Source: a virus (taxonomy: Duplodnaviria; Heunggongvirae; Uroviricota; Caudoviricetes). From it: a stretch of 11,327 bases of DNA. The notes beneath the pieces were generated by a model, which saw nothing but the letters and a program-made list of their open reading frames with translations, was not told where the DNA came from and ran no database searches. The stretch lies in the IMG/VR virus record IMGVR_UViG_2778261591_000005, positions 1 to 11,327 of that record; one strand, 5' to 3'. The translations under genes were made by a program, and so were the position numbers. Below are positions 1-11,327 of this stretch, one piece after another (positions within the stretch are counted from its first letter, which is position 1; each line of letters begins with the position of its first letter).

Positions 1-86
1 TACACCATTTGCTGGGGGTTATCTGATAGATGATTGTCTGCATGCCAACCTCATAAAACTTTCATCCACGGCAGTGGCACCACACT

Positions 87-203
87 TCAAACATTCGCTT
101 CACATCTTCTGTACAACACGGTGTTGTTTATGCAGCGAACAATTTTTACCGGGTAACCGGCACTGTCGGTATACAGTTGTCCCTGATTAATCAGAGCGAA
201 CAT
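87..203 (-). CDS. small hypothetical protein (38 aa from ATG at 203; frame is open upstream to 326)
   Basis: ORF track 87..326 minus. Internal ATG at 203..201 is preceded by AGGAG about 5 nt upstream (gcAGGAGaaaaaATG). The longer form would overlap the 3' end of the upstream ORF by about 90 nt. No recognisable domain. Confidence 0.25.
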   Translation of the reverse strand: MFALINQGQLYTDSAGYPVKIVRCINNTVLYRRCEANV

Positions 204-234
204 TTTTTCTCCTGCTCTCTGAATAGTGAGAACT

Positions 235-618
235 TCAGAGCCGTATGTTTGTAGCGGGTTCAATGCTGATAATTTCTGCTGAGATAAGCATCCCGGCAAG
301 CCAGAGTTCTCCGGACAGGTCTTCATCCTGGCATATCAGTTCGCCAATATTAATGGTGGCCATGATATCCGTTTCCCCTGTGCGCTCATCCAGGGCTTCT
401 TCATAAGGCAGCGTTGCGTACAGGCTTTCAATAGCGCAATTGATAACATCCAGTCCGGTCAGATTGCCGCCGACAGTAACTTCGAATGTTTCGCGGTATT
501 CCCATAGTCCGAAAGTTAATCGAACGGTTTGTTTTGCCATGCGTCCGCACGACGTCAGATTCGGGTCATAGTTCATTATTTGCGGTTGAGTATTCTGGTT
601 GTTCATCTGATTTTCCAT
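235..618 (-). CDS. hypothetical acidic protein, start uncertain
   Basis: ORF track 235..678 minus. The 678 start is GTG with no SD and overlaps the SPFH gene; in-frame ATG at 618 sits just after an intergenic hairpin; alternative ATGs at 606 and 540. Product is rich in E/D (…LPYEEALDERTGETDIMATINIGELICQDEDLSGELW…). No family recognised. Confidence 0.45.
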   Translation of the reverse strand: MENQMNNQNTQPQIMNYDPNLTSCGRMAKQTVRLTFGLWEYRETFEVTVGGNLTGLDVINCAIESLYATLPYEEALDERTGETDIMATINIGELICQDEDLSGELWLAGMLISAEIISIEPATNIRL

Positions 619-621
619 TAA

Positions 622-638
622 CCCGGCGGTTTGCCGGG
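622..638 (-). other. GC-rich intergenic stem-loop between the SPFH gene stop and the next ORF (no U-run, so not a classic terminator)
   Basis: Plus strand reads CCCGGC-ggttt-GCCGGG: 6-bp perfect stem, 5-nt loop, immediately downstream (in transcription sense) of the stop at 647..649. Confidence 0.35.
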
Positions 639-646
639 CGTGTAAG

Positions 647-1474
647 TTATTTAATCTGGATAAATGGTGTATTGGCACCGCTGGTCATGTATTGCGGCAG
701 AGTACCGTTCCACTTGTTGATGGCTTCCAGCTCCATGACGCCAGGGTTCTGGCGCAGAGCTTCACCGCGTAAACGAATAGCATCGGCCTCGGCCTGGGCT
801 TTTGTGCGAATCGCATCTGCCTGTCCGGCAGCTTCCGCGCGCAACATGTTAGCTTCCGCTTCGCGCTGTTTTACTTCCTGTTCGCGTTGCAGGGTTTTCT
901 GGTTCGCCGTGACTTTGGCATTAATGCTGTCGATAACGGTTGGCGGGTACTCCGGCTTACCCACATATGAGAGACTCATTACCTGAATACCGATGGGCGT
1001 CATTTCTGCCTGAATGTCTTTAAGAGCTGCATCCAGTAGTTCAGACTTCCCGCCGTCGATAAATTTGTCAGTGGTCATTTTGCTGGCCAGTCGATTGAGT
1101 GCGTCGGCGATCTTCTGGCGCAGGTCAGTATCGGTAATGTCATCCACGCCTTTGCGGTAGGTCTGAAACACCGTGGTAACTTTGGATGGATCAACTTTGT
1201 AGGCAACACCGATGTGATAGCCAATGGTTGTGCCGTCACTCATCTGGAAGCTGAACGGCTCATCGTAGGTCTTCATTTGTTTGAAGGTTGGGAAGATGTA
1301 AACTTCAGTGTTCCATCCCGTCCAGTAGCGCCCAACACCGACCACTTCACCGACGCCTTTATCGTCGCCAAGTTTGTTTACTTTGATGCCCACATTACCA
1401 GGCTCAACGCGATCGCAACCGACAAGGCCAATGGTCGGCAGAACAAGGGCTAAAGCAAAAAGTAATTTTTTCAT
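647..1474 (-). CDS. SPFH/band-7 (stomatin/prohibitin/HflKC-like) domain lipoprotein
   Basis: 275 aa. N-terminal signal peptide with lipobox (MKKLLFALALVLPTIGLVGC, Cys20). C-terminal Ala/Glu/Arg-rich helical segment typical of SPFH proteins (QREAEANMLRAEAAGQADAIRTKAQAEADAIRLRGEALRQNP). SD AAGGA 4 nt before ATG. Confidence 0.85.
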   Translation of the reverse strand: MKKLLFALALVLPTIGLVGCDRVEPGNVGIKVNKLGDDKGVGEVVGVGRYWTGWNTEVYIFPTFKQMKTYDEPFSFQMSDGTTIGYHIGVAYKVDPSKVTTVFQTYRKGVDDITDTDLRQKIADALNRLASKMTTDKFIDGGKSELLDAALKDIQAEMTPIGIQVMSLSYVGKPEYPPTVIDSINAKVTANQKTLQREQEVKQREAEANMLRAEAAGQADAIRTKAQAEADAIRLRGEALRQNPGVMELEAINKWNGTLPQYMTSGANTPFIQIK

Positions 1475-1659
1475 CTTTTATCCTTAGAAAAAGAAAGACC
1501 CTTATAAATGGCATAAATGCAGGGCGGGGTCAGACACGCCAGAGCAAAGCCAGAAATCACTGCTACCGTATCCTTCATTGATATGAGGGCCGGAACGATT
1601 AATCCGTAAATACATGTGATAATTGCCAGTGATATAACTATTCTGAAATAAATGTTCAT
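1471..1659 (-). CDS. small membrane protein (62 aa, two predicted TM helices), translationally coupled to the SPFH gene
   Basis: Hydrophobic sequence MNIYFRIVISLAIITCIYGLIVPALISM…VAVISGFALACLTPPCIYAIY. CAGGAGG just upstream of ATG at 1659. Its stop overlaps the SPFH start in an ATGA arrangement (1471..1474). Confidence 0.6.
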   Translation of the reverse strand: MNIYFRIVISLAIITCIYGLIVPALISMKDTVAVISGFALACLTPPCIYAIYKGLSFSKDKR

Positions 1660-1719
1660 GGTCCTCCTGATGTATGCGGCTTGCCTTATTTAATTGCGTC
1701 ATGGTTAATTTCGTTTACG

Positions 1720-2112
1720 TCAGAATGGTTTTGTTGCCATCAGTTCGTAATATCCGGCGCTCCATGTGTCATATTTTCTGAACCATTTTTCTGTATACTG
1801 TTTCCTGGCGATGAGTCTGCGCAGTCGTCTGATTGTTCGCTGGTGTGCGCGGGTATACTCTGTGGTTGATTCTCCACGTTTCCATATCTCATTCCCGTTG
1901 AAGATAAAACGCTTGTCAGGATAGCGTTGCCGGAATCCTGAACGTTCAAAAGCGCGGGTGGTCATAAAGAATGCCAGGTAACGAATTGCCGTTTTTCGGG
2001 TGAGGCATTTTTTTGTTCTTCCGTGGCGTGTTACAAAAAATAACGGGCCGACGGGTGTATCATGTTTCTGTAATGCCTGGTCAATGGCGCTGGCGGTGCG
2101 GTTGTCGATCAT
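1720..2112 (-). CDS. hypothetical basic protein (130 aa, Arg/Lys-rich; possibly nucleic-acid binding)
   Basis: GGGAGA SD about 9 nt before ATG at 2112. ATGA overlap with the stop of the upstream ORF 2109..2327. Basic composition (…RRLRRLIARKQYTEKWFRKY…). No family confidently recognised. Confidence 0.6.
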   Translation of the reverse strand: MIDNRTASAIDQALQKHDTPVGPLFFVTRHGRTKKCLTRKTAIRYLAFFMTTRAFERSGFRQRYPDKRFIFNGNEIWKRGESTTEYTRAHQRTIRRLRRLIARKQYTEKWFRKYDTWSAGYYELMATKPF

Positions 2113-2327
2113 TTCTTTATTTCTCCCGAATAACGTTCATGACTCATTACTTCCCAGTTCCGGCCGTCGCCTTTCGATAACAGCCGCCAGCAACGGTTAA
2201 CCTTCAGACTGAGATATCCGGTGCGCTGTATCCGATGCGGAAATATCCGTCGGCATCGGTACAACAACAGGACCTGCAATGCCTGCCGGTGGATCCGCTC
2301 AGGAATGCGTGTTGCTGTTAATGCCAC
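2109..2327 (-). CDS. small Arg-rich hypothetical protein (72 aa, GTG start)
   Basis: Strong SD (tCAGGAGGaaaccgGTG) and ATGA coupling to the downstream 130-aa gene. Composition is unusual (R/W/C-rich), so coding status is uncertain. Confidence 0.4.
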   Translation of the reverse strand: MALTATRIPERIHRQALQVLLLYRCRRIFPHRIQRTGYLSLKVNRCWRLLSKGDGRNWEVMSHERYSGEIKK

Positions 2328-2514
2328 CGGTTTCCTCCTGAGCAGGTGCTGTTATCTGATACCCCGCTCTTTCTGCCAGCCGTATGAATGTATCCATGCT
2401 GGCAATCAGCTCGCCATCGCGGACTTTGCAGACACCTGTGACTTGGCCATTTTCAATTGTCATAACGATCTGCACTTTTTCGCGCACAACAGATACAGGG
2501 GATAAATTAGCCAT
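2299..2514 (-). CDS. hypothetical protein (71 aa)
   Basis: GGAGG SD about 9 nt before ATG at 2514. Start overlaps the stop of the upstream gene by 8 nt (coupled). Confidence 0.55.
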   Translation of the reverse strand: MANLSPVSVVREKVQIVMTIENGQVTGVCKVRDGELIASMDTFIRLAERAGYQITAPAQEETGGINSNTHS

Positions 2515-2872
2515 CAGTTAATTCCTCCACTGGTATATTTTCTTTCGCGTAATCAATAACCTCTTGAAAAAGGTTGTCTATAATTAACTTTCCGGTTTCA
2601 GCCAGGTATTCAGTATGTTGATTAATCCCGATAGCATTCTGGTATGCAGTGTGGATTTCGGTTTCACCCTCCACCCGGCCCAATTCACCACGGGTAATAC
2701 CTTCGAAGCGTAACAGCAACTGGTTTATAAACTGTTCAGTTATTTCTATAGTCGCAATGTTCCCATCCGGAAGGTCAACAATAAGCAGATTACCACCTGT
2801 TTTACGTTTTATTCGATGGAGTGCCGCAACAGCTATACGGCGACGATATGTATTAATGGGTTCATATGCCAT
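2507..2872 (-). CDS. hypothetical protein with Arg-rich N-terminus; first gene of the leftward operon (lambda N-like position, function unproven)
   Basis: 121 aa. Residues 8-24 are TYRRRIAVAALHRIKRK, followed by an acidic C-terminal half. Located just left of a roughly 200-bp intergenic region. Confidence 0.6.
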   Translation of the reverse strand: MAYEPINTYRRRIAVAALHRIKRKTGGNLLIVDLPDGNIATIEITEQFINQLLLRFEGITRGELGRVEGETEIHTAYQNAIGINQHTEYLAETGKLIIDNLFQEVIDYAKENIPVEELTDG

Positions 2873-2875
2873 TTG

Positions 2876-2989
2876 TTATTTCCCGTATGCTTTACGCAGA
2901 AACAAGCAGGCAATATGCATGTAATTTTTACCGTGTTGTGCAATAAGACAGGCCGTTTTGTGTGATGCCTTATGTTTTATAAAAGTCAT
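2876..2989 (-). CDS. possible leader/upstream small ORF (37 aa, basic)
   Basis: Hand-translated (below the ORF-track size cut-off): MTFIKHKASHKTACLIAQHGKNYMHIACLFLRKAYGK. GGAGG SD 7 nt before ATG at 2989. Its stop TAA lies one codon before the ATG of the 121-aa gene. Confidence 0.25.
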   Translation of the reverse strand: MTFIKHKASHKTACLIAQHGKNYMHIACLFLRKAYGK

Positions 2990-3071
2990 AATAATGCCTC
3001 CAGTGGATTAAGTGTGTGATAATCCCCGGCGATTAAGCCGTAATATATTATTCGGAGATAACTTGTTTTAT

Positions 3072-3272
3072 TTAACTGGATAGTTCTTTTTCAGATGCTG
3101 CTTCAGCATAGCAACGTGCAAATTCAAGAACTTCATCACCTGTTCTTTTTATTGCGTCGTTGTCTGACATTTGTAGTACGATAACTGCGCATAATAAATT
3201 ATGGATATTGTTTGCAAAGGAATCCGGTGCTAGGCATAAGCCTTCATACTTATCATGGATATTGCCAGTCAT
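3072..3272 (-). CDS. small protein (66 aa), paralog of the N-terminal domain of the adjacent tandem-HTH protein
   Basis: ATG at 3272 with AAGGAG 8 nt upstream (the track's GTG at 3314 gives a longer form). Shares DSFA-NI-NLL-AV … G-EV-EF--YA--AAS with residues about 27-75 of the 230-aa protein. Confidence 0.6.
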   Translation of the reverse strand: MTGNIHDKYEGLCLAPDSFANNIHNLLCAVIVLQMSDNDAIKRTGDEVLEFARCYAEAASEKELSS

Positions 3273-3277
3273 TGTTG

Positions 3278-3970
3278 CTACTCCTTTGCTTCTGATTTTC
3301 CCGTTAACAACCACATCAGGTCACAATTAAGCGCACTGGCCAGTGGTACTATCTGATCAGCAGGAACTTCACAGGTGCCGCATTCCCAGTCGTTTATGGG
3401 GTCGCTGTAGGTGTGAATCATGCGTGCCAGGTCTGCTTCTGTTAAGCCCAGTTTTTTACGGGCGCTTTTGATGCGCGCACCAATATTTTCCACATGGACT
3501 TCAGGCGCATTTACGCGAATAACTGACTCGCTGTTTTTTTCACTCAGCAGAGAAAGCGGATCGCATCCCAGGACGTTTGCCAGGGGGGTAAGCATGCTGA
3601 TGGTTGGCTCGTACTCTCCACTCTCCCATTGCAGAATAATTTCTTCATCAAGATCGAGTAGTCTGGCAAGTTCGGTGGTCGTTAAGCCGCAGGCTTCGCG
3701 TTGAGTGCGAAGGTTAACCAGCCAGCTTTCAGGGAAGGATTGTTTTTGTTGTGCAGGAGAAGCCGCAGATAGAGCATATTCATGGATAAATTCCATTACC
3801 TCAATGCCCAGTTCCTTTGAGCGAGCACAATCCAGAAGATGGAATGTGCGTACAGCACTTAGCAAATTTGCAATATTTAATGCAAAGGAATCAAGTTCTA
3901 AGCCCTTAAGCGAAACACAGCCGCAGTTGATAAGATTAGTTGTTTCTGGAGTTGCGTTTAGTGTCTTCAT
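3278..3970 (-). CDS. transcriptional regulator with N-terminal domain of unknown function plus two tandem XRE-family HTH domains
   Basis: 230 aa. HTH1: LRTQREACGLTTTELARLLDLDEEIILQWESGEYEPTISMLTPLANVLGCDPLSLL. HTH2: IGARIKSARKKLGLTEADLARMIHTYSDPINDWECGTCEVPADQIVPLASALNCDLMWLLTG. Own promoter upstream and terminator-insulated from the cI-like gene. Confidence 0.8.
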   Translation of the reverse strand: MKTLNATPETTNLINCGCVSLKGLELDSFALNIANLLSAVRTFHLLDCARSKELGIEVMEFIHEYALSAASPAQQKQSFPESWLVNLRTQREACGLTTTELARLLDLDEEIILQWESGEYEPTISMLTPLANVLGCDPLSLLSEKNSESVIRVNAPEVHVENIGARIKSARKKLGLTEADLARMIHTYSDPINDWECGTCEVPADQIVPLASALNCDLMWLLTGKSEAKE

Positions 3971-4023
3971 ATATCCACCAACAATTTTAAATTGAATAAA
4001 ATCAAGTTATAATTGATGGTGCG

Positions 4024-4052
4024 ATATTATGCTTTGAAAAACAGGCTGTCAA
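4024..4052 (-). promoter_or_regulatory. sigma70-type promoter for the tandem-HTH gene
   Basis: Minus strand TTGACA (4052..4047), 17-nt spacer, TAATAT (4029..4024). Predicted start near 4017, giving a leader of about 47 nt to ATG at 3970. Confidence 0.5.
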
Positions 4053-4082
4053 GAAAAAATTGATATCGTATATTTTAGGCAG

Positions 4083-4103
4083 AAAAAAACGGGCAAAGCC
4101 CGT
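4083..4103 (-). terminator. intrinsic terminator after the cI-like gene
   Basis: Minus strand: stem CGGGC/GCCCG with 3-nt loop followed by a run of 6-7 U (plus strand AAAAAAA-CGGGC-AAA-GCCCG-T). Lies 13 nt beyond the cI-like stop. Confidence 0.55.
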
Positions 4104-4115
4104 TAAAATCAAAGA

Positions 4116-4805
4116 CTAACCAAATCTGTTTATATTGAATGGTACTGATGAGATCACTTTAGACTGGATATAAAGCAGAGCTAACCCCTCTTTTTCGATG
4201 CTCCATGGTTGATAATTAGGGTTATCAGATAACACCATGATTTTACTTCCAATTTTTTGAAGTCTTTTCACGTAGCATTCTCCATCAAAACAAAATGCAT
4301 AAATGCCATCGCCATCAAAATAAGTTACTGTCTTATCGAGAAAAAGAAGGTCGCCAGGTGAGATTGTGGGAGCCATACTGTCTCCTCTGGCGTTACCTAT
4401 TTCTATATTTTTGAATGCCCGATTTCCAACAAGACGTCGGGCATATTCAGGATCAAGTTCTATTGAGCGCACTACATCTATCAAGTCACCACGGACATGA
4501 GTTCCATCACCGCAACTAAACTCAACATCAAGGACATTAAACACGACGCTATCTGTTCTTGTCTGGAGTTTCTCTTGCGAGGAAAAGGTTGGTGAGGAGT
4601 CTTCGCCTAAGAACCAAGATTGTGGATAACCGCTAATCTCTGATAAATGCGCGAGCTTATCACTTCGTGGAAATGTTTTTCCTGTTGTCCAGTACTGCAC
4701 TGATTGCGCACTCACACCTAACTTGCGGGCCAGTTGAGCCTGAGTCCATCCTTTTGCTTTCAGCATCGCGGCTATTCGATTTTCCGTGTTTTTGACGTTC
4801 TTCAT
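4116..4805 (-). CDS. cI-like prophage repressor (N-terminal HTH, C-terminal S24/LexA-type autopeptidase domain)
   Basis: HTH: GWTQAQLARKLGVSAQSVQYW. S24 catalytic motifs: GDSMAPTISPGDLLFLDK (Ser) and YVKRL (Lys) about 36 aa later. Possible Cys-Gly cleavage site in FSCGDG. ATG at 4805 preferred over the TTG at 4811 used by the track. Confidence 0.9.
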   Translation of the reverse strand: MKNVKNTENRIAAMLKAKGWTQAQLARKLGVSAQSVQYWTTGKTFPRSDKLAHLSEISGYPQSWFLGEDSSPTFSSQEKLQTRTDSVVFNVLDVEFSCGDGTHVRGDLIDVVRSIELDPEYARRLVGNRAFKNIEIGNARGDSMAPTISPGDLLFLDKTVTYFDGDGIYAFCFDGECYVKRLQKIGSKIMVLSDNPNYQPWSIEKEGLALLYIQSKVISSVPFNINRFG

Positions 4806-4938
4806 GACCAAATCCTGTGGGTTTCTTTACAAGGATAAATCTTTACTTGATTTTAGTGTATTCGATCCTTTTGCAACTTGCATGTTAATTTAAACTTGAT
4901 GTATTCTTGATTTATAAAGTTAATATTGGTGATTTGTT
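4806..4938. promoter_or_regulatory. divergent promoter/operator region of the cI-like/Cro-like switch
   Basis: 133-bp AT-rich spacer between divergent genes. Three copies of an 11-bp motif: ACTTGATTTTA (4845..4855), ACTTGATGTAT (4894..4904), TCTTGATTTAT (4905..4915), the last two in tandem. Palindromic TGCAA-c-TTGCA at 4871..4881. Candidate rightward promoter TTAAAC-N17-TATAAA (4890..4918). Confidence 0.5.
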
Positions 4939-5211
4939 ATGAAAGGAAATGATTACGACAAACTTCGTACATTAATTGCGCAAAATGCCATAGCGCGAAA
5001 TCTTGGTGTGACGCCGCAAGCGGTGAATCAGTGGTTTTCAAAAAACACAATTCCTGCTCGTTTTGTTTTACGCGTATGTGAAGTAGTTGCATGGAAGGTC
5101 ACGCCACATGACTTAAGGCCAGATCTTTATCCTCACCCTGAAGATGGAATTCCTGATTCGTTACGCAAAATTTCAAATCCAAGCCTAGCGCACACGGAAG
5201 ATGGGAAGTGA
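4939..5211 (+). CDS. Cro-like HTH regulator (YdaS/DUF1019-type)
   Basis: 90 aa. HTH LGVTPQAVNQWFSKNTIP followed by the family-typical VTPHDLRPDLYP motif. Divergent from the cI-like gene. Confidence 0.85.
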   Translation: MKGNDYDKLRTLIAQNAIARNLGVTPQAVNQWFSKNTIPARFVLRVCEVVAWKVTPHDLRPDLYPHPEDGIPDSLRKISNPSLAHTEDGK

Positions 5212-5281
5212 TGGTGGTGATATGAGCGAAAAAATAACTATTAAATACGATGGGACAACCATTTCGATTGCCCCGATCACA

Positions 5282-5575
5282 TTAGCGTTCGCTGAGAAGT
5301 TGTTGGTAAGCCTTAAAGGATGCGAACTGCATTCTACCTTCGGCATTGATTCCAATGCCTTCGCTTGTACACCAAGCGATGAACTCGGCTGTATCCGCTT
5401 CAACTTTAATAACTCGTTGCCCGCCTCTTTCGACACGCTTAATCAATTTTTCAGCGTCGTGTTTCCACTCGGTGTAACTGTCGGAGAGCACATCAGCATC
5501 AGTAAAAATATTTTTGAGCTCATGATACTGAATCGCATCGCGAAACCAGAATAAACCAACGGCCTGAACTTTCAT
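5282..5575 (-). CDS. hypothetical protein (97 aa), orphan gene convergent with the Cro-like gene
   Basis: Strong SD (AAGGAGGttcgacATG). Protein-like composition (MKVQAVGLFWFRDAIQYHELKNIFTDADVLSDSYTEWKHDAEKLIKRVERGG…). Opposite orientation to the flanking rightward operon. Confidence 0.65.
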   Translation of the reverse strand: MKVQAVGLFWFRDAIQYHELKNIFTDADVLSDSYTEWKHDAEKLIKRVERGGQRVIKVEADTAEFIAWCTSEGIGINAEGRMQFASFKAYQQLLSER

Positions 5576-5688
5576 GTCGAACCTCCTTTGGTTCTTTTGT
5601 TTATAGGGATCAAAAGGATAACTGAAGGAAGGTTCGGCACCAATAAGTACGAATGTGCGGAATCTTAAAAGAATTTATCCGTAAGGAG

Positions 5689-6402
5689 ATGGCAGTGAAC
5701 ACCGCAATTTTTAACGGCAAAGCATCCATGACCAGCCTTGAAATCGCAGAGCTGGTGGGTAGTCAGCACTCAGATGTTAAACGTAGTATCGAACGCCTGG
5801 TTGCTAAAAACATCATCCGGAAACCGCCAATGGCTGTTTCCGAGAAAATCAATAACTTAGGTTTTAAAGTTCAATATGAGCATTACCTGTTTGAAGGAGA
5901 ACAAGGTAAACGCGACAGCATCATTGTCGTCGCTCAGCTCTGCCCTGAATTCACTGCTCGCCTGGTAGATCGCTGGCGCGAACTGGAAGAACAGATCCGT
6001 AAGCCAATGAGCGAAATCGAAATGGTTGCCGCGATGGCTCTTGAAGCTGTTCGTCAGCAGAAACGGATCACTCAGGTGGAAGAAAAAGTCAGCCACGTTG
6101 CCGAAACAGTTGAGCAAATCAAAAAGGGCACCATTCGTGAGGGCTATGCCGGATATCGCCAACTGAAAGCGAAAACCGGTTTGTCAGATGATAAATGCCG
6201 CAATCTGGTGAACGCTTATCAAATTCCTACAGACACCCATGAGTTCATGACGCCGGACGGATTGTTGTCACGTCGCGCAATTGTTGCCGTGGAACCTTTT
6301 ATGGCTGCTTTTTATCGGGTTATGGAGGAAGCAGAACCGCGAGGGACTCGCTGGTATCACCCGAAAATGGGGTTATTTCAGGTTATTGGTTGGCAGCGGT
6401 GA
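5689..6402 (+). CDS. Rha-family phage regulatory protein (paralog 1)
   Basis: N-terminal motif TSLEIAELVGSQHSDVKRSIERL matches the Rha-type signature. Start ambiguous: ATG 5653, ATG 5689 (AAGGAG directly abutting) or GTG 5695 (6-nt spacing). Confidence 0.7.
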   Translation: MAVNTAIFNGKASMTSLEIAELVGSQHSDVKRSIERLVAKNIIRKPPMAVSEKINNLGFKVQYEHYLFEGEQGKRDSIIVVAQLCPEFTARLVDRWRELEEQIRKPMSEIEMVAAMALEAVRQQKRITQVEEKVSHVAETVEQIKKGTIREGYAGYRQLKAKTGLSDDKCRNLVNAYQIPTDTHEFMTPDGLLSRRAIVAVEPFMAAFYRVMEEAEPRGTRWYHPKMGLFQVIGWQR

Positions 6403-6425
6403 AAAAAAGCCGGGAGTAACCCGGC
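6402..6425 (-). terminator. intrinsic terminator oriented for minus-strand transcription
   Basis: Minus strand: GCCGGG-uuacu-CCCGGC followed by UUUUUUU. On the plus strand the hairpin is preceded by A7 and not followed by a T-run, so it is unidirectional leftward. Confidence 0.55.
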
Positions 6426-6624
6426 TCACTCAACATCAATAACGGGGAGCTGTTTCGCATAAAACGGCTCCGAAACATCCAAGAACAGTTCTAAAGATAT
6501 CAGCAGCTATATGATCATTTCAAGACCAAATATTGATTCTGCAATTTCGGGACGTTACACTGTCTCTGCACCTTATAAAGCGGGTGCCGGGGGTCGCAGC
6601 CCGGAATTGTCAACGGCGATATAT

Positions 6625-6644
6625 GACGCGCCAGCGTCTTTTTT
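6625..6644 (+). terminator. candidate intrinsic terminator or attenuator on the plus strand between the two Rha-like genes
   Basis: GACGC-gcca-GCGTC followed by TTTTTT. Stem is short (5 bp) but GC-rich. Confidence 0.4.
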
Positions 6645-6810
6645 ATCGTCCGCGCTCACGCACGCCAGAATTATGGTGGGCTGGGCAGGGGAGCCGAAAG
6701 GCTCGCCGGTCTCCGTTGACGCCGGTACTGCGAACCCTGTTCAGTCTGCCACCAGTGAGTTTCGCAGCTCCGGTGGTGGAAGTTTTCCACAGTCAACGGA
6801 GGCTGCCATC

Positions 6811-7362
6811 ATGGCTACGATCCCAACCCTCACTCAACCTGAAATTGCCATCGTTGATGGTCAGGCTGTTACTTCATCCCTGGCTGTTGCCAATTTCTTC
6901 TCCAAGCGTCATGACGATGTACTGAAAAAGATCCGCACGCTTGAATGCTCCGCATCATTCACTGCCCGCAATTTTTCGGTGAGTGATTACACCGATTGCA
7001 CAGGCCGCAAACTACCTTGCTATCAAATCACCCGTGATGGCTTCGCGTTCCTTGCTATGGGCTTTACTGGCAAACGTGCAGCCCGGTTCAAAGAGGCATA
7101 CATCAACGCCTTTAACCAGATGGAGAAGAATTTATCTGGTGCTGACGCGGTTGATATGTCAGCTGTCGCACGAAACGCCAGAGGCGTATACCTGCATTTG
7201 CGTGAAATCCATCAAATCTGGACAAGCCAGCTTTATCCAATGCTTAAGGCCATTGAATCTCCGCTGGCTAGCAAACTGTACGACCGTGTTGGTGATGCTG
7301 TTTTTGGCGCTGCACTTGTTGATTCCAGGCTGAATGGTTCTGACAAGGAGGTTCGCCCATGA
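6811..7362 (+). CDS. Rha-family phage regulatory protein (paralog 2)
   Basis: Motif TSSLAVANFFSKRHDDVLKKIRTL. ATG at 6811 with GGAGG 9 nt upstream. The track's longer ORF from 6511 has a low-complexity G/S/A/P-rich N-terminal extension judged non-coding. Confidence 0.8.
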   Translation: MATIPTLTQPEIAIVDGQAVTSSLAVANFFSKRHDDVLKKIRTLECSASFTARNFSVSDYTDCTGRKLPCYQITRDGFAFLAMGFTGKRAARFKEAYINAFNQMEKNLSGADAVDMSAVARNARGVYLHLREIHQIWTSQLYPMLKAIESPLASKLYDRVGDAVFGAALVDSRLNGSDKEVRP

Positions 7363-7553
7363 TTAGTTACGAAATCATCATCTCCACTACGGAATACAGA
7401 AACGATGTATCAGTTCGCACGGATGTATCTGTCTGGCACCGTCGCTATAAATCCAGAAAAACAGCGGAACTGAAAGCGGCAGAGATGTGTGAAACCATCT
7501 CAATGAAAGGTAGCCCGGTTAAATACGTAACTACGGCGGAGGTGCGTCCATGA
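7359..7553 (+). CDS. hypothetical small protein (64 aa)
   Basis: AAGGAGG 8 nt upstream. ATGA overlap with the Rha paralog 2 stop. Confidence 0.55.
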   Translation: MISYEIIISTTEYRNDVSVRTDVSVWHRRYKSRKTAELKAAEMCETISMKGSPVKYVTTAEVRP

Positions 7554-7774
7554 TCCGCCACATCGTTAATTCCCTGTATCACCGATACAACCGTTGCCCC
7601 CGAGTGGGGCAGTGGTTCGCCACCAGCAACGGTCACGTTCTGCGGGTTTGCCTAGTCAACGCTGAAAGCCAGAAAGTCGTGTGCGAACTACAGGGGCGTA
7701 GCTACACCATCAGTTACCCTCTGGCGGTATTTCTGTCTGGAAAAATGTTTAAACGCCTGGGAGGTGTGTTATGA
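7550..7774 (+). CDS. hypothetical small protein (74 aa)
   Basis: GGAGG upstream. ATGA overlaps at both ends (coupled to the previous ORF and to the O-like gene). Confidence 0.55.
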   Translation: MIRHIVNSLYHRYNRCPRVGQWFATSNGHVLRVCLVNAESQKVVCELQGRSYTISYPLAVFLSGKMFKRLGGVL

Positions 7775-8580
7775 GCATGGAGCTGATGGTGAAAGCGATG
7801 AAAATTCGTGTGGGAAATCCGTTGCGAAAACTGGTTCTGATTAAGCTGGCTGATAATGCCAGCGATCAGGGCGAGTGCTGGCCCAGCTATCAGCATATTG
7901 CTGATCAGTGCGAGATTAGCAAACGTTCTGTGATGAATCATATTACGGCTCTTTGTGAATCTGGACTGGTAAAAAAAGTTTCCCGGAAAGGTGAAAAAGG
8001 TAACTCAAGTAATATCTATCTCCTTCATCTGGATGGTGCAGGAGATTCACTAGGGGGTAGTGCAAATAATTCACTATCTGGTGCAGCAAATTCACCAGGT
8101 AGTGCAGGAGTTGCACCAGGGGGTAGTGCAGGAGATTCACCCAGAACCAGTCACTCTTTTGAACCAGTCAAAGAACCAGTCAATGAATCAACTATTGGCG
8201 CATCCGCTGACGCGTCTGCACCAGCGCGTTCTGCCAGACAGGAATATTCACCGGAATTTGAACAGGCCTGGCAGGAATATCCCAAACGTGCTGGTGGTAA
8301 TTCCAAGTCAGCAGCCTTCAAAGCCTGGAAAGCCCGTATCAGGGAAGGTGTGACACCCGAAACCATGCTCAACGGTGTGAAACGCTATGCCGCCTGGGTG
8401 CGTGTCTCAGGAAATACCGGCACCCAGTTCGTGAAGCAGGCATCGACGTTCTTTGGCCCCGATCGGCACTTTGACGAATCCTGGCAACAGTCAGCAGCTC
8501 CCGGAGGTGGGCGGGGCAAAAGCCTCCCGATCTCGGGATTCAGTGAACAGGACTACGGCTCAACGAACTTCAACTGGTGA
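7771..8580 (+). CDS. phage replication initiator (lambda O-like; N-terminal HTH domain, low-complexity linker, C-terminal domain)
   Basis: N-terminal LRKLVLIKLADNASDQGECWPSYQHIADQCEISKRSVMNHITALCESGLV, a replisome-organiser type HTH. Central G/S/A-rich linker is encoded by iteron DNA. GGAGG SD. Followed by helicase loader and helicase genes. Confidence 0.85.
   Translation: MSMELMVKAMKIRVGNPLRKLVLIKLADNASDQGECWPSYQHIADQCEISKRSVMNHITALCESGLVKKVSRKGEKGNSSNIYLLHLDGAGDSLGGSANNSLSGAANSPGSAGVAPGGSAGDSPRTSHSFEPVKEPVNESTIGASADASAPARSARQEYSPEFEQAWQEYPKRAGGNSKSAAFKAWKARIREGVTPETMLNGVKRYAAWVRVSGNTGTQFVKQASTFFGPDRHFDESWQQSAAPGGGRGKSLPISGFSEQDYGSTNFNW
8034..8140. repeat. iterons (putative origin of replication) inside the O-like gene
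   Basis: Five roughly 20-bp direct repeats with 21-24 bp period (consensus about GGTAGTGCAGGAGATTCACC) at 8034, 8055, 8079, 8098 and 8121. Confidence 0.7.
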
Positions 8581-8597
8581 TTTTGTGGGGTGTGAAA

Positions 8598-9488
8598 ATG
8601 ATTAATTTCCTGAACAAACAACACATGCAACACGACAAAGCGCAATTACTCAACCGCAGTGCGGAGCTGGAGGAGGAGATGCAGTTTGCCCGTGCCGGGA
8701 AGCGTCCGTGGCGCTGTGAGCACTGGCTGGCAAGCGATGAGACTGCAGAGTGTGAGAAGCACGGAAAATATACTCGTCTGGTGTTGAAAGGGCCAGATAT
8801 TCGCGGAGAAACCATCAAACGGGTATCCGGATGTCCGCGCTGCATCGCAGAAGAACTGGATCACGTGCATGACGAATTACGCGCCCTGAAGGTTCGTGAA
8901 TTACTCGATCAGGCCGGTATTGCCCGCCGCTTTGAGAACTGCGAGTTTGAGAACTATCAGGCTGTGAATGCCGGGGCTCAGCGGAATCTTGATGCCTGCC
9001 AGCGTTATGTCGATGCCTGGAAGGATCACCTCGCGGCGGGTACCAGCATGATCATGATTGGCAATTGCGGTACCGGGAAAAATCACCTGGCTGTATCAAT
9101 GGCAAAAAATATTATTCGCCACCACCTGGCGACCGTCGAAATTACGGATGTTATGCGACTGACCCGCGCTGTGAAAAATACATGGCGTCACAATTCTGAA
9201 CGCACTGAAGATGAAGTTATTGACCATTTTGTATCACTGGACCTGCTCATCATTGATGAAGTCGGTGTTCAGTTTGGCACTCCTGCCGAGATAACCATCC
9301 TGCAGGAAATCATCAACGCGCGTTACGAAAGTATTCTGCCAACAATTCTGATCAGCAACCTGACGTTTGACCAGCTTAAGGAGTCCATTGGTGAGCGAAT
9401 TGTAGATCGCGTTACTGACGGCGGGCGTAACCGCCTGGTGTTTGGCTGGGAGAGCTACCGGGCAAATATCGGAGGTGTTGCCGCATGA
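8598..9488 (+). CDS. DnaC/IstB-like AAA+ helicase loader
   Basis: Walker A GNCGTGKNHLA, Walker B LLIIDEVG, sensor ISNLT. N-terminal region carries Cys/His pairs (CEH…CEKH…CPRC) suggesting a zinc-binding module. Start is ATG 8598 or GTG 8577 (overlapping the O-like stop). Confidence 0.85.
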   Translation: MINFLNKQHMQHDKAQLLNRSAELEEEMQFARAGKRPWRCEHWLASDETAECEKHGKYTRLVLKGPDIRGETIKRVSGCPRCIAEELDHVHDELRALKVRELLDQAGIARRFENCEFENYQAVNAGAQRNLDACQRYVDAWKDHLAAGTSMIMIGNCGTGKNHLAVSMAKNIIRHHLATVEITDVMRLTRAVKNTWRHNSERTEDEVIDHFVSLDLLIIDEVGVQFGTPAEITILQEIINARYESILPTILISNLTFDQLKESIGERIVDRVTDGGRNRLVFGWESYRANIGGVAA

Positions 9489-10885
9489 CCAGCCAGAACA
9501 ACCCGGCATGGCGTAACGATGACCTGGAAGGTGCGGTGATTGGCGCGTTTTTTCTGCGTGGGGCTGATCCGGAAGTGATGGATATTCTGGCCACGCTTCC
9601 GGCGGATGTATTTTTCGTGCGTCAGTACCGGGATATTTACGCGGGGATTTGCAGACAGGCCCGCGTATCCGGCGTCATTGACCCCGTGCTGCTGTGCAAT
9701 GAGATGCCGGAACTTGCCCCGGTGATTACCGACACCGGGCGCAAAACCTGGGTGAAGTCTTCACTGGAGCACTATGTTGCAGCGCTGCGACGCAATGCCG
9801 CACTGCGCGATGCAGAAAAAACACTGACTGAAGCATTACAGAATTTACGTGATGCACATACCTGCGAAGCGGCAGAAGATGCCCTGAAGGATGCGCAGAA
9901 CATGATGGCCTCACTGTCGACCGGAAAGGGCGTCATTCAGCCGGTTCACATTGATGATGTCCTTCCGGAAGTGGTCGACCGTGTTGAATGCCGCAATCAG
10001 GGACTGGAGAAATCCAGGGCGCTGATGACCGGTATTGATGAACTGGACGCAAAAACGGGCGGTATGGAGCCCGGAGACCTGGTATTCATTGCCGCCCGTC
10101 CTTCGATGGGGAAAACCGAACTTGCGCTGGACATCATCGACAAGGTGACTGAGCAGGGGCATGGCGTGCTTCTGTTCACCATGGAGATGGCGAACATCCA
10201 GATTGGTGAACGTATGGTGTCTGCTGCCGGTGGAATGCCGGTATCCCGTCTTAAGTCTGTTGCCCGTTTTGAAGATGAAGACTGGGCGCGTTTCTCACAG
10301 GGCGTGGGACGAATGACGGGGCGTAATATCTGGATGGTGGACCAGGCAAATCTGACCATTGATGAGATATGTGCAACCACGAGGTACCACCGGATGAAGC
10401 ATCCGGAAACGGCGCTGGTGGTGGTCGATTACCTCGGCCTGATTAAAACCCGCAGCACGGGGCGTCACGACCTTGCGGTGGGGGAAATCTCAAAGGGACT
10501 TAAAAGCCTGGCAAAATCCGGCGGTTTTCCGCTGATTGCTCTGAGCCAGCTCTCCCGCGGCGTGGAATCCAGACCCAATAAACGTCCCATGAACTCAGAC
10601 CTGAAAAACTCCGGGGAAATCGAGGCTGATGCCGACATCATTCTGATGCTTTACAGGGATGAGGTGTATAACCCGGATACACAGGCGAGAGGCATAGCAG
10701 AAATCAACATCACGAAACAGCGTAATGGCACGCTCGGGACCATTTACCGGCGTTTTCATAACGGACATTTTCTGCCTGTGGACCAGGAGAGTGCCCGGGT
10801 TCTTTCCACACCCATGACGCCGGGCAATCCGCGCAGATACAGCAATAACCGCATGTCGGGCAGTAAAGCGGAGCGTTTATTTTGA
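9485..10885 (+). CDS. DnaB-family replicative DNA helicase
   Basis: 466 aa. Walker A ARPSMGKT, Walker B VVVDYLGLI, ALSQLSR arginine-finger region, and the DnaB signature DLKNSGEIEADADIILMLYRDEVY. ATGA overlap with the loader gene. Confidence 0.92.
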   Translation: MTSQNNPAWRNDDLEGAVIGAFFLRGADPEVMDILATLPADVFFVRQYRDIYAGICRQARVSGVIDPVLLCNEMPELAPVITDTGRKTWVKSSLEHYVAALRRNAALRDAEKTLTEALQNLRDAHTCEAAEDALKDAQNMMASLSTGKGVIQPVHIDDVLPEVVDRVECRNQGLEKSRALMTGIDELDAKTGGMEPGDLVFIAARPSMGKTELALDIIDKVTEQGHGVLLFTMEMANIQIGERMVSAAGGMPVSRLKSVARFEDEDWARFSQGVGRMTGRNIWMVDQANLTIDEICATTRYHRMKHPETALVVVDYLGLIKTRSTGRHDLAVGEISKGLKSLAKSGGFPLIALSQLSRGVESRPNKRPMNSDLKNSGEIEADADIILMLYRDEVYNPDTQARGIAEINITKQRNGTLGTIYRRFHNGHFLPVDQESARVLSTPMTPGNPRRYSNNRMSGSKAERLF

Positions 10886-11139
10886 ATAACAGAACAGCCA
10901 CTGTTTCACCGGAACAACTTCGTCGCCAGGCGCAGGAGATGCTTCGTTGTGCTGAACAGATGGAAAAAATGAGCGTGGCAAAGGATACGCTCCGCAAGCA
11001 GCTTACTCCGGCGCTTCGTGATCTGCTGCAGGCAAAACACCGCACACAAAAGGCGGTGGATGAGCTGGTGGATTGCGTGGCGGAACTGGAAGGCAAGGTA
11101 AGCCAGTTTGAAACTCTGGTGAAGGAGTTTACTGCGTGA
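10882..11139 (+). CDS. hypothetical small coiled-coil protein (85 aa, TTG start overlapping the helicase stop)
   Basis: Helical and charged (…LRRQAQEMLRCAEQMEKM…VDELVDCVAELEGKVSQFETLVKEF). Internal ATG at 10939 is an alternative start. Confidence 0.45.
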   Translation: MNNRTATVSPEQLRRQAQEMLRCAEQMEKMSVAKDTLRKQLTPALRDLLQAKHRTQKAVDELVDCVAELEGKVSQFETLVKEFTA

Positions 11140-11190
11140 TGGCTGAATTTTTTCTCCTGTGTTCATGCAATATCGTTCGCTGAGGTGACC

Positions 11191-11327
11191 GTGAGAGCAT
11201 TGTTGACTCCTGAAATTGCCCCGCGAATGGGGATTGTATTGTTCAGACCCGGTTCAGAGCTGATGCCCCTGTTTATGCAGGGGCGTGTCCTGCTGGAGCC
11301 TGAGCCGGAACGTTATTCATCTTTCGC
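11191..11327 (+). CDS. possible 5' end of a further gene running off the window
   Basis: Frame opens at 11140 right after the stop of the 85-aa ORF and remains open to the window end (…VTVRALLTPEIAPRMGIVLFRPGSELMPLFMQGRVLLEPEPERYSSF). Candidate GTG at 11191 with GAGG upstream. Not in the ORF track because it is truncated. Confidence 0.2.
   Translation, partial: MRALLTPEIAPRMGIVLFRPGSELMPLFMQGRVLLEPEPERYSSF

Follow-up and report, generated by a model that had tools for sequence, protein, structure and literature searches.

Two overlapping genes in an 11,327-nucleotide stretch of DNA from a Caudoviricetes virus (the window, by which we mean this whole stretch) encode an SPFH/Band-7 lipoprotein and a two-helix membrane protein, and the pair, far from being confined to lambdoid phages, is a widespread phage module. 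Our reading of the whole, whose probability we judge to be evenly balanced, is that this is one conserved phage envelope module, the N4 gp19/gp20 family, which would form a periplasm-facing cage at the inner membrane and serve lytic growth. SPFH cages, such as those of HflK/C, prohibitin, stomatin, flotillin and erlin, are now structurally understood; we know of no phage-encoded SPFH protein with a known function. In the full-text literature we found no functional study of any member of this family, only repeated speculation and one Pasteurella virulence paper of uncertain relevance.

Both genes lie on the minus strand. The SPFH gene occupies positions 647–1474 and encodes 275 residues, an assignment made from Band_7, PHROG 200, AlphaFold2 and Foldseek, and the gene for its two-helix inner-membrane partner occupies positions 1471–1659 and encodes 62 residues (ORF list and PHROG 1130). 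The coding strand of 1471–1474 reads ATGA (tcat on the plus strand), so that the stop codon of the partner gene overlaps the start codon of the SPFH gene, an arrangement that points to translational coupling. Each gene has its own Shine-Dalgarno sequence on the minus strand: AGGAGG at 1663–1668, 3 nucleotides ahead of the ATG of the small gene, and AAGGA at 1481–1485, 6 nucleotides ahead of the SPFH ATG and within the 3’ end of the small gene. Immediately 3’ of the SPFH stop codon, the minus strand holds a GC-rich hairpin at 621–639 (RNA fold −14.1 kcal/mol), which has no U tract and was not called by the terminator scan. We considered whether the pair could be a self-contained moron, with a promoter and a terminator belonging to it, and rejected this, as there is no promoter-like site upstream, the downstream hairpin is without a U tract and the GC content is not anomalous.

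The initial annotation had made its reading depend on the larger protein having a true SPFH fold, and such a fold is present. Pfam Band_7 (PF01145) matched residues 22–208 (positions 851–1411, minus strand) with 107.8 bits against a cut-off of 23.6 and an E-value of 8.2e-31, covering profile positions 2–176 of 176, and PHROG 200, labelled ‘lipoprotein’, matched the protein with an E-value of 4.6e-114. In the AlphaFold2 monomer model this domain consists of beta strands followed by helices, with a pLDDT of 85–94 in the SPFH core, and it leads into a continuous helix of about 65 residues (DSSP 178–242, pLDDT 85–89; positions 749–943, minus strand). This helix aligns with the coiled-coil region of HflK and prohibitin, which is the wall-forming segment of SPFH cages. 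Residues 14–63 and 249–275 of the model fall below a pLDDT of 50. The low confidence in the tail could be due to this segment folding only in an oligomer, and the tail is conserved: an alignment of 69 sequences with 33–61% identity revealed a motif I-N-K-W-N-G-x-L-P ... P-F (positions 650–721, minus strand) with an invariant W255 and at least 90% conservation at both G257 and P260. The W255/G257/P260 motif is compatible with an oligomer cap, judged from its conservation, though it is no proof of one.

Foldseek matched the model with a probability of 1.0 to HflK/C, prohibitin, erlin, stomatin, flotillin and major vault protein, the top match being HflK/C (E-value 1.7e-9) at a sequence identity of 17–19%. 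A profile of the family searched against the PDB gave PHB1 first (4.6e-10), then PHB2 (4.5e-8), HflK/HflC (~6e-7) and QmcA (6e-6); flotillin was absent from these profile matches and was found by fold only. The single sequence matched HflK/C by phmmer with an E-value of 1e-3. A domain search had been expected to place the protein among HflK/C, QmcA, YqiK or flotillin-like clades. It belongs to none of them, with prohibitin nearest, followed by HflK/C and then QmcA. Orthology to HflK/C was rejected on the NCBIfam equivalogs, which scored 24.6 against a cut-off of 134.4 (HflC, TIGR01932) and 22.7 against 159.4 (HflK, TIGR01933), and orthology to QmcA, YqiK and flotillin was rejected likewise, with equivalog scores far under the cut-offs. 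Profile similarity puts the SPFH protein in a clade of its own, on the prohibitin/HflKC branch of the superfamily.

The N-terminus of the SPFH protein reads MKKLLFALALVLPTIGLVGC|DRV, with the lipobox Cys at residue 20 and Asp at +2. By direct reading, a signal peptide with the lipobox LVGC (Cys20) spans positions 1415–1474 on the minus strand, and a sequence test found the basic n-region, the hydrophobic h-region and the lipobox rule [LVI][ASTVI][GAS]C in the form MKK-LLFALALVLPTIG-LVGC20. The signal peptide and lipobox Cys20 described at the outset are thus borne out, with lipidation itself a prediction, and they are kept in most close homologues: CDRV or CDNV occurs in about 100 of the 120. 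In one sub-clade of these the Cys is replaced by Tyr, where we read the lipid anchor as probably swapped for an uncleaved membrane anchor. The Cys is also present in most of the distant family representatives. Asp at +2 is the E. coli inner-membrane retention signal, and C20-D21 fits it; since the residue at +2 is Glu in rV5-like phages (CE in PVP-SE1) and Tyr in N4 (CY), the Asp retention rule is not family-wide. A second line of evidence on the membrane side comes from family members in which the two proteins are fused, in the order two helices, basic linker, signal peptide, lipobox Cys and SPFH domain. This order is only consistent with a periplasmic SPFH domain at the inner membrane. The SPFH protein would be lipidated at Cys20 and held in the inner membrane facing the periplasm, a predicted side that is the side of HflK/C and, topologically, also that of the mitochondrial prohibitins.

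The partner has hydrophobic stretches at about residues 3–29 and 32–51 and a basic C-terminus (KGLSFSKDKR). Its charge distribution predicts a hairpin with both termini inside and a periplasmic turn, P23-x-L-I-S27-x-K-D-T. PHROG 1130, a ‘membrane protein’ in the category ‘moron, auxiliary metabolic gene and host takeover’, matched it with an E-value of 1.5e-23. It aligns free of gaps with N4 gp19, PVP-SE1 gp115, P88 gp11 and the N-terminal extensions of the fused members, and in this alignment P23 and S27 are each at least 90% conserved. Pfam returned no family for the partner and 26 homologues, apart from a lone weak holin match (E-value 0.038) in one of the 26. The analogy to NfeD that had been drawn for this protein does not hold, as neither it nor the 26 homologues matched NfeD at E-values up to 1, and an NfeD OB-fold is excluded because 62 residues leave no space for a soluble domain. 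PADLOC-DB 2.0 gave no defence-system match at E-values up to 0.01 for either protein, and with the neighbouring genes also free of PADLOC matches we rejected a defence system.

The outline of the partner resembles that of a class II holin, with about 60–70 residues, two helices, both termini inside and a charged C-terminus. An alternative is that the SPFH cage strengthens the inner membrane, or holds back a two-helix protein of the holin kind, with the effect of delaying lysis or of countering depolarising abortive-infection effectors of the host. SPFH proteins have been linked to membrane integrity and, in the case of stomatin, to channel regulation, and many of the carriers are large phages, which tend toward long latent periods; in the crAss-like phage cr126_1 the genes that follow directly downstream of the pair encode a membrane protein and a peptidoglycan hydrolase. 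However, the pair is far from the lysis cassette in N4, PVP-SE1, P88 and the window, the holin match is confined to that one weak hit, and N4 rapid-lysis mutants map elsewhere, so we consider a role in membrane stabilisation or lysis timing unlikely. The identity of the partner as a class II holin was itself rejected, there being no significant family match and no lysis cassette nearby; no lysis genes adjoin the pair in the window, phiP27, P88, N4 or PVP-SE1.

We examined 25 lineages with a partner HMM, and in 20 of them it detected a homologue immediately ahead of the SPFH gene. These 20 include N4, rV5-like, jumbo, crAss-like, Burkholderia, P2-like and P1-like phages and phage-plasmids of the Yersinia pestis pMT1 type. 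The lineages positive by this HMM that lie outside its training set are Pantoea, Symbiopectobacterium, fENko-Kae01, SonariX, Hali, Pokken and IC12. The phiP27, P88, Salmonella, Pantoea, Lelliottia, Chimaeribacter, phi644-2 and Hali loci have an identical 4-nucleotide overlap, and about 18 of 150 family representatives are one-ORF fusions (17 N-terminal, plus P0003). In phiCbK and the Ochrobactrum phage OC another membrane protein is upstream of the SPFH gene, and in DL54 the partner is two genes away; in two Shigella/E. coli loci (L004 and L005) the partner only seemed to be absent, an IS1-like element inserted where the two genes meet being all that separates the pair. In P0160 the two-helix module is at the C-terminal side, which misfits the common topology unless it is a read-through artefact. 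An adjacent and usually overlapping pair kept across very distant phages is far beyond chance. The initial description of a small two-TM protein coupled through ATGA to an SPFH lipoprotein is therefore upheld by the two ORFs at the coordinates above, by the recurrence of the pair and by its natural fusions.

Homologues of the SPFH protein were present in 413 of 50,697 phage records (~0.8%), among them N4 (61% identity), PVP-SE1 (48%), phiCbK, crAss-like and jumbo phages. The clade was also found in 535 of 5,426 complete E. coli genomes (~10%) and in 612 plasmids, those of Y. pestis included; among the matches listed, the 612 are mostly non-mobilizable and ~94–112 kb in size. STEC prophages and Stx phages frequently carry the gene. 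The IMG/VR scan gave 80 loci among the matches listed, all 97–100% identical and hence of no further diversity, and the genome scan gave matches in Enterobacterales only, plus one relative at 29%. Older annotations that call these genes ‘serine protease’ or ‘transposase’ are incorrect.

The window also suggests when the module would be expressed. A promoter scan found a PL-like promoter on the minus strand (4001–4064; TTGACA-17-TAATAT at 4052–4024) with flanking operator-like sites, ATCAA-N7-TTGAT. This pattern occurs 5 times against 0.67 expected, including at 4835–4851, between the repressor and cro-like genes, and a terminator scan found a terminator-like hairpin at 4104–4088, past the repressor gene. 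No promoter-like site was found from the PL-like promoter down to the module, which adjoins xis/int, and on these sequence features the PL-like promoter is likely the start of the leftward operon carrying it. Without a promoter of its own and driven from a repressor-controlled leftward promoter, the module would therefore be an early product after induction or infection. The initial annotation had put the pair in a delayed-early leftward operon, at the place where lambda carries cIII, kil and gam; its position downstream of a PL-like promoter with operators agrees with the first part, whereas the site itself resembles the lambda ea region and not cIII-kil-gam. In P88 the pair is between cox and a replication gene, and in N4 it is just past the RNAP1/RNAP2 genes and distant from the gp60–63 lysis cassette (PMC12642591).

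This setting bears on the proposal that the SPFH protein modulates FtsH, stabilises a CII- or CIII-like regulator and in this way tunes the lysis-lysogeny decision. The proposal is not new, having been voiced for other phages in genome papers (PMC8540360, PMC10269572). It would fit the module’s place within a leftward early operon, the predicted HflK/C-like, periplasm-facing topology and the prohibitin/HflKC branch of the protein, and the periplasmic SPFH part of HflK contacts the periplasmic domain of FtsH (PMC12048511). However, the module is present at 48–61% identity in the obligately lytic phages N4 and PVP-SE1 and, in more divergent form, in the likewise obligately lytic phiCbK and in crAss-like and jumbo phages. 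These carriers make no lysogeny decision, which weakens this as a primary role. The HflK and HflC equivalog scores also speak against it, as does the presence of one SPFH gene in place of a K/C pair. A lambda-type CII/CIII circuit was rejected, since no window ORF tested matched either Pfam family. We therefore regard control of the lysogeny decision through FtsH as quite improbable. From the obligately lytic carriers we conclude instead that the primary job of the module would be in lytic growth and not in the lysis-lysogeny choice.

The pair could alternatively act in early superinfection exclusion, blocking entry of a secondary phage genome across the inner membrane by analogy to T4 Imm and Sp. 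T4 Imm is an early two-helix inner-membrane protein and Sp is periplasmic, and the target of both is the envelope of the cell under infection. The likeness is one of functional analogy alone: homology is undetectable, the two T4 genes do not form a pair that overlaps, and the SPFH fold is absent from both products. An early-made pair with a predicted envelope location would suit such a role, as would carriers that are lytic phages, temperate phages and phage-plasmids and the host-takeover category that PHROG assigns to the partner. Exclusion proteins are, however, usually phage-specific and fast-evolving, whereas the SPFH protein keeps 40–60% identity across phages with unrelated injection machineries, and there is the lack of a PADLOC match. 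In favour of exclusion, the superinfection exclusion system of N4 is stated as still to be identified, and superinfection appears to drive lysis inhibition (PMC12642591). Against it, more than 60 N4 rapid-lysis mutants, from a screen that was not saturating, did not map to gp19/gp20, and no lesion in these genes was linked to rapid lysis, H110R being common to wild-type and r stocks. On balance, we hold exclusion as the role of the pair to be a doubtful but live candidate.

In the literature searched, experimental data exist for a single prophage SPFH protein, PM0222 of Pasteurella multocida (PMC9872710), which is HflK/C-like and of similar size. It raises the further alternative that the protein studied here serves lysogenic conversion, as a lipoprotein that the prophage produces and that leaves the cell on outer-membrane vesicles to act on the animal host. 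PM0222 is a 25–35 kDa protein made in the lysogen and present in outer-membrane vesicles; it acts on macrophages and activates TLR1/2, and its deletion attenuates virulence (PMC9872710). That the SPFH gene occurs so often in Stx phages and in the prophages of STEC is in keeping with this alternative. Nevertheless, the pair has no promoter-like site upstream and its operon is apparently repressor-controlled, and the Asp at +2 and the inner-membrane partner speak against outer-membrane sorting. PM0222 is only a candidate relative, its sequence kinship to this clade being putative, and conversion leaves the presence of the gene in virulent phages unexplained. Such a role appears very improbable to us.

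We therefore return to the envelope cage. To our knowledge, every SPFH protein solved so far assembles into a ring or dome, and here the long helix and the conserved C-terminal tail would assemble the SPFH protein into a ring or dome above a patch of membrane. The two-helix partner, presumably at 1:1, would supply the transmembrane part that a lipid-anchored SPFH protein is missing. The cage may then corral a conserved client in the host inner membrane; the foremost candidates are FtsH and a role in keeping out the DNA of superinfecting phages. FtsH is foremost because the family is on the prohibitin/HflKC branch with the same predicted topology, and contact with FtsH by the SPFH protein would be sterically possible by analogy to HflK. 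With an identity of 17–19% and an equivalog shortfall of more than 100 bits, the link to FtsH is one of branch-level homology and topology only, and we propose FtsH as the leading candidate client tentatively, judging it less likely than not. A broader and speculative reading, which we lean clearly against, is that the module is a general phage device, a sealed cage on the periplasmic face that captures a conserved host machine (FtsH or a DNA-entry route) or protects the membrane from superinfecting phages and from abortive-infection effectors that target membranes, and that it is also the missing superinfection-exclusion or lysis-inhibition input of N4. If true, this would explain the retention of the module in virulent, temperate, jumbo and crAss-like phages and in phage-plasmids such as Y. 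pestis pMT1. A client role for FtsH would reveal a second phage route to its control besides lambda CIII, and exclusion or membrane protection would fill the stated gap in N4 biology (PMC12642591). As a compact two-gene unit, often fused and with a predicted lipid-anchored periplasmic side, the module should be tractable in N4, P1/P2 derivatives and Stx prophages.

Among known systems, SPFH-NfeD pairs (QmcA-YbbJ, YqiJ-YqiK and Pyrococcus PH1510-PH1511) likewise have an SPFH gene co-transcribed with a gene for a small membrane protein. NfeD partners, however, carry a soluble OB-fold domain and their SPFH proteins face the cytoplasm, whereas the partner here is a bare 62-residue hairpin without a Pfam match and the SPFH protein is predicted to face the periplasm; QmcA was also a weaker profile match than prohibitin or HflK/C. 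E. coli HflK/HflC share the SPFH fold, the long helix, the C-terminal tail and an SPFH domain on the periplasmic face of the inner membrane, which for our protein is a prediction. The HflK/HflC cage surrounds FtsH and is, in contrast, heteromeric: its two subunits come from adjacent paralogous genes and both are anchored by a transmembrane helix at the N-terminus, while the module has one SPFH gene, with a lipobox, and its neighbour is the hairpin protein. Mitochondrial PHB1/PHB2 offers the best family-profile match, PHB1 aligning almost end to end, and its ring faces a compartment topologically equivalent to the periplasm. Prohibitin associates with an FtsH-type AAA protease. It differs in being eukaryotic, heteromeric and transmembrane-anchored and in having no small hairpin partner. 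The closest counterpart is N4 gp19-gp20, the same two-gene module, in which gp20 is 61% identical to the SPFH protein and gp19 aligns with the partner, shares the turn P-x-(L/M)-(I/V)-S and overlaps gp20; gp20 has been labelled only a ‘predicted protease modulator’. N4 differs in being obligately lytic, in the position of its pair just past the RNA polymerase genes RNAP1/RNAP2 and in its lipobox, LTSC with Tyr at +2. Further members of the same module are phiP27 L05 (with an unannotated upstream ORF), P88 gp11-gp12 and PVP-SE1 gp115/gp117, and the pair in the window joins them with matches to both PHROG 1130 and PHROG 200 and a hairpin gene directly upstream of, and overlapping, the SPFH gene.

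The 275-residue protein encoded on the minus strand at 647-1474 begins MKKLLFALALVLPTIGLVGC followed by DRV, as read from the sequence. A basic n-region leads into a hydrophobic core and then the lipobox L-V-G-C, whose Cys is residue 20, as the initial annotation had claimed, followed by an Asp at +2. Residues 22-208 match Pfam Band_7 (107.8 bits, E 8.2e-31), and the protein matches PHROG 200 'lipoprotein' (E 4.6e-114). An AlphaFold2 model from a 27-sequence input, confident for residues ~65-245 and poor for 14-63 and 249-275, predicts an alpha/beta domain followed by a single continuous helix at 178-242. When this model was compared with the PDB by Foldseek, the only matches with probability 1.0 were SPFH assemblies, the best being HflK/C (1.7e-9) and the others prohibitin 1/2, erlin 1/2, stomatin, flotillin and major vault protein. 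The protein thus has a true SPFH fold by Pfam, AlphaFold2 and Foldseek, and the initial annotation passes the check on fold that it had named. The family alignment also shows an invariant W-x-G-x-x-P in the C-terminal tail. The gene is preceded by a ribosome-binding site (AAGGA, 6 nt 5' of the ATG), and a GC-rich hairpin on the same strand (GCCCGGC-AAACC-GCCGGGU, 621-639, -14 kcal/mol) directly follows its stop; it has no U tract and was not called by a terminator scan.

We asked where this protein belongs among the SPFH proteins. NCBIfam equivalog models for HflC, HflK and FloT gave only 24.6, 22.7 and 16 bits against cut-offs of 134, 159 and 700, which rules out orthology to any named bacterial SPFH protein. 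Ranked against the PDB, a profile of 69 family members (33-61% identity) matched PHB1 best, almost end to end (E 4.6e-10), followed by PHB2 (4.5e-8), HflK and HflC (about 6e-7) and QmcA (6e-6). By this ranking, the family is a separate clade, closest to the prohibitin/HflKC side of the superfamily, whose members are exposed to the periplasm or the intermembrane space and associate with FtsH-type proteases. The clade comprises 223 clusters at 50% identity (E up to 1e-30) in a set of 1.84 billion representatives, and most of 150 listed family representatives carry a lipoprotein-type N-terminal signal ending in Cys. Annotation names for the family have long been shifting and partly wrong ('serine protease', 'transposase', 'lipoprotein'). 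Many homologues bear the label 'serine protease', which originates from phiP27 L05 and is unsupported, and 'transposase fusion' labels on relatives are explained by gp36 of Burkholderia phage phi644-2 (2501-3700 of the locus compared), in which an rve/IS integrase fragment is joined to the end of the SPFH protein.

Immediately upstream, at 1471-1659 on the same strand, a 62-residue protein is encoded behind its own ribosome-binding site (AGGAGG, 3 nt 5' of the ATG). Plus-strand 1471-1474 is tcat, so that its stop overlaps the SPFH start as ATGA, confirming the reported overlap with a small two-helix protein. Its hydrophobic stretches cover residues ~3-29 and 32-51, and the single Arg near the N-terminus together with the net positive tail KGLSFSKDKR fits an N-in/C-in hairpin. 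It matches PHROG 1130 and no family in a Pfam search; the partner is not NfeD, and the noted resemblance to SPFH/NfeD-type pairs is one of arrangement, not of family. Across 26 sequences, comprising free-standing partners and N-terminal extensions, helix 1, turn, helix 2 and basic tail align essentially without gaps, with a turn motif P-x-(L/M)-(I/V)-S-x-x-(D/S)-(T/S) whose Pro23 and Ser27 reach at least 90% conservation.

In 20 of the 25 lineages examined, an HMM of this alignment found a partner homologue directly 5' of the SPFH gene. Some of these also fed the HMM, namely N4 (gp19), PVP-SE1 (gp115), P88 (gp11), a Kluyvera phage-plasmid contig, Lelliottia, Chimaeribacter, phi644-2 and crAss-like cr126_1. 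Independent of its input are Pantoea, Symbiopectobacterium, jumbo phages fENko-Kae01 and SonariX, Pseudomonas phage Hali, Rhizobium phage IC12 and the N4-like Stenotrophomonas phage Pokken, where the partner is an unannotated ORF. In most partner-positive lineages the two genes overlap as in the window. Moreover, a single ORF joins the two proteins in 17 of the 150 family representatives, and also in P0003, which comes from P1-like phage-plasmids of E. coli; it runs from the hairpin through a basic linker, a signal-peptide-like helix and the lipobox Cys to the SPFH domain. Gene fusion is a classical sign of two cooperating proteins. As the fused forms retain the lipobox, signal peptidase II would cleave them into equimolar halves, in agreement with the translational coupling seen where the genes are separate.

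The partner's apparent absence from Shigella flexneri and E. coli chromosomal loci (L004, L005) is due to an IS1-like insertion of ~780 bp (about 5212-5991) exactly at the junction, flanked by a 9-bp target duplication corresponding to window 1475-1483; a second, IS3-family element there interrupts the orf130 homologue. Exceptions are phiCbK and Ochrobactrum phage OC, with a different membrane protein 5' of the SPFH gene, and DL54, whose partner lies two genes away. In the 344-residue homologue P0160 the two-helix module is C-terminal to the SPFH domain, and its junction (…GPWQ-MKKEII…) resembles a separate gene start, so this may be read-through of a downstream partner gene. In rV5-like phages the pair does not directly overlap because a soluble 54-residue protein, gp116, intervenes between gp115 and gp117 (PVP-SE1 locus, 2145-2496). 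In Candidatus Symbiopectobacterium (locus positions 6001-6828) the SPFH gene has a stop after codon 50 beside an intact hairpin gene, consistent with symbiont gene decay. Just 5' of the Kluyvera module (locus positions 3363-5705), a RecA-like gene encodes 780 residues against 358 in sister contigs; the extra sequence begins with Cys right behind the P-loop GK and looks like an intein.

In E. coli, Asp at +2 of a lipoprotein is the Lol retention signal for the inner membrane, and about 100 of 120 close homologues have it. Elsewhere this residue is Glu (rV5-like phages) or Tyr (N4), so the argument for location leans more on the partner, which we infer to be an integral inner-membrane hairpin. 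The SPFH part would lie on the periplasmic side of that membrane because the fused forms make sense no other way. In a sub-clade from ~110 kb E. coli/Enterobacteriaceae phage-plasmid contigs (P0107-P0120), Tyr replaces the lipobox Cys (GIIGYDRV); these are not lipoproteins and probably keep an uncleaved inner-membrane signal anchor. The homologue ENKO_388 of Klebsiella jumbo phage fENko-Kae01 (locus positions 1498-2337) was detected by LC-MS/MS according to its record, which may point to virion association or to mere carry-over of membrane.

The window covers the left arm of a lambdoid prophage resembling phiP27. Following leftward transcription, it contains a repressor (4116-4811), a terminator-like hairpin (4104-4088), a PL-like promoter (4052-4024), a double-HTH gene (3278-3970, minus strand), several small genes, orf130, the hairpin and SPFH genes, DUF5406, DUF4222, xis and int. 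The window has five copies of ATCAA-N7-TTGAT where chance predicts 0.67; two of these operator-like repeats (4001-4017, 4048-4064) bracket the PL-like promoter and another (4835-4851) lies in the repressor/cro-like intergenic region. Because of these sites, and since a promoter scan found nothing promoter-like between this promoter and the module, 'early-left operon' is a fair label. The proposed match to lambda's cIII-kil-gam position fails; the module adjoins xis, corresponding to lambda's accessory ea region instead. The 230-residue double-HTH protein has two HTH_3-type domains, belongs to PHROG 4836 'CII-like regulator' and by Pfam is unrelated to lambda CII or N. Among the small genes, a 72-residue ORF (2109-2327, minus strand; Pfam ParE_like toxin, 60 bits; 'ParE family toxin-like protein' in RefSeq) overlaps an upstream 71-residue ORF (2299-2514, minus strand; phrog_340), and the two may be a toxin-antitoxin pair. 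An identical copy of the SPFH pair lies next to yecE-yecN in E. coli AUSMDU00002545, labelled 'SPFH domain-containing protein' and 'hypothetical protein'.

A tblastn search found an SPFH relative in 413 of 50,697 phage records. Identity to the window protein is 97-98% in Stx2 phages and phiP27, 93% in P2-like P88, 91% in P1-like phages, 80-84% in phage-plasmids of about 106-109 kb, 61% in N4, 46-49% in rV5/PVP-SE1-like phages, 37-45% in Pseudomonas, Stenotrophomonas, Alcaligenes, Burkholderia, Erwinia, Rhizobium and Desulfovibrio phages, 29-32% in crAss-like phages and Lak megaphages and 25-28% in phiCbK-like phages. Among 5,426 complete E. coli genomes, 535 also carry the gene, as do 612 PLSDB plasmids (593 non-mobilizable, 63 from Yersinia), mostly of about 94-112 kb among the matches listed. 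Carriers thus include both lytic and temperate phages. A primary role in the lysis-lysogeny decision, as the initial annotation proposed through FtsH, is unlikely because phages without that decision retain 48-61% identity and the window ORFs tested yielded no CII or CIII family. That functional reading is plausible in part, and the idea is not new: the HflKC-FtsH-CII link was already proposed (PMC8540360, PMC10269572), and PMC8540360 recorded the gene in lytic phages too.

The SPFH fold with its lipoprotein signal, the 1:1-coupled hairpin, the conservation and fusion of the pair and the early-gene context are established. We suggest that the SPFH protein sits at the periplasmic side of the inner membrane and would build a ring or dome through its long helix and W-x-G-x-x-P tail, an assembly common, to our knowledge, to every solved SPFH complex. 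The hairpins could supply the transmembrane fence missing from a lipid-anchored SPFH protein, and the module would act in lytic development. Our first-ranked candidate client, tentatively, is FtsH, in view of the branch-level homology, the same topology and the contact between the periplasmic parts of HflK and FtsH (PMC12048511). Exclusion of superinfecting genomes ranks second and is rather unlikely; the N4 exclusion system is still unidentified according to PMC12642591, but the high conservation despite unrelated injection machineries would instead point to a conserved host target or self-assembly constraints. Membrane stabilisation or lysis timing ranks third and seems improbable. N4 carries the pair just 3' of the genes for RNAP1 and RNAP2 and well away from its gp60-63 lysis cassette; the changes in more than 60 rapid-lysis mutants were placed in gp61, gp63, gp50 and the terminal repeat, and none in gp19/gp20 (PMC12642591). 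The P88 pair sits between cox and the replication gene, and only in cr126_1 is the pair beside a peptidoglycan hydrolase.

Full-text searching found no functional study of any member of this family. Genome papers record the gene and speculate on its function; N4 gp20 is labelled 'predicted protease modulator' (PMC12642591), and why a phage genome holds an SPFH gene 'remains unclear' (PMC13239085, 2026). The module is widespread, compact and experimentally tractable, and will not surprise specialists. According to the one experimental paper found on a prophage-encoded SPFH protein (PMC9872710), Pasteurella PM0222, which may or may not belong to this clade, is expressed in the lysogen, occurs in vesicles and activates TLR1/2. 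The architecture seen here, a lipid-anchored SPFH protein predicted to face the periplasm with a dedicated non-NfeD hairpin, often fused to it, differs from that of every characterised SPFH system.

Follow-up and report, generated by a model that had tools for sequence, protein, structure and literature searches.

The ea/ral/kil/cIII genes of the lambda PL operon and the genes of the nin region form arrays of small coupled accessory genes. Lambda N is an intrinsically disordered small basic protein. Translational operators are known for phage coat proteins and RegA-type repressors, and PaaR2-PaaA2-ParE2, from prophages of E. coli O157:H7, is a three-gene toxin-antitoxin (TA) system. The locus compared here with these systems is a chain of five small genes, s37, p121, p71, p72 and p130, on the minus strand of a Caudoviricetes contig from an E. 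coli prophage, of which the whole stretch analysed (11,327 nucleotides) is referred to as the window. The best reading of the locus, in which we place moderate confidence, is that of a coupled accessory cassette with a TA-like core that is gated at its first cistron. In temperate phages of enterobacteria, the cassette appears to form part of the early-left (PL) operon. E. coli prophages integrated at yecE carry it, as do the long-tailed Stx phages, phi467, and Fels-1 of Salmonella. The features of the locus are collected in Table 1.

Table 1. Features of the cassette and of the PL-like region in the window
Feature	Position	Strand	Description
PL-like promoter TTGACA-17-TAATAT	4052..4024	-	consensus match, promoter/terminator scan
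ATCAA-N7-TTGAT operator-like palindromes	4001..4017 and 4048..4064		flank the PL-like promoter
cI terminator	4104..4088	-	just upstream of the PL-like promoter
Leader element	3001..3047	-	4-bp GC hairpin, then conserved tail
s37	2876..2989	-	basic (pI 10.0) 37-aa protein, conserved, without annotation; cassette cistron 1
p121	2507..2872	-	acidic, pI 4.9; PHROG 1737; C-terminal tail frameshifted in the window copy
p71	2299..2514	-	small acidic protein, pI 5.2; PHROG 340
p72	2109..2327	-	basic, pI 11.1; RelE/ParE-fold toxin-like (predicted), minimal; GTG start
p130	1720..2112	-	very basic, pI 10.8; PHROG 1886; ATGA overlap with p72

Repeats in the PL-like region (D17 and I1) have half-sites in common with the cI-cro intergenic region. 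The gap upstream of s37 (2990..3071) measures 82 bp rather than the roughly 200 bp first estimated, and its minus strand holds no sigma-70-like site in a crude consensus scan, which a weak or atypical promoter could escape. The cassette directly abuts the upstream ORF in many relatives. In the lysogen the cassette is probably not expressed, which sets it apart from classical addiction modules with their autoregulation, and the autoregulated promoter and operator that mark a type II TA system were not detected.

Relatives of p72 are encoded on at least 538 viral contigs, and the closest 80 of the 538, with a few distant ones, were fetched as a sample. In all 80 loci, the 37-aa ORF, an optional acidic protein of ~70 aa, p121, p71, and p72 follow in this order and the flanks vary. 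The same order recurs in about 100 loci of several enterobacterial genera; those fetched with p121 that carry the block come from Atlantibacter, Raoultella, Phytobacter, and Citrobacter. The gene order is held across genera at about 50% amino-acid identity while the flanks change. Of the annotated phages, Fels-1 and phi467 carry the block as well, invariably placed between cI and xis/int, and the s37 region is present in 339 of 5426 complete E. coli genomes (about 6%). The chain of ORFs is more than a chance arrangement. p71 is found in all 80 p72-fetched loci, once as a frame fusion, and p130 (PHROG 1886, E 1e-59) normally follows p72 on the 3' side but can be replaced: it is present in 75 of the 80, with an unrelated 168-aa protein (p168) in its place in the other 5.

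The junctions of the chain suggest how its genes may be expressed together. The ATG of the 37-aa ORF lies 8 nt behind a GGAGG, and its TAA ends 3 nt ahead of the ATG of p121; the original prediction of a candidate ORF with a strong Shine-Dalgarno sequence just before the 121-aa gene is borne out, as the ORF is real and conserved. Three further genes had been described as following with ATGA or 8-nt overlaps. This holds for p121/p71, which overlap by 8 nt in the window, and for p72/p130, which are joined through ATGA; p71 and p72, on the other hand, share 29 nt, and p72 begins with a GTG (2327) preceded by AGGAGG. The 8-nt overlap of p121 and p71 is found in the window copy alone, since a run of four A at 2538..2541 is a run of five in relatives, so that the frame is shifted over the final ~10 residues of p121. 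In relatives the protein ends in ...SGGIN and the junction is TGATG. Across the loci the cassette junctions are of the TGATG, ATGA or 29-nt overlap type, with similar GGNGGNATTAAC motifs. The stop codon of s37 lies 2-4 nt ahead of the next ATG, and GGGAGG or GGGAAA is present within the final s37 codons regardless of which gene comes next; in the window, the 3' codons TAC GGG AAA TAA supply an SD-like GGGA. Judged from this arrangement, translation of s37 is tightly coupled to that of whichever gene follows. The transcript would then be a single polycistronic, translationally coupled unit with an RNA element ahead of s37, in which the later genes are linked by overlaps of 1 to 29 nt. Because a Shine-Dalgarno sequence is embedded in s37 and the downstream genes overlap, ribosome entry at s37 probably sets the expression of the entire chain.

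The first cistron had been proposed to be a leader peptide of the 121-aa gene, a proposal that would fall if the ORF were not conserved in relatives. The ORF is conserved: s37 is intact at 35-37 codons, with start and stop unchanged, in every locus examined. The peptide itself is constrained as well, with a pN/pS of ~0.37 and a codon-position entropy of 0.66/0.56/1.29, highest at the third position, and because of these two values s37 is a genuine protein-coding gene under purifying selection. Its Arg codons alternate between CGT and AGA. An upstream ORF of the leader type would keep its position and leave its peptide largely free to vary, which is not the pattern of s37. The cistron is also separable from p121, as a gene is inserted between the two in 27/80 and 6/9 loci (about a third) and s37 is present in cassettes that have no p121 gene. 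These observations speak against the leader-peptide interpretation. s37 bears no annotation in the RefSeq relatives inspected, and a search of a 5.8-billion-protein database, with a 43-aa in-frame extension included in the query, returned just 2 clusters, both unnamed.

A conserved element is situated upstream of s37. Its hairpin, 38 nt ahead of the s37 start codon, is formed by the pairing of 3037..3040 with 3027..3030 (CGGC/GCCG) around a loop at 3031..3036, and is followed by a tail of the form GGGGAUU..CA..CUUAAU. The RNAalifold consensus contains compensatory changes in three of the four hairpin pairs. Paired cells amount to 97.2%, compared with 80.1% in shuffles and 25-61% when the hairpin is slid, and the covariation score of 0.591 versus 0.261 was reached by none of 500 shuffles. 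A covariance model of the element (R1) finds it as the sole match in the window (50.9 bits, E 3e-13; next best 10 bits). In 82 of 94 loci the model matches the sense strand once, and the match invariably heads the cassette. All 10 true elements fetched by a DNA pattern have s37 downstream. When leader sequences are folded one by one, their stability is unremarkable (z -3.6 to +1.5). The stem has just 4 bp. Downstream of the stem, the folds differ between lineages and no consensus emerged for a second hairpin or for sequestration of the Shine-Dalgarno sequence. The loop sequence is not conserved.

The element probably acts at the RNA level. As a promoter it was rejected, since sigma-70-like hexamers at a consistent spacing are absent and the would-be -35 is the unconserved loop; an antisense terminator is disfavoured, as the G.U pairs become A.C on the opposite strand. 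Rfam models run over the whole window detect nothing at the cassette, and only isrK and C4 elsewhere; neither of these RNAs pairs detectably with the s37 leader (z -1.0 and -0.7). The original prediction had pointed to a GC-rich near-palindrome, ATAATC-cccggc-GATTAA, as a candidate operator or nut-like hairpin. This sequence, located at 3019..3036, does overlap the conserved and probably RNA-level hairpin. Its outer TAATC/GATTA arms are nevertheless not the conserved pairing, which is that of the inner CGGC/GCCG stem with the left arm as its loop, and the nut-like reading is not sustained, as the hairpin is single-copy and has no boxA.

The same prediction had placed p121 at an N-like position and likened its N-terminal segment to the RNA-binding motifs of N-type antiterminators, while noting an acidic C-terminal half atypical for N. 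In the corresponding model p121 is an N-like processive antiterminator that binds the nut-like hairpin through this motif, with the 37-aa ORF as a leader peptide. The Arg-rich N-terminal segment on which this was built is there: the TYRRRIAVAALHRIKRK motif was confirmed in p121, the Arg-rich N-terminus is conserved, and R10, R12, and R23 are invariant in the family and kept even in distant relatives. Residues 1-30 constitute a basic N-terminal helix with a pI of 11.5. p121 resembles lambda N in being an early-left protein of ~120 aa whose N-terminal region includes an Arg-rich helix, and in having a short conserved RNA hairpin upstream in the same transcript; related phages inspected carry no annotated N gene. 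In contrast to the disordered N, p121 is acidic and has a predicted fold. The AF2 model (pLDDT 86.8, pTM 0.78) shows four long helices and two beta-hairpins. On the preferred reading, the Arg-rich helix is a conserved portion of this fold rather than a disordered RNA-binding arm of the lambda N type. p121 has no sequence relationship to N: no Pfam family is matched at E <= 0.1, NCBIfam gives nothing, and the sole PHROG, 1737, is of 'unknown function' and not an N family. A deep profile search returned a tiny family of stand-alone proteins of ~115-125 aa. A 1441-aa TPR-like repeat protein was discarded as a spurious profile match. One further match is a deletion fusion.

The position of the gene and its surroundings also differ from those of N. 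p121 is not promoter-proximal: counted from the PL-like promoter, its ORF comes fourth, and the first encodes a 230-aa double-HTH protein. The promoter/terminator scan predicts no intrinsic terminator on the minus strand between 4088 and 1400, so that the leftward operon has no predicted terminator downstream for an antiterminator to act on. The two terminators suggested as read-through targets lie elsewhere, the one at 4083..4103 terminating the cI transcript upstream of PL, and the one at 6625..6644 being the 3' hairpin of the isrK sRNA in the rightward operon. The nut sites that N would need near both PL and PR were not found. A search for boxA-like elements gave 6 matches against 7.9 expected by chance, none of them near the hairpin. 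The hairpin itself is separated from the PL-like promoter upstream of it by ~1 kb, has a variable loop, and occurs once in 11.3 kb, a span that takes in the rightward operon from cro to dnaB, where there is no copy. It stands 5' of the conserved linear motif, the reverse of the boxA-boxB order, and persists in cassettes without p121. Antitermination by p121 therefore appears very improbable to us.

Another possibility is that s37, or p121 through its Arg-rich helix, binds the hairpin and so autoregulates how the cassette mRNA is translated or how stable it is, in the manner of the translational operators of phage coat proteins and RegA-type repressors; this would be compatible with a TA-like core. 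Consistent with it are the compensatory changes of the hairpin, its sense-strand G.U bias and its proximity to s37, the co-occurrence of element and s37 in every locus, the basic character of s37, and the invariant arginines of p121. Neither protein, however, shows an RNA-binding family or fold, the sequence of the loop varies, the element is present where p121 is missing, and in some loci an extra ORF separates element and s37. We regard this regulation as unlikely. A broader version seems to us more speculative still: the element and s37 (or the Arg-rich helix of p121) would be a previously undescribed RNA-protein regulatory pair of N-less lambdoid phages, controlling translation, stability or elongation of the early-left accessory operon and gating a new multi-partner RelE/ParE-type toxin system with either of two unrelated acidic neutralisers.

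The case for a TA-like core starts from p72, which the original prediction overlooked and which, from its sequence and model, is a RelE/ParE-superfamily toxin-like protein. It matches Pfam PF24732 (ParE_like) with E 2.2e-16 and 60 bits, against a cut-off of 24.4 bits, and carries the RefSeq name 'ParE family toxin-like protein'. The AF2 model (pLDDT 91.4) has the topology b-a-b-b-b-a, and its top Foldseek matches are mostly YoeB, YafQ, HigB, RelK, GraT, and ParE2, at TM 0.45-0.58 and weak E values of only 0.08-1. The ParE2-PaaA2 structure is among these fold matches. R46, R48, H63, E64, and Y66 are conserved. p72 differs from the canonical toxins in its length of just 72 aa and in the presence of one N-terminal helix instead of two. 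No paper was retrieved by a literature search on PF24732 or 'ParE family toxin-like', and nothing relevant by one on ParE-like combined with prophage.

As in RelBE and ParDE systems, a small basic protein of RelE/ParE fold is encoded in a prophage behind, and overlapping with, a small acidic gene. The charges are opposed, p72 having a pI of 11.1 and p121 and p71 pIs of 4.9 and 5.2. p71 (PHROG 340, E 6e-24) may be the antitoxin of p72 or another kind of partner; its conserved tail, ..SNT(H/N)S, is read from the sequence for the p72 N-terminus in the alternative frame. p121 directly abuts p72 in four loci (L006 and L216-218). In most loci p72 occurs with both p121 and p71. It is found with p121 only in the four loci just named, with p71 only in L219, and with neither in 0 of about 100 loci, a sample biased to close relatives. 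p121 or p71 without p72 is seen in L007, L011, Fels-1, and the Stx-phage variant. This asymmetry, in which the toxin-like gene is never alone and the acidic genes sometimes are, is what a toxin/antitoxin relation predicts, with the qualifications that no single partner is obligate and that close relatives dominate the sample. On the preferred reading, p72 is likely to inhibit translation or gyrase, and the acidic p121 and/or p71 would most likely bind it and thereby neutralise or regulate it. In contrast to RelBE and ParDE, the cassette contains no internal HTH regulator, and p71 and p121 fall outside the known antitoxin families and folds. Neither matched antitoxin families or solved structures, and p71 has no relative in Pfam or the PDB even by profile search. 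PDB-chain searches with p121, p71, p72 or p130, as single sequences or profiles, gave nothing meaningful, and p130 had no relative there. PADLOC and NCBIfam assigned no defence system, toxin-antitoxin system or named family to the cassette proteins.

That neither acidic partner is obligate counts against a TA core, and p72 may be non-toxic. The genes would then be a mosaic array of unrelated early-left accessory genes that are ordered only by descent and coupling; p72 would have a RelE/ParE-like fold in another, non-toxic role, and the hairpin would be a generic signal for mRNA processing or stability where two modules meet. The cassette does resemble the lambdoid early-operon arrays in its mosaic small ORFs, most of them without an assigned function, its ATGA/TGATG-type junctions, its location between the immunity region and xis/int, and the swapping of genes between phages. 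Single genes are lost, p71 in L006 and L216-218, p121 in L219, and p72 in L007, L011, and Fels-1; the Stx-phage variant has kept s37-p71'-p192 only, and p168 substitutes for p130 in some loci. No partner is matched by defence or TA models, and clean deletions could arise through the GGNGGNATTAAC motifs at the junctions. In contrast to the lambda arrays, however, a defined block is kept here across genera, headed by a structured RNA and a 35-37-aa cistron, for which there is no annotated equivalent. The constancy of the four-gene order at such sequence divergence, with the flanks changing, is not expected of a loose array, nor is the failure to find p72 without an acidic partner, and the complementarity of basic and acidic proteins fits binding partners. 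We consider the mosaic array possible, though doubtful.

Should these accessory genes prove unrelated, the finding would be an ordinary one. The cassette is common, yet 'hypothetical' is the label of four of the five proteins, s37 is unannotated, and the leader motif is without an Rfam family; s37 and the hairpin, a conserved gene of 35-37 aa and a 47-nt structured element, are misses of standard annotation. The carriers include prophages closely related to the long-tailed Stx phages of O145, O157, and O103 strains, and the type of early region influences Stx2 production (bioRxiv 10.1101/2024.03.06.583675). If p72 is an active RelE/ParE-type toxin and induction of the prophage turns on its expression from PL, then host shut-off, induction efficiency or the outcomes of superinfection could be affected in these prophages.

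The window corresponds to the early region of a lambdoid prophage of E. coli, and near-identical DNA (96.9%) is found in prophages that clinical and bovine strains of E. coli carry at yecE. With the long-tailed Stx phages (O145:H28), the window has its flanking genes in common, but not the central cassette. Judged from sequence, the palindromes and promoter-like site by the cI terminator, together with related half-sites that recur in the cI-cro intergenic region (about 4838-4862), are probably OL/PL, PL being the early-left promoter, and OR. The opposite strand carries cro, the gene of a Rha-type antirepressor, and replication genes that are O-, DnaC- and DnaB-like. The leftward operon begins with a 230-aa double-HTH protein and an 80-aa protein (66 aa in RefSeq), followed by a gap of 82 bp, predicted originally as ~200 bp, and the chain of small ORFs. 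A small membrane protein, an SPFH lipoprotein and DUF5406 come after the chain, and in relatives the operon runs on to xis and int.

Coordinates of the main features in the window
Feature	Position	Strand	Remark
s37 (37-aa ORF)	2876..2989	minus	GGAGG 8 nt upstream of start
p121 (121-aa ORF)	2507..2872	minus	Arg-rich N-terminus
p71 (71-aa ORF)	2299..2514	minus	8-nt overlap with p121
p72 (72-aa ORF)	2109..2327	minus	GTG start
p130 (130-aa ORF)	1720..2112	minus	ATGA overlap with p72
Conserved hairpin and tail	3001..3047	minus	5' of s37
PL-like promoter	4052..4024	minus	TTGACA-17-TAATAT, directly downstream of cI terminator
ATCAA-N7-TTGAT palindromes	4001..4017, 4048..4064	minus	two, flanking PL-like promoter
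cI terminator	4104..4088	minus	
CI repressor	4116..4811	minus	S24/LexA-type
isrK Hfq-binding sRNA	6568-6644	plus	Rfam, 58.7 bits, E 9e-11
C4 antisense RNA	6669-6756	plus	Rfam, 78.8 bits, E 1.6e-14

Several neighbouring genes have features of their own. The 80-aa protein (3072-3314, minus) is paralogous to the non-HTH N-terminal part of its neighbour, the 230-aa "CII-like" regulator (3278-3970, minus; about 47% identity over 44 residues), and might act on it as a truncated decoy or a modulator. At 647-1659 (minus), the gene of a 62-aa membrane protein (PHROG 1130) runs into the 5' end of that of the 275-aa SPFH/Band-7 lipoprotein (PF01145, E 8e-31), like an NfeD-SPFH-like pair carried as a moron; a 192-aa protein (p192) alternatively takes their place in relatives. 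The isrK and C4 RNAs lie at or within the 5' part of a 283-aa "ash family" ORF (6511..7362) that follows the Rha-type antirepressor gene, and this region looks like an RNA-controlled immunity/anti-repressor module of the P1/P7 or Gifsy-1 type.

The original prediction located s37, with its strong Shine-Dalgarno (SD) sequence, and the Arg-rich start of p121 correctly; the s37 stop lies 3 nt before p121. Its ATGA or 8-nt overlaps exist at the p72/p130 and p121/p71 junctions, but p71 and p72 overlap by 29 nt. The 8-nt overlap is a peculiarity of the window copy. An A4 run at 2538..2541 (minus, within p121), which is A5 in relatives, shifts the last ~10 residues of p121, so that the protein ends in ...KENIPVEELTDG instead of the family C-terminus ...KEKYxSGGIN and the overlap replaces the family TGATG junction with p71. 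The variant could be natural or a homopolymer sequencing error; a different 1-nt deletion close by in locus L030 has a similar outcome. On the minus strand, the p121/p71 (2500-2540) and p71/p72 (2290-2350) junctions contain an alike motif, GGAGGAATTAAC and GGTGGCATTAAC, respectively. Recombination between the two would remove p71 cleanly, in agreement with the fused p121-p72 junctions of L006 (4300-4380) and L216-218 (L216 2660-3222).

In loci fetched with p121, from 10 genomes of several genera, tblastn and profile searches give the recurrent order s37, an optional acidic protein of ~70 aa (acid70), p121, p71, p72, and then p130 or an unrelated 168-aa protein (p168). The same order is observed in the loci fetched with p72 (best 80 of 538 viral contigs), where all of s37, p121, p71 and p72 occur in 80/80, one p71 as a frame fusion, and the outer flanks of the cassette differ. 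The cassette always lies between cI and xis/int, and is also found in Salmonella phage Fels-1 and Escherichia phage phi467, with all its genes annotated "hypothetical". In the early operons of lambdoid phages, runs of small coupled ORFs are commonplace, and a mere mosaic of unrelated accessory genes is a possible, though not the favoured, account of the region. In one database protein, P0103 (196 aa), the N-terminal ~86 residues of a p121 homologue are fused to the C-terminal portion of p168, which elsewhere follows p72; the fusion is a deletion taking out p71 and p72.

Its coding signature indicates that s37 is a real small protein, and the ORF is conserved in relatives, as a functional leader ORF was expected to be. 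The frame is open for 35-37 codons in every locus, with a conserved ATG behind a purine-rich SD and the consensus M(T/S)F(I/L)KD..A(Y/H)K(T/S)A.L....G....IA.L(F/Y)LRKAYG(R/K). Subtypes differ in length by whole codons, pairwise pN/pS is about 0.37, the codon-position entropy of the ungapped C-terminal block is 0.66/0.56/1.29 bits, and Arg codons alternate between CGN and AGR. RefSeq leaves s37 unannotated, and a collection of 5.8 billion proteins holds only two clusters for it, both unnamed. The last codons (TAY GGG AGG or AAA), together with the stop and 2-4 nt, supply the next gene with its SD and spacer; that gene varies with the locus (acid70, p121 or p71). Thus the translational coupling part of the leader proposal holds, but s37 is not the leader peptide of p121, because another gene intervenes in 27/80 of the p72-fetched loci (best 80 of 538) and in 6/9 loci, and because a common variant, as in Stx phages, consists of the hairpin element, s37, a p71-type protein and p192 without p121. 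In Citrobacter-type loci (L007-L009, L055, L062, L064, L079, L084-L086, L092), an extra ORF (MQMNI..., about 92-98 aa) just upstream of s37 ends in a run of 7-11 G that doubles as the SD of s37. The length of the run decides whether this ORF stops or continues in frame into s37 (131-aa product); the differences reflect either homopolymer assembly error or slippage-prone variation.

The near-palindrome ATAATC-cccggc-GATTAA is present at 3019..3036 in a conserved and structured region, but its outer TAATC/GATTA arms are lineage-specific, and one arm is the variable loop of the conserved element. When the DNA ahead of s37 is aligned for 27 distinct loci, a 4-bp stem emerges, with an invariant C-G as its closing pair and three other pairs that covary (CGGC/GCCG, CACC/GGTG, CGCC/GGCG, CAGG/CCTG, and G.U variants), and with a conserved tail, GGGGA(U/A)U..(U)GCA(A/C)CCU.AA, 3' of the stem. 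Paired cells make up 97.2%, compared with 80.1 ± 2.3% in shuffles and 25-61% with the partner slid; double-change cells number 18 versus 5.7 ± 1.7, and the covariation score is 0.591 versus 0.261, attained by 0/500 shuffles. Ten G.U cells against two A.C cells, which are not phylogenetically independent, favour pairing on the sense strand, that is, in the leftward transcript. The covariance model detects a single copy in the window (50.9 bits; next best 10 bits), and 82/94 loci have exactly one sense-strand copy. The element, also present in distant loci, is always just 5' of the first cassette gene, including loci with an extra ORF ahead of s37, and s37 follows in 10/10 true matches among loci fetched by DNA pattern. 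It is absent from Rfam, is not convincing as a promoter or terminator, and shows no consistent second helix sequestering the SD. An RNA-binding autoregulator acting on the hairpin is unlikely, and would be compatible with the cassette model. If any cassette protein is linked to the element, s37 is the likelier one, since the element accompanies s37 even without p121.

The Arg-rich helix, the basis for proposing p121 as an N-type antiterminator, is kept even in distant family members, and the first 30 residues have a pI of 11.5. The whole protein, however, is acidic (pI 4.9), and the basic helix is part of the predicted fold in a confident AF2 model (pLDDT 86.8; helix, beta-hairpin, helix, helix, beta-hairpin, helix). 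p121 belongs to PHROG 1737 (unknown function), without a Pfam, NCBIfam or PADLOC assignment, and its family is tiny, with 56 representatives among 1.84 billion proteins, stand-alone and of ~115-125 aa. boxA-like matches occur at chance level, and minus-strand terminators are not predicted between 4088 and 1400. Of the proposed read-through targets, 4083..4103 corresponds to the cI terminator, which precedes PL, and 6625..6644 to the 3' hairpin of isrK in the rightward operon. As the fourth ORF after the PL-like promoter, p121 is not at the N position. The evidence does not support an N-like p121, and an N-like model of the region is highly improbable.

p72 matches PF24732, "ParE-like toxin domain" (E 2.2e-16), a label already in Pfam and RefSeq. 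Its AF2 model (pLDDT 91.4; strand, helix, three strands, C-terminal helix) matches mostly YoeB, YafQ, HigB, RelK, GraT and ParE2 (TM 0.45-0.58, weak E-values of 0.08-1), and the protein is very basic (pI 11.1). Domain and model point to a RelE/ParE-superfamily toxin-like protein, and the conserved R46, R48, H63, E64 and Y66 appear closer to the basic/His/Tyr constellation of the ribosome-dependent RNases of the superfamily than to ParE. p71 is acidic (pI 5.2). In p71-less loci (Phytobacter L006, distant L216-218) p121 directly adjoins p72, and p121 is missing from the Lelliottia locus L219, which has p71 and p72. p72 without any acidic partner was not seen among the examined loci, while p121 and/or p71 occur without p72 in L007, L011, Fels-1 and the Stx-phage variant. 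Such an asymmetry and the complementary charges are expected of a toxin-antitoxin relation; against it count the lack of resemblance of p71 and p121 to known antitoxins and the lack of any sign of a promoter of the cassette's own. We give about an even chance to the region being a single accessory cassette of the PL operon, coupled in translation and with a toxin-antitoxin-like core.

In such a cassette, ribosome entry at s37, 3' of the conserved element, would probably govern expression of the whole chain, and the core would comprise basic p72 and one or both of the acidic proteins p71 and p121. Since a promoter of its own is not evident, expression of the cassette probably takes place when the prophage is induced and not in the lysogen. 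Apparently undescribed are s37, as a conserved gene that lacks annotation, the leader hairpin with its covariation, and the fixed block with two alternative acidic partners. Once induced, the cassette may act on host translation or DNA topology, or may serve in the exclusion of other phages.

Follow-up and report, generated by a model that had tools for sequence, protein, structure and literature searches.

The window, by which we mean the whole 11,327-nt stretch of viral DNA that was analysed, carries two adjacent genes on its minus strand downstream of a gene for a cI-type repressor. The repressor gene (4116..4805, minus strand) encodes 229 aa from its ATG and combines an HTH_3 with a Peptidase_S24 domain. 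Gene 1 (3278..3970, minus strand) encodes 230 aa assigned to PHROG family phrog_4836 (E=3e-94), and gene 2 (3072..3272, minus strand) encodes a free helical hairpin protein of 66 aa assigned to phrog_4587 (E=8e-36). Both reading frames lie where the preliminary description had placed them. The program-called ORF of gene 2 covers 3072..3314 (GTG start, 80 aa), and the ATG at 3272 gives the 66-aa product, which is the form annotated in related phages. A Shine-Dalgarno sequence, AAGGAG (3281..3286, minus strand), is found 8 nt upstream of this ATG within the last codons of gene 1, and the gap between the gene 1 stop codon and the ATG is 5 nt.

Gene 1 is made up of a disordered start (residues 1-23), a helical hairpin (26-69), a first XRE-type HTH domain (HTH1, 82-141), a flexible linker and a second XRE-type HTH domain (HTH2, 163-223). 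It had been described as an unnamed N-terminal domain followed by two XRE HTH domains, and Pfam agrees, as HTH_3/HTH_19 are found twice, at residues 87-138 and 164-227, with an HTH_3 score of 58.4 bits against a cut-off of 23, while residues 1-80 have no Pfam match. The AlphaFold2 model (mean pLDDT 73, pTM 0.33) contains three independent domains with disordered termini, and the hairpin helices are at 26-45 and 49-69. The PADLOC matches of gene 1 were all of the generic HTH kind, gene 2 had none, and our literature searches found no functional study of either gene.

HTH1 (3548..3727, minus strand) is near-invariant in all immunity types, with 37 invariant columns in the alignment (A1), and HTH2 (3302..3484, minus strand) is present in some alleles only. 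The nearest relatives of HTH2 are the DNA-binding domains of the 434 and P22 C2 repressors; its pI is about 5, yet its first helix is basic. HTH1 has a pI of 4.05 and an acidic 'recognition helix' (LDEEIILQWESGE), and its usual base-contacting positions are occupied by D-E-E. This acidity is family-wide, with a full-length pI of 4.3-5.3 in 25 of the 29 gene 1 homologs sampled (range 4.3-7.05), whereas pI values of 9.7-10.2 are found for the HTH domains of cI, cro, 434 and P22 C2. Since the family is acidic and acidic residues are found at the contact positions of HTH1, classical DNA binding is uncertain, and gene 1 cannot be assumed to bind DNA. Gene 1 has neither an arginine-rich motif nor homology to N.

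The hairpin family and the origin of gene 2

Gene 2 was proposed in the preliminary description to be a paralog of the gene 1 N-terminal domain, and the similarity is significant. The gene 1 hairpin and gene 2 share 21 of 44 residues in BLASTP (E=3e-8), the PHROG profiles of the small proteins, phrog_4587 (7e-7) and phrog_5451 (6.5e-6), match gene 1 residues 24-72, and gene 2 in turn matches the profile of the gene 1 family phrog_4836 (1.4e-5). The family has the signature F/Y-x-G-L-x-L-x-P-D-x-h-x-x-N-h ... E-Y-A. In the alignment with the gene 1 hairpin, the small protein has conserved positions at N22, L26, G45 and Y55, and the polar or small residues G11, N22 and Y55 are invariant in both contexts. 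The hairpin can precede one, two or three HTH domains, lie at the C-terminus, as in the phiP27 protein L08, or stand free.

The hairpin thus defines a domain family that has a clear signature but no name. It has no assignment in Pfam, NCBIfam, PADLOC, PDB or the literature, which bears out the earlier statement that the N-domain belongs to no named family. The eight N-domain variants and L08 gave zero hairpin matches in Pfam, and NCBIfam and PADLOC were likewise empty. A hairpin profile search of PDB sequences gave nothing meaningful, and when the 66-aa model was compared by fold with PDB and BFVD, nothing reached E<=0.001, as expected for a two-helix hairpin. The deep profile search (1.84 billion representatives) used a 137-position profile which included HTH columns and gave 1180 matches, mostly generic HTH proteins; only those confined to positions 1-72 were used.

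The gene 2 model has a pLDDT of 90 and helices at 16-34 and 39-65 (AlphaFold2). The C-terminal ~58 aa of a family of 121-aa proteins are identical or near-identical to gene 2, and we read gene 2 as a 5'-truncated form of this phiP27 L08 family (phrog_5451), the full-length form of which has an additional 55-aa N-terminal domain. Compared with a 121-aa relative, gene 2 has a dN of 0.41 and, with dS saturated at 2.1, a dN/dS of 0.19, which confirms at codon level that the 66-aa ORF is conserved as coding. In all 35 loci with the 66-aa form, gene 1 has two HTH domains or is derived from such a two-HTH gene, being frameshifted or atypical. In gene 1, the hairpin has a dN/dS of 0.19 and evolves ~4-30x faster than cI; positive selection on the hairpin was considered and rejected (dN/dS 0.19-0.5, dS saturated).

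The two-helix hairpin is very hydrophobic and would not be stable alone, and we therefore infer that it is a module for oligomerisation or partner binding. A type II toxin-antitoxin pair was rejected, as gene 2 has no match in Pfam, NCBIfam or PADLOC and its fold is the same as that of the regulator's hairpin.

Promoter, operators and the leftward operon

The pair had been presented as a self-contained unit insulated by a terminator, with its own near-consensus promoter, at the position of rexAB in lambda. The scan found an intrinsic terminator with a 7-bp GC-rich stem and a T-run (4088..4104, minus strand), at which transcription from cI stops before the gene 1 promoter is reached and which separates the pair from cI. 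However, no minus-strand promoter or terminator was found after gene 2 in the scan of window positions 1..3100, and in the complete relative LC567830 the same short leftward gene string ends in xis-int. The insulation thus holds on the upstream side only, and the pair is not self-contained. An SPFH/Band-7 (HflK/C-like) protein is encoded in the same operon as gene 1 and gene 2. N, cII and cIII are not annotated in LC567830, and no cII follows cro within the window. The phage already has a C4-controlled Ant.

A leftward sigma-70 promoter, TTGACA-N17-TAATAT (4024..4052, minus strand; 10/12 in the scan), is found in front of gene 1 and is read as a pL equivalent. Its presence agrees with the preliminary description, but the number of promoter-like matches in that region is not above shuffles (5 found against 6.1 expected). 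In immunity types A, A2, B, D and E, and likewise where cI is more distantly related, the same position is occupied by TTGACA or TTGCCA, a 17-nt spacer and a -10-like hexamer. The promoter is credible because of this conserved position in relatives, not through its consensus match.

Two operator-like 17-mers accompany the promoter. The first, GTCAAGAAAAAATTGAT (4048..4064), belongs to direct-repeat family D2 and overlaps the -35 hexamer, and relatives with ~80% identical cI have the perfect palindrome ATCAAGTTTAACTTGA(C/T) at this position. The second, ATCAAGTTATAATTGAT (4001..4017), follows shortly after the -10, about where transcription is expected to start, and its complement recurs at sites between cI and cro (inverted repeats I1, I4 and I6). 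At both positions, relatives with ~80% identical cI carry perfect palindromes, ATCAAGTTTAACTTGAT. The half-site ATCAAG at the gene 1 promoter recurs between cI and cro, where the control region (4835..4911) has three 17-mers which contain it (4835-4851, 4884-4900 and 4895-4911). The CTTGAT repeats pointed out earlier are real and enriched, as 4 of the 10 copies in the window fall within the two control regions (Poisson P ~1e-5).

The operator words also change with immunity type. Hexamer enrichment against the rest of each locus revealed words common to both control regions and type-specific in five immunity types (ATCAAG, GTATCA, TAGCGA/AGCGAT and ATAGAA/TAGAAC); they differ among types A/A2, B, C and E, with a weaker signal in type D. 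Longest-shared-word and 7-mer counts between the control regions were too noisy to reveal this co-variation. Because the operator-like sites share the cI-cro half-site and change with immunity type, the promoter is of the pL/oL type, and a promoter with immunity-specific operator words should be off in a lysogen. Repression of the gene 1 promoter in lysogens is thus probable, and the positions of the sites suggest CI as the repressor.

On in silico evidence, the pair heads the early-left operon of an N-less Shiga-toxin-type prophage and is not a rexAB-like exclusion unit. That it is a repressor-controlled early-left leader pair is, in our judgement, very likely. The comparison with rexAB is right as to location, as the pair lies downstream of cI on the same strand, but the terminator ends the cI transcript and the promoter bears immunity-specific operator words. 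The proposed exclusion function found no counterpart, as PADLOC, Pfam and NCBIfam revealed no homology to RexA/RexB or to catalogued defence proteins.

The immunity cassette and its hairpin alleles

Phages exchange the immunity cassette (~3712..5682) as a single unit, which carries the hairpin part of gene 1, the promoter with its operators, the cI and cro genes and, on the minus strand, an ORF of 97 aa. Types B, C, D and E lose homology at window 3707-3720 and regain it at 5669-5693, and the left edge of the cassette is exactly the hairpin/HTH1 junction of gene 1. The hairpin of this phage (residues ~24-72; 3755..3901, minus strand), called type A, is thus inside the cassette. In each of the 88 close loci surveyed, the gene 1 homolog begins after the cI-type repressor, at a distance of 98-245 nt, and its hairpin type follows the cI cluster in 88/88.

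The two genes usually travel together, as had been expected. A free family-1 hairpin gene is found downstream of the first gene in 77/88 close and 5/7 distant loci, and the small homolog is absent within 1.5 kb in 11/88. However, the small protein does not follow the type of the gene 1 N-domain, as the same protein (95-100% identical) is found behind gene 1 alleles of types A, A2, B and E. The type-B N-domain resembled the small protein by eye, but this was rejected by hhalign, where the combined profile of type B with its relatives and type E showed no detectable homology to the hairpin (probability 0.6%). Matching hairpin types in gene 1 and gene 2 were also sought, and the test failed in the P0158 context, where an L08 with a type-C-like hairpin is paired with a type-B gene 1. 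Since this L08 accompanies a type-B gene 1 and the same small protein stands behind types B and E, the hairpin types do not co-vary. The presence of one small protein behind gene 1 alleles without a detectably homologous N-domain also weakens the model of gene 2 as a dedicated decoy.

Possible roles of the pair and comparison with known systems

In the reading we favour, the pair would be silent in the lysogen and made immediately upon infection or induction. Gene 1 would be a modular switch-proximal protein in which a variable, cassette-encoded hairpin is followed by one XRE HTH domain or two, acidic and near-invariant, from outside the cassette. The conserved HTH part might then act on a target common to all immunity types, either a DNA site outside the cassette or a protein, the latter being considered because of the acidity. 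Gene 2, as a truncated L08 reduced to the hairpin, would most likely work by hairpin contacts in this phage, forming mixed oligomers with gene 1 or competing for the hairpin's partner, and might tune gene 1 by analogy with SinI and SinR or AimX and AimC. There is a precedent for a small helical phage antirepressor which blocks repressor oligomerisation (bioRxiv 10.1101/2025.11.23.689978). Against this reading speak the hairpin types that do not co-vary, the loci without a small homolog, the acidity of the family, and relatives whose first gene is a hairpin lacking an HTH (L089) or, behind these operators, a small gene of another kind. The reading as a whole, an early-left leader pair with a modular gene 1 and a gene 2 working via hairpin contacts, has in our view somewhat less than an even chance of being correct, and the putative action of gene 2 on gene 1 through the shared hairpin is suggested tentatively. 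A bolder version is speculative and probably wrong. Here, the cassette hairpin would be a third specificity component of the switch in Stx-type phages without N, cII and cIII, and the first early-left protein an immunity-specific commitment factor, i.e., an antirepressor or co-regulator acting by protein contacts, with the acidic pseudo-HTH as effector and free hairpins such as gene 2 as modulators.

It is also possible, if on balance doubtful, that the two leader genes encode independent proteins drawn from a pool of hairpins shuffled among small early-left genes. Gene 2, the truncated L08, would then act on a separate target in the host or the phage, and the paralogy would reflect domain shuffling and not partnership. 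The identical small protein with N-domain types A, A2, B and E, the family-2 N-domains without detectable homology to it, and the type-C-like L08 hairpin alongside a type-B gene 1 all argue for this, as do stand-alone hairpins which occur in tandem or without an HTH gene (L089 and L090) and the extra 55-aa domain of full-length L08. Physical contiguity accounts for the joint inheritance of HTH2 and the 66-aa gene. However, the invariance of G11, N22 and Y55 in both contexts suggests a common contact surface, and the two genes are near-universally adjacent and translationally coupled.

The pair might alternatively establish lysogeny in the manner of CII and CIII, with gene 1 as an unstable early activator of repressor and integrase, and gene 2 protecting it by competing for a hairpin-recognising protease. 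Several observations are consistent with this: phrog_4836 carries the PHROG label 'CII-like regulator', cII is absent after cro in the window and not annotated in the complete relative, an HflK/C-like SPFH/Band-7 protein is encoded in the same operon, and the gene 1 termini are disordered. However, our literature search found no experimental basis for the label, and gene 1 has no match to Pfam Phage_CII and no sequence relation to lambda CII. A candidate activated promoter was not identified, the HTH domains are acidic, and the small protein does not follow the hairpin type. We consider this explanation unlikely.

Placement of the hairpin inside the immunity cassette, where it follows the cI cluster in 88/88 loci, would also fit an immunity-specific antirepressor or commitment factor. 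Recognition of the cognate CI (or Cro) would fall to the hairpin, and the acidic HTH-fold domains would block the DNA-binding surface of the repressor, giving positive feedback once pL fires. The uniform acidity of the family against the pI of 9.7-10.2 of the cI, cro, 434 and P22 C2 HTH domains, the position of gene 1 as first gene behind the operators, and the existence of first genes consisting of a hairpin without any HTH (L089) speak for such a factor. However, linkage alone can explain the co-variation, and in some relatives with ~80% identical cI and the same operators, the first gene is small and unrelated. A comparison of types A and A2 gives 54% identity for the hairpin, 99% for the cI C-domain and 81% for Cro; hence the change of the hairpin is not driven by its supposed partner. 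The phage also has the C4-controlled Ant already. We find this role quite improbable.

The slot downstream of cI commonly holds defence genes in lambdoid phages, and the preliminary description considered an exclusion system here, but a self-contained, lysogen-expressed exclusion, defence or toxin-antitoxin pair in the rexAB slot is hardly credible despite its own promoter and its position downstream of cI on the same strand, because the promoter is flanked by operators, the downstream side is not insulated, the PADLOC matches are confined to generic HTH ones and to gene 1, gene 2 matches no toxin family in Pfam or NCBIfam, half of gene 1 is within the immunity cassette, and the pair heads an operon ending in xis-int.

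The pair was found in 163 of 5426 complete E. coli genomes, including many EHEC serotypes. Phages with this early region include Eru7-type Stx phages, which are particularly widespread among European STEC (PMC8951638), and the hairpin is a switch-proximal element, so far uncharacterised, in Stx phages of the Eru7/phiP27 type. Phages of this kind lack N, cII and cIII, and their lysogeny-lysis decision controls Shiga toxin output. The gene 1 product, half of which belongs to the immunity cassette, would be the first protein made upon repressor failure, and whether it stabilises or destabilises lysogeny bears directly on toxin production. Its role also bears on the cross-talk of co-resident prophages with the common invariant HTH.

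Compared with lambda, the promoter resembles pL/oL in being a leftward early promoter just past the cI end, with operators common to the pR/pRM region, and the operon likewise has xis-int at its end. The immunity-specific region also takes in the 5' portion of the first gene, as in imm21-type exchanges. However, the first gene in lambda is N, whereas gene 1 is not an N antiterminator; lambda oL has three adjacent operators, whereas two are found here, ~47 bp apart; and the left operon is very short by contrast. The rexAB genes also follow cI in the same orientation, but they are co-transcribed with cI in the lysogen, whereas in this phage cI and the pair are separated by a terminator and a promoter with operators, and the two pairs are not homologous. 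Unlike CII, gene 1 lies left of cI and not after cro, and Pfam gives no Phage_CII/CIII match.

The TP901-1 MOR and other small antirepressors are likewise HTH-fold or small helical proteins at the head of a lytic transcript which may act by protein contact, but MOR has no homology to the pair, and a separate Cro homolog is present here. SinR/SinI of Bacillus subtilis and AimC/AimX (bioRxiv 10.1101/2025.11.23.689978) also join an XRE-HTH regulator with a helical domain, for oligomerisation in SinR and AimC, to an adjacent small all-helical homolog or mimic. Their helical domain is C-terminal, whereas that of gene 1 is N-terminal, and gene 1 differs from SinR and AimC in its two HTH domains, both acidic. 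The hairpin and gene 2 have no sequence relation to Pfam SinI and no match to SinI/SinR multimerisation families. In contrast to SinI and AimX, gene 2 does not co-vary with the regulator hairpin and also accompanies N-domains without detectable homology to it, and its heteromer with gene 1 is putative.

The direct homologs of the pair belong to PHROG families 4836, 4739, 4587 and 5451, all uncharacterised. In phiP27, L10 consists of a type-B hairpin and HTH1 and is a direct homolog of gene 1, which here adds a second HTH, and the C-terminal domain of L08 is the counterpart of gene 2, i.e., an L08 reduced in the present phage to its hairpin.

Gene layout and probable control of the early-left promoter

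In the window, a cI-type repressor gene (HTH_3 and Peptidase_S24; 4116..4805/4811, minus strand; ORF, Pfam) lies divergent from a cro-like gene (YdaS/P22_Cro; 4939..5211; Pfam). Downstream of cI follow, in this order, a strong intrinsic terminator (4104..4088, minus), the promoter TTGACA-N17-TAATAT (4052..4024, minus; both from a signal scan), gene 1 (230 aa; 3278..3970, minus) and gene 2 (66 aa; 3072..3272, minus), which begins five bases past the gene 1 stop codon and has its ribosome-binding site, AAGGAG, within the end of gene 1. The preliminary description had these elements right, including the two HTH domains of XRE type, which Pfam places at residues 87-138 and 164-227 of gene 1; gene 2 and the first 80 residues of gene 1 have no Pfam match. 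Gene 2 is also, as proposed, a paralog of the gene 1 N-terminal domain: 21 of 44 residues are common (E=3e-8), and the PHROG families cross-match in both directions.

Promoter-like sites in this AT-rich region are about as frequent as expected by chance (5 found vs 6.1 in shuffles), and the promoter is credible because it is conserved in relatives, not because of its consensus match. Operator-like 17-bp sites lie just past its -10 (ATCAAGTTATAATTGAT, 4001-4017) and overlapping its -35 (GTCAAGAAAAAATTGAT, 4048-4064). The half-site ATCAAG/CTTGAT has three further copies between cI and cro (4846, 4895, 4906), and the two short control regions hold 4 of the 10 copies in the window (Poisson P about 1e-5). 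With other repressor types the two regions have other words in common: ATCAAG in types A and A2 is replaced by GTATCA in type B, TAGCGA/AGCGAT in type E and ATAGAA/TAGAAC in type C, with a weaker signal in type D. More distant relatives (cI about 80% identical, recognition helix the same) carry the perfect palindrome ATCAAGTTTAACTTGA(C/T) in each of these two places, the -35 and the start site of this promoter. Since the words vary with cI and cro while the gene 1 HTH is invariant, the sites can be assigned to the repressor and Cro as operators, and not to gene 1. From their positions they should shut the gene 1 promoter in the lysogen, and on sequence grounds this is a promoter of the pL/oL type, not a moron promoter.

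On the minus strand below gene 2, no promoter- or terminator-like signal was found down to position 1. Therefore, the pair heads the leftward early operon and is not the self-contained module first suggested, nor does it sit in a rexAB-equivalent slot; with its operator-flanked promoter it occupies the position of lambda N. The reading with the best support, a probable one, is that the pair leads the early-left operon under repressor control and is produced as soon as infection or induction begins.

The leader of gene 1 (3976..4019, minus) contains an inverted repeat, ACCATCAATT...AATTGTTGGT, predicted to form a 5' hairpin that includes the start-site operator and whose 3' arm adjoins the GGTGGA ribosome-binding site; its stability (-11.6 kcal/mol, z=-2.2) is equalled by 5 of 200 shuffles and is of marginal significance. 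The gap that separates gene 2 from the following gene contains a 37-aa ORF (2876..2989, minus) whose ribosome-binding site is GGAGG; the ORF is annotated in one relative, and distant relatives conserve it with the C-terminus ...LRKAYGK/R. Further along, the leftward operon encodes a 275-aa SPFH/Band-7 protein with a lipoprotein-like N-terminus (647..1474, minus) and, overlapping its gene, a 62-aa membrane protein (1471..1659, minus); both are labelled 'serine protease' in Stx phage records. A modulator of FtsH akin to HflK/C would be of interest in this operon, in a phage that lacks cIII.

In the rightward operon, Rfam matches above the gathering score to the Hfq-binding RNA isrK (6568..6644, plus; 58.7 bits), ended by a terminator-like hairpin (6625-6638), and to the C4 antisense RNA (6669..6756, plus; 78.8 bits) stand directly upstream of an Ant-like ORF (in-frame ATG at about 6811, end 7362). 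By its sequence, this region looks like a c4-ant antirepressor control unit of the P1/P7 immI type.

Immunity cassette, hairpin family and origin of gene 2

Homology with five other immunity types ends at 3707-3720 and returns at 5669-5693. Exchanged as one block are cI and cro, the promoter with its operators, the hairpin part of gene 1 and an antisense ORF of 97 aa; on the left, the block ends precisely where the hairpin of gene 1 meets HTH1. In 88 loci (80 IMG/VR contigs, 7 phage records and the window), the gene 1 homolog always begins 98-245 nt past an S24-type repressor, and N-domain type and repressor cluster correspond with no exceptions (A/A2-cI1, B-cI3, C-cI4, D-cI5, E-cI2), which may reflect linkage alone. 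HTH1 hardly varies, with 37 invariant columns in the alignment. The hairpin is less conserved than Cro (81-90% identical across the compared types) and, with dS saturated within the cassette, has a dN of 0.36 and a dN/dS of 0.19, vs dN values of 0.087 and 0.011 for the cI N- and C-domains; these rates indicate that it evolves much faster than either cI domain, yet under purifying selection.

Relatives with the same operators and an approximately 80% identical cI have small first genes unrelated to gene 1. Such IMG/VR loci with perfect palindromic operators (L161-L170) start the early-left operon with a gene for 104-107 aa (phrog_2583) or 55 aa, behind which lie several more small, apparently helical proteins. 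The 97-aa ORF (5282..5575, minus; phrog_4753) is antisense to the rightward operon and missing from several relatives; its ribosome-binding site, AAGGAGG, is strong, and it has a terminator-like hairpin at 5274..5252.

The small proteins align with N-domains A, A2, C and D under the signature F/Y-x-G-L-x-L-x-P-D-x-h-x-x-N-h ... G ... E-Y-A, in which G11, L14, N22 and Y55 vary little or not at all. For the 66-aa protein AlphaFold2 predicts with confidence (pLDDT 90) helices 16-34 and 39-65 after a short extended stretch, and for gene 1 (pTM 0.33) a hairpin, HTH1 and HTH2 on flexible linkers. A profile was run against 1.84 billion representative proteins; counting hits on the hairpin columns alone, the hairpin stands on the N-terminal side of one to three HTH domains, in free 60-80-aa proteins and at the C-terminus of L08-like proteins. 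Seven more distant loci likewise have a hairpin(-HTH) gene immediately after the repressor, and five of them a free hairpin gene of this family within about 1 kb. The domain belongs to no named family, as first noted: no Pfam or NCBIfam model covers it, and searches of solved and predicted viral structures gave no significant match. PHROG families already hold both genes, but without function.

Behind one-HTH gene 1 alleles follows a 121-aa protein of the phiP27 L08 family (phrog_5451), whose C-terminal ~58 residues correspond to the gene 2 protein, identically in some cases. The 66-aa form (35 loci) occurs only after two-HTH alleles or frameshifted/atypical derivatives of these, and gene 2 is thus a 5'-truncated L08 travelling with the HTH2-coding segment. 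Its dN/dS of 0.19 against the 121-aa relative, at saturated dS, marks it as a real coding gene, a point the preliminary description had singled out for checking. At one IMG/VR locus (L009, 4001..4444) the hairpin is 100% identical, but gene 1 is shortened to 147 aa, and 255 nt separate it from the 66-aa gene; the shortening is probably a frameshift or assembly error.

Acidity of gene 1 and the relation between the two proteins

The gene 1 protein is very acidic, with a pI of 4.7 and a net charge of -14. In HTH1 the pI falls to 4.05, and D-E-E stands where 434, P22 C2 and this phage's cI have base-contacting residues; HTH2 is less extreme and retains a basic first helix. The acidity runs through the whole hairpin-HTH family: full-length pI is 4.3-5.3 in 25 of 29 sampled homologs (range 4.3-7.05; P0011-P0274), and the median HTH-domain pI is 4.75, opposite to the 9.7-10.2 of the cI, cro, 434 and P22 HTH domains. 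DNA binding by gene 1 is therefore uncertain, and, from these sequences, a protein is a realistic alternative target.

The mechanism tentatively favoured is an association of the two proteins through their hairpins. The hydrophobic two-helix hairpin of gene 1 would mediate oligomerisation or partner binding, its conserved HTH part would act on a target common to all immunity types, and the free hairpin of gene 2 would join or compete with that of gene 1. It is nearly as likely that the two act independently and have only a shuffled domain in common. The pair travels together in most of the 88 loci; in 11, a small homolog is missing within 1.5 kb. The same small protein (95-100% identical) follows type-B/E alleles, although the N-domains of B, its relatives and E, combined in one profile, have no detectable homology to the hairpin family (hhalign probability 0.6%). 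Additionally, a type-B gene 1 is followed by an L08 with a type-C-like hairpin, and in one lineage the first gene is a hairpin without HTH. These mismatches show that the small protein is not co-adapted to its neighbour's hairpin, which limits a decoy model; a partnership is possible in this phage, where both genes carry the family hairpin, but not as a general rule.

A CII/CIII-like establishment pair is unlikely, and we found no support for the PHROG label 'CII-like'. An immunity-specific antirepressor, with which the strict match of N-domain and repressor would agree, is slightly less likely still. The lysogen-expressed exclusion or toxin-antitoxin module first envisaged, downstream of cI, is highly improbable given operators that should silence its promoter in the lysogen.

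Distribution among Stx phages and known regulator pairs

Of the deposited phages, 22 contain the pair, and almost all of these are Stx1- or Stx2-converting. Among 5426 complete E. coli genomes 163 have it, O103:H2 12009, O111:H- 11128, O145:H28 and O45:H2 being examples; there it is labelled only 'helix-turn-helix domain-containing protein' and 'hypothetical protein'. The matches include Stx2_14040, the representative of the Eru7 type (PMC8951638), and the pair-bearing phages correspond to that type. The same study describes a Stx-phage 'CI clade VIII' without S24 peptidase domain and with an additional HTH domain; these may be tandem-HTH proteins of the gene 1 type mistaken for the repressor. 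In LC567830, a complete relative with no annotated N, cII or cIII, the left arm is short and consists, in this order, of the pair, a few small genes, an SPFH protein, xis and int. The weight of the pair lies in its place at the heart of the switch in common Stx phages without N, cII and cIII.

No experimental paper on either gene was found in the literature. The promoter is of a known kind, and the architecture of the pair resembles known regulator/antagonist pairs: gene 2 is proposed to act on gene 1 as SinI does on SinR, or as AimX does on the phage regulator AimC (bioRxiv 10.1101/2025.11.23.689978).

Follow-up and report, generated by a model that had tools for sequence, protein, structure and literature searches.

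In phage lambda, a cI gene encoding a helix-turn-helix (HTH) domain plus an S24 self-cleaving domain diverges from cro, and 17-bp partly symmetric operators of one consensus overlap promoter elements in two clusters, one between cI and cro and another beyond cI, where the leftward early promoter lies; the operator sequence changes with immunity type. Lambdoid repressors act at both OL and OR; in phage 933W, which is without OL3, the switch does not depend on cooperativity of the lambda kind between neighbouring sites (PMC3317979). The 11.3-kb stretch of DNA analysed here (the window) is, by gene context, the immunity region of an E. coli lambdoid prophage and resembles lambda in each of these respects; it also resembles 933W, a relative among E. 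coli Stx phages with a set of OR sites and an OL that has no third site. Pfam matches place an HTH plus S24 repressor gene divergent from a small Cro-type HTH gene, and a gene with two HTH domains (the tandem-HTH gene) beyond cI. Comparison of related loci leads us to conclude that the CI/Cro switch of this prophage very probably uses 17-bp operators at OL and OR in a lambda-type arrangement.

A prophage adjoining mlrA in E. coli O39:NM is 99.8% identical to the window, Stx-converting phages with annotated CI and Cro are ~81% identical, and the window immunity type is common to a set of Stx2-converting phages of non-O157 STEC. The region is present in 197 E. coli genomes. Our comparison set comprised 88 related loci with CI 75–100% identical; a scan of genome contigs gave 3 related loci, and the diversity came from viral contigs. 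Column invariance was judged in alignments of 10 diverse loci. The predicted CI joins an N-terminal HTH to a UmuD-like C-terminal S24 self-cleaving peptidase domain, with conserved catalytic motifs (GDSM serine, KR lysine) and a Cys-Gly candidate cleavage site; its recognition helix, QSVQYW, is conserved in relatives and different in the heteroimmune locus L007. Phage CI proteins outside its own group are at most 39% identical to it, and we found no close characterised relative. The nearest solved relative of the Cro-like protein is a prophage Cro (3bd1), and its recognition helix is conserved together with CI type.

The initial annotation had described four copies of an 11-bp CTTGAT-core motif, and reading the sequence bears out all of them: ACTTGATTTTA at 4845-4855 on the plus strand with its reverse complement at 3997-4007, ACTTGATGTAT at 4894-4904 and TCTTGATTTAT at 4905-4915. 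How significant they are depends on what they are measured against. Across the whole window, neither the 11-mer with up to 2 mismatches (5 matches, 3.7 expected) nor CTTGAT (10 matches, 6.9 expected) is enriched, and 85 exact 11-mer pairs occur, which justifies that annotation's own caution that such a pair is not rare by chance. Within the two intergenic regions tested (3971-4115 and 4806-4938, each ~29% GC) there is a strong signal: CTTGAT/ATCAAG is found 4 times where 0.18 would be expected, a count that 0 of 5,000 shuffles reach, and TTGAT/ATCAA 7 times against 1.27 (P = 0.0006, shuffles), while 3.2% of shuffles give an exact 11-mer common to both regions. The enrichment over shuffled sequence that had been proposed as a check is present in these regions and absent from the window as a whole.

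On the sequence evidence, the CTTGAT-core motif forms one half of a predicted 17-bp, roughly palindromic operator with the consensus ATCAAGTT-a-AACTTGAT, its dyad partners exactly 7 bp apart. The pattern ATCAA-N7-TTGAT with up to 2 mismatches has 15 matches in the window against 8.2 expected, 6 of the 15 in the two intergenic regions. When a position weight matrix (PWM) was trained solely on loci outside the E. coli clade, the six best dyad 17-mers were the top six of the window's 11,311 positions. Three of them (4835, 4884 and 4914) lie in the cI–cro spacer as ~17-bp partly dyad-symmetric sites of one consensus; the others lie between cI and the tandem-HTH gene, where 4001, with a perfect core, and 4048 form a second cluster on the other side of cI, where the leftward early promoter is predicted, accompanied by the weaker 3980. 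Centre-to-centre distances are 47 bp from OL1 to OL2, 49 bp from OR-a to OR-b and 30 bp from OR-b to OR-c; three adjacent sites per cluster at ~23–24 bp were not found. The OL1–OL2 distance equals ~4.5 helical turns, so cooperative binding of pairs, as in lambda, cannot be taken for granted.

Across the 88 related loci the dyads and the 47/49/30-bp spacings are fixed while the flanks have diverged. Columns invariant in the 10 diverse loci comprise the OL1 and OL2 cores, OR-a, CTTGCATG together with OR-b, and parts of OR-c; in every homoimmune-type locus the strict dyad pattern occurs solely at OL (47–48 bp apart) and OR-c. We considered whether AT-rich promoter DNA alone, in which TTGAT and TTGAC act as −35-like elements, could produce this likeness without a dedicated operator, as the base composition of both intergenic regions, the coincidence of the right end of OL2 with the pL −35 and the unremarkable window-wide counts might suggest. 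Composition-matched shuffles, however, give 0.18 CTTGAT and 0.06–0.5 PWM matches where we observe 4 and 6, and neither the 7-bp dyad gap, nor the spacings kept while intervening DNA diverges, nor the disappearance of the motif once CI type changes fits such an account, which we regard as extremely unlikely.

Lambdoid control regions often contain sites for IHF, whose core consensus, WATCAA-N4-TTR, is asymmetric (WATCAANNNNTTR). The AATCAA half-site fits the WATCAA core, and the sites might on that ground serve a host architectural protein such as IHF and not a phage repressor. But OL1 and OL2 miss WATCAANNNNTTR on both strands (TAA or TTC at TTR, or C at W), sites of the OL1/OL2 type are dyads whereas IHF sites are not, and a host-factor site would not be swapped for unrelated motifs with repressor type, making this explanation exceedingly improbable. 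A LexA box, judged by sequence reading, did not fit.

Table 1 Features of the predicted OL and OR control regions (window coordinates)
Feature	Position	Strand	Details
Tandem-HTH gene, 230 aa	3278..3970	-	Pfam HTH_3 at residues 87-138 and 164-227
Possible weak extra operator AACAATTTTAAATTGAA	3980..3996	.	PWM score 16.0 / 12.5
OL1 ATCAAGTTATAATTGAT	4001..4017	.	perfect ATCAA-N7-TTGAT cores, 0 mismatches; top PWM score in window
pL-like sigma-70 promoter	4024..4052	-	-35 TTGACA 4052-4047, 17-nt spacer, -10 TAATAT 4029-4024
OL2 GTCAAGAAAAAATTGAT	4048..4064	.	1 mismatch; PWM score 21.0 / 17.6
Intrinsic terminator 3' of cI	4078..4104	-	stem 4104-4088, then T run
cI-like repressor gene, 229 aa	4116..4805	-	ATG at 4805; Pfam HTH_3 and Peptidase_S24
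OR-a (OR3 position, adjoins cI) ATAAATCTTTACTTGAT	4835..4851	.	1 mismatch; PWM score 17.0 / 17.5
Probable -10 of cI maintenance promoter (pRM)	4850..4855	-	TAAAAT; columns 4851-4853 and 4855 invariant
Probable pR	4878..4905	+	-35 TTGCAT 4878-4883, 16-nt spacer, -10 TGTATT 4900-4905
OR-b (OR2 position) GTTAATTTAAACTTGAT	4884..4900	.	PWM score 19.3 / 17.6
Orphan half-site TCTTGATTTAT	4905..4915	+	11 bp past OR-b right half, without partner half
OR-c (OR1 position, adjoins cro) ATAAAGTTAATATTGGT	4914..4930	.	degenerate; PWM score 12.7 / 14.2
Cro-like gene, 90 aa	4939..5211	+	Pfam YdaS_toxin and P22_Cro; YdaS/P22-Cro type HTH

On the OL side, a leftward promoter close to consensus, TTGACA-17-TAATAT, is flanked by sites 4001 and 4048 and has 10/12 consensus matches in a promoter scan; its TTGAC and −10-like hexamer stand at the same positions in diverged relatives, and OL2 overlaps its −35. 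On this arrangement the tandem-HTH gene is predicted to head a pL-like operon controlled through OL. The position of the −10 leads us to infer a transcription start near 4017, so that OL1, which includes the inverted motif copy, would span about +1 to +17 of the transcript and the copy itself, read as 4007-3997, about +11 to +21; its earlier placement near the start of the tandem-HTH transcript therefore stands. The OL1–OL2 spacing is kept in relatives, at 48 bp in L005. Site 3980, 21 bp from OL1 in the leader, may be an extra operator, an assignment we hold as uncertain: it is confined to the E. coli clade (ATCAATTTAAAATTAAC in L005) and absent from L008–L010 and L084–L093. The cI terminator is found in the window type and in L008–L010, with other sequence in its place in L001, L005 and L006.

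On the OR side, the right half of OR-a plus its flank is the motif copy 4845-4855, and TAAA and CTTGATTT are invariant in the 10 loci; the TTTTA flank of the 11-mer is presumably conserved because the probable −10 of the cI promoter lies there. OR-b, almost wholly invariant and 49 bp from OR-a in all loci, has the copy 4894-4904 as its right half and fills the 16-nt spacer of the probable pR. We infer the exact pR and pRM from such patterns. Both match the consensus weakly (TTGCAT/TGTATT for pR; for pRM the −35 is poor), and neither was called in the promoter scan. TTGCAT-16-TGTATT is preferred as pR: CTTGCATG is invariant in 10/10 diverse loci though it lies outside the 17-mer, and the −10 position reads TGTAAT, TATTAT, TATCCT or TGTAAC in relatives. 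The alternative, TTTAAA(4889)-18-TATAAA(4913), is not kept in L008–L010; TTGATG-19-TAATAT was also considered as pR, but its mRNA would begin downstream of the conserved GGTG ribosome-binding site, and TTAACA-17-TCGAAT was rejected as pRM, its −10 not being conserved in L008. The earlier location of the two tandem copies inside the spacer of a Cro promoter hinges on the promoter called, and a different one is favoured here. The sequence TGCAA-c-TTGCA, put forward as a palindromic target of the LexA-like repressor, is present one base from where it had been placed (at 4872-4882, not 4871-4881); its left arm is not conserved, so we discarded it as a CI site, and its right arm, part of the invariant CTTGCATG, is probably better read as the pR −35. 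OR-c has counterparts in relatives (ATCAATTATAGCTTGAT in L008, ATCAAGTTAATATTGGT in L017), where strong homologous sites lie 30–31 bp from OR-b.

The initial annotation had read the CTTGAT copies as direct repeats recognised by the tandem-HTH protein, a single chain that would thereby cross-regulate the switch and its own leader. The protein has an ~82-aa N-terminal helical domain followed by two Cro/C1-type HTH domains and matches PHROG 4836, 'CII-like regulator'; the two domains in one chain resemble the DNA-binding domains of the 434 and P22 C2 repressors (the nearest solved relatives of each), and one true direct-repeat pair, CTTGATGTATTCTTGAT, lies at 4895-4911 with an 11-bp separation. 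However, 17-bp inverted repeats account for three of the four copies, each being a half-site, and direct repeats at fixed spacing were not found beyond that single pair in the window, which itself depends on the non-conserved orphan copy.

Two swap comparisons bear on the choice between CI/Cro and the tandem-HTH protein. In 13 loci without any tandem-HTH homologue, 2 OL and 2–3 OR sites are kept with their spacing, whereas four heteroimmune phages (L007, L011, L012 and L013) differ in CI and share the double-HTH domains at 84–96% identity; in these the best PWM score is at most 8.5, CTTGAT occurs 0–1 times and no CTTGAT direct repeat was found; L007 has its own 13-mer common to OL and OR. The sites thus do not co-occur with the tandem-HTH protein across genomes, both the 13 loci and the four phages contradicting such an association, and operator sequence follows repressor specificity. 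In both comparisons the motif tracks the CI/Cro module. Operators and the recognition helices of CI and Cro are conserved together; since CI and Cro always travel together, comparison cannot separate them. As a direct-repeat code, the tandem-HTH reading is very unlikely, and by these comparisons the target DNA of that protein is not the CTTGAT sites. The N-terminal domain of the tandem-HTH protein was also considered as an immunity-specific element and rejected: the L007-type N-domain is also found in the first pL gene of L008 and L010, two loci whose CI is of the window's type.

Conservation in homologous regions extends to three of the four motif copies, the exception being the orphan half-site, of which 4905-4911 falls outside the dyad operator model and which no well-scoring 17-mer includes. 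It reads CTTGTG, CTTGAA or TTTGAT in 15/54 close relatives, is absent in 13/13 distant relatives and has been lost in some loci even where CI is identical. Together with the OR-b right half it makes an 11-bp direct repeat across the probable pR −10/start region, and we consider it quite unlikely, though slightly less so than the direct-repeat code, that it is a separate target of a pL-encoded HTH regulator or a site of non-canonical Cro binding, in which case the left operon might feed back onto pR. Candidates for such a regulator are the tandem-HTH protein or its single-HTH variants. The orphan copy is CTTGAT in 21/21 loci with the full tandem-HTH gene and 0/13 without the gene family, and in 38/54 loci with single-HTH variants, patterns that are confounded by shared ancestry.

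Returning to operators of the CI/Cro switch, we propose that in the lysogen dimers of the HTH plus S24 repressor CI would bind the dyads, covering the −35 and start site of pL at OL and, at OR-b and OR-c, the pR spacer together with the pR start region. OR-a, lying across the start of the cI promoter, could mediate autoregulation, or shut-off by Cro. Self-cleavage of CI triggered by the SOS response would release pL and pR together, so that the tandem-HTH protein would be made as an early lytic product. As first supposed, the motif does provide a regulatory link between the cI/cro control region and the beginning of the tandem-HTH transcript; what had been taken for a new circuit joining the switch to an accessory module is more simply read as control of pL by the immunity repressor, with the tandem-HTH gene as first pL gene, an early lytic gene under CI control.

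We found no description of operators for this immunity type in the literature searched by operator sequence and phage name, and judged from sequence the switch is of a familiar kind, with an immunity specificity not yet characterised. This immunity type is shared by Stx2_112808, Stx2_14040 and others, phi467 and PhiR49_2, whose CI proteins are 88–99.6% identical to that of the window. These phages have the same OL1/OL2 and OR-a/b/c sites and differ in the first pL gene, which encodes the full tandem HTH or single-HTH variants, and in the cI terminator, which is replaced in some. CI repression governs toxin release in Stx2-converting phages of this type, and the operator consensus with the OL/OR map therefore offers targets for studying their induction and superinfection immunity.

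The single-HTH N-terminal domains of the 434 repressor and P22 C2 act as dimers on palindromes, whereas the tandem-HTH protein has two domains per chain behind an extra N-terminal domain. Relative to lambda, the operator sequence is unrelated and OL has two strong sites and no more; the sites are non-adjacent (47 bp at OL, 49 and 30 bp at OR, against ~23–24 bp), a spacing also unlike the adjacent sites of 434 and P22, and both sequence and spacing differ from those of 933W. The first pL gene encodes a two-HTH regulator in place of N, the Cro protein belongs to the YdaS/P22-Cro type, and the replication genes are of a non-lambda type. Conceptually the switch adds nothing to the lambda paradigm save its unusual, wide-spaced site geometry.

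The region at 3200-5300 is a lambdoid immunity region. Its identity is 99.8% with the prophage adjoining mlrA in E. coli O39:NM F8704-2 and about 81% with a group of Stx-converting phages whose genes are annotated CI and Cro, and genes for Rha, Ash-Rha, HTH_36/DnaD-like, IstB-like and DnaB proteins follow its cro-like gene. In the S24 domain of CI the GDSM and KR motifs are conserved, and Cys-Gly is a candidate site for cleavage; the recognition helices of CI (QSVQYW) and Cro (PQAVNQW) are kept across loci of the same CI type and differ in a heteroimmune relative. The nearest phage CI proteins outside this group are at most 39% identical to that of the window.

Genes, predicted promoters, proposed operator sites and motif copies of the immunity region
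Feature	Position	Strand	Remarks
Tandem-HTH protein, 230 aa	3278-3970	-	two Cro/C1-type HTH domains
CI-like repressor	4116-4805	-	HTH and Peptidase_S24
YdaS/P22-Cro-type protein	4939-5211	+	
Weaker site	3980-3996		
OL1	4001-4017		
OL2	4048-4064		
OR-a	4835-4851		next to cI
OR-b	4884-4900		
OR-c	4914-4930		next to cro
pL-like sigma-70 promoter	-35 TTGACA 4052-4047; -10 TAATAT 4029-4024	-	17-nt spacer; 10/12 consensus
Intrinsic terminator of cI	4104-4088		closes cI
Candidate pR, best-conserved	-35 TTGCAT 4878-4883; -10 TGTATT 4900-4905		16 nt filled by OR-b; TTGCAT invariant
Candidate cI promoter	-10 TAAAAT 4855-4850	-	conserved; OR-a over its start
Motif copy, reverse complement of ACTTGATTTTA	3997-4007		within OL1; half of 17-bp inverted repeat
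Motif copy ACTTGATTTTA	4845-4855		in OR-a; half of 17-bp inverted repeat
Motif copy ACTTGATGTAT	4894-4904		in OR-b; half of 17-bp inverted repeat
Motif copy TCTTGATTTAT	4905-4915		

The initial annotation had claimed four copies of an 11-bp motif with a CTTGAT core, and on reading the sequence we found all four in place. Across the window neither the 11-mer (5 matches, 3.7 expected) nor CTTGAT (10 matches, 6.9 expected) is enriched, and the whole window holds 85 exact 11-mer pairs. Nine of the 10 CTTGAT copies fall within 3647-4911. The intergenic regions on either side of cI (3971-4115 and 4806-4938; GC 29%) together have four occurrences of CTTGAT or ATCAAG against 0.18 expected, a count reached in 0 of 5000 shuffles; an exact 11-mer common to both regions arises in 3.2% of shuffles. 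The accompanying caution, that the argument rests on clustering, was therefore well placed.

The inverted copy sits in a dyad, ATCAAGTTATAATTGAT, whose cores (ATCAA-N7-TTGAT) are perfect. Allowing up to two mismatches, a dyad search returned 15 matches in the window where 8.2 were expected; six are in these intergenic regions (at 3980, 4001, 4048, 4835, 4884 and 4914). A weight matrix trained solely on sites of distant loci outside the E. coli clade placed these same six 17-mers at the top of 11,311 window positions; a second matrix agrees, and composition-matched shuffles of both regions gave 0.06-0.5 matches against the six observed. Dyad search and matrix ranking thus make three of the four copies halves of 17-bp inverted repeats. 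As read from the sequence, the motif is most probably a half-site of CI/Cro operators at OL and OR, a new specificity in a very well known kind of switch.

OL2 overlaps the pL -35, and OL1 starts 6 nt past the -10, at about +1 to +17 of the predicted transcript. With the cI terminator, the pL promoter and its flanking sites, the 145-bp spacer consists of a terminator and, beyond it, a pL/OL unit, which makes the tandem-HTH gene the first pL gene. The candidate pR would put OR-c at about +2 to +18; pR, pRM and every start site are predicted positions. The candidate -10 of the cI promoter accounts for conservation of the 11-mer's TTTTA flank at OR; at OL this flank varies among relatives, so that the OL-side match beyond about 8 bp is coincidental.

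We compared 88 loci with CI 75-100% identical (annotated phages and E. coli genomes, three other enterobacterial genera and 80 viral contigs), scoring column conservation in alignments of 10 diverse representatives. In these 10 loci both half-site cores (ATCAA and TTGAT) are invariant at OL1 and OL2, as are two pL -10 positions; at OR the invariant columns are TAAA and CTTGATTT in OR-a, CTTGCATGTTAATT..CTTGAT (OR-b together with its -35) and scattered positions within OR-c. Intervening and flanking DNA diverges. Matches to the strict pattern [AG]TCAA-N7-TTGA[TC] are confined to OL1, OL2 and OR-c, and spacings are kept (OL1-OL2 47-48 bp, OR-a/OR-b 49 bp, OR-b/OR-c 30-31 bp). Distant loci give a very clear site consensus, ATCAAGTTAAACTTGAT and GTCAAGTTAAACTTGAT. 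OR-a and OR-b each have an imperfect half (xTAAA and GTTAA, respectively) that is itself invariant, which may reflect tuned affinities or an overlap with elements of the promoters. The proposed link between the cI/cro region and the tandem-HTH leader holds as a regulatory one, made by dyad sites at both OL and OR that are most probably operators for CI/Cro.

The copies had also been read as direct repeats that the tandem-HTH protein could recognize. Thirteen loci of the window CI type lack a tandem-HTH homologue, their first pL genes encoding small non-HTH proteins, and keep two strong OL and two or three OR sites; 54 further loci with single-HTH variants also keep the sites. In the reciprocal case, four heteroimmune phages (L007, L011, L012 and L013) encode the same C-terminal double-HTH segment beside unrelated CI/Cro pairs, with 84% identity over residues 83-230 in L007 and DNA identities of 96.7%, 92.8% and 83% in L011, L012 and L013; their best matrix score anywhere is at most 8.5, their two intergenic regions hold zero or one CTTGAT, and they have no CTTGAT direct repeat. 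L007 has its own, different 13-mer common to its OL and OR. These two natural swaps, sites without the gene and the gene's HTH domains without the motif, show that the motif travels with CI/Cro rather than with the tandem-HTH protein; CI and Cro always co-occur, and as partners they cannot be separated by this comparison. The regulatory link is supported and the direct-repeat code is not, three of the four copies being inverted-repeat halves.

CTTGATGTATTCTTGAT (4895-4911) is the sole real direct repeat. Matrix scoring gives its second copy (4905-4911) no dyad partner, and that copy reads CTTGTG, CTTGAA or TTTGAT in 15 of 54 close relatives, some with CI identical to the window's; in CTTGTG variants the adjoining OR-c left half reads consensus ATCAAG. 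CTTGAT is absent from this position in 13 of 13 distant loci and present in each of the 21 loci where the tandem-HTH gene is full-length, an association that cannot be separated from shared ancestry. A tie between this orphan copy and the tandem-HTH protein is kept as an alternative reading of low probability. At OL in Stx2_112808 (2350-2385) and phi467 (2448-2490), AT-rich DNA replaces the cI terminator, with an extra orphan half-site (AAACTTGATTTT; TTTTACTTGATTTG) 9 or 22 bp past the right half of OL2; full operators thus repeatedly have an orphan ACTTGATTT half-site beside them, at variable spacing. The palindrome TGCAA-c-TTGCA, once offered as a candidate target of a LexA-like repressor, is present at 4872-4882, one base from its assigned position, but its left arm is not conserved and the proposal fails.

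The tandem-HTH gene is a mosaic: its double HTH (residues 83-230) is 84-96% identical in the four heteroimmune phages, but its N-terminal stretch of ~82 residues differs there; the joint lies at a conserved QREACGLTT. In two related loci (L008 and L010) the first pL genes are homologues of the L007 N-domain, and N-domain type is not strictly tied to immunity type. Just downstream, a 66-aa ORF (3072-3272(-); PHROG 4587, unknown function) has about 48% identity to residues 27-70 of the N-terminal domain, so this operon also encodes that domain as a small protein of its own. In E. coli O39:NM F8704-2 the equivalent of 3278-3970 (6079-6771) is annotated as two CDS, of 147 aa and a 71-aa C-terminal piece; the gene is probably disrupted there and intact in the window. 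A published 'CI clade VIII', which has two HTH domains but lacks a peptidase (PMC8951638), might represent tandem-HTH genes of this kind annotated as CI.

Directly after cro, a plus-strand ORF (5201-5554) overlaps a minus-strand ORF (5282-5575; 97 aa, hypothetical), the latter being the one in the RefSeq annotation of a near-identical genome; neither has a Pfam match, and a PHROG scan of the plus-strand ORF, the sole one of the pair scanned, gave none. The Rha-to-DnaB replication module (5653-10885(+)), which includes the IstB-like ATPase and the DnaB helicase, is not of the lambda type and resembles the 'Eru' replication units of Stx phages (PMC8951638). Rfam gathering-level matches to isrK (6568-6644(+), 58.7 bits) and C4 antisense RNA (6669-6756(+), 78.8 bits) sit within the 5' part of an Ash/Rha-family ORF (6511-7362). 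The pair looks like antisense control of the P1/P7 immI type acting on an antirepressor-like gene; if true, this would be a second immunity-control layer in this prophage.

In a lysogen, CI dimers would occupy OL1/OL2 and OR-b/OR-c and block pL and pR. The conserved but imperfect site OR-a, which covers the predicted start of the cI promoter, may serve autoregulation or Cro-mediated shut-off. RecA-stimulated CI self-cleavage would derepress pL and pR, presumably yielding the tandem-HTH protein early in lytic growth. In the literature searched, no paper describes operators of this immunity type; one survey covering the regulatory regions of Stx phages sorts CI clades and replication modules into classes and gives no operator map (PMC8951638). 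The logic of the sites is that of lambda OL/OR, although the operator sequence differs, only two OL sites are strong, and a two-HTH regulator, not N, comes first in pL. Phage 933W likewise lacks OL3 and has no adjacent-site cooperativity (PMC3317979). Site spacing in the window is wide and conserved, whereas lambda, 434 and P22 have adjacent sites.

Follow-up and report, generated by a model that had tools for sequence, protein, structure and literature searches.

A prophage accessory gene of the phrog_4753 family, convergent with cro in a lambdoid immunity region

In phage lambda, the leftward promoter PRE lies between cro and cII, is activated by CII, and reads through cro into cI. To our knowledge, lambda has no gene between cro and cII. 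Lambdoid phages often carry protective genes that are expressed in the lysogen near the immunity region, rexAB and sieB among them. The concept of the moron, with HK97 gene 15 as an example, has been reviewed by Cumby et al. 2012 (PMC3594210). The locus described here shares several properties with lambdoid morons: it is one small gene whose orientation is independent of the operon around it, it has a leader and a 3' hairpin of its own, and it is dispensable and horizontally spread among unrelated prophages. Unlike them, it has the GC content of its neighbours, and its insertion slot varies unusually little, even among very distant homologues. The locus is also reminiscent of lambda PRE, as the 97-aa gene lies to the right of cro and is read leftward, on the cI strand, with a CII-like gene just beyond it in three homologous loci. 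The likeness is limited, however: a stable hairpin separates the 97-aa gene from cro, and in our sequence Rha, not cII, is found on the right. No CII-type repeats were identified.

The window, by which we mean the whole stretch of 11,327 nucleotides that was analysed, is laid out around the 97-aa gene as a lambdoid immunity region (Table 1). The initial annotation had placed a reverse gene of 97 codons between the Cro-like and Rha genes, convergent with cro and preceded by a near-perfect Shine-Dalgarno sequence, and both its coordinates and the ribosome-binding site were exact. It had also called the gene an orphan, which is wrong. The phrog_4753 HMM aligns with residues 1-97 of the protein over profile positions 1-97 of 97 (E 2.5e-49, 166 bits), making it a full-length member of a family with 1,127 cluster representatives at E<=1e-3. 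The identical protein is a PGAP CDS, with the RefSeq accession given in Table 1, in E. coli prophages integrated beside mlrA.

Table 1. Features of the cro-Rha interval and its surroundings, in window coordinates
Feature	Position	Strand	Remarks
CI repressor, S24-peptidase	4116..4811	-	
Cro-like gene (context)	4939..5211	+	Pfam YdaS_toxin 2.3e-13 and P22_Cro; phrog_35 6.5e-21; convergent with 97-aa gene
Inserted cassette, about 500 bp	5184..5683	.	replaced by 30 bp in phage PhiR49_2
Antisense ORF, 117 aa, open but non-coding	5201..5554	+	fully overlaps 97-aa gene
Conserved stem-loop GGGGCAATC-GAAAT-GGTTGTCCC	5252..5274	-	7 nt past stop codon; terminator-like scan match
97-aa gene	5282..5575	-	ATG start, TAA stop; phrog_4753; RefSeq WP_000867909.1 'hypothetical protein'
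Possible long imperfect leader hairpin, ~20 bp	5578..5636	-	CCGAACCUUCC pairs with Shine-Dalgarno region
Terminator-like hairpin and T-run, rightward (cro/PR) strand	5579..5604	+	within insertion
Shine-Dalgarno AAGGAGG	5588..5582	-	6 nt (TTCGAC) ahead of ATG at 5575..5573
Candidate weak sigma-70 promoter	5615..5643	-	-35 TTGGTG 5643..5638, 17-nt spacer, -10 TATCCT 5620..5615
First Rha/antirepressor-like gene (context)	5653..6402	+	Pfam Phage_pRha, phrog_63; right-hand cassette border

Some other features of the window may be recorded here. The Rha-domain genes form a tandem (5653..7362, +), the second of which (6511..7362) has an Ash domain at its N terminus together with Phage_pRha; PGAP differs in where it starts the two genes, at window 5695 and about 6511. 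Downstream of cI, on the minus strand, a 230-aa double-HTH "CII-like regulator" (phrog_4836, 3278..3970) is intact in the window and in strain SJ7, and is annotated as two separate HTH CDSs in strain F8704-2 (L001 10129..10821). A leftward operon at 235..1659 encodes a DUF5406 protein (235..678), an SPFH/Band 7 lipoprotein (647..1474) and an overlapping hydrophobic ORF of 62 aa (1471..1659), and looks like further cargo of the lysogenic-conversion or exclusion type.

Both strands are open over most of the gene, and we compared the two frames over 16 distinct DNA alleles. In the minus-strand frame, variable sites number 30/13/75 at the three codon positions, dN/dS of diverged pairs is 0.03-0.14, and the window protein shares 75-81% amino-acid identity with diverged homologues. 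The initial annotation would have withdrawn its reading had the ORF not been conserved in related prophages, and it is clearly conserved. The alternative is that the real gene is the plus-strand ORF, continuing the cro operon, or that both strands code. An ATG does lie just past the cro stop codon, and the plus-strand ORF stays open in diverged homologues as well as in the window and has been annotated or called in relatives. Against this, its dN/dS lies around one (about 0.8-2.4), its amino-acid identity between the window and diverged homologues falls to 42-56%, variation is greatest at its first codon positions, and neither Pfam nor PHROG families gave it a match. In the leader, it is interrupted in the window by an indel and a stop. 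The frame is open because the true gene is nearly devoid of TTA, CTA and TCA codons. A plus-strand gene is thus almost certainly the wrong reading; it and dual coding were both rejected on the dN/dS values. Coding is on the minus strand only, and the 97-codon reverse gene is a real, conserved protein gene under purifying selection, far above chance. Misannotation of the strand recurs, the antisense ORF having taken the place of the true gene in the annotation of phage EKP1 (L004 4064..4396) and having been called alongside it in a Pectobacterium assembly (L010 3911..4354).

The DNA of the 97-codon gene was found in 104 of 5,426 complete E. coli genomes, and the exact protein is present on at least 1,000 contigs from E. 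coli, Shigella and Salmonella, where it has never been given a name. Two E. coli copies, in IMG/VR prophage contigs (L037 and L044, gene at 3001..3291), carry nonsense alleles (W37*, E36*). Such alleles are to be expected in a dispensable accessory gene, and these premature stops show that gene function is occasionally lost.

To place the borders of the segment, the window was compared by blastn with L050 and L051. Up to 5183 the window has 96% identity to phage PhiR49_2, and from 5684 onwards 90%. The Stx2a phage Stx2_14040 has 86 bp instead of window 5170..5676, and the flanks of the insertion are 79-96% identical in these comparisons. Both phages are annotated with cro followed directly by a Roi/Rha-type DNA-binding gene. 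As these phages, which are otherwise collinear with the window and share its cI/cro and Rha genes, lack the segment and have cro abutting the Roi/Rha-type gene, the 97-aa gene lies on an insertion at the junction of cro and the next gene. The inserted DNA is a unit of ~0.4-0.5 kb, consisting of a conserved leader of ~70 nt, the gene with its strong Shine-Dalgarno sequence, and a stable stem-loop after the stop codon. Prophages of Klebsiella, Pectobacterium and Phytobacter, and others from IMG/VR, contain this unit too, with different cro genes before it and different right-hand genes after it. Homology begins exactly at the -35 TTGGTG, ~70 nt 5' of the ATG, and stops just past the 3' stem-loop. 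Scans with the single protein for more distant viral loci returned two loci, and a scan of GTDB genomes returned one.

The layout had been described in the initial annotation as that of an independently transcribed moron, and this holds in part. There is a discrete segment of ~500 bp with its own leader and 3' hairpin, which as extra DNA separates two genes that lie side by side in related phages, and to judge from the sequence comparisons its spread has been horizontal. A promoter and a terminator belonging to the cassette are plausible, each as a weak candidate. A base composition unlike that of the neighbours was not seen, as GC is 0.42-0.46 within the cassette, against 0.40-0.47 for the cro and Rha regions on either side.

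The interval 5576..5652 had been singled out as the place to look for a promoter of the gene's own. A consensus promoter scan found none there that reached the threshold for the 97-aa gene, although a weak conserved candidate, TTGGTG-17-TATCCT, is present; the scan missed PR and PRM as well. The candidate matches 7 of 12 consensus positions, which puts it below the scan threshold. In an alignment of leaders from the E. coli, Klebsiella, Pectobacterium and Phytobacter loci its position is conserved, with GATATT as the -10 in other lineages, and we infer from the sequence that it may serve as the promoter of the 97-aa gene. All leader variants keep GGAG and the TTCGACATG junction. The leader could also fold into a hairpin (minimum free energy -22.9 kcal/mol, z -4.4) whose arms are conserved. 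In RNAalifold the stem is kept with a covariation term of about 0, and it is partly broken in the most diverged variant. A leader structure that sequesters the Shine-Dalgarno sequence was therefore not adopted, as it folds well and has no covariation support; burial of the ribosome-binding site would possibly matter only if transcription starts upstream of 5636. One arm of this hairpin falls within the spacer of the candidate promoter. A search of window 4700..5800 against Rfam revealed no known RNA family.

The stem-loop past the stop codon is conserved and stable. Its folding energy is -17 to -21 kcal/mol, with z-scores of -3.5 to -4.8, across four diverged variants. The 3' stem is kept through G.U pairs, the plus-strand equivalents of which would be A.C mismatches. 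Because G.U pairs are valid only in minus-strand RNA, this points to a functional 3' structure of the leftward mRNA. The U-tract is poor and non-canonical, and on the sequence we treat the element as a candidate for terminating the minus-strand mRNA or stabilising its 3' end. Convergent transcription from the 97-aa gene might interfere with cro or PR, as the initial annotation had suggested, but a hairpin immediately after the stop codon would limit such an effect. The rightward-strand hairpin within the insertion could make PR transcripts pause ahead of Rha, in the manner of tR1. It is weak (-6.9 kcal/mol, z -0.6), and the Klebsiella and Pectobacterium cassettes do not keep its T-run.

The family is large and devoid of functional annotation. 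In a profile search of 1.84 billion cluster representatives, nearly all of the 1,127 hits to the phrog_4753-type protein are 95-110 aa long, and the near-invariant residues are W10, D26, W37, G52, W68, C69 and R81. The family extends well beyond phages, and its members are "hypothetical" in every source. Neither Pfam nor NCBIfam has a model for it, and no structure of a member has been solved. None of 116 family members matches any Pfam family, and scans of the protein and these 116 members against NCBIfam and PADLOC gave nothing above threshold. Comparison with the PDB by sequence profile gave chance-level matches only, the best being a GGDEF fragment (E 0.015). We found no literature on WP_000867909.1 or under the phrog_4753 number. 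Longer members were considered as a source of functional clues through domain fusion and were set aside, since they have only tandem repeats or unannotated extensions. Three of them (P0019, P0025 and P0038) consist of two or three tandem copies of the domain with coiled-coil-like linkers between.

Structure prediction, which the initial annotation had proposed as a check, gave a confident model. With the 116-sequence alignment, AlphaFold2 reached a pLDDT of 95.3 and a pTM of 0.84; an earlier model on a 14-sequence alignment (pLDDT 58) was dropped in its favour. The modelled topology is beta(5-10), alpha(14-23), alpha(34-50), beta(54-59), alpha(62-72), alpha(78-96). In BFVD, Foldseek matched the model to just two phage proteins, both of this kind and either unnamed or uncharacterised. 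The protein is soluble and acidic to neutral, and we saw in it no HTH, transmembrane segment, or enzyme, nuclease or NTPase motif. The predicted fold appears to resemble the non-HTH C-terminal dimerisation/extension domain of SO3848 (PDB 2OX6), a functionally uncharacterised HTH regulator of the Aca2/YdiL kind from Shewanella oneidensis. Regulators of this type are characterised by a C-terminal dimerisation domain with a two-strand parallel sheet. The 97-aa protein is itself no regulator of the Aca2/YdiL/SO3848 type, as it matches no HTH family and its model, which opens with a beta-strand, contains only four helices over the 97 residues.

We then considered where homologues are found. The slot convergent with the first gene or genes of the cro operon, ahead of the next early genes, is occupied by family members of only 27-35% identity. 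Convergence with cro is kept in 8 independent phage contexts, down to 28-35% identity. Distant members in this slot include those of phage EKP1, of three further types of metagenomic prophage, and of a Thiomonas-type element, where one small gene separates cro from the family member. In the Pectobacterium locus (L010), L015 and L052, the gene that follows on the cro strand is CII-like, with matches to phrog_101 in L010 (1e-35) and, more weakly, in L015, and a match to Pfam Phage_CII in L052 that is below threshold (8.6e-4). There are exceptions to the slot. A homologue of 30% identity in Klebsiella phage Kp4865-4 (L062 2498..2815) lies on the other flank of the immunity region, convergent with cI; the Cro of this phage, whose record is unannotated, closely resembles that of the window. 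The family member adjoins the integrase in L060 and lies inside a co-directional operon in Bcep176. In four non-phage chromosomal loci (L011, L013, L056 and L058) it is a stand-alone gene belonging to a clade of 101-aa proteins. Three of these have rubrerythrin/ferritin, Fur and catalase-peroxidase, or flavodoxin/HMA neighbours, and the neighbours of the fourth are a glyoxalase gene and a ParE toxin-antitoxin pair. An oxidative-stress or metal theme is possible for the chromosomal clade, perhaps tied to the invariant Cys. No conserved partner gene was found across the loci, the upstream 79-aa genes in L015 and L052 being unrelated to each other, and within the window the 97-aa gene has no co-oriented neighbour.

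Taken together, these observations make it probable that the gene belongs to a compact mobile accessory cassette, a moron in the structural sense, with its own leftward transcription, its own hairpin end, and a small oligomerising protein-binding module as its product. On this reading, a lambdoid E. coli prophage would have acquired the cassette at the 3' end of its cro gene. A weak sigma-70-type promoter at the cassette edge would drive leftward transcription, on the same strand as that of cI and independent of the PR operon that CI represses, and this transcription would largely terminate at the cassette's own hairpin before reaching cro. The absence of a DNA-binding or enzymatic signature, along with the apparent likeness to the SO3848 dimerisation/extension domain, suggests that the protein most likely acts as a small oligomerising module for protein-protein interaction with a host or phage partner. 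The outcome may be a dispensable benefit associated with the lysogen.

The constancy of the slot beside cro in the 8 phage contexts invites a different reading, in which the gene modulates the lysis-lysogeny switch, either by PRE-like antisense transcription that opposes cro and PR and may read into cI, or through a protein that docks on Cro or CI and tunes their dimerisation. The CII-like next gene in L010, L015 and L052 fits this reading, as does the Kp4865-4 homologue, which flanks the other side of the immunity region and is convergent with cI. The candidate promoter is weak and could need an activator, the poor U-tract makes read-through at the 3' hairpin conceivable, and the modelled fold appears to be like the dimerisation domain of an HTH regulator, so that the protein might represent, on its own, a domain that SO3848 carries joined to an HTH. 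We nevertheless regard a role in the switch as unlikely. The same leader and promoter region occurs with different CII-like proteins or with none, including in the window, where Rha follows, which argues against a shared CII-dependent promoter. A conserved stable hairpin stands between the gene and cro, close relatives of the window phage lack the gene, and nonsense alleles exist. The Cro and CI proteins that would be its partners come from different families, and other family members are found by an integrase, in a co-directional operon, and in non-phage chromosomes. A broader form of this idea, that the family represents a new class of immunity-region accessory factor, a stand-alone SO3848-type dimerisation domain that is kept convergent with cro by temperate phages of hosts from Enterobacterales to Burkholderiales-like organisms and that biases lysis-lysogeny in trans via the neighbouring Cro or CI or through PRE-like antisense transcription, strikes us as decidedly improbable. 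The initial annotation had instead favoured cargo for exclusion, toxin/antitoxin or anti-defence functions, and a single-gene element for superinfection exclusion, anti-phage defence, anti-defence or toxin/antitoxin activity would suit the moron-like layout beside the immunity region, the accessory distribution among E. coli genomes, and the horizontal spread. This, too, we consider quite unlikely. The sole match in PADLOC-DB 2.0 is a partial BrxC at 10.7 bits, which is not meaningful, and the match to the Phd antitoxin model TIGR01552 (12.8 bits, E 0.055) is below its cutoff of 20.8 bits. An adjacent partner gene is not conserved, the protein has no membrane segment and no nuclease or NTPase motif, and chromosomal non-phage members stand alone among housekeeping or stress genes.

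If the accessory-cassette reading is right, the gene is a further uncharacterised accessory gene of prophages and mainly of annotation value. The coding strand and the cassette boundaries are now fixed for a gene whose antisense ORF has been annotated instead in at least one phage record, and a family that comprises over 1,100 clusters and lacks a Pfam model now has a confident predicted fold. The gene is an ordinary prophage accessory gene from a large, already catalogued family, in an unusually constant position. If the protein touches Cro or CI, it would add a new and widespread layer to the textbook lambda-type switch.

Follow-up and report, generated by a model that had tools for sequence, protein, structure and literature searches.

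What lies in the interval of about 400 bp that separates the two Rha-family genes of this phage? The window (the whole stretch of 11,327 nt that was analysed) carries the two genes on the same strand:

5695–6402, plus strand: Rha-1 gene, Roi/Ant-like (Pfam Phage_pRha, PHROG 63)
6811–7362, plus strand: Rha-2 coding sequence (183 aa, ATG at 6811–6813), a Rha-family putative antirepressor or regulator, and the gene proposed to be regulated

Rha-2 is part of the Rha/Ant network. It matched Pfam Phage_pRha (E = 7e-31, residues 21–106) as well as the anti-repressor PHROGs 373 and 63, and its alignment to PHROG 518 (Rha-like) begins with residue 14 at profile position 17, consistent with a start at 6811. 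The first-pass annotation had described the interval (6402–6810) as non-coding and as containing opposing terminators, with a possible oop-like antisense RNA on the minus strand and an attenuator-type or tR1-like leader on the plus strand. In our reading the interval is very probably an RNA-based immunity module controlling the antirepressor-like Rha-2 gene, of the type of P1/P7 c4, P4 CI and Gifsy-1 IsrK.

The Rfam search that the first-pass annotation had proposed as a check gave two full-length matches on the plus strand, in the canonical order and above the curated thresholds. The first was isrK, a family of Hfq-binding RNAs (RF01394, 58.7 bits for a gathering score of 50, E = 9e-11, model positions 1–77 of 77, terminator included) and the second was C4 (RF01695, 78.8 bits for a gathering score of 45, E = 1.6e-14, model positions 1–87 of 87). 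A tRNA/tmRNA scan of the whole window returned no match. The elements of the isrK part were as follows:

6533–6561, plus strand: predicted promoter PisrK (TTGATT at 6533–6538, 17-nt spacer, TACACT at 6556–6561), with a start predicted near 6568
6568–6644, plus strand: IsrK sRNA gene, in which two hairpins at the 5' side are followed by a single-stranded linker and an intrinsic terminator
6594–6599, plus strand: a1 site UCGCAG, the complement of C4 a', within the loop of IsrK hairpin 2
6609–6616, plus strand: b1 site GUCAACGG, the complement of the C4 b' loop, within the IsrK linker
6625–6644, plus strand: IsrK intrinsic terminator from the terminator scan, a GACGC-GCCA-GCGUC stem-loop (6625–6638) followed by U6 (T6 at 6639–6644)

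The candidate plus-strand promoter noticed earlier was indeed present as a sequence. Its hexamers scored 8/12, under the cut-off of the promoter scan, and were read directly from the sequence; it lies 7 nt upstream of the isrK match, whose model begins at 6568, and is invariant in the window, PhiR49_2, phiP27, SfV and 57 colinear E. coli-type copies. A LexA-box-like element (CTGT-N8-ACAG) controlling PisrK was not found by eye. The hairpin with T6 that had been noted at 6625–6644 corresponds to the IsrK terminator and to the 3' end of the Rfam match, and hairpin 1 of IsrK showed compensatory changes at all five of its pairs. The stem of the terminator is weak, with 5 bp, and the terminator is for this reason a probable point of partial readthrough. 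In Gifsy-1, the isrK promoter serves both the sRNA and the downstream gene, and readthrough past the equivalent terminator was demonstrated (PMC4825925).

The second RNA and the sequences facing it occupy the rest of the interval:

6669–6756, plus strand: C4/CI-type antisense RNA, closed by a long stem and containing a GAAA hairpin, the b' hairpin and a single-stranded a', with a 3' CCACCA
6711–6720, plus strand: b' CUCCGUUGAC, exposed as the loop of the second hairpin of C4, complementary to b2 over 10 nt and to b1 over 8 nt
6728–6734, plus strand: a' CUGCGAA, a single-stranded C4 segment complementary to a2 over 7 nt and to a1 over 6 nt
6761–6767, plus strand: a2 target site UUCGCAG in the Rha-2 leader
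6773–6778, plus strand: GUGGUG between a2 and b2, invariant in 28/28 aligned specificity types
6792–6802, plus strand: b2 target site GUCAACGGAG, overlapping the Rha-2 Shine-Dalgarno GGAGG (6798–6802)

The GC-rich structured stretch reported before Rha-2 is the C4 RNA, the 88-nt segment of which folded with an MFE of −47.8 kcal/mol (z = −4.3). Its 17-bp closing stem and GAAA hairpin were 100% paired, compensatory changes being present. The closing stem is tRNA-acceptor-like, and the 3' CCACCA is visible in the sequence; the invariant GUGGUG might offer the C4 3' strand, CCACCAC, an alternative partner. The Rfam c4-a1b1 model (RF03163) reached 17.2 bits for a gathering score of 46.7, and the isrK model covers that segment instead.

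Homologous loci retrieved with a C4-core pattern numbered 130 instances, 89 of them unique, and provided 28 (b', a') combinations, taken as specificity types. Across the 89 unique loci, the two exposed C4 segments co-varied with two sites at the Rha-2 Shine-Dalgarno and with two further sites within IsrK. There were approximately 16 variants of b', each with a matching b1 and b2 of its own, and approximately seven variants of a', co-varying with a1 and a2. Changes on both sides were seen in the 28 types at 6/7 pairs of a'-a2, 8/10 of b'-b2, 5/6 of a1-a' and 7/8 of b1-b'. Overall, 94–96% of the cells were paired across the types compared with about 40% when the partners were slid (91% for a'-a2, 100% for a1-a'), and the observed co-variation was reached by none of 500 shuffles. 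The own partner was more complementary than foreign ones at every site (8.9 versus 4.6 nt for b2, 7.7 versus 4.5 for b1, 7.0 versus 4.2 for a2, and 6.8 versus 4.6 for a1), and the sites stood at fixed offsets from C4, at −78 for a1, −62 for b1, +90 for a2 and +121 for b2. In the window, b' pairs from 6711–6720 with 6792–6801, a local duplex of −22.5 kcal/mol. The fold of the readthrough leader (6568–6830, MFE −126.5 kcal/mol, z = −6.4) paired b' with b2 and the Shine-Dalgarno, and a' with a2, base for base. Duplex energies of whole molecules (C4 with the target, C4 with IsrK) were not clearly better than those of shuffles; they are uninformative since all the partners are GC-rich, and site-specific co-variation was used instead. 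These results establish that isrK and C4 belong to their families, that the sites co-vary three ways, and that the Shine-Dalgarno is predicted to be sequestered.

The same hairpin and T6 between a promoter and a downstream operon would also be expected of a protein-independent attenuator or tR1-like terminator working without a trans-acting RNA. The terminated product belongs to a curated sRNA family, and the co-variation of a1b1, a'b' and a2b2 would have no role in such an element. Furthermore, in Gifsy-1 trans-activation by IsrK was shown experimentally: the short RNA pairs with the orf45/STnc1160 region of the readthrough isrK-orf45-anrP mRNA and thereby activates its translation (PMC4825925). 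A plain attenuator is therefore extremely unlikely. What survives of the attenuator-type leader is its outline, with a promoter, a short terminated transcript, a structured leader and a readthrough logic close to a known system; the control itself would be exerted by RNA-RNA pairing at the Rha-2 ribosome-binding site. The simple tR1-like terminator must be abandoned, as the short transcript is the IsrK sRNA and the stem-loops belong to the C4/CI-type antisense RNA.

The isrK and C4 switch of this interval is a known system, the RNA immunity switch of P1, P4 and Gifsy-1. As judged from the sequences, the a1b1, a'b' and a2b2 layout is the same as in P1/P7 immI, P4 seqA-CI-seqC and Gifsy-1 isrK-orf45-anrP. 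The immI locus of P1/P7, organized as c4 antisense RNA, icd and ant1/ant2, was reportedly worked out by Citron and Schuster in 1990 and 1992 and by Heinrich et al. in 1994. In these phages, the a' and b' segments exposed by C4 are complementary to an upstream a1b1 and to a2b2, which lies at a ribosome-binding site; C4 is cut from a longer precursor (in P1 by RNase P) and represses the antirepressor in trans. The antirepressor operon is the target, the blocked ribosome-binding site in P1 is that of icd, with ant affected through coupling and Rho, and specificity differences lead to heteroimmunity. The C4 of the window is a member of the C4 covariance model with the same arrangement of a' and b' facing a2b2 and a1b1. 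It differs from that of P1 in that b2 covers the Shine-Dalgarno of the Rha gene itself rather than that of icd, and in that a1b1 forms a separately terminated sRNA, IsrK. Satellite P4 (seqA, CI RNA/seqB, seqC) gave the same two Rfam matches in the same order (isrK at 8615–8692 with 60.8 bits, C4 at 8420–8507 with 74.9 bits), and in both genomes the module is located upstream of replication functions. The outcome in P4 is premature transcription termination of the replication operon (PMC4825925).

The closest likeness was with the isrK-orf45(STnc1160)-anrP locus of Gifsy-1 in Salmonella, studied by Hershko-Shalev et al. 2016 (PMC4825925). The order is the same, with a promoter, IsrK and its leaky terminator, a C4-like RNA and an antirepressor-family gene. 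Both Rfam families are present, IsrK has sequences complementary to the C4 region, and an ATG is found at the 5' edge of C4, approximately at +106/107 from the start. A Gifsy-1-type locus of our collection (L007), 98.5% identical to Gifsy-1, could be aligned column for column with the window locus. The two differ in their specificity sequences and in the type of promoter (TTGATT/TACACT here). The regulated start in Gifsy-1 is that of orf45, coupled to anrP, and orf45 ends there in an ATGA overlap, whereas the equivalent frame here is stop-free and fused to the downstream gene. This gene encodes a Phage_pRha protein, with no similarity to AnrP detectable by BLASTP. The module of the window lies in the early right operon, between a cro-like gene and the genes for replication, whereas that of Gifsy-1 lies beside antQ.

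We propose the following sequence of events, in which readthrough, processing and the direction of regulation are borrowed from the homologues. Transcription would begin near 6568 from the promoter at 6533–6561, and most transcripts would end at the weak terminator (6625–6644), giving an IsrK sRNA of approximately 77 nt that displays a1 and b1. Some readthrough transcripts would carry the C4-like RNA (6669–6756) and the Rha-2 leader. The b' and a' segments of C4 would then pair with b2 (6792–6801, over the Shine-Dalgarno) and a2 (6761–6767), blocking Rha-2 translation, either in cis on the readthrough RNA or in trans after excision of C4, by analogy with P1. Free IsrK, which has the same a and b sequences as the target, would act as an anti-antisense decoy competing for a'b' and would turn translation on. 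Since a' and b' differ among phages, the switch would be phage-specific, as expected for heteroimmunity. Antirepressor activity of Rha-2 is assumed, from the family names and by analogy with the homologues; the repressor of the prophage corresponds to ORF 4116–4811. The genes downstream of Rha-2 overlap stop to start, and a polar effect on these translationally coupled genes (7359–10885), again modelled on the homologues, is the only, indirect, route by which the module could possibly gate the replication genes. A small RNA blocking the initiation of antirepressor translation is also found in the sar/ant system of P22, where sar is transcribed in true cis-antisense to the ant leader; the regulator proposed here is in sense, upstream and on the same strand.

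The first-pass annotation had seen no convincing ORF between the two Rha genes. A long frame does run through the interval into Rha-2:

6511–7362, plus strand: ORF of 283 codons, a single RefSeq/PGAP CDS (“Rha family” or “ash family”)
6673–6675, plus strand: ATG at the 5' border of C4, in the position that the orf45 start has in Gifsy-1, in frame 46 codons upstream of Rha-2 with no intervening stop

An ORF is annotated across the interval in homologues as well, which on annotation alone would formally count as a refutation of the first-pass description; it does not behave as a conserved protein. If the interval were protein-coding, it would correspond to the N-terminal “Ash” domain of a 283-aa Rha/Ash regulator, and the RNA motifs would be incidental. 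The frame is open and in phase with Rha-2, PGAP gives one CDS, sister copies are labelled “ash family protein”, and residues 16–111 matched Pfam Phage_ASH (PF10554) with 62.1 bits for a gathering score of 26 (E = 8e-17). Moreover, among 65 unique E. coli-type copies, stop triplets were seen at 0 positions in this frame compared with 12 and 17 in the other two, and in 57 colinear copies the 16 polymorphic stop positions were all out of frame (naive P ~0.0015). In the Stx-phage literature, Rha/Ash are handled as protein domains (PMC8951638).

The first 100 codons of this ORF are the translated DNA of the promoter, IsrK and C4, and the way in which they vary argues against a protein. Codon-periodic constraint and a frame kept in all relatives were both sought in the Phage_ASH region, and neither was observed. 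The excess of variability expected at third positions was absent (entropies at codon positions 1/2/3 of 0.33/0.35/0.16 in isrK, 0.81/0.72/0.74 in the spacer and 0.48/0.41/0.23 from C4 to the ATG), and variability followed the RNA loops and the compensatory stems. In other subfamilies, the Gifsy-like one included, the frame was cut after 14, 17, 35 or 45 codons, or the downstream ATG was out of frame, whereas the RNA structure and complementarity were kept. The ATG at 6511 precedes the isrK start and lacks a good Shine-Dalgarno. In P4, the same Phage_ASH match falls on an obsolete “cI protein” CDS overlapping the CI RNA, and orf45 is reported to be nucleotide-conserved yet amino-acid-variable (review PMC12197685). 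Several long upstream extensions of the frame at other loci gave low-complexity, junk-like translations. A purely protein-coding interval is on these grounds very unlikely. Although the ORF spans the interval, the conserved entity is the RNA, because the conservation of the ORF shows no codon periodicity and its frame is broken in other subfamilies. The idea that the module sits inside genuine long multi-domain ORFs was considered for loci where the frame is open for 300–1400 nt upstream, and was rejected, the upstream translations resembling low-complexity shadow ORFs. One long upstream extension of the frame was a frameshifted Rha-1.

Translation of the region may also matter, since the frame through the module is stop-free in all 65 unique E. 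coli-type copies. The RNAs would then regulate as proposed, and the transit of ribosomes, from the ATG at 6673 or on upstream rightward transcripts, would in addition serve coupling or protection against Rho; this transit would explain why the frame is kept open in the E. coli-type subfamily. The ATG at the C4 edge is invariant among the aligned specificity types, and the stop-to-start overlap of the genes after Rha-2 is compatible with polarity. In the Gifsy-1-type locus the same ATG opens a 45-codon ORF that ends in an ATGA overlap with anrP. Translation of orf45 was demonstrated in Gifsy-1, and expression of anrP requires it (PMC4825925, Table 1C). On the other side, the open frame could be mere inheritance in a young lineage, the stop statistics take positions as independent, and initiation at 6673 or 6511 in E. 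coli is hypothetical. Such a dual use is conceivable and somewhat doubtful. If it holds, ribosomes from early rightward promoter transcripts or from the ATG at 6673 would melt the switch and override RNA immunity in lytic growth, and an internal promoter, an sRNA and an antisense RNA would be embedded within a translated frame. The details of translational control may differ from those of Gifsy-1 because the orf45-equivalent ATG (6673) is fused in frame to Rha-2.

The minus strand was the place proposed for an oop-like RNA. The relevant elements were:

6402–6427, minus strand: intrinsic terminator GAGCCGGG-UUACU-CCCGGCUU followed by a U run, from the terminator scan
6494–6523, minus strand: promoter-like site TTGAAA-18-TGaTATCTT, back-to-back with PisrK, the −35 hexamers being 9 bp apart
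6402–6487, minus strand: candidate RNA of approximately 86 nt, in which a conserved block on the 5' side is followed by a variable hairpin and the terminator

The terminator is real. Previously placed at 6402–6425, it was found with a stem at 6427–6407 (eight pairs, six of them G-C) and a U run, corresponding to A7 on the plus strand (6402–6408), and it abuts the Rha-1 stop TGA (6400–6402). The flank 6403–6530 travels with Rha-1 as a single module: segment 6395–6535 was only found adjoining Rha-1, in nine phage records and 223/5426 E. coli genomes, and phiP27 and SfV possess the RNA module without Rha-1. The nine copies in phage genomes were all at least 99% identical and carry no comparative information; E. 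coli genomes and viral contigs provided only three alleles, approximately 70% identical. When viral contigs were scanned with a generic terminator pattern, most matches were unrelated terminators. In the three alleles, the stem and an A7–8 tract were kept with a changed loop, and one variant (L054) formed U-G on the minus strand, where the plus strand has C-A. The promoter-like site noticed earlier at 6523–6494 was present, with a TG before the −10, and its match to the consensus, taken alone, was not above chance (one match in 2 kb, 1.9 expected from shuffles).

An RNA of approximately 86 nt running from 6487 to 6402 is plausible as a prediction from these signals. That the promoter and the terminator make a real small RNA is possible, if short of probable. 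The terminator is canonical with U7; the three alleles share the −35, the 18-nt spacing and a TGn-extended −10 (TATCTT in the window, TATTTT in the alleles approximately 70% identical), the spacer sequence being different. At the predicted 5' end, a 14-mer (6474–6487) was identical in alleles A and B and its 10-nt core was kept in allele C. The middle hairpin was retained with differing sequences (CTTC/GAAG in B, CTGC/GCAG in C), one compensatory change included, and the candidate folded at −28.8 kcal/mol (z = −3.5). Other observations weigh against it. The alleles number only three and always adjoin the same gene. In the middle hairpin, two point variants form G-U on the plus strand, where the minus strand has A-C, and ATATGA and TTTCAAG, both conserved, are also part of the start of the plus-strand ORF. 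No Rfam family was matched: at permissive E-values, the minus strand of 6380–6860 gave sub-threshold, terminator-driven matches only (sroD, PrrF, SorX/Y), the best being sroD with 24.5 bits for a threshold of 50. Within the window, the best target of the conserved 14-mer had three mismatches, at chance level.

The comparison with lambda oop is limited. Like oop, the candidate would be a small leftward transcript (~77–86 nt) with a promoter and an intrinsic terminator of its own, encoded between the immunity region and the genes for replication. The oop RNA covers the 3' part of the cII coding sequence in antisense and works through RNase III (review PMC12197685), whereas the candidate overlaps only the TGA stop of Rha-1, and no coding sequence, and shares no sequence family with oop. 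The antisense role initially attributed to it is not retained. The terminator might instead insulate the Rha-1 module at its 3' end, blocking stray leftward antisense transcription into Rha-1, with no functional sRNA. Its position against the Rha-1 stop and its constant association with Rha-1 fit this role, and divergent transcription could arise accidentally in the A/T-rich region upstream of PisrK. An insulator leaves unexplained the conservation of the 14-mer and the hairpin retained between promoter and terminator across diverged alleles, and we regard it as a serious possibility, a little short of an even one. If a small RNA is made, the minus-strand unit (6523 to 6402) would be a new phage sRNA with a conserved 5' seed UGUUCUUGGAUGUU, acting in trans or interfering with PisrK. 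To the more novel readings, namely a new phage sRNA from this unit and a frame through promoter, IsrK and C4 that is purposely open in the E. coli subfamily, we give a rather low probability.

The isrK and C4 module leaves the current mechanistic understanding of such switches unchanged. Its consequences are in the first place for annotation. RefSeq and Pfam list as a protein domain of unknown function (“ash family” or “Rha family”) what is an RNA switch, and “Rha/Ash domain proteins” are discussed accordingly in recent work on Stx phages (PMC8951638). Recognition of IsrK and C4 leads to a corrected Rha-2 start at 6811. The lambdoid prophage module matched approximately 1000 of 5426 complete E. 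coli genomes and many Stx-converting phages. By analogy with the known systems, it would set the timing of expression of Rha-2, a putative antirepressor gene of the Rha family, and it may also affect the replication genes that follow Rha-2 in translational coupling. With its approximately 16 × 7 specificity combinations, the control of this gene is predicted to be phage-specific, that is, heteroimmune.

The studied interval belongs to the early region of an E. coli lambdoid prophage, and many RefSeq chromosomes hold identical copies of the window. From left to right, the order is:

4116-4811, minus strand, S24/HTH repressor
4939-5211, cro/YdaS-like gene
5282-5575, minus strand, 97-aa ORF of unknown function
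5695-6402, Rha-1
studied interval
ATG at 6811, Rha-2
right of Rha-2, chain of genes with stop/start overlaps, ending with DnaC-like and DnaB-like replication genes

The 97-aa ORF between the cro-like gene and Rha-1 corresponded over its full length to PHROG 4753 (unknown function) and is kept beside Rha-1 in other E. coli prophages.

Two matches exceeded the curated thresholds in an Rfam scan of the window, both on the plus strand and covering the full model: isrK (RF01394) at 6568-6644 (58.7 bits, threshold 50) and C4 antisense RNA (RF01695) at 6669-6756 (78.8 bits, threshold 45). By its sequence and structure match to the two curated models, the locus is a member of both families. The sequence features listed in the first-pass annotation were all correctly placed, but the absence of a convincing ORF between the Rha genes was wrong. 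Its plus-strand promoter TTGATT-17-TACACT (PisrK, 6533..6561) scored 8/12, under the scanner cut-off, yet is invariant among homologues, and the terminator scan recovered the hairpin and T6 at 6625-6644. Given the isrK match, whose model begins 7 nt past the -10 box, these features constitute the IsrK sRNA gene; the GC-rich stem-loops are likewise present and, given the C4 match, correspond to a C4/CI-type RNA. Neither RNA had been named.

A 283-codon ORF (6511-7362), in frame with Rha-2 and annotated in RefSeq as one CDS, crosses the whole interval. The Pfam domain Phage_ASH covers its residues 16-111, a stretch that coincides precisely with the -10 box together with IsrK, C4 and the target. 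Among 57 colinear E. coli-type copies, no third-position excess in variability was observed (codon positions 1/2/3: 0.33/0.35/0.16 in isrK and 0.81/0.72/0.74 in the spacer), and variability tracked the loops of the RNAs and the stems with compensatory changes. Other subfamilies lose the frame after 14, 17, 35 or 45 codons, or have the downstream ATG in a different frame. The lack of a third-position excess and the broken frames indicate, from sequence comparison, that the conserved entity of the interval is RNA. The true start of Rha-2 is 6811, with which the PHROG and Pfam domain offsets are consistent.

The ORF frame contained no stop position in 65 unique E. coli-subfamily copies, against 12 and 17 in the other two frames, and all 16 polymorphic stop positions of the 57 colinear copies were out of frame. 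The ATG at 6673, the orf45 equivalent, is invariant and fused in frame to Rha-2. Because of this stop-free frame and fusion, ribosome transit through the module may matter, by analogy with orf45 translation in Gifsy-1.

The domain Phage_ASH (PF10554) and the PGAP label "ash family protein" appear to be the conceptual translation of the isrK/seqA, C4/CI and target RNA region (6511-6810 in the window, 8168-8584 in phage P4, L128). In P4 the domain falls on an obsolete "cI gene product" CDS overlapping the CI RNA. A 2022 Stx-phage paper still took "Rha/Ash" for protein domains whose function is unknown (PMC8951638). In SfV (L002, 2677-3000) and similar loci (L046, L066, L057), the module frame is open 320-430 nt further upstream. 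The translation of this extension is Cys/Arg/Ser-rich and junk-like, yet kept between phages, which hints that the DNA upstream of PisrK contains one more conserved element, either non-coding or a gene read in a different frame or from the opposite strand. In one viral contig (L038, 458-1906, minus strand), Rha-1 is frameshifted near its C-terminus, giving a 482-codon ORF that crosses the intergenic region, IsrK and C4 and enters the downstream gene, probably through mutation or assembly error.

Complementary sites were first spotted by eye in a four-phage alignment:

6594-6599, plus strand, a1, UCGCAG, loop of the second IsrK hairpin, complementary to a'
6609-6616, plus strand, b1, GUCAACGG, within IsrK, complementary to b'
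6711-6720, plus strand, b', CUCCGUUGAC, loop of the C4 hairpin
6728-6734, plus strand, a', CUGCGAA, single-stranded in C4
6761-6767, plus strand, a2, UUCGCAG, complementary to a'
6792-6801, plus strand, b2, GUCAACGGAG, complementary to b', overlapping the Shine-Dalgarno (SD) GGAGG of the Rha-2 ATG 6811

A C4-core pattern retrieved 120 viral contigs with 130 instances (89 unique), which sorted into 28 b'/a' combinations. The four sites a1, b1, a2 and b2 lie at fixed offsets from C4 and match their own C4 far better than those of other types (own versus foreign complementarity of 8.9 and 4.6 nt for b2, 7.7 and 4.5 for b1, 7.0 and 4.2 for a2, 6.8 and 4.6 for a1). In the alignment of the 28 types, changes on both sides were seen at 8/10 pairs of b'-b2, 7/8 of b1-b', 6/7 of a'-a2 and 5/6 of a1-a', and the C4 closing stem and GAAA hairpin were 100% paired. 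Overall, 94-96% of the cells were paired, compared to about 40% after sliding the partners by 1-3 columns, and covariation as high as that seen arose in none of 500 shuffles. For the readthrough leader (6568-6830), the fold of minimum energy (-126.5 kcal/mol, z = -6.4, compared to a sum of -104.8 kcal/mol for its three parts folded apart) placed b' on b2/SD and a' on a2, base for base. Covariation, own-versus-foreign matching and the leader fold together establish the pairing scheme at the comparative level, and from it we infer an effect on expression.

Between a2 and b2, the segment GUGGUG (6773-6778) is invariant in 28/28 aligned specificity types and repeats the C4 5' strand (AUGGUGGG). 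It is therefore a possible rival partner for the C4 3' strand CCACCAC and, by competing for it, could constitute an alternative structure or a processing signal. In the 3' flank of Rha-1 (6432-6457), UCAAUAACGGGGAG and UUUCGCAU resemble b2 and a2 in reversed order, probably by chance or as the remnant of an old module. Some viral contigs (L022, L060, L091, L034) contain two isrK-C4 modules, separated by about 0.9-1.3 kb, whose a'/b' specificities differ (in L022, at 9756 and 11068 on the minus strand); these are tandem heteroimmune switches within one phage.

On the minus strand, the terminator scan confirmed the opposing terminator, with its stem at 6427..6407 and a U run after it. The proposed promoter TTGAAA-18-TATCTT is present and is the sole promoter-like match in 2 kb, but its consensus match, taken alone, is not above chance, as shuffles yield 1.9 against the 1 found. 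The segment 6395-6535 was found only next to the Rha-1 gene (9 phage records, 223/5426 genomes); in phiP27 and SfV the RNA module occurs with no such segment. Among three alleles at about 70% identity, the stem and A7-8 tract of the terminator are kept while its loop differs, and all have TTGAAA as the -35, TATCTT or TATTTT as a TGn-extended -10, and 18 nt between the two. The conserved block AACATCCAAGAACA (6474-6487), of which the third allele keeps a 10-nt core, would form the 5' terminus of the candidate RNA. The middle hairpin is retained by differing sequences, with one compensatory change, and folding of the predicted RNA of 86 nt gave z = -3.5. Such conservation between diverged alleles makes a small RNA a reasonable, if tentative, candidate; the alleles are three only, and two middle-hairpin variants favour pairing on the plus strand. 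No Rfam family matched it and no target was found within the window. Unlike lambda oop RNA, it overlaps no coding sequence, so the oop-like reading is not retained. Its candidate promoter and PisrK stand back-to-back (6518-6538), with the -35 hexamers only 9 bp apart, and RNA polymerase could bind one at the expense of the other or be shared between them.

In the most likely working of the locus, C4 RNA, in cis or in trans once processed, would cover the Rha-2 SD, and IsrK, bearing the target's own a and b sequences, would titrate C4 and derepress Rha-2. The numerous a'/b' combinations would give the switch its phage specificity. By analogy with P4, the coupled replication genes downstream may also undergo a polar effect. 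In P1 and P7, c4 RNA pairs at a ribosome-binding site and blocks Ant synthesis, and heteroimmunity is set by c4.

The working proposed for the locus is like that of P1 immI, P4 immunity and the Gifsy-1 isrK locus. P4 shows the identical pair of Rfam matches in unchanged order, and a locus 98.5% identical to Gifsy-1 (L007) aligns with the window along its whole length. In Gifsy-1, the isrK promoter gives a short sRNA and a translationally silent readthrough mRNA; short IsrK pairs in trans with the orf45/STnc1160 region, so that orf45 and the coupled antirepressor anrP are translated, and the authors likened IsrK to P4 seqA and STnc1160 to P4 CI RNA (PMC4825925). The present locus differs in that b2 lies directly over the SD of the Rha gene, the orf45 frame continues into the downstream gene, the protein under control belongs to Phage_pRha and the module has its place inside the early right operon. 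All this amounts to variation inside an already known, catalogued system, and Williams and colleagues had already noted CI and seqA relatives, detected by the C4 and isrK profiles, inside "Bro network" genes (PMC10111431). The useful gain is a correction of the annotation, with an RNA module and a Rha-2 start at 6811, and one modest sRNA candidate.

Follow-up and report, generated by a model that had tools for sequence, protein, structure and literature searches.

The stretch of DNA analysed here (the window; 11,327 nucleotides) carries at 7771–10885 an ordinary prophage replication cassette, composed of an origin-binding initiator, a DnaC-like helicase loader and a DnaB-like helicase that the phage itself encodes. 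The ORF list and domain searches place the three genes next to each other in this order, all on the plus strand and all full length. The gene identities given in the initial annotation proved correct, the ORFs lying where it had put them and matching the corresponding Pfam and PHROG families. Short ORFs adjoin the module on both sides.

7359..7774, plus strand: two small ORFs of 64 aa and 74 aa (PHROG 7046 and 1153, no function assigned)
7771..8580, plus strand: replication initiator, 269 aa, with an N-terminal winged-HTH, a low-complexity iteron-encoded linker, a helical C-terminal core and a 30-aa tail
8598..9488, plus strand: DnaC/IstB-family AAA+ helicase loader, 296 aa (Pfam, PHROG, DnaC alignment)
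9485..10885, plus strand: DnaB-family replicative helicase, 466 aa, with a helical N-terminal domain and a RecA-type C-terminal domain
10882..11139, plus strand: 85-aa ORF, predicted coiled coil, starting at a TTG that overlaps the stop codon of the helicase (TTGA) (PHROG 2565/2539, no function assigned)

The two upstream ORFs belong to the same early operon, being joined by ATGA overlaps to the upstream Ash-Rha gene and to the initiator downstream, and a homologous small ORF sits 5' of the initiator in mEp460, SfV and cdtI. The 85-aa ORF is 54–99% identical in E. coli-type loci and missing from more distant ones, accompanying the module only in its closest relatives.

All three replication genes had been described as translationally coupled. 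This holds for the loader and helicase, whose stop and start overlap as ATGA at 9485–9488 with GGAGG 8 nt upstream. For the initiator and loader, an overlap (GTGA at 8577) requires the alternative GTG start at 8577, which would give a loader of 303 aa, whereas ATG 8598 puts 17 nt between the initiator stop and the loader. The homologs' conserved N-terminus (MLNF/MINF) and RefSeq's annotation of an almost identical prophage make ATG 8598 the most likely start. Since ATGA overlaps also join the upstream genes (7359, 7550, 7771) and TTGA joins the next gene (10882), coupling is an operon-wide habit rather than a property of these three genes. Placing the loader start at ATG 8598 also exposes the RefSeq start of phiP27 L18 as too short.

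The initiator gene contains its own iterons

8036..8140, plus strand: origin iterons, five copies of GTGCA-N5-T(T/G)CAC, inside the initiator gene
8143..8182, plus strand: three copies of (A/T)GAACCAGTCA, directly 3' of the iterons in a mildly A+T-richer stretch
8191..8484, plus strand: conserved core of the initiator C-terminal domain, EFEQAW..YPKRAGGNSK..FFGPDRHFDESW
8485..8580, plus strand: variable C-terminal tail of the initiator, PGGGRGKSLPISGFSEQDYGSTNFNW

The initiator ATG (7771) is preceded at 7 nt by the Shine–Dalgarno sequence GGAGG. Residues 17–67 of the protein match Pfam HTH_36 (2.6e-11), residues 22–85 match DnaD_N below the Pfam cut-off, and the whole falls into PHROG 270/8540/391 ("replication initiation / O-like"; 3e-89 for 270/8540). 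Pfam returned HTH_36 instead of a match to Phage_rep_O (PF04492); the initiator is a protein that resembles lambda O in its working, with iterons inside its own gene, while standing outside the Phage_rep_O family. No relative of solved structure was found. In another protein, P0197, the C-terminal domain of this initiator is fused to Phage_rep_O.

Iteron copies start at 8036, 8060, 8081, 8102 and 8126 (spacing 24, 21, 21 and 24). The pattern matches six times in the window against 0.06 expected, a number reached in none of 200 shuffles. The array was present in all 23 related loci with an initiator N-domain identity of 71% or more and in none of 57 loci with a different N-domain. Judged from this co-inheritance with the DNA-binding domain, it is the cognate origin, located in the initiator gene. 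By its position, and by analogy with lambda ori, the repeat stretch at 8143–8182 is a candidate unwinding or accessory origin element.

Tail type follows loader type in 78 loci, an association confounded by the physical linkage of the tail to the loader gene: the window-type tail pairs with loaders at 83–100% identity and the phiP27-type tail with loaders at 55–66%, while tails ending in ...IPAGFRG occur in loci that have neither loader nor helicase. mEp460, SfV and cdtI possess the same initiator core as the window, yet no loader or helicase, so the initiator is evidently able to engage host factors. We therefore rejected the idea that the C-terminal domain is specific for the phage loader or helicase as far as the core is concerned; only the last 30 residues differ.

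The loader is an intact AAA+ ATPase with a conserved Cys/His site

8598..8915, plus strand: loader N-terminal domain, aa 1–106, with a putative zinc site (C52, H55, C79, C82)
8925..9485, plus strand: loader AAA+ ATPase domain, from residue-by-residue alignment to E. coli DnaC 46–242

The loader matches Pfam IstB_IS21 (PF01695) at 3.7e-16 (59.8 bits against a gathering cut-off of 24.1) and PHROG 50, "DnaC-like helicase loader", at 1.5e-84; residues 92–293 align with E. coli DnaC 46–242 (6QEL; E=7e-33). Walker A (GNCGTGKN, 9060–9083) and Walker B (IIDEVG, with D220/E221 at 9255–9260) are present, and the sensor-I region ILISN and the arginine region ERIVDR align with the same residues of DnaC. 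All four positions are invariant in a family alignment of 23 relatives. With GTGKN, IIDEVG, ILISN and ERIVDR all kept, the protein is an intact AAA+ ATPase and not the degenerate one that the initial annotation had considered as a possibility. At E≤1e-5 we found 791 homologs, all of about 292–296 aa, in Enterobacterales prophages. Against the cellular DnaC equivalog NF005931 (NCBIfam) the loader scores 148 bits, with a cut-off of 357, and its match spans profile positions 43–243 only.

An N-terminal Cys/His cluster had been put forward as a zinc-binding module. Numbered from ATG 8598, C52-x2-H55 and C79-x2-C82 (codons 8751–8753, 8760–8762, 8832–8834 and 8841–8843) are invariant across the 23 relatives, which are 59–89% identical; the first "CEH" of the proposed cluster varies among them and drops out. 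Zinc binding by the remaining four-ligand site is plausible from this conservation and from the AlphaFold2 model, which predicts a helical hairpin capped by a small sheet, with C52 and H55 at a strand end and turn and C79 and C82 at a helix start, an arrangement resembling a treble clef. Foldseek matched the modelled domain to no PDB chain.

The Cys/His motif is no marker of a self-contained system, because the loaders of phage mEpX1 and of Burkholderia DC1 carry the same CxxH...CxxC without a phage helicase; the complete mEpX1 genome contains no DnaB-like gene. These two phages, together with Gifsy-1, which has neither motif nor helicase, led us to reject the view that such a domain marks loaders serving a phage's own helicase. 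A profile search with the loader N-domain against 1.84 billion cluster representatives returned only 23 clusters, mostly fragments, a result that cannot map the true range of the domain because it diverges too fast.

The helicase is a complete DnaB-type enzyme

The helicase matches DnaB_C (PF03796) at 8.6e-74 (248.6 bits, cut-off 27) and the DnaB N-terminal domain (PF00772) at 1e-5 (26 bits, cut-off 23). It aligns with E. coli DnaB 34–457 (E=1e-64) with all ATPase motifs present, including Walker A (ARPSMGKT), Walker B (VVVDYLGL), SQLSR and the arginine region. Scores of 313 against the cellular DnaB model TIGR00665 (cut-off 385) and 280 against the NCBIfam phage_DnaB model TIGR03600 (cut-off 499) were obtained, and by its sequence the protein forms part of a distinct phage clade. 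Its identity is about 40% to P22-type gene 12 and 91–98% (up to 98.5%) to the helicases of phiP27 and Stx phages. A 505-aa loader–helicase fusion left by an internal deletion (P0060) occurs on 6 contigs; we rejected it as a single-chain model of the loader–helicase complex, half of each protein being missing.

The module belongs to a known and common class

The module is of the ILH type (initiator–helicase loader–helicase), a class already known and named in the literature by Weigel and Seitz; PMC9144972, citing Weigel and Seitz 2006, describes it as the typical organisation. The cognate origin within the initiator gene, as read from the co-inherited iterons, is a feature of membership in this class. 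Initiator C-domain, loader and helicase are contiguous and in the same order in 80 of 80 viral contigs selected for a similar loader and in 77 of 79 loci selected for a similar initiator C-domain, the two exceptions being one locus cut by the contig end and one with a solo-type initiator. Of 5426 complete E. coli genomes, 333 (~6%) contain the loader–helicase pair. The same three-gene module occurs in phiP27 (L17–L19) and in "Eru7" Shiga-toxin phages, and Pseudomonas phage F10 shares the I-L-H layout. The arrangement, first thought unusual, is thus the common form among related phages. We put at roughly 0.7 the probability of the overall reading, in which 7771–10885 serves theta replication of a lambdoid prophage of E. 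coli resembling P27, is read rightward from the immunity region and works by the route proposed below.

A proposed route of helicase loading and its alternatives

A phage-owned loader and helicase are the simplest reading of the gene pair, and the role proposed for the module from its sequence would be to drive autonomous replication. The N-terminal winged-HTH of the initiator would bind the five iterons in its own gene and open the adjacent DNA. Loader and helicase, made in roughly equal amounts from overlapping cistrons, would form a complex through the loader's N-terminal hairpin domain, presumably stabilised by zinc, and the origin-bound initiator would recruit this complex via its C-terminal domain or tail. 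ATP-dependent ring opening would then place the phage helicase on single-stranded DNA, and host DnaG primase and DNA polymerase III would complete the replisome. Replication by this route would presumably need neither host DnaB nor host DnaC. Most likely, the loader delivers the co-translated phage helicase to the initiator-bound origin, with host primase and polymerase still needed. The ORF list and domain searches revealed no primase or polymerase gene within the 11-kb window, and the earlier term "self-sufficient" overstated the case on this ground.

This mechanism is supported by the retained ILH layout, the ATGA overlap with its good Shine–Dalgarno sequence, the co-segregation of the iterons and the motif alignments to DnaC and DnaB, and by the precedent of SPP1, in which an initiator and a loader deliver the phage's own DnaB-type helicase (PMC8965321). 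The loader N-domain replaces the helicase-binding N-terminus of DnaC (the alignment begins at DnaC residue 46), carries the invariant CxxH...CxxC and has a precedent in the helicase-interacting domain of DnaI (PMC2673437), all of which supports a contact with the helicase. Its fit to the helicase is not tightly co-evolved, however, since loaders sharing only about 34% identity in this domain accompany near-identical helicases (92–99%). The evidence that the loader acts on the phage helicase and not on host DnaB is indirect.

Further observations count against the mechanism: loaders with the same zinc motif work in the helicase-less mEpX1 and DC1, P22-type helicases about 40% identical work without an AAA+ loader, and the same initiator core functions without loader and helicase in mEp460, SfV and cdtI. 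The first two also favour a division of labour, in which the loader recruits host DnaB, as its relatives in helicase-less phages must, while the initiator loads the phage helicase directly, P22-style, so that the two proteins serve parallel or redundant routes rather than forming a cognate pair. Loader and helicase types moreover recombine independently, 98% identical helicases occurring with 57% or 85% identical loaders. We nevertheless consider such a division unlikely: loader–helicase adjacency and the stop/start overlap are invariant in every locus examined, none of these loci has the window's helicase clade without a loader, and SPP1 provides a precedent for a dedicated loader.

It is very unlikely that the loader mainly sequesters or misdirects host DnaB, so that replication of the chromosome is stopped or hijacked and the phage forks are driven by the phage helicase. 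An AAA+ domain this near to E. coli DnaC (E=7e-33) could conceivably bind host DnaB, interference of phages with host loaders is documented in S. aureus (PMC4887207), and replication is known to be inhibited by excess DnaC (PMC4828956). Yet the N-terminal DnaB-binding segment of DnaC is replaced by an unrelated domain, the loader keeps all catalytic motifs, which an inhibitor would not need, there is no sign of toxicity, and roughly 6% of complete E. coli genomes contain temperate phages carrying the module. The idea that the module is decaying in a cryptic prophage, with genes intact by chance and no longer used, is largely refuted: although deletion derivatives such as P0060 exist and many E. 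coli prophages are defective (PMC2669165), here three full-length ORFs retain every catalytic motif, the helicase shares 97.6–98.5% identity with its counterparts in inducible Stx-converting phages and about 91.6% with the one of phiP27, a viable phage, and conserved catalytic cores next to variable specificity regions in 160 loci point to purifying selection.

Significance

As found, the result is the correct annotation of a common prophage replication cassette and of limited import; the gain is that the origin is located, the loader start corrected to ATG 8598 and the conserved putative zinc ligands defined. Toxin gene dosage is under the control of Shiga-toxin phage replication, and across Europe the Eru7/P27-type module is found widely in Stx phages (PMC8951638). 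Our literature search found no experimental study of the ILH module type of phiP27/Eru7. Knowledge of the module's dependence on host factors would be useful to the Stx-phage field but would not overturn current ideas on helicase loading.

A bolder proposal, which we hold to be doubtful, is that the Cys3His hairpin represents a third, structurally uncharacterised type of helicase-binding domain in DnaC/DnaI-family loaders, differing from both the N-terminus of E. coli DnaC and the DnaI-N fold, that it could also read the initiator's variable tail, that tail and N-domain are exchanged as one 550-nt cassette, and that a large class of Stx phages replicates independently of host DnaB and DnaC. 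The cassette could correspond to about 8485–9039, between the conserved initiator core and the conserved AAA+/helicase block. Were this true, the domain and the phage helicase together would render Shiga-toxin phage replication, and hence toxin gene amplification, independent of both host proteins.

Comparison with known replication systems

Lambda O/P and P22 gene 18/gene 12 share with the window the iterons within the initiator gene, a mosaic joint between the DNA-binding and partner-binding halves of the initiator, and a position to the right of cI/cro. Lambda and P22 have a loader or a helicase, whereas the window has both, and neither a lambda P homolog nor a Phage_rep_O domain was detected in the module by Pfam or PHROG. 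Sakai prophages likewise encode either a loader or a helicase, not both (PMC2669165).

E. coli DnaC–DnaB (PDB 6QEL/6QEM) allows a comparison of the ATPase: the AAA+ GTGKN, the Walker B DE and the arginine region are common to DnaC and the window's loader, with DnaC residues 1–45, which bind DnaB, swapped here for a 100-aa domain bearing the Cys3His site. Cellular dnaC is thought to derive from such phage genes (PMC5109545). The zinc-binding N-domain of B. subtilis DnaI is the part that interacts with the helicase and is needed for binding it (PMC2673437). DnaI (2K7R) and the window's loader both place an N-terminal domain of ~100 aa with three Cys and one His ahead of a DnaC/DnaI-type AAA+ domain, zinc being bound in DnaI and putative here. 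The ligand order differs (C67-x2-C70...H84...C101 in DnaI against C52-x2-H55...C79-x2-C82), and the N-domain matched DnaI-N neither by sequence nor by Foldseek against the PDB, which sets it apart from the 2K7R type.

The G38P/G39P/G40P system of Bacillus phage SPP1 follows the same logic as the window's module, G40P being a detectable relative of its helicase (3bgw, E=5e-48). Unlike the loader here, which is a DnaC-type AAA+ ATPase, G39P is small and is not known to be an AAA+ protein; the two systems also have initiators of different families. In SPP1 it has been shown experimentally that the origin-bound initiator G38P receives the phage-encoded loader–helicase (G39P and the DnaB-type G40P), and that host primase and polymerase are used (PMC8965321). 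Pseudomonas phage F10 (gp52–gp54) has the I-L-H order in overlapping cistrons and a DnaC-type AAA+ loader with an N-terminal CxxH...CxxC, followed by a DnaB-type helicase; its loader is only about 32% identical to the window's and has a shorter N-terminal helix.

The "P27" of the replication papers from the Wegrzyn group (PMC7466680) is a replicon of the lambda O/P type whose iterons differ, and it was set aside as distinct from phiP27 L17–L19. Unlike Stx phages, the window has no stx gene anywhere in its 11 kb; in initiator N-domain and iterons it follows the SfV/mEp460/cdtI type and not phiP27 or Stx2_14040, with no nucleotide match before query position 421. Otherwise phiP27 L17-L18-L19 and the Eru7 Stx phages (representative Stx2_14040, LC567818) have the same three genes in the same order, with the same Rha/Ash genes upstream, helicases 91.6–98.5% identical, initiator C-domains 84–100% identical, and loaders 84–100% identical for the Eru7/PPyecE type and about 59% for the phiP27 type.

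Identity and boundaries of the replication genes

Region 7771–10885 holds three open reading frames (ORFs) in one direction, followed by a fourth, small ORF:

7771–8580 (+), initiator, 269 aa, HTH N-terminal domain
8598–9488 (+), loader
9485–10885 (+), helicase, 466 aa, full-length DnaB family
10882–11139, 85-aa ORF, predicted coiled coil, TTG start overlapping the helicase stop

The initiator matched Pfam HTH_36 at its N-terminus (2.6e-11), with a DnaD_N match slightly below threshold, as well as PHROG 270 (3e-89), PHROG 8540 and PHROG 391, families labelled replication initiator or O-like. The loader is a DnaC/IstB-family AAA+ protein (PF01695, 3.7e-16; PHROG 50 ‘DnaC-like helicase loader’, 1.5e-84), whose residues 92–293 aligned to residues 46–242 of E. 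coli DnaC from the DnaB–DnaC cryo-EM structure (E = 7e-33). Conserved in this alignment are Walker A, in its unusual form GTGKN, the DE pair of Walker B and the arginine region (ERVMDR/ERIVDR). The helicase carries DnaB_C (8.6e-74) and the DnaB N-domain (1e-5), and it aligned to E. coli DnaB 34–457 (E = 1e-64) with all ATPase motifs present. Pfam, PHROG and the structure–sequence alignments thus agree with the identities proposed for all three genes in the initial annotation, and the loader, its motifs intact in the DnaC alignment, is not a degenerate AAA+ protein. The 85-aa ORF is kept only with E. coli-type helicases (54–99% identity) and is missing from more distant modules; it could encode an accessory protein of the helicase.

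An ATGA (9485–9488) preceded by GGAGG holds both the loader stop and the helicase start, whereas the initiator and loader overlap only if the loader begins at GTG 8577. On sequence grounds we favour ATG 8598, 17 nt past the initiator stop, because distant homologs all start with MLNF or MINF, the RefSeq call in a 92% identical prophage is the equivalent ATG, and the phiP27 ORF starts alike. The translational coupling initially ascribed to all three genes thus holds for the loader–helicase pair but would require the disfavoured GTG for the initiator and loader. The upstream genes at 7359, 7550 and 7771 are also joined by ATGA and the next gene (10882) by TTGA, so tight spacing characterises the early operon as a whole. 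In phiP27 (locus L001), the RefSeq/GenBank start of L18 at locus position 4534, giving 252 aa, probably lies too far downstream; read from ATG 4414, the ORF (4414–5292, 292 aa) opens like all homologs and takes in the conserved Cys/His motif CEKHG...CPDC.

An iteron origin inside the initiator gene

The initiator gene contains five copies of GTGCA-N5-T(T/G)CAC, at 8036, 8060, 8081, 8102 and 8126, in the stretch encoding the low-complexity GGSANNSLSGAANSPGSAGVAPGGSAGDS linker of the protein. The rest of the window lacks the pattern; 0.06 matches are expected by chance, and the observed number was reached in none of 200 shuffles. Just past the iterons, GAACCAGTCA is repeated three times (8143–8182). 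Among 80 viral contigs collected via loader similarity, exactly 23 carry the array, namely those with an initiator N-domain at least 71% identical to that of the window; it is missing from the other 57, in which the N-domain is different or undetectable. Such co-occurrence is what an initiator and the origin it acts on should show, as lambda O and ori-lambda do. Related loci, including L045 (4291–4527) and L059 (4386–4550), range from 4 to 11 copies (4, 5, 8 or 11, with five in the window), and more copies go with a correspondingly longer low-complexity linker in the initiator protein.

The loader N-terminal domain

Among 23 relatives of 59–89% identity, loader residues C52, H55, G56, C79 and C82 are invariant, while the upstream ‘CEH’ varies. 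The same CxxHG...CxxC is common to the loaders of phiP27, mEpX1, Pseudomonas F10 and Burkholderia DC1; it is missing from the Gifsy-1 DnaC homolog, whose N-terminus is short and resembles that of DnaC. No Pfam family covers the loader N-domain. AlphaFold2 modelled residues 1–110 confidently (pLDDT 84.5), with a long helix at either end and three strands between them. C52 and H55 lie where the first strand ends and in the next turn, and C79 and C82 where the last helix begins, a predicted arrangement similar to a treble-clef zinc site that caps a hairpin of helices. Zinc binding by these four residues is therefore plausible from conservation and model; of the Cys/His cluster originally described, the CxxH...CxxC part stands and the first ‘CEH’ falls away. 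In B. subtilis DnaI, an N-terminal Cys3His zinc domain (ligands C67, C70, H84 and C101) is the helicase-binding domain (PMC2673437). Both proteins have an N-terminal Cys3His, but the folds did not match, and on present evidence the loader N-domain is not a DnaI-N homolog.

The domain does not mark a self-contained system, as loaders of helicase-less phages carry the motif too. The sequenced viable coliphage mEpX1 encodes a lambda-type O, then a 303-aa motif-bearing loader, then Ren, and annotation and tblastn found no DnaB-like gene across its whole genome; DC1 and its relatives likewise have no helicase. Loaders of this kind are evidently able to serve host DnaB.

The module is a patchwork of exchangeable pieces

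The first piece comprises the initiator N-domain and the iterons, with a joint at ~8191; for most Stx phages the match begins only at query position 421. The initiator core (8191–8484) is conserved alongside loader and helicase. It is not specific for a phage loader, because mEp460 and cdtI (~85% identical) and SfV (88% nucleotide identity over the same stretch) share it, their initiator being followed by a transcription-factor-like or methyltransferase-like gene, with neither loader nor helicase.

Initiators with and without a loader differ in their final 30 residues. Across 78 loci (L090–L168) the tail type matches the neighbouring loader type with no exception: window-type tails accompany loaders 83–100% identical, phiP27-type tails loaders 55–66% identical, and ‘...IPAGFRG’ tails no loader. 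The helicase type separates from this pairing, with 98–99% identical helicases found beside either loader type. No part of the module diverges faster than the loader N-domain, which drops to ~34% identity in cases with 71% in the AAA+ domain and 92–96% in the helicase. The initiator tail and the N-terminal 147 aa of the loader form a variable cassette (~8485–9039), exchanged as a unit and flanked by the conserved initiator core and the conserved AAA+/helicase block. This linkage hints that the tail may touch the loader N-domain, which we treat as a lead only, because physical adjacency alone could give the same pattern.

Solo initiators in mEp460 (L088, 3001–3819), cdtI (L089, 3001–3885) and locus L166 belong to the same family, with the same N-domain and iterons and no loader or helicase; their tail is of another kind (...DPYFKASYDNVDYSQIPAGFRG) and may be a motif that recruits a host factor. 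In P0060, a protein of 505 aa present on 6 contigs, loader 1–200 is joined to helicase 163 onward by an in-frame deletion; some prophages carry this decayed module copy, which is no natural single-chain loader–helicase.

A model for helicase loading

Building on the gene identities, origin and gene order established here, a five-step account is best supported (probability about 0.7). The winged-HTH domain of the initiator would bind the iterons; the loader and helicase, made from overlapping cistrons, would form a complex via the loader N-domain; the origin-bound initiator would recruit this complex; the AAA+ loader would open and deposit the phage helicase; and host primase and polymerase, needed because the window encodes neither, would complete replication. 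Within this account we infer the partner choice, the contacts, zinc binding and independence from host DnaB/DnaC. The main rival, in which the loader acts on host DnaB and the helicase is loaded directly, P22-like, fits the existence of similar loaders in helicase-less phages and the free recombination of loader and helicase types, but loader–helicase adjacency and overlap are invariant across every locus, and we consider it unlikely.

Other features of the window

235–678, DUF5406 gene
647–1474 (−), SPFH/Band 7 protein, lipoprotein-like N-terminus (LVGC), leftward early region
1471–1659, 62-aa hydrophobic ORF
3278–3970 (−), two-HTH_3 protein, 230 aa
4116–4811, LexA/S24-type repressor
5201–5554 (+), candidate ORF, 117 aa
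5282–5575 (−), candidate ORF, 97 aa
5653–6402, Rha-family regulator/anti-repressor
6511–7362, Rha-family regulator/anti-repressor

The SPFH gene, the hydrophobic ORF that follows it and the adjoining DUF5406 gene are kept as a trio in a related prophage of E. coli MS8345. The two-HTH_3 protein, adjoining the repressor gene, could be a second immunity-region regulator. Between cI and cro (4812–4938), (A)CTTGAT(T/G)T recurs at ~4846, 4895 and 4906, TRF reporting an 11-nt repeat at 4895–4915; these motifs are likely operator half-sites. The two candidate ORFs lie on opposite strands and overlap nearly in full; Pfam gave no match for either. Both Rha genes are placed after cro and ahead of the replication genes, the second being an Ash–Rha fusion (Phage_ASH, residues 16–111; Phage_pRha, 121–206); in a related prophage a Rha gene directly follows cro.

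Comparison with known replication modules

The initial annotation regarded the three-gene arrangement as unusual, since lambdoid phages would usually carry either a loader or a helicase. That either/or pattern fits many lambdoid prophages (PMC2669165), but the three-gene module is a recognised, common and already known class. The loader–helicase pair is present at ≥80% coverage in 333 of 5426 complete E. coli genomes, and the loader family has 791 detectable members, in Salmonella, Citrobacter, Enterobacter, Klebsiella, Serratia and Pantoea. Initiator C-domain, loader and helicase are contiguous in all 80 contigs found through the loader and in 77 of 79 found through the initiator C-domain, the other two being a contig end and a solo-type initiator. 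The analysis adds the location of the origin, a corrected loader start, defined Cys3His ligands, a motif not tied to helicase ownership, and the initiator-tail/loader-N-domain cassette.

The module is nearly identical to RefSeq-annotated sequences. A nucleotide search of annotated phages found loader and helicase shared with phiP27 and two dozen Stx1a/Stx2a-converting phages, with Stx2_14040 (LC567818) as top match. Stx2_14040 is the reference genome of the ‘Eru7’ replication type, described as particularly widespread in European Stx phages (PMC8951638), and the two Rha genes of the window match the Eru7 definition (Rha genes beside cI). We found no experimental work in the literature on the L17–L19 module of phiP27 (AJ298298); the ‘phage P27’ of the Wegrzyn group, a lambda-type O/P replicon with ATCCCTCAAAACGAGGGA iterons (PMC7466680), is a different thing despite its name. 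Since its deposition, the phiP27 annotation has carried equivalents of the three genes as L17, L18 (‘DnaC-like helicase loader’) and L19 (‘replicative DNA helicase’). The three genes also recur, identically ordered, in Pseudomonas phage F10, and G38P/G39P/G40P of SPP1 provide the experimentally studied precedent for a phage with its own initiator, loader and DnaB-type helicase (PMC8965321).
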